NCBI GenBank assembly: GCA_002269645.1
Contig: NIVC01000790.1
Location: forward strand, 1-24,048
Source: Macrostomum lignano
Lineage: Eukaryota
Direction: 5' to 3'
Length of the DNA: 24,048 nucleotides
The notes beneath the pieces were generated by a model. It was not told where the DNA came from and searched no databases. It saw only the letters and a program-made list of their open reading frames with translations. Below, one piece after another: positions 1 through 24,048 of this stretch. The position numbers were made by a program, and so were the translations under genes. Within the stretch, counting starts at the first letter, position 1. The number at the start of each line of letters is the position of its first letter.

Positions 1-67
1 CTCCAGGCCCAGCCAGGCCTGCAGGCGGCTGCAGCGCTCGGCGTATTTAGCGAGTAGCTCGGAGAGC
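1..67 (-). CDS. Partial exon (runs off window start): spectrin repeat (R)LSELLAKYAERCSRLQAWLGLE
   Basis: Acceptor CCCAACGCAG| at 68-69; phase 2 matches the donor at 424 (AG|G = Arg); open frame. Not in the ORF track. Confidence 0.85.
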
Positions 68-90
68 CTGCGTTGGGCAATGACGGGTGG

Positions 91-394
91 AATCATGTAC
101 AGAATGTATAATGTACAGAATGTATAATGTACAGAATGTATAATGTGCAGAATGTATCATGTGCAGGATTTATCATGTGCAGAATGTATCATGCACAGAA
201 CGTATTATGTGCAGAATGTATCATGTGCAGAATGCATCATGCGCAGAATGTATCATGCACAGAATGTATTATGTGCAGAATGTATCATGTGCAGAATGTA
301 TCATGTGCAGAATGTATCATGTGCAGAATGTATCATGTGCAGAATGTATCATGTGCAGAATGTATCATGTGCAAAATGTATCGTGTGCAGAATA
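91..394. repeat. Intronic minisatellite, 16-bp unit AGAATGTATCATGTGC, about 19 copies
   Basis: Read directly; fills most of the 356-bp intron 68-423. Confidence 0.97.
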
Positions 395-423
395 GAACCA
401 CTCGAAGCTCCTAAAGCACAAAC

Positions 424-982
424 CTGCTCAATGCGCTCCTCAGCGTCTCCGTGTCGCTATCCAGCTCGGCCAGTCCGGATTGAACCCTGTTCAGCGCCTC
501 GCGGCATCGTCCGGAGGCGCCACTTCCGCCTCCAGCATCTCCAGTCGCTGCACCGTCGGTGAGCTGCAGCATGAGCTCCCGGGACTCCGCCTCGCGCCAG
601 CTGATCTCCCCGGCCAGCCGGGCCAGGCCGCGAAGTCGCTCGGCCAGCCGGCGTCCGGCTTCCTCCGAGGCGGCCGAGTCCGCGGCGACGTCAGCGCGGA
701 GCTCGTCGAGGCGAGCCCGGCCGATGGGCAGCCAGTCGGACAGCCGCTGCACCCGCTGCAGCATCTGGTCCTCGGCCTGGCCGGCCCGGGCCCGGCGCTG
801 CGCCAGCTCGGCCAGGCGGGCCTCCAGCTCGCGCAGCTGCCGTTCTACGCCGGACAGCTTCGTGCGCAGGTCGAACTGCGTCGCAGGATCGTCGGCGGCG
901 GCTTCGCACAGTCGTCGGCAGAGGTCGCGCGCCTGCGACAGGTCCGACCGGAACGACGCCAGCTCCTCGTCTGTTGGCCGGC
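424..982 (-). CDS. Exon, 559 bp, spectrin repeats (RPTDEELASF...LRSALS)
   Basis: Acceptor CATCATCCGCAG| at 983-984, donor |GTTTGT at 423. Extends ORF 411..764 upstream without a stop; phase 1 to 2. Confidence 0.88.
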
Positions 983-1004
983 CTGCGGATGATGGTAGAT
1001 GAGA

Positions 1005-1904
1005 GTCACCCCCCGATCTGACATCCCGTCACCACCCGATCTGACATCCCGTCACCACCCGATCTGACATCCCGTCACCACCCGATCTGACATCCCGTCA
1101 CCACCCGATCTGACATCCAGTCACCAGCCCGATCTGACATCCCGTAACCCCCCGATCTGACATCCCGTCACCACCCGATTTGACATCCCGTCACCCCCCG
1201 ATCTGACATCCCGTCACCCCCCGATCTGACATCCCGTCACCAGCCCGATCTGACATCCCGTCACCAGCCCGATCTGACATCCCGTCACCACCCGATCTGA
1301 CATCCCGTCACCAGCCCGATCTGACATCCCGTCACCCCCCGATCTGACATCCCGTCACCCCCGATCTGACATCCCGTCACCAGCCCGATCTGACATCCCG
1401 TCACCAGCCCGATCTGACATCCCGTCACCAGCCCGATCTGACATCCCGTCACCAGCCCGATCTGACATCCCGTCACTTCCCGATCTGACATCCCGTCACC
1501 TTCCCGATCTGACAGCCCGTCACCTCCCCGATCTGACATCCCGTCACTTCCCGATCTGACATCCCGTCACCAGCCCGATCTGACATCCCGTCACCACCCG
1601 ATCTGACATCCCGTCACCAGCCCGATCTGACATCCCGTCACCACCCGATCTGACATCCCGTCACCAGCCCGATCTGACATCCCGTCACCAGCCCGATCTG
1701 ACATCCCGTCACCAGCCCGATCTGACATCCCGTCACCTCCCCGATCTGACATCCCGTCACCTTCCCGATCTGACATCCCGTCACCAGCCGATCTGACATC
1801 CCGTCACCAGCCCGATCTGACATCCCGTCACCTCCCCGATCTGACAGCCCGTCACCTCCCCGATCTGACATCCCGTCACCTCCCCGATCTGACAGCCTGT
1901 CACC
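1005..1904. repeat. Intronic minisatellite, 23/24-bp unit (CCGATCTGACATCCCGTCAC plus a 3-4 nt variable linker), about 38 copies
   Basis: Read directly; fills intron 983-1919. Linkers seen: CAC, CAGC, CCCC, TTC, CTTC, CTCC. Confidence 0.97.
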
Positions 1905-1919
1905 GCCCAACCAACACAC

Positions 1920-2262
1920 CAGCTTCCCCGGCCTCATCCAGTCGATCAACCGCTGCGGGCAGCGCTTCGCCCAGCCGGCCCAGCAGGGCGTAGAAGTCCA
2001 GGGTCGGCTGGCGCAGCTGCTCCAGGGCGGCCGCTCGCTCAGCCAGTCGGCGCCGCAAGTCCTCCAGCGCGGCCAGCAGGTCGGCGAGGCCGGACCGCAC
2101 GCGGTTGACGGCCGCCGTCGCTGCCTCCGTCGCGGAATTTTTATCGTCATCGGCAGCCTGCGATGCCAGCAGTTCCAGCAGAGCTATCAGCGCCTCGCAG
2201 GTGGCTCGGAGTTGATCTGCTGCCGGCTGCTTCGAGTCCAGCTCGTCTAGGAGGAGGCTCAC
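1920..2262 (-). CDS. Exon, 343 bp, spectrin repeat (VSLLLDELDSK...DEAGEA)
   Basis: Acceptor CTCTCCCCGCGCGCAG| at 2263-2264, donor |GTGTGT at 1919; ORF 1900..2262; phase 0 to 1. Confidence 0.88.
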
Positions 2263-2334
2263 CTGCGCGCGGGGAGAGCGCAGTATTGCACAGTTTAGGA
2301 ATGAAATTCACTACAGCTTAGGATGCGTCACGGG

Positions 2335-2460
2335 CCCAGCCCGTCATCAACTAAGCCCGTCACCACCCCAGCCCGTCACCGCCCCAGCCCGTCACCGCCC
2401 CAGCCCGTCACCGCCCCAGCCCGTCACCGCCCCAGCCCGTCACCGCCCCAGCCCGTCACT
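2335..2460. repeat. Intronic minisatellite, 16-bp unit CCCCAGCCCGTCACCG, 6 regular copies (2366-2460) plus 2 degenerate
   Basis: Read directly in intron 2263-2463; abuts the 5' splice site. Confidence 0.93.
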
Positions 2461-2463
2461 AAC

Positions 2464-3059
2464 CTGCTGAGCCTGGGCGCTGGCCAGAGCAGGCGTGGTC
2501 ACCACGGGCCCCAGCACAGCCAGCATTCGCTCCTTCTGCGTGACCCAGTGCCGCAGGTTGTCGCACTGAGCTTCCCGGTCGGCCAGCAGCTCCACCAGCC
2601 GTCGGGCAGTCGTGAGTCGCGCCGCCACCCGGCCAATGAGTTCGGACAGTCGAGCAGCCAAACGGCTGGCCGACTCGCCGACGTGTCGAGCTCCGACCAC
2701 GCCGGCCGCTGGCCGATTTCGCTGCAGCTGCTCGGCCGAGGCCGTCACGCCGGCCACCAGCGGCTCAACGTCGGCGGCCAGGCTGCGCTGAAAGTCGGCC
2801 GCCAGACGGACACTTCGCTCCGCCTCCGGCTGGGTGTCGATGACCGAAGACGACGAACTGGAGGCGGCTTCGGCCTCCTTGGCTTCCAGAGCGGCCTGGG
2901 CGGCGGCGTAGGCGGCCCAGAAGCGCTGCAGCTGGTCGGCGGCGCTGTCGATGTCGGCGCTACGGCGGCACAGGGCGTCGCCAATTGAAGCGTAGCGGCC
3001 CTGAAGGTCGTCCAGTTCTTGAGCGATCTCGGACAGCTCTGCCAAGAGTGCGGGACCGG
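2464..3059 (-). CDS. Exon, 596 bp, spectrin repeats (GPALLAELSEIAQEL...AQAQQ)
   Basis: Acceptor TTTTAACCCAG| at 3060-3061, donor |GTTAGT at 2463; within ORF 2440..3111; phase 1 to 0. Confidence 0.9.
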
Positions 3060-3343
3060 CTGGGTTAAAATTTACAATGTGTACTTTTAAAAAAAATAAA
3101 CAGATGTACACAACAAGCGTCGTATTTTACAATCCAACACCCACAAACCACTAGTTTAAGTAGTAGGAAATAGAATTAATTACGCTCGTAGATAAATAAA
3201 CAAACACAGCGTGCCAGAAATGTGGAGCATGCTGGAGCACAACAGTGAAGAAAATAAAAACACGATTTGTCTACTTATAGTAGTCCAGAGGTTGGCAAAA
3301 TCCAGCCTTTCGGGTGCTTTGAAACTTCCGGCCCGCTCAATGT

Positions 3344-3692
3344 TTGTCTCTTCTCTCCTCTCTCCCTCTCTCAGCTCTCCTCTCTTTCCCGCTTATCTCT
3401 CCTCTCTCCCCTCTTTCCCTCTTCTCTCTCCTCTCTCCTCTCTCCCCTCTCTCAGCTCTCCTCTCTTTCCCGCTTCTCTCTCCTCTCTCCTCTCTCCCCT
3501 CTCTCAGCTCTCCTCTCTTTCCCGCTTCTCTCTCCTCTCTCCTCTCTCCCCTCTCTCAGCTCTCCTCTCTTTCCCGCTTCTCTCTCCTCTCTCCTCCCCC
3601 TCTCTTCTCTCGCTCTCGTTTCTCCTCTTGTCTTCTTTCTTATCTCTTTTCTCTAATCTCTAATCTTCTATTTCCTCTCCTTTCCTCTCTCA
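3344..3692. repeat. Polypyrimidine/polypurine (CT-rich) tract with an internal 52-bp period
   Basis: Almost only C/T on the + strand; the CAGCTC marker recurs at 3372, 3453, 3505 and 3557 (spacings 81, 52, 52). Confidence 0.92.
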
Positions 3693-3822
3693 TCTGGCCC
3701 CTAGCCATAAGCTGGATTCTTCATCCGGCCCTTGGGATAAAAAGACCACAACGAGGAAATGAGCATGTGGTACAACATCTAGGAAACTACATGGTGCGTC
3801 ATTAGCTTAAAATTTCGGTTAC

Positions 3823-3927
3823 CATGCAACGAGGCCGTGTTGCCAACGCTGCTGCAGATCCCGCTGGACTCGGAGCTGGACACCGGGCTAAGAGGCGACC
3901 GCAGGAGCGGCGAATTCCTTGCCCAGC
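3823..3927 (-). CDS. Small 105-bp symmetric (phase 1-1) exon, Ser/Pro-rich (WARNSPLLRSPLSPVSSSESSGICSSVGNTASLH)
   Basis: GC-rich island in an AT-rich intron; acceptor GACCGCAG| at 3928-3929, donor CATG|GTAACC at 3822; open in the frame required by both neighbours. Missed by the ORF track. Confidence 0.8.
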
Positions 3928-4210
3928 CTGCGGTCGTCCAGCGTTATTGATATTTTAAAAAAATATATAATTTACAATGCATGTCGTTCCATCAAGGAAG
4001 CCAAAATACTACAAGAGCGAAGCTGATCGAATATTTCTATGAAAATATGACAACTACTGTATACCAGTGCGTCGGTGCGTGAGTTTCTGTCAGCTAGTCT
4101 TAATAATAACTAATGCAAATTTCTATCTGCAGCTAATAGTTTGAGTAATATATCATGCAAAACTGACTCGGCGATTAAAATTTAAATCCATCATTTTTAG
4201 AGGGGGGTGG

Positions 4211-4257
4211 GGGTGCGTAGCCCAGTGGTGTACCAGCGGCCCAGGCTCGATTCCAAG
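4211..4257 (+). other. Degenerate tRNA-like / Pol III A-box and B-box fragment (possible SINE head)
   Basis: GGGTGCG-TA-GCCCAGTGGT resembles a tRNA 5' end with A box TAGCCCAGTGG (4218-4228). B-box-like GGCTCGATTCC at 4244-4254 has one mismatch. The spacing is too short for an intact tRNA. Confidence 0.3.
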
Positions 4258-4754
4258 TGCAGTAACATTGATTTGGAGCTAAATTGGAATCTCGGCTTGG
4301 GCCAACCCCCCCCCCCAAGGCACAGTGAAGTGAAGCTTTTAAAACACTCGATCAGCTGTCAACACATTTTTTGTTTATGGGAAAACCCAACAGTAGCCTC
4401 GAACCTACAGTTTCAAGATCAGTACATGCAATAAGCCAGAGGTATTTTGTTGCTTGTGATTTTTTTCAGGCTAAAAACCTGGCCTCATAAATCTGAGCGA
4501 TTCTATATGCCTTTATCATTAAGTCACGTGACTGACTGATTAAGACGAGAAAAGCTAAATGGGCCGTAAATAACACGAAGCAATACTTTCTGTCAGTAGT
4601 GTGTTGTGACTGTTGTGAACATTTTGTTGCAGGACTATGCTAGTTTTGCCCAGGTTGTCCAGATAGTTGCTAGCCTTATTCATTAAACCTCCTTGGTAGA
4701 CGGCTTATTAGCTATTTATTATTATTACTGACTGTCAACAGATCGGACACTCAC

Positions 4755-5106
4755 GCGGCCGTTTCGGACTCATCGGGCTGGCGGAGCCAGCAGCTGCGGC
4801 AGCTCCGGCGCCGCTGCCGTTCAGAGCGACGTCGAAAGCCAGTCCAGCCACCATCAGGCGGTCCATGGCCGGCTGGAACTCCTCGAACTGTCCGGTGAAG
4901 TCGTCGGCTGTTCGACGCTGCGCCGTCAATTCGTCGGCGTCGAGCGCCACAGGCGGCAGGCCGCGCAGGCGGGCCTCGGCCCGGCCCAGCCAGTCGAGCG
5001 CCTCCCGCCTGGCCCGGTCGAACTCGTCAGCCCGCGATCGGCGCAGCTGGAGCTCCTCGGCGCGGGCCTCCATGCGCGAATTGAAATCTGTCCACAGCTG
5101 CTCCAC
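4755..5106 (-). CDS. Exon, 352 bp, spectrin repeat (VEQLWTDF...SPMSPKRP)
   Basis: Acceptor GCTAATTTAG| at 5107-5108, donor C|GTGAGT at 4754; ORF 4735..5106; phase 0 to 1. Confidence 0.9.
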
Positions 5107-5215
5107 CTAAATTAGCGAAATCAAAAGTAAACAGCATGAGTAACTATGCCTTGGTTTAAAAAGTTAAATGATTCGGCATCTAATTAGTTGCTCAATCCAA
5201 TGGGAATCAACGAAC

Positions 5216-5752
5216 CTCCTGCCAGGCGTCTCGCACGAACTCTCCGGCAGCTCCGGCCGATTCGGCGGTTGCCGCTCCCTCGGGCTGCTCCGCGGCCTCG
5301 CCGGCGGCGCTTGTCGCCATCCTCAATAGTTCCCTGGCCAGGGTCCGCACGGTGGCCAGGCCGCCCTCGGCCAGCTCCGCCCGCTGCCTGTCTAGTGAGG
5401 CCAGCCGTTCCGACCAGGCGGCGTCTGTCGCGGCGGCGGCCGCCGCGGTCGGCAACGGGGCGGCAAGCGCCGGCACCTGCTGGGCCAGCCAGGCTCGGGT
5501 CGGCCGGGCCGCCGACAGAAACTCCGACAGGCGGTCGCGCGCCGAATCGACGGCGTCTCGACGCTCCGCCAGCCGCCGGGCAACCTCGTCGAATTGACGA
5601 CGGCAGGCGTCAGCGCGCTCGCGCAGCTGCCCGGTGGCCGACGCCGAGGCTGGCGACGCGGCCGCCTCCGCCTCTGCCAGGCCGTCCTCGGCCTCCTGCA
5701 GCGAGGCCTGGCGGCACTGCAGCTCCGCCTCCAGCACTTTCACCTGCTGGGC
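5216..5752 (-). CDS. Exon, 537 bp, spectrin repeats (AQQVKVLEAEL...RDAWQE)
   Basis: Acceptor ATGCCGCAG| at 5753-5754 (two further in-frame CAGs 6 and 9 nt downstream are alternatives), donor GAG|GTTCGT at 5215; ORF 5207..5833; phase 0 to 0. Confidence 0.85.
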
Positions 5753-5835
5753 CTGCGGCATTCGGACAACGACGATTTGAGAGATAAAGTACACACGCGC
5801 TCCGAAAGGGGCTTTGGGCATGCTCTTGAGCATTC

Positions 5836-5957
5836 AGAAGTCAAAAAGTCAAAAAAGGTCATAGAAGGTCAGAAAAGGTCATGAAAGGTTATAGAAGGTC
5901 ACAGAAGGTCATGAGAGGTCATAGAAGTTTCTAAAAGGTCATAAAAGGTCATGAAAG
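5836..5957. repeat. Intronic 10-bp tandem repeat (consensus ATAGAAGGTC), about 12 copies
   Basis: AGGTCA at 5856, 5866, 5876, 5896, 5906, 5916, 5936 and 5946, on an exact 10-bp register. Confidence 0.9.
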
Positions 5958-5970
5958 CCGCCCCTCTCAC

Positions 5971-6207
5971 CTGCTCATCCAGCAGCTCGGGCCGCAGTCC
6001 CACCGGCCGCATGGCGTCCAGCTGACGGAGCGCCAGCGCCAGCCACTGCTGCAGTCCGGCGATGGCCTCCTGCAGGCCGGAGCAGTGCAGCAGCTGCCGC
6101 TGAAGGCTGGCGCCCAGGTCTGCGCACTCCTGCTTCAGCCGGTCGTGTCGGTTCAGAATGGCGTTCACTTGGTCCTCCGGTTCTGTCGCTGAGGCGGGCT
6201 GGCCGAC
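5971..6207 (-). CDS. Exon, 237 bp, spectrin repeat (VGQPASATEPEDQV...LLDEQ)
   Basis: Acceptor AACCCGCAG| at 6208-6209, donor CAG|GTGAGA at 5970; ORF 5899..6219; phase 0 to 0. Confidence 0.9.
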
Positions 6208-6300
6208 CTGCGGGTTCATTCATCAGGGGAGAGGCCATTATGCCTTTCCTTGCCATTCATCCGCAAAAAAGCTTTTTGGGTGCCATTCTCTGAGCCATTA

Positions 6301-6940
6301 GTCAGTTCACTTGAGTTTGTCACTCCCGCCATGTCATTTCACTCGAGTTTGTCACTCCCGCCATGTTATTTCACTCGAGTTTGTCACTCTTGCCATGTCA
6401 TTTCACTCGAGTTTGTCACTCCCGCCATGTCATTTCACTCGAGTTTGTCACTCCCGCCATGTCATTTCACTCGAGTTTGTCACTCCCGCCATGTCATTTC
6501 ACTCGAGTTTGTCACTCTTGCCATGTCATTTCACTCGAGTTTGTCACTCTTGCCAAGTCAGTTCACTCGAGTTTGTCACTCTTGCCAAGTCAGTTCACTC
6601 GAGTTTGTCACTCCTGCCAAGTCAGTTCACTCGAGTTTGTCACTCTTGCCAAGTCAGTTCGCTCGAGTTTGTCACTCTTGCCAAGTCAGTTCACTCGAGT
6701 TTGTCACTCCCGCCATGTCATTTCACTCGAGTTTGTCACTCCCGCCATGTCATTTCACTCGAGTTTGTCACTCCCGCCATGTCATTTCACTCGAGTTTGT
6801 CACTCTTGCCAAGTCAGTTCACTCGAATTTGTCACTCTTGCCAAGTCAGTTCACTCGAGTTTGTCACTCTTGCCAAGTCAGTTCACTCGAGTTTGTCACT
6901 CTTGCCAAGTCAGTTCACTCGAGTTTGTCACTCCCGCCAT
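6301..6940. repeat. Intronic minisatellite, 32-bp unit TTCACTCGAGTTTGTCACTC(CCGCCATGTCAT|TTGCCAAGTCAG), 20 copies
   Basis: Read directly; period 32 from 6306; two main unit variants. Confidence 0.97.
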
Positions 6941-7043
6941 AGCAAGCCATCATGGCATTGAGCGCCACAATACCCGATCCCCCTCAACCAGCTCCAAGCC
7001 AACCTCATACATTTGAATTCAGAACCCGAAAAGCTCCGCAAAC

Positions 7044-7748
7044 CTCATCGGCATTCTCGGCCAGCGCGTCGGCCAGAGCATCCAGAGCCTGTCGCAGCCG
7101 TTCAATCAGGCTGTCCAGCGAGAACAAATCCGCGCTGAAGCCGCGCACTCTCTGCGCCAGCGCGGCCAGCTCCGGCTCGCTGACCGGCCGCTGCTCGGCC
7201 AGCCTGGCCAGCTGAGACTCCAGCGCGCCGAGCTGCGAGTCGGCCTGCCGGCGCAAACCAACGAACTCGCGGGCGAGCTCGGCCGCGGCCTGGCGAGCTC
7301 TGAGCAGCTCCCGGCACCGCTCGGACAGCTCCGACTGTCGCTCCTGGACGGCGCGTACAGCCAGCCGAACCGACGCCTCGGATTCGTGAGCGGTGCCGAC
7401 AAATTTCGGCTCCTCCTCGCCGGACGACTCCTGAGAGGTGGCGGCGGCGGCGGCGGCGGCGGCGGACGCGAAGGCCTCCTGAGCGGACTCGAGCCCGCGG
7501 GCGCAGTTCACCAGGCGTTGGCCGGCCGCGGCTAGGGCTTTCATGTCCGGCTGGCGGGCCAGCAGCTCCGCTTCGCAAGCCTTCAAACCGTCGACAATGT
7601 CGGTGACGCTGGTCAACTTGGCGGCGTCGGCGTCGGAGTCGTCAGCGTCGGCGTCGGGATTGGCCGGGCGCCAGGCGGCCTCGGCCAGCTCGGAGAGACG
7701 CAGGCCGACCGCCTCCTGCCAGGACTGCGCAGTCTGCAGCCGGTCGGT
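7044..7748 (-). CDS. Exon, 705 bp, spectrin repeats with poly-Ala loop (TDRLQTAQSW...ENADE)
   Basis: Acceptor GAATCCGCAG| at 7749-7750, donor GAG|GTTTGC at 7043; ORF 7005..7850; phase 0 to 0. Confidence 0.85.
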
Positions 7749-7991
7749 CTGCGGATTCGAGGCAAGCCGTGAGACGGTTGGTTGATTTTGGTTACCGAAG
7801 TGCCTCATCCGCCCAGACTTTGGCCCCCAATTGGCCCTCATAAATCCCACAAGCCCTGGGTACCTCCAAACTCTGGGGCCAAAGTGCCTGGGTTCGATTC
7901 CGCAAGCAAATTATTATTTATTAAAAGGCCAGACAGTGGGGAAGTTAGAGGCCGCTGTACACCCTGTATGAGCATTTGACTGCGTACGAAC

Positions 7992-8213
7992 CTGATTCTC
8001 CAGCGCGTCATGCAGAGCCGTGAGCAGTCTCAGTCTGGCGTCTGACTCGCGTCTGAGCTGCTCCATCAGGGCTCGGCTGACGGTAGCGGCAGCTGTCAGT
8101 CTGTCGCGTTGATCTTCGCTAACAGCGTCGGAATATTTGTGCAGCAGGCTCTCGGTCTGGTAGCACAGCGTCAGCAACGGCTGCTGGCGAGACAGCAACT
8201 CGTTATTGATGTC
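7992..8213 (-). CDS. Exon, 222 bp (DINNELLSRQQPLL...ALENQ)
   Basis: Acceptor TAATCTCTGCAG| at 8214-8215, donor CAG|GTTCGT at 7991; extends ORF 7914..8198; phase 0 to 0. Confidence 0.88.
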
Positions 8214-8285
8214 CTGCAGAGATTAACGACTGCGCAAGTCTGACTCAGGCCTAAACTGGAAGCTGAGCTGGCTACCCGATGTAGT

Positions 8286-9347
8286 GTACCTCAGTGCATG
8301 CAGGCTGCCCAGTGCGGTACCTCAGTGCATGCAGGCTGCCCAATGCGGTACCTCAGTGCATGCAGGCTGCCCAGTGCGGTACCTCAGTGCATGCAGGCTG
8401 CCCAATGCGGTACCTTAGTGCATGTAGGCTGCCCAATGCGGTACCTCAGTGCATGCAGGCTGCCCAGTGTGCTACCTCAGTGCATGTAGGCTGCCCAGTG
8501 CGATACCTCAGTGCATGCAGGCTGCCCAATAAGGTACCTCAGTGCATGTAGACTGCCCAGTGCGGTACCTCAGTGCATGTAAGGCTGCCCATCAAGGTAC
8601 CTCAGTGCATGTAGACTGCCCAGTACGGTACCTCAGTGCATGTAGGCTGCCCAGTGCGGTACCTCAGTGCATGCAGGCTACCCAATGCGATACCTCAGTG
8701 CATGTAGGCTGCCCAGTGCGGTACCTCAGTGCATGCAGGCTGCCCAGTGCGGTACCTCAGTGCATGTAGGCTGCCCAGTGCGGTACCTCAGTGCATGTAG
8801 GCTGCCCAATGCGGTACCTCAGTGCATGTAGGCTGCCCAGTGCGGTACCTCAGTGCATGTAGGCTGCCCAGTGCGATACCTCAGTGCATGCAGGCTGCCC
8901 AATAAGGTACCTCAGTGCATGTAGACTGCCCAGTGCGGTACCTCAGTGCATGTAGGCTGCCCAGTGCGGTACCTCAGTGCATGTAGGCTGCCCAATGCGG
9001 TACCTCAGTGCATGTAGGCTGCCCAGTGCGGTACCTCAGTGCATGTAGGCTGCCCAGTGCGATACCTCAGTGCATGCAGGCTGCCCAATAAGGTACCTCA
9101 GTGCATGTAGACTGCCCAGTGCGGTACCTCAGTGCATGTAAGGCTGCCCATCAAGGTACCTCAGTGCATGTAGACTGCCCAGTGCGGTACCTCAGTGCAT
9201 GTAGGCTGCCCAGTGCGGTACCTCAGTGCATGCAGGCTGCCCAGTGCGGTACCTCAGTGCATGTAGGCTGCCCAGTGCGGTACCTCAGTGCATGTAGGCT
9301 GCCCAGTGCGGTACCTCAGTGCATGTAGGCTGCCCAGTGCGGTACCT
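8286..9347. repeat. Intronic minisatellite, 31-bp unit CCTCAGTGCATGTAGGCTGCCCAGTGCGGTA, about 34 copies
   Basis: Read directly; period 31 from 8289; fills intron 8214-9561. Confidence 0.97.
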
Positions 9348-9432
9348 CAATAGGCTAACCAATGCGATACCTCAATAGGCTACCCAATGCGATACCTCAA
9401 AAGGCTACCCAATGCGATACCTCAATAGGCTA
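9343..9432. repeat. 25-bp derivative unit TACCTCAATAGGCTACCCAATGCGA, about 3.5 copies, at the edge of the 31-bp array
   Basis: Aligns to the 31-mer with a net 6-bp internal deletion. Confidence 0.85.
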
Positions 9433-9561
9433 CGAGTACCTAATCCAGTACTTTAGTACTCCAGTACTTCCAGTACATGTACATCAACACACCATTCTAG
9501 CCAGTAAGCATGTACGCTTAGGCTCTACATTCGCACATTCAAAAAACAACTCCAAACGCAC

Positions 9562-9708
9562 CTGGTGCTCCTCGAGCATCTGGGCCACCGGCGGCTCCTC
9601 CAGGGTGGCCGATGGGAAGGCCAACAGGCGAGCCTGCAGGCTGCGCAGCTTCGCCAACTCGCGCTCCAAATCAGTCAACAAGTCGTCGGCGTACTTCTTG
9701 GCGTCAAC
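9562..9708 (-). CDS. Exon, 147 bp (VDAKKYADDLLTDLEREL...LEEHQ), first helical exon after the giant exon
   Basis: Acceptor CTGTCAATTAG| at 9709-9710, donor CAG|GTGCGT at 9561; extends ORF 9484..9681; phase 0 to 0. Confidence 0.85.
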
Positions 9709-10315
9709 CTAATTGACAGGAATTCAGATTGACAGGTGTGACAGGGTATAGAAGCGGTGATGGAGAGTGGTGATGGCGCAACAGCGGGAGTGCCGCAATT
9801 CGCAGCCGCAACAGAAAAGCAGCGGCAAGAATGATCCGATACAATGGATACTCGTAGCAGTTCAGAGCGAAATCAACAAACTAATCATCACTAAACTACT
9901 AAGCTAAACTACGGAATCAAAGGCACACGCTCGTACGGCTATCTGGCTTTAAAGAGGTACGCTCGTAGCAGCCTAATCAAGATAATAAAAAAGAAAATAG
10001 GAGAAGAGTAAACACATCTCAGTACGGATCAGACAACACAAGCACAGATACTTACCCGTCAGAGAGGAATTATTAATACATTTGAAAACAACACAGAAAT
10101 AGCTAAAAAGCCGGAAATGCCAATGAGAAAGCCAGAGTGGAAGTCGAGTTTGGCCAATCGAACTCAGCAAGCGCGGGCAGCAATAGAGGGTTCGCTAAAT
10201 AATTAAAGCACCATGCCGAACCACAAAAAGCACAACAAATTCACGAAAGCTAAAAGCTACAAAAGCCATAAGAAAAGCGACAGCACTTAGTAATTACGAC
10301 ACCAAAGAATCTTAC

Positions 10316-13300
10316 CGAACTCTCCAGTGACACGTATTGCAGAATATCAGAATACGAGCACTCAACGATTTGACCAAATCCGGACACCAACCCCGAGCTC
10401 AGAGTGTTACCAGAGAAGGATGAAGTCAGGGAGCGGGAGTCCAAAGGTGAACGTAGAAAACTTTGAGAAGTATTGCCTACATTGCTTGGATCAAAAGAGC
10501 TCGAACCTCCGATCGCCTCAGCTGAAGATATACTTAGGGAGGAGGGGCGTCTTACAACTGCACCAGATTGCAGGCCTAGTGGACTGGATTCCAATCGCAA
10601 CTCCTCAGCCTCCTTAAAAGCTTCCTGTAAATTCTTATCACACTGCTCAGCCGTTCCGTTGCTTTCCTGGTCTGCGCGCAGCTTGAGCTCTTTGGCTTCG
10701 GGCTTCAGCTGCTCTTTTTGCTCCTCTGACAGACGTGATTCGGCGGCCGGTTCCTGTTTTGCAGTTAATCTCTCAGTCTTTGTGTTCTCTGGTACTGGTT
10801 GATTTGGTTCCTGCAATTGTACAGCCAATACGCGGGTTTCAGATTCGACAACCACTGTCGTTTCCGAACCCTGAGGGCCTGCGCTGAGTTTCTCTTTACT
10901 CTCAGTGGCGGTATCGGTTGTGACCTTCGACGGCACGGATGTCGTATCAGCATCCTCACTAAGCCTATGCTCTGCATTGTCAATTTTAGGCTGTTCCCGA
11001 TCGACTAATTCCGTTGGCTTTGAGGATTCTAAGCCTAATGCCTCAGAAGGCTGAGCAGCCTCTTCTAGCTTTGGCGCTGCAGCGATTTTCTGGTCCGCGC
11101 GCAGCTCAAGCTCTTTGGTTTCGCTCTTCAGCTGCTCTTGTCGCTCTTCTGACGGACGCGACTCGGCGGCCTCCACCTCTGTAAGAGACACCTCGTCCTT
11201 GACCTCAGCCTGCCCAGCAGCCCCTTCTGGCTTCGATACTGCACCGCTTTCCTGGTCTGCGCGCAGCTCGAGCTCTTTGGCTTCGGGCTTCAGCTGCTCT
11301 TGTTGCTCTTCTGACGGATGCGACCCGGCGGCCTCCGCCTCTGTTGGAGCCACATCATCCTTGACCTCAGCCTGCTTAGCAGCCTCTTCTGGCTTCAGTA
11401 CTGCACCGCTTTCCTGGTCTGCGCGCAGCTCGAGCTCTTTGGCTTCGGGCTTCAGCTGCTCTTGTCGCTCTTCTGACGGACGCGACTCGGCGGCTTGCGC
11501 GTCTGTTGGAGCCACCTCATCCTTGACCTCAGCCTGCTTAGCAGCCCCTTCTGGCTTCGATACTGCACCGCTTTCCTGGTCTGCGCGCAGCTCGAGCTCT
11601 TTGGCTTCGGGCTTCAGCTGCTCTTGTCGCTCTTCTGACGGACGCGACTCGGCGGCTTGCGCGTCTGTTGGAGCCACCTCATCCTTGACCTCAGTCTTTT
11701 CGGCAGCCTCTTCAGGCTTCAGAGCTTCTCGACTCACCCGATCTGCACGCAGCTCGAGCTCTTTGTCTTCAGGCTTCAGCTGCTCTTGTCGCTCTTCTGA
11801 CGGACGCGACTCGGCGGCTTGCGCGTCTGTTGGAGCCACCTCATCCTTGACCTCAGTCTTTTCGGCAGCCTCTTCAGGCTTCAGAGCTTCTCGACTCTCC
11901 CGATCTGCACGCAGCTCGAGCTCTTTGGCTTCGGGCTTCAGCTGCTCTTGTTGCTTTTCCGACGGACGCGACTCGGCGGCTTGCGCGTCTGTTGGAGCCA
12001 CCTCGTCCCTGACCTCAGCCTGCTTAACAGCCTCTTCAGGCTTTGGTGCTTCTCGGCTCTCCTGATCTGCTTGCAGCTCGAGCTCTTTGGCTTCGGGCTT
12101 CAGCTGCTCTTGTCGCTCTTCTGACGGATGCGACCCGGCGGCCTCCGCCTCTGTTGGAGCCACATCATCCTTGACCTCAGCCTGCTTAGCAGCCTCTTCT
12201 GGCTTCAGTACTGCACCGCTTTCCTGGTCTGCGCGCAGCTCGAGCTCTTTGGCTTCGGGCTTCAGTTGCTCTTGTCGCTCTTCTGACGGGCGCGACTCGG
12301 CGGCCTCCGCCTCTGTTGGAGCCACATCATCCTTGACCTCAGCCTGCTTAGCAGCCTCTTCTGGCTTCGGTACTGCACCGCTTTCCTGGTCTGCGCGCAG
12401 CTCGAGCTCTTTGGCTTCGGGCTTCAGCTGCTCTTGTCGCTCTTCTGACGGATGCGACCCGGCGGCCTCCGCCTCTGTTGGAGCCACATCATCCTTGACC
12501 TCAGCCTGCTTAGCAGCCTCTTCTGGCTTCAGTACTGCACCGCTTTCCTGGTCTGCGCGCAGCTCGAGCTTTTTGTCTTCAGGCTTCAGCTGCTCTTGTT
12601 GCTCCTCTGACAGACGTGATTCGGCGGCCGGTTCCTGTTTTGCAGTTAATCCCTCAGTCTTTGTGTTCTCTGGTACTGGGTGACTTGGTTCCTGCAATTG
12701 TACAGCCAATACGCGGGTTTCAGATTCGACAACCACTGTCGTTTCCGAACCCTGAGGGCCTGCGCTGAGTTTCTCTTTACTCTCAGTGGCGGTATCGGTT
12801 GTGACCTTCGACGGCACGGATGTCGTATCAGCATCCTCACTAAGCCTATGCTCTGCATTGTCAATTTTAGGCTGTTCCCGATCGACTAATTCCGTTGGCT
12901 TTGAGGATTCAAAGCCTAATGCCTCAGAAGGCTGAGCAGCCTCTTCTAGCTTTGGCGCTGCAGCGATTTTCTGGTCCGCGCGCAGCTCAAGCTCTTTGGC
13001 TTCGGGCTTTAGCTGCTCTTGTTGCTTTTCCGACGGACGCGACTCGGCGGCCTCCGCCTCTGTTGGAGCCACATCATCCTTGACCTCAGCCTGCTTAGCA
13101 GCCTCTTCTGGCTTCGATACTGCACCGCTTTCCTGGTCTGCGCGCAGCTCGAGCTCTTTGGCTTCGGGCTTCAGCTGCTCTTGTCGCTCTTCTGACGGAC
13201 GCGACTCGGCGGCTTGCGCGTCTGTTGGAGCCACCTCATCCTTGACCTCAGTCTTTTCGGCAGCCTCTTCAGGCTTCAGAGCTTCTCGACTCTCCCGATC

Positions 13301-16300
13301 TGCACGCAGCTCGAGCTCTTTGTCTTCAGGCTTCAGCTGCTCTTGTCGCTCTTCTGACGGAAGCGACTCGGCGGCTTGCGCGTCTGTTGGAGCCACCTCG
13401 TCCCTGACCTCAGCCTGCTTAACAGCCTCTTCAGGCTCTGGTGCTTCTCGGCTCTCCTGATCTGCTTGCAGCTCGAGCTCTTTGGCTTCGGGCTTCAGCT
13501 GCTCTTGTCGCTCTTCTGACGGATGCGACCCGGCGGCCTCCGCCTCTGTTGGAGCCACATCATCCTTGACCTCAGCCTGCTTAGCAGCCTCTTCTGGCTT
13601 CGGTACTGCACCGCTTTCCTGGTCTGCGCGCAGCTCGAGCTCTTTGGCTTCGGGCTTCAGCTGCTCTTGTTGCTCCTCTGACAGACGTGATTCGGCGGCC
13701 GGTTCCTGTTTTGCAGTTAATCCCTCAGTCTTTGTGTTCTCTGGTACTGCTTGACTTGGTTCCTGCAATTGTACAGCCAATACGCGGGTTTCAGATTCGA
13801 CAACCACTGTCGTTTCCGAACCCTGAGGGCCTGCGCTGAGTTTCTCTTTACTCTCAGTGGCGGTATCGGTTGTGACCTTCGACGGCACGGATGTCGTATC
13901 AGCATCCTCACTAAGCCTATGCTCTGCATTGTCAATTTTAGGCTGTTCCCGATCGACTAATTCCGTTGGCTTTGAGGATTCAAAGCCTAATGCCTCAGAA
14001 GGCTGAGCAGCCTCTTCTAGCTTTGGCGCTGCAGCGATTTTCTGGTCCGCGCGCAGCTCAAGCTCTTTGGCTTCGGGCTTCAGCTGCTCTTGTCGCTCTT
14101 CTGACGGACGCGACTCGGCGGCTTGCGCGTCTGTTGGAGCCACCTCATCCTTGACCTCAGCCTGCTTAGCAGCCCCTTCTGGCTTCGATACTGCACCGCT
14201 TTCCTGGTCTGCGCGCAGCTCGAGCTCTTTGGCTTCGGGCTTCAGCTGCTCTTGTCGCTCTTCTGACGGACGCGACTCGGCGGCTTGCGCGTCTGTTGGA
14301 GCCACCTCATCCTTGACCTCAGCCTGCTTAGCAGCCCCTTCTGGCTTCGATACTGCACCGCTTTCCTGGTCTGCGCGCAGCTCGAGCTCTTTGGCTTCGG
14401 GCTTCAGCTGCTCTTGTCGCTCTTCTGACGGACGCGACTCGGCGGCTTGCGCGTCTGTTGGAGCCACCTCATCCTTGACCTCAGTCTTTTCGGCAGCCTC
14501 TTCAGGCTTCAGAGCTTCTCGACTCTCCCGATCTGCACGCAGCTCGAGCTCTTTGGCTTCGGGCTTCAGCTGCTCTTGTTGCTTTTCCGACGGACGCGAC
14601 TCGGCGGCTTGCGCGTCTGTTGGAGCCACCTCGTCCCTGACCTCAGCCTGCTTAACAGCCTCTTCAGGCTTTGGTGCTTCTCGGCTCTCCTGATCTGCTT
14701 GCAGCTCGAGCTCTTTGGCTTCGGGCTTCAGCTGCTCTTGTTGCTCTTCTGACGGATGCGACCCGGCGGCCTCCGCCTCTGTTGGAGCCACATCATCCTT
14801 GACCTCAGCCTGCTTAGCAGCCTCTTCTGGCTTCAGAACTGCACCGCTTTCCTGGTCTGCGCGCAGCTCGAGCTCTTTGGCTTCGGGCTTCAGCTGCTCT
14901 TGTCGCTCTTCTGACGGGCGCGACTCGGCGGCCTCCGCCTCTGTTGGAGCCACATCATCCTTGACCTCAGCCTGCTTAGCAGCCTCTTCTGGCTTCGGTA
15001 CTGCACCGCTTTCCTGGTCTGCGCGCAGCTCGAGCTCTTTGGCTTCGGGCTTCAGCTGCTCTTGTCGCTCTTCTGACGGACGCGACTCGGCGGCTTGCGC
15101 GTCTGTTGGAGCCACCTCATCCTTGACCTCAGCCTGCTTAGCAGCCTCTTCTGGCTTCGGTACTGCACCGCTTTCCTGGTCTGCGCGCAGCTCGAGCTTT
15201 TTGTCTTCAGGCTTCAGCTGCTCTTGTTGCTCCTCTGACAGACGTGATTCGGCGGCCGGTTCCTGTTTTGCAGTTAATCCCTCAGTCTTTGTGTTCTCTG
15301 GTACTGGGTGACTTGGTTCCTGCAATTGTACAGCCAATACGCGGGTTTCAGATTCGACAACCACTGTCGTTTCCGAACCCTGAGGGCCTGCGCTGAGTTT
15401 CTCTTTACTCTCAGTGGCGGTATCGGTTGTGACCTTCGACGGCACGGATGTCGTATCAGCATCCTCACTAAGCCTATGCTCTGCATTGTCAATTTTAGGC
15501 TGTTCCCGATCGACTAATTCCGTTGGCTTTGAGGATTCAAAGCCTAATGCCTCAGAAGGCTGAGCAGCCTCTTCTAGCTTTGGCGCTGCAGCGATTTTCT
15601 GGTCCGCGCGCAGCTCAAGCTCTTTGGCTTCGGGCTTTAGCTGCTCTTGTTGCTTTTCCGACGGACGCGACTCGGCGGCTTGCGCGTCTGTTGGAGCCAC
15701 CTCGTCCCTGACCTCAGTCTTTTCGGCAGCCTCTTCAGGCTTCGGAGCTTCTCGACTCTCCCGATCTGCACGCAGCTCGAGCTCTTTGGCTTCGGGCTTC
15801 AGCTGCTCTTGTCGCTTTTCTGACGGGCGCGACTCGGCGGCTTGCGCGTCTGTTGGAGCCACCTCATCCTTGACCTCAGCCTGCTTAGCAGCCCCTTCTG
15901 GCTTCGATACTGCACCGCTTTCCTGGTCTGCGCGCAGCTCGAGCTCTTTGGCTTCGGGCTTCAGCTGCTCTTGTCGCTCTTCTGACAGACGCGACTCGGC
16001 GGCTTGCGCGTCTGTTGGAGCCACGTCATCCTTGACCTCAGTCCTTTCGGCAGCCTCTTCAGGCTTCGGAGCTTCTCGGCTCTCCTGATCTGCTTGCAGC
16101 TCAAGCTCTTTGGCTTCGGGCTTCAGCTGCTCTTGTTGCTTTTCCGACGGACGCGACTCGGCGGCTTGCGCGTCTGTTGGAGCCACCTCGTCCCTGACCT
16201 CAGTCTTTTCGGCAGCCTCTTCAGGCTTCGGAGCTTCTCGACTCTCCCGATCTGCACGCAGCTCGAGCTCTTTGGCTTCGGGCTTCAGCTGCTCTTGTCG

Positions 16301-19300
16301 CTCTTCTGACGGGCGCGACTCGGCGGCTTGCGCGTCTGTTGGAGCCACCTCATCCTTGACCTCAGTCTTTTCGGCAGCCTCTTCAGGCTTCAGAGCTTCT
16401 CGACTCTCCCGATCTGCACGCAGCTCGAGCTCTTTGGCTTCGGGCTTCAGCTGCTCTTGTTGCTTTTCCGACGGACGCGACTCGGCGGCTTGCGCGTCTG
16501 TTGGAGCCACCTCGTCCCTGACCTCAGTCTTCTCGGCAGCCTCTTCAGGCTTCGGAGCTTCTCGACTCTCCCGATCTGCACGCAGCTCGAGCTCTTTGGC
16601 TTCGGGCTTCAGCTGCTCTTGTCGCTCTTCTGACGGGCGCGACTCGGCTGCCTCCGCCTCTGTTGGAGCCACCACGTTCTTTACTTCAGCCTGCTTAGCA
16701 GCCCCTTCTGGCTTCGATACTGCACCGCTTTCCTGGTCTGCGCGCAGCTCGAGCTCTTTGGCTTCGGGCTTCAGCTGCTCTTGTCGCTCTTCTGACAGAC
16801 GCGACTCGGAAGCTTGCGCGTCTGTTGGAGCCACGTCTTCCTTGACCTCAGTCCTTTCGGCAGCCTCTTCAGGCTTCGGAGCTTCTCGGCTCTCCTGATC
16901 TGCTTGCAGCTCAAGCTCTTTGGCTTCGGGCTCCAGCTGCTCTTGTTGCTTTTCCGACGGACGCGACTCGGCGGCTTGCGCGTCTGTTGGAGCCACCTCG
17001 TCCCTGACCTCAGTCTTTTCGGCAGCCTCTTCAGGCTTCGGAGCTTCTCGACTCTCCCGATCTGCACGCAGCTCGAGCTCTTTGGCTTCGGGCTTCAGCT
17101 GCTCTTGTCGCTCTTCTGACGGGCGCGACCCGGCGGCTTGCGCGTCTGTTGGAGCCACCTCATCCTTGACCTCAGCCTGCTTAGCAGCCCCTTCTGGCTT
17201 CGATACTGCACCGCTTTCCTGGTCTGCGCGCAGCTCGAGCTCTTTGGCTTCGGGCTTCAGCTGCTCTTGTCGCTCTTCTGACGGGCGCGACTCGGCTGCC
17301 TCCGCCTCTGTTGGAGCCACCACGTTCTTTACTTCAGCCTGCTTAGCAGCCCCTTCTGGCTTCGATACTGCACCGCTTTCCTGGTCTGCGCGCAGCTCGA
17401 GCTCTTTGGCTTCGGGCTTCAGCTGCTCTTGTCGCTCTTCTGACAGACGCGACTCGGCGGCTTGCGCGTCTGTTGGAGCCACCTCATCCTTGACCTCAGT
17501 CTTTTCGGCAGCCTCTTCAGGCTTCAGAGCTTCTCGACTCTCCCGATCTGCACGCAGCTCGAGCTCTTTGGCTTCGGGCTTCAGCTGCTCTTGTTGCTTT
17601 TCCGACGGACGCGACTCGGCGGCTTGCGCGTCTGTTGGAGCCACCTCATCCTTGACCTCAGTCTTTTCGGCAGCCTCTTCAGGCTTCGGAGCTTCTCGGC
17701 TCTCCTGATCTGCTTGCAGCTCAAGCTCTTTGGCTTCGGGCTTCAGCTGCTCTTGTTGCTTTTCCGACGGACGCGACTCGGCGGCTTGCGCGTCTGTTGG
17801 AGCCACCTCGTCCCTGACCTCAGTCTTCTCGGCAGCCTCTTCAGGCTTCGGAGCTTCTCGACTCTCCCGATCTGCACGCAGCTCGAGCTCTTTGGCTTCG
17901 GGCTTCAGCTGCTCTTGTCGCTCTTCTGACGGGCGCGACTCGGCGGCTTGCGCGTCTGTTGGAGCCACCTCATCCTTGACCTCAGCCTGCTTAGCAGCCC
18001 CTTCTGGCTTCGATACTGCACCGCTTTCCTGGTCTGCGCGCAGCTCGAGCTCTTTGGCTTCGGGCTTCAGCTGCTCTTGTCGCTCTTCTGACGGACGCGA
18101 CTCGGCGGCTTGCGCGTCTGTTGGAGCCACCTCATCCTTGACCTCAGTCTTTTCGGCAGCCTCTTCAGGCTTCAGAGCTTCTCGACTCTCCCGATCTGCA
18201 CGCAGCTCGAGCTCTTTGGCTTCGGGCTTTAGCTGCTCTTGTTGCTTTTCCGACGGACGCGACTCGGCGGCTTGCGCGTCTGTTGGAGCCACCTCGTCCC
18301 TGACCTCAGCCTGCTTAACAGCCTCTTCAGGCTTTGGTGCTTCTCGCTCTCCTGATCTGCTTGCAGCTCGAGCTCTTTGGCTTCGGGCTTCAGCTGCTCC
18401 TGTTGCTCTTCTGACGGATGCGACCCGGCGGCCTCCGCCTCTGTTGGAGCCACATCATCCTTGACCTCAGCCTGCTTAGCAGCCTCTTCTGGCTTCAGTA
18501 CTGCACCGCTTTCCTGGTCTGCTCGCAGCTCGAGCTCTTTGGCTTCGGGCTTCAGCTGCTCTTGTCGCTCTTCTGACGGGCGCGACTCGGCGGCCTCCGC
18601 CTCTGTTGGAGCCACCTCATCCTTAACTTCAGTCCTTTCGGCAGCCTCTACAGGCTTCAGAGCTTCTCGGCTCTCCTGATCTGCTTGCAGCTCAAGCTCT
18701 TTGGCTTCGGGCTTTAGCTGCTCTTGTTGCTTTTCCGACGGACGCGACTCGGCGGCTTGCGCGTCTGTTGGAGCCACCTCGTCCCTGACCTCAGTCTTCT
18801 CGGCAGCCTCTTCAGCCTTCGGAGCTTCTCGACTCTCCCGATCTGCACGCAGCTCGAGCTCTTTGGCTTCGGGCTTCAGCTGCTCTTCTCGCTCTTCTGA
18901 CGGGCGCGACTCGGCTGCCTCCGCCTCTGTTGGAGCCACCACGTTCTTTACTTCAGCCTGCTTAGCAGCCCCTTCTGGCTTCGATACTGCACCGCTTTCC
19001 TGGTCTGCGCGCAGCTCGAGCTCTTTGGCTTCGGGCTTCAGCTGCTCTTGTCGCTCTTCTGACGGACGCGACTCGGCGGCTTGCGCGTCTGTTGGAGCCA
19101 CCTCATCCTTGACCTCAGTCTTTTCGGCAGCCTCTTCAGGCTTCAGAGCTTCTCGACTCTCCCGATCTGCACGCAGCTCGAGCTCTTTGGCTTCGGGCTT
19201 CAGCTGCTCTTGTTGCTTTTCCGACGGACGCGACTCGGCGGCTTGCGCGTCTGTTGGAGCCACCTCGTCCCTGACCTCAGTCTTCTCGGCAGCCTCTTCA

Positions 19301-22300
19301 GGCTTCGGAGCTTCTCGACTCTCCCGATCTGCACGCAGCTCGAGCTCTTTGGCTTCGGGCTTCAGCTGCTCTTGTCGCTCTTCTGACGGGCGCGACTCGG
19401 CTGCCTCCGCCTCTGTTGGAGCCACCACGTTCTTTACTTCAGCCTGCTTAGCAGCCCCTTCTGGCTTCGATATTGCACCGCTTTCCTGGTCTGCGCGCAG
19501 CTCGAGCTCTTTGGCTTCGGGCTTCAGCTGCTCTTGTCGCTCTTCTGACGGACGCGACTCGGCGGCTTGCGCGTCTGTTGGAGCCACCTCATCCTTGACC
19601 TCAGTCTTTTCGGCAGCCTCTTCAGGCTTCTGAGCTTCTCGACTCTCCCGATCTGCACGCAGCTCGAGCTCTTTGGCTTCGGGCTTCAGCTGCTCTTGTT
19701 GCTTTTCCGACGGACGCGACTCGGCGGCTTGCGCGTCTGTTGGAGCCACCTCGTCCCTGACCTCAGCCTGCTTAACAGCCTCTTCTGGCTTCAGTACTGC
19801 ACCGCTTTCCTGGTCTGCTCGCAGCTCGAGCTCTTTGGCTTCGGGCTTCAGCTGCTCTTGTTGCTCTTCTGACGGATGCGACCCGGCGGCCTCCGCCTCT
19901 GTTGGAGCCACATCATCCTTGACCTCAGCCTGCTTAGCAGCCTCTTCTGGCTTCAGTACTGCACCGCTTTCCTGGTCTGCTCGCAGCTCGAGCTCTTTGG
20001 CTTCGGGCTTCAGCTGCTCTTGTCGCTCTTCTGACGGGCGCGACTCGGCGGCCTCCGCCTCTGTTGGAGCCACCTCATCCTTAACTTCAGTCCTTTCGGC
20101 AGCCTCTACAGGCTTCAGAGCTTCTCGGCTCTCCTGATCTGCTTGCAGCTCAAGCTCTTTGGCTTCGGGCTTTAGCTGCTCTTGTTGCTTTTCCGACGGA
20201 CGCGACTCGGCGGCTTGCGCGTCTGTTGGAGCCACCTCGTCCCTGACCTCAGTCTTCTCGGCAGCCTCTTCAGGCTTCGGAGCTTCTCGACTCTCCGATC
20301 TGCACGCAGCTCGAGCTCTTTGGCTTCGGGCTTCAGCTGCTCTTGTCGCTCTTCTGACGGGCGCGACTCGGCTGCCTCCGCCTCTGTTGGAGCCACCACG
20401 TTCTTTACTTCAGCCTGCTTAGCAGCCCCTTCTGGCTTCGATACTGCACCGCTTTCCTGGTCTGCGCGCAGCTCGAGCTTTTTGGCTTCGGGCTTCAGCT
20501 GCTCTTGTCGCTCTTCTGACGGACGCGACTCGGCGGCTTGCGCGTCTGTTGGAGCCACCTCATCCTTGACCTCAGTCTTTCCGGCAGCCTCTTCAGGCTT
20601 CAGAGCTTCTCGACTCTCCCGATCTGCACGCAGCTCGAGCTCTTTGGCTTCGGGCTTCAGTTGCTCTTGTCGCTCTTCTGACGGACGCGACTCGGCGGCT
20701 TGCGCGTCTGTTGGAGCCACCTCATCCTTGACCTCAGTCTTTTCGGCAGCCTCTTCAGGCTTCAGAGCTTCTCGACTCTCCCGATCTGCACGCAGCTCGA
20801 GCTCTTTGGCTTCGGGCTTCAGCTGCTCTTGTCGCTCTTCTGACGGGCGCGACTCGGCGGCCTCCGCCTCTGTTGGAGCCACATCATCCTTGACCTCAGC
20901 CTGCTTAGCAGCCTCTTCTGGCTTCAGTACTGCACCGCTTTCCTGGTCTGCGCGCAGCTCGAGCTCTTTGGCTTCGGGCTTCAGCTGCTCATGTCGCTCT
21001 TCTGACGGGCGCGACTCGGCGGCCTCCGCCTCTGTTGGAGCCACCTCATCCTTGACCTCAGCCTGCTTAGCAGCCTCTTCTGGCTTCGGTACTGCACCGC
21101 TTTCCTGGTCTGCGCGCAGCTCGAGCTTTTTGTCTTCGGGCTTCAGCTGCTCTTGTTGCTCCTCTGACAGATGTGATTCGGCGGCCGGTTCCTGTTTTGC
21201 AGTTAATCCCTCAGTCTTTGTGTTCTCTGGTACTGGGTGACTTGGTTCCTGCAATTGTACAGCCAATACGCGGGTTTCAGATTCGACAACCACTGTCGTT
21301 TCCGAACCCTGAGGGCCTGCGCTGAGTTTCTCTTTACTCTCAGTGGCGGTATCGGTTGTGACCTTCGACGGCACGGATGTCGTATCAGCATCTTCACTAA
21401 GCCTATGCTCTGCATTGTCAATTTTAGGCTGTTCCCGATCGACTAATTCCGTTGGCTTTGAGGATTCAAAGCCTAATGCCTCAGAAGGCTGAGCAGCCTC
21501 TTCTAGCTTTGGCGCTGCAGCGATTTTCTGGTCCGCGCGCAGCTCAAGCTCTTTGGCTTCGGGCTTCAGCTGCTCTTGTCGCTCTTCTGACGGACGCGAC
21601 TCGGCGGCTTGCGCGTCTGTTGGAGCCACCTCGTCCCTGACCTCAGTCTTTTCGGCAGCCTCTTCAGGCTTCAGAGCTTCTTGACTCTCCCGATCTGCAC
21701 GCAGCTCGAGCTCTTTGGCTTCGGGCTTCAGCTGCTCTTGTTGCTCTTCTGACGGATGCGACCCGGCGGCCTCCGCCTTTGTTGGAGCCACCTCGTCCTT
21801 TACTTCAGCCTGCTTAGCAGCCTCTTCTGGCTTCAGTACTGCACCGCTTTCCTGGTCTGCGCGCAGCTCGAGCTCTTTGGCTTCGGGCTTCAGCTGCTCT
21901 TGTCGCTCTTCTGACGGACGCGACTCGGCGGCTTGCGCGTCTGTTGGAGCCACCTCATCCTTGTCCTCAGTCCTTTCGGCAGCCTCTTCAGGCTTCAGAG
22001 CTTCTCGACTCTCCCGATCTGCACGCAGCTCGAGCTCTTTGGCTTCAGGCTTCAGCTGCTCTTGTCGCTCTTCTGACGGACGCGACTCGGCGGCTTGCGC
22101 GTCTGTTGGAGCCACCTCGTCCCTGACCTCAGCCTGCTTAACAGCCTCTTCAGGCTTTGGTGCTTCTCGGCTCTCCTGATCTGCTTGCAGCTCGAGCTCT
22201 TTGGCTTCGGGCTTCAGCTGCTCTTGTTGCTCTTCTGACGGATGCGACCCGGCGGCCTCCGCCTCTGTTGGAGCCACATCATCCTTGACCTCAGCCTGCT

Positions 22301-24048
22301 TAGCAGCCTCTTCTGGCTTCGGTACTGCACCGCTTTCCTGGTCTGCGCGCAGCTTGAGCTCTTTGGCTTCGGGCTTCAGCTGCTCTTTTTGCTCCTCTGA
22401 CAGACGTGATTCGGCGGCCGGTTCCTGTTTTGCAGTTAATCTCTCAGTCTTTGTGTTCTCTGGTACTGGTTGATTTGGTTCCTGCAATTGTACAGCCAAT
22501 ACGCGGGTTTCAGATTCGACAACCACTGTCGTTTCCGAACCCTGAGGGCCTGCGCTGAGTTTCTCTTTACTCTCAGTGGCGGTATCGGTTGTGACCTTCG
22601 ACGGCACGGATGTCGTATCAGCATCCTCACTAAGCCTATGCTCTGCATTGTCAATTTTAGGCTGTTCCCGATCGACTAATTCCGTTGGCGTTGGCTTTGA
22701 GGATTCAAAGCCTAATGCCTCAGAAGGCTGAGCAGCCTCTTCTAGCTTTGGCGCTGCAGCGATTTTCTGGTCCGCGCGCAGCTCAAGCTCTTTGGCCTCG
22801 GGCTTCAGCTGCTCTTGTCGCTCTTCTGACGGACGCGACTCGGCGGCTTGCGCGTCTGTTGGAGCCACCTCGTCCCTGACCTCAGTCTTTTCGGCAGCCT
22901 CTTCAGGCTTCGGAGCTTCTCGACTCTCCTGATCTGCTTGCAGCTCAAGCTCTTTGGCTTCGGGCTTTAGCTGTCTTGTTGCTTTTCCGACGGACGCGAC
23001 TCGGCGGCTTGCGCGTCTGTTGGAGCCACCTCGTCCCTGACCTCAGCCTGCTTAACAGCCTCTTCAGGCTTTGGTGCTTCTCGACTCTCCCGATCTGCAC
23101 GCAGCTCGAGCTCTTTGGCTTCGGGCTTCAGCTGCTCTTGTCGCTCTGCTGACGGCGCGCGACTCGGCGGCCTCCGCCTCTGTCGGAGCCACCTCGTACT
23201 TTACTTCAGCCTGCTTAGCAGCCCCTTCTGGCTTCGATACTGCACCGCTTTCCTGGTCTGCGCGCAGCTCGAGTCTTTGGCTTCGGCTTCAGCTGCTCTT
23301 GTCGCTCTTCTGACGGACGCGACTCGGCGGCTTGCGCATCTGTTGGAGCCACCTCATCCTTGACCTCAGTCTTTTCGGCAGCCTCTTCAGGCTTCAGAGC
23401 TTCTCGACACTCCCGATCTGCACGCAGCTCGAGCTCTTTGTTTCAGGCTTCAGCTGCTCTTGTCGCTCTTCTGACGGACGCGACTCGGCGGCTTGCGCGT
23501 CTGTTGGAGCCACCTCGTCCCTGACCTCAGCCTGCTTAACAGCCTCTTCAGGCTTTGGTGCTTCTCGGCTCTCCTGATCTGCTTGCAGCTCGAGCTCTTT
23601 GGCTTCGGGCTTCAGCTGCTCTTGTCGCTCTTCTGACGGGCGTGACTCGGCGGCCTCCGCCTCTGTTGGAGCCACATCATCCTTGACCTCAGCCTGCTTA
23701 GCAGCCTCTTCTGGCTTCAGTACTGCACCGCTTTCCTGGTCTGCGCACAGCTCGAGCTCTTTGGCTTCGGGCTTCAGCTGCTCTTGTCGCTCTTCTGACG
23801 GCGCAACTCGGCGGCTTGCGCGGTCTGTTGGAGCCACCTCATCCTTGTCCTCAGTCCTTTCGGCAGCCTCTTCAGGCTTCAGAGCTTCTCGACTCTCCCG
23901 ATCTGCACGCAGCTCGAGCTCTTTTGGCTTCAGGCTTCAGCTGCTCTTGTCGCTCTTCTGATGGGCGCGACTCGGCGGCCTCCGCCTCTGTTGAGCCACC
24001 TCGTCCTTTACTTCAGCCTGCTTAGCAGCCCTTCTGGCTTCGATACTG
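10316..24048 (-). CDS. Giant exon (at least 13,733 bp, 5' end outside window): tandem 54-aa acidic repeats, 141-aa spacers and a Ser-rich unique tail; interrupted by single-base indels
   Basis: ORFs 10250..18292, 18229..20235 and 20172..22868 are one frame offset by 1-bp deletions. Strong donor TCG|GTAAGA at 10315 in phase 0 matches the exon at 9708. No intron-like sequence lies within 10316-24048. Confidence 0.8.
10667..24048 (-). repeat. Coding tandem array: about 67 x 162-bp units plus 6 x 423-bp spacer blocks
   Basis: Unit APTDAQAAESRPSEERQEQLKPEAKELELRADQESGAVSKPEGAAKQAEVKDEV is 54 aa. Spacers lie at 10667-11089, 12548-12970, 13619-14041, 15176-15598, 21105-21527 and 22338-22766. The intervals are multiples of 162 bp (less 2 bp in the interval containing two deletions). 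Confidence 0.97.

Follow-up and report, generated by a model that had tools for sequence, protein, structure and literature searches.

What does a tandem-repeat exon of at least 13.7 kb encode when it lies upstream of a spectrin-like rod, and does it belong to the same gene? The window analysed here, that is the whole stretch of 24,048 nt, comes from contig NIVC01000790.1 of Macrostomum lignano (assembly Mlig_3_7) and carries the gene on its minus strand; the rod exons are the sole part of the contig under gene annotation, and the public assembly carries no annotation over the 13.7 kb array. Spectraplakins act as the principal linkers between actin and microtubules and, in the vertebrate plakins, also intermediate filaments; to our knowledge, little is understood of their giant isoforms containing plakin repeats. 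No paper pairing 'spectraplakin' with 'Macrostomum' was found in a literature search. We propose that the window is probably the middle of an M. lignano spectraplakin gene (MACF1/dystonin/Shot/VAB-10 family), known here from its array and its rod. This forms most of a joint reading in which a giant array exon occupies the plakin-repeat slot, is spliced to the rod and owes its frame breaks to assembly errors; as a whole, we regard it as reasonably probable.

The identity of the gene was approached through the rod, for which ten GT-AG exons join in frame:

9562..9708, minus strand: rod exon E1, 49 aa, phase 0 at both ends
7992..8213, minus strand: rod exon E2
7044..7748, minus strand: rod exon E3
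5971..6207, minus strand: rod exon E4
5216..5752, minus strand: rod exon E5
4755..5106, minus strand: rod exon E6, phase 1 at its end
2464..3059, minus strand: rod exon E7; the acceptor of the annotated models lies 21 nt downstream (start 3038)
1920..2262, minus strand: rod exon E8
424..982, minus strand: rod exon E9
1..67, minus strand: rod exon E10, truncated by the contig end; model P0002 continues the rod

The spliced rod amounts to 1,255 aa (1,248 aa if the acceptor annotated for exon 7 is used), which replaces the 1,290 aa given in an earlier note on this DNA. The NCBI model P0001 matches these exons except at that one acceptor, and P0002, from the same locus, carries the rod 909 aa past the window and ends within it. 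The rod gave 95 matches in an exhaustive HMMER search, the long ones bearing CH, SH3_10, EF-hand, GAS2/GAR and SxIP features; among the matches longer than 900 aa that were inspected, a GAR motif was present in 16 and a KASH PPPX tail in none. Residues 9-702 and 725-1102 of the rod align with residues 1282-1918 and 1977-2346 of P0008 (CH x2, Spectrin_4, Spectrin_3, SH3_10, Spectrin x19, EF-hand, GAS2), directly after its plakin domain, and residues 48-727 align with P0009 3584-4204, directly after its last plectin-like motif (3500). The same order of alignment is found in P0009, P0011, P0014, P0015 and P0050, with Pfam Plectin repeats preceding the rod-aligning region in P0050 and P0014, and EF-hand and GAR domains were found in P0008, P0009, P0011, P0015 and other homologues. 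The resemblance to the first repeats after the large exon of MACF1/DST, which the earlier note had suggested, is corroborated by these HMMER matches and in-order alignments to the start of spectraplakin rods. Judged by homology, the downstream exons are the start of a spectraplakin rod. Pfam Spectrin scored 30.0 bits on P0001 and 60.9 bits on P0002 (cut-off 29.9), single rod exons gave only sub-threshold matches to Spectrin and Spectrin_Anc-1, and PDB sequence searches with the rod, P0002 and P0005 returned noise only.

It may be asked whether the gene is rather a nesprin, a KASH protein of the SYNE/ANC-1/MSP-300 type, with a giant repeat exon resembling the ANC-1 or MSP-300 repeats. ANC-1 (C. 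elegans) and MSP-300 (Drosophila) resemble the protein encoded here in being giant members of the spectrin family that contain extended tandem repeats; the UniRef name of P0002, P0003 and P0102 is 'KASH domain-containing protein', and weak sub-threshold Pfam matches to Spectrin_Anc-1 (E 5e-4) and Spectrin_SYNE1 (33.2 bits against a cut-off of 35) point in the same direction. However, pieces of the same gene family are also named UCH, Glutaredoxin and DUF4200, so that the automatic names were judged unreliable, and Spectrin_SYNE1 is not nesprin-specific, since it scores 121 bits on the true spectraplakin P0008. P0002 has no KASH domain by Pfam at E up to 0.01, its C-terminus being rod and not the true end of the gene, and P0102, added by a cluster look-up, also ends within the rod, at the end point of P0002, in spectrin-rod sequence without a PPPX tail. 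KASH proteins are absent from the rod matches, 16 of the inspected long matches carry a GAR motif and none has the PPPX end, the rod aligns in order with spectraplakin rods, and plectin repeats precede the array in other M. lignano models. The nesprin assignment, which the earlier note had set against its own, thus came out negative (no KASH, GAR-bearing homologues), and we consider that the gene is very improbably a nesprin.

Within a spectraplakin, the position of the array exon is indicated by what follows it. The rod aligns directly after the plakin domain or plectin repeats of spectraplakins and is their very start, which places the array exon in the slot of the plakin-repeat exon of Shot, MACF1b and BPAG1b, as had been supposed. 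In these genes, as putatively in the present one, one very large exon separates the plakin domain from the spectrin-repeat rod; that of Shot measures 10,497 nt, is internal in Drosophila and alternatively spliced, encodes 33 plakin repeats with gaps between them, and yields isoforms as long as 8,846 aa (PMC2173965). Here, in contrast, the exon holds at least 13.7 kb of an acidic 54-aa array with no similarity to plakin repeats, and neither the units nor the insertion between them matched Plectin (PF00681) at E up to 1, or any Pfam family. The further suggestion that the array is carried in place of plakin repeats had to be abandoned, since the M. lignano models P0005 and P0006, which end in the first 54-aa units, have Pfam Plectin matches of 50.5 and 57.7 bits (against a cut-off of 20.5) some 700 aa before these units; the array would be an addition downstream of plakin repeats and not their replacement. 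Both models derive from other loci (paralogues or homeologues) or from the older ML2 assembly, NIVC01000790.1 itself ending inside the array, and their array lead-in is homologous to the 3' edge of the insertion block of the window (63% identity over 95 aa). A chimeric query, made of the P0006 N-terminus and the P0002 C-terminus, recovered by word-index search the known pieces and P0101 only, with no CH/plakin or EF/GAR pieces. The word-index search, within its limits, recovered proteins with the array from M. lignano alone. Probably the exon, or exon group, gained a tandem array 3' of its plectin repeats in the M. lignano lineage. The slot appears to tolerate disordered inserts, given that P0009, a GAR-bearing spectraplakin of 7,424 aa, has a short T/E/P/K-rich, PEVK-like stretch (~1650-1850) within its plectin-motif region, although this stretch is ~200 aa long and forms no regular tandem array.

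The array is built on a 162-nt (54-aa) unit and spans 24048 to ~10700 on the minus strand, with the following layout:

10316..24048, minus strand: E0, the 3' part of a putative giant coding exon; ~74 units of 54 aa, six 87-aa insertions and a unique tail; truncated by the contig end
15640..21146, minus strand: largest unbroken block (~35 units), with a higher-order period of 3 units (486 nt)
22379..22808, minus strand: insertion 1 interval (KIAAAPKLEE...TAKQEPAAESRLSEEQ), a ~87-aa non-repeat block recurring in frame; anchor spacing 429 nt
21146..21569, minus strand: insertion 2 interval; anchor spacing 423 nt
15217..15640, minus strand: insertion 3 interval, from anchor spacing
13660..14083, minus strand: insertion 4 interval, from anchor spacing
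12589..13012, minus strand: insertion 5 interval, from anchor spacing
10708..11131, minus strand: insertion 6 interval; 3' edge homologous to the lead-in of the array in P0005
10316..10660, minus strand: unique Ser-rich tail of E0, 115 aa (NGTAEQCDKN...ILQYVSLESS), ending TCG|gtaaga, phase 0

The regularity of the array is high, with 70 repeat anchors in exact 162-nt register and, by TRF, 34.4 copies with 87% matches and 0% indels at 15609-21185, besides three further blocks. Identity between units reaches 91% at a 3-unit offset, against 87.5% at a 1-unit offset. The description of the array as recently expanded can be kept in a relative sense only, the units being 9-13% apart in DNA with a pS of ~0.2. 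A homologue search with the E0 tail returned none, and tRNA and Rfam scans of the window gave no matches.

The question of whether this array is translated starts from its reading frame. At least 4,570 codons with no intron had been claimed; as assembled, the frame breaks at eight or more places. The minus-strand stop-free stretches, 18454-10253 (2,734 codons), 20409-18232 (726) and 23042-20175 (956), lie in three different frames, the longest clean frame in the array exon is 2,677 codons, and the repeat peptide switches frame near 23993, 23923, 23440, 23280, 23150, 22973, 20296 and 18346. The disturbances recorded are:

22973, minus strand: frame-shifting 1-nt deletion, GAGCAG to GA-CAG, in an otherwise near-identical unit
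20296, minus strand: frame-shifting 1-nt deletion in a GGG run (GGG to GG), in an otherwise near-identical unit
18346, minus strand: frame-shifting 1-nt deletion, CC to C, in an otherwise near-identical unit
22975..24048, minus strand: contig end, with five more frame switches (24048-23150); ~10 gaps relative to other array stretches in the last 1.3 kb by self-alignment

Three breaks (22973, 20296 and 18346) were inspected closely, and each is a deletion of one nucleotide. The assembly was built from PacBio CLR reads with Canu and then polished with short reads by Pilon (PMC5730564), and short reads presumably map poorly within such an array. The deletion at 22973 is probably an assembly error, and the frame breaks in general are most likely uncorrected single-base deletions of the PacBio CLR assembly.

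Another explanation of the same breaks is that they are real and that the array is non-coding or decayed, either an intronic satellite or a former exon skipped by mRNAs. The frame changes, at least eight as assembled, would be expected in this case, the region is absent from the NCBI annotation, and minisatellite makes up 53-96% of seven of the ten introns nearby. Furthermore, a long open frame is weak proof in itself, because a unit that lacks stops and has a length divisible by three automatically leaves the frame open through the whole array. The pattern of substitution is nevertheless that of a coding sequence: pN/pS between units is 0.38 in frame, whereas the two other frames give 1.08 and 0.96, variation by codon position among units is 176/209/403, i.e. 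highest at the third, and none of the 59 clean units contains a stop. The six insertions and the tail, which are not copies of the unit, are all open in the same frame as the units, gene models at other loci continue from plectin repeats into units, and each frameshift inspected is an isolated 1-nt deletion of the type left in a CLR consensus. The periods of the intronic minisatellites are moreover short (10-32 nt). We therefore consider a non-coding or decayed array to be unlikely, and retain a coding exon with assembly errors.

The length or copy number of the array may be an assembly artefact, inflated or collapsed, a matter which concerns size and not identity: the 24-kb contig ends within the array, frame-break density is highest at that end, and M. 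lignano is a recent polyploid that is difficult to assemble (PMC10733133). On the other hand, the units are not identical (typically 87-91%, the longest strong self-match being 94% over 2.3 kb), they follow an ordered 3-unit period, and the blocks between insertions differ in size from one another. This divergence is sufficient for long reads to place the copies, and an artefact of size, though possible, appears doubtful.

How the array exon is connected to the rod can be considered from its 3' end:

9709..10315, minus strand: intron 0 (GTAAGA...TTAG), 607 nt, with no AATAAA or ATTAAA within

The earlier note had observed that a phase-0 GTAAGA donor after 10316 is compatible with the frame of the rod, and this is confirmed by the next exon, which begins at 9708 behind caattag and is also in phase 0; by our estimate, the chance of a phase-matching donor is ~1 in 10. 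The NCBI model starts at an internal Met inside E1. Homologue alignments on E1 begin at its residue 9, which implies that coding must extend upstream of this annotated Met; as the start of the protein, it is arbitrary and internal. Based on phase and consensus, E0 is most likely spliced from the donor after 10316 to the acceptor at 9708. Alternatively, E0 could be the terminal exon of a VAB-10A/BPAG1e-like isoform, read through the donor to a stop at 10253-10251, with the rod present only in isoforms that skip E0. Such an architecture has precedents, as C. elegans VAB-10A and BPAG1e terminate with plakin repeats (PMC2173965), and the frame does close 63 nt (21 codons) past the donor. This proposition is countered by the lack of AATAAA or ATTAAA after the read-through stop (607 nt checked), by the good GTAAGA donor whose phase matches E1, and by the homologous Drosophila exon, which is internal (PMC2173965). 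We hold it to be quite unlikely, and continue with an array exon that would be joined by a phase-0 splice to E1 and thereby to the spectrin repeats with which the rod begins.

The predicted product of such an exon can be described from its composition, in which E (23.5%), A (17%), K (9%), Q (8%) and P (8%) predominate and aromatics, Cys and Ile are absent. AlphaFold2, run on four units as a single sequence, gave a pLDDT of 62 and a pTM of 0.19, with a helix of ~22 aa and a coil of ~30 aa per unit. The product would be a strongly acidic, proline-punctuated and non-globular chain at least 4,500 residues long, in which each unit contributes a single short helix and flexible linkers join the helices. 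Plakin repeats bind intermediate filaments in other plakins. On composition and this low-confidence model, we hypothesise that, in a very large isoform, the array may keep the plakin-repeat region and the rod that links actin and microtubules apart, as a flexible spacer of great length or an entropic spring. Titin PEVK and the giant-ankyrin exons are likewise long, low-complexity, P/E-rich and foldless inserts in large cytoskeletal proteins, PEVK being also repetitive; the analogy is functional only and lies in the long disordered P- and E-rich insert, whereas there is no sequence kinship, the present unit, known here from sequence alone, being 54 aa long, Ala- and Gln-rich and of net charge ~-7. 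The most ambitious form of this proposal, a spectraplakin isoform of more than 10,000 residues in which an acidic array, specific to the lineage and at least 4,500 residues long, serves as an entropic spring or long-reach tether from plakin repeats to rod, is tentative, and we would rate it as the less likely outcome; if true, the cytolinker would contain an elastic element resembling PEVK.

Should it be expressed, an array of this kind, disordered, acidic and at least 4,500 residues long, would make this the longest spectraplakin isoform described, and would designate the slot as one able to hold a spacer of tunable length. Exon-specific RNAi would then be possible in a flatworm that regenerates and is amenable to transgenesis (PMC5730564). 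More generally, short-read polishing and transcript-guided annotation lose giant repeat exons when they meet tandem arrays. Finally, tandem repeats seem to arise easily in this gene, as seven of its ten introns are mostly minisatellite.

We propose that the 54-aa-repeat coding exon E0 (24048-10316, minus strand) represents the plakin-repeat exon of a spectraplakin, lengthened by an acidic tandem array that is specific to the lineage and spans at least 13.7 kb. The contig, NIVC01000790.1, belongs to assembly GCA_002269645.1 (Mlig_3_7), built with Canu 1.4 from PacBio CLR reads and then polished by Pilon with short reads (PMC5730564). The sole gene called on it, that of the rod, lies on the minus strand; when the downstream exons, spliced together, were used as query in a word-index protein search, its annotated product was recovered as PAA76821.1, 'hypothetical protein BOX15_Mlig027975g6, partial', of Macrostomum lignano. 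This product starts at an internal Met at 9580, 43 residues into the first rod exon (E1), and homologues align from E1 residue 9. The 13.7-kb array at 10316-24048 is left without annotation in the public NCBI model. Joined in frame, the ten downstream exons, with GT-AG borders throughout, encode 1,255 aa.

Rod exons downstream of the array
9708-9562, minus strand: E1, behind a caattag acceptor, phase 0
8213-7992, minus strand: E2, GT-AG borders
7748-7044, minus strand: E3, GT-AG borders
6207-5971, minus strand: E4, GT-AG borders
5752-5216, minus strand: E5, GT-AG borders
5106-4755, minus strand: E6, GT-AG borders
3059-2464, minus strand: E7, from the first candidate acceptor
2262-1920, minus strand: E8, GT-AG borders
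982-424, minus strand: E9, GT-AG borders
67-1, minus strand: E10, running to the window end

The NCBI model is the same but for the Met start in E1 and an E7 acceptor 21 nt downstream (3038 instead of 3059). P0002, a UniRef rod model of M. lignano, carries the rod 909 aa further; set against the window rod, it shows a single mismatch and four skipped segments. P0002 and a second rod model, P0102, omit 41 aa over the E5/E6 junction (rod residues 609-649), and these two and P0003 omit the last 18-27 aa of E7 (906/915-932). These omissions and the E7 acceptor of the annotated models reflect alternative splice sites or else artefacts of gene modelling.

The identity of the rod had to be weighed against a serious rival, namely that the gene encodes a nesprin, a KASH protein. 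Single rod exons gave Spectrin and Spectrin_Anc-1 matches in Pfam, all sub-threshold; P0002 has a sub-threshold Spectrin_SYNE1 match, and P0002, P0003 and P0102 are named 'KASH domain-containing protein' in UniRef. However, the Spectrin_SYNE1 model is not nesprin-specific, since P0008 scores 121 bits on it with the domains of a textbook spectraplakin (two CH, Spectrin_4, Spectrin_3, SH3_10, 19 Spectrin, EF-hands, GAS2), and Pfam finds no KASH in P0002 at E up to 0.01, Spectrin scoring 60.9 bits there. The automatic UniRef names are judged unreliable, because UCH, Glutaredoxin and DUF4200 also serve as names for pieces of the same M. lignano gene family (P0002-P0006, P0101, P0102); Pfam on P0004-P0006 bore out neither UCH nor Glutaredoxin at E up to 0.01. 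With the rod piece P0003 as query, exhaustive HMMER over 1.84 billion representative proteins yielded 95 matches; among the long ones checked (over 900 aa) none has the KASH PPPX end, 16 carry a GAR motif and many carry SxIP.

The window rod follows the order of the start of spectraplakin rods. Its residues 9-702 and 725-1102 align with P0008 1282-1918 and 1977-2346, directly behind the plakin domain, and residues 48-727 and 729-1104 with 3584-4204 and 4241-4596 of the homologue P0009, directly behind its last plectin-like motif (3500). The same order is found in P0011, P0014, P0015 and P0050, and in P0050 and P0014 the rod-aligning region comes after repeats that Pfam assigns to Plectin (412 and 251 bits). 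These in-order alignments, together with the match of E1-E2 to P0008 1283-1390 as one unbroken stretch, identify the window rod as the beginning of a spectraplakin rod. A nesprin, which the earlier note had named among the outcomes that would overturn its proposal, is made very unlikely by the lack of KASH in P0002, the GAR-bearing homologues without KASH tails and the in-order alignment. The family and the slot upstream of the first rod repeats, as proposed there, are borne out.

The array itself consists of 162-nt repeats, detected by TRF at 11050-15257, 15609-21185 (34.4 copies, 87% matches, 0% indels), 21538-22418 and 22727-24042, the unit translating on the minus strand as VAPTDAQAAESRPSEERQEQLKPEAKELELRADQESGAVSKPEGAAKQAEVKDE. 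Seventy anchors stand in strict 162-nt register, except for six spacings of 423 or 429 nt and a few of 161 or 484 nt; each of the six corresponds to an in-frame non-repeat insertion (KIAAAPKLEE...TAKQEPAAESRLSEEQ) of net 87 aa. Between 15564 and 21186, neighbouring units are 87.5% identical and units three positions apart 91%, which indicates a higher-order period of three units (486 nt). No long self-match exceeds 94%, the best one covering 2.3 kb; the units, judged by their divergence, are not young copies, and this divergence speaks against mis-assembly by trivial duplication. Since the contig stops within the array, the unit count and the 13.7 kb are minimum values for the array as assembled. 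After the last unit, a unique Ser-rich tail of 115 aa ends TCG|gtaaga after 10316, in phase 0, compatible with the phase-0 acceptor at 9708. With these borders E0 would be spliced to E1; its inclusion in transcripts and any alternative use of it are putative. Alternatively, E0 might end an isoform by reading through the donor to a stop; this possibility is weakened by the finding of no poly(A) signal in the intervening intron (10315-9709).

The earlier note is therefore right about the repeat and its period, and about the donor and its phase match with the next exon, but not about one uninterrupted frame of at least 4,570 codons. The longest stop-free stretch on the minus strand has 2,734 codons (18454-10253), and others lie at 20409-18232 (726) and 23042-20175 (956), in three different frames. 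The repeat peptide changes frame near 23993, 23923, 23440, 23280, 23150, 22973, 20296 and 18346. All three breaks examined are single-base deletions in a unit near-identical to another (GGG to GG, CC to C, GAGCAG to GA-CAG), and the last 1.3 kb of the contig shows about ten gaps relative to other array stretches. Such isolated 1-nt deletions, denser at the contig end, resemble an incompletely polished CLR consensus, and the breaks are therefore probably assembly errors; unique placement of short reads would be impossible in such an array.

Since the repeat period is a multiple of three, a long open frame is weak evidence of coding, and the substitution pattern was tested instead. None of the 59 clean units contains a stop, and their variation across the three codon positions runs 176/209/403. 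Read in frame, the units give a pooled pN/pS of 0.38, versus 1.08 and 0.96 when the frame is shifted, and the six insertions and the tail are open throughout in the array's frame. Together these observations are good evidence for protein-level constraint during the evolution of the array.

A query of units, insertion, tail and E1-E2 matched three M. lignano models. In P0005 and P0006 the opening part consists of genuine plectin repeats (Pfam 50.5 and 57.7 bits against a cut-off of 20.5); about 700 aa rich in Ser, Glu and Asp follow, and both models finish within their first 54-aa units (...HHEVSPTEAEAAESRPSEERQEQLNPEAKELELRADKESREAPKPEEAVKQAEVRDEVAPTDAQAAESR). The residues that directly precede the first unit (TVTYSETLVLAVQLK) show homology to the window insertion block at its 3' edge (VVVESETRVLAVQLQ; 63% identical across 95 aa). 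The array would thus lie between plectin repeats and the first repeats of the rod, P0005 and P0006 coming from other loci or an older assembly and P0005 having no DNA record. This arrangement suggests that the array is an addition to the plakin repeats and not a substitute for them; besides the continuous frame, substitution is the one element of the earlier interpretation that did not hold. The same architecture of plectin repeats followed by rod is found in Shot-PH, MACF1b and BPAG1b; the Shot exon, of 10,497 nt and with 33 plakin repeats, is inserted by alternative splicing (PMC2173965).

The array is composed of E (23.5%), A (17.3%), K (9.2%), Q (8%) and P (7.9%), without aromatic residues, Cys or Ile, and carries a net charge of about -7 per unit. 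No Pfam family matches the unit, and within the sensitivity of the word-index search proteins bearing it occur in M. lignano only. Single-sequence AlphaFold2 on four units (pLDDT 62, pTM 0.19) predicted for each unit a helix some 22 residues long (around SEERQEQLKPEAKELELRADQES), with the remaining 30 or so residues as coil of low confidence. As protein, the array would most likely be a long, highly charged, flexible chain, and by analogy it can be hypothesised that it acts as a spacer or entropic spring. In P0009, a short PEVK-like insert rich in T, E, P and K (residues ~1650-1850) lies inside the plectin-motif region, suggesting that the slot tolerates disorder.

M. lignano has at least two diverged copies of the rod (P0002 and P0102) and of the plectin-to-array region (P0005 and P0006), consistent with its recent polyploidy. 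Minisatellite sequence makes up 53-96% of six among the ten introns (9561-8214, 7043-6208, 5970-5753, 2463-2263, 1919-983 and 423-68, with units of 31, 32, 10, 16/32, 24 and 16 nt), the 24-nt repeat filling 96% of intron 8 from right at the donor; a seventh (4754-3060) is 17% TCTCCTC-type repeat. In P0007 (4,076 aa, from an ENA contig), the best match outside M. lignano, the same rod part aligns 15 times, in two interleaved sets each recurring about every 770-790 aa, a pattern that suggests spectrin repeats arranged as a tandem super-repeat.
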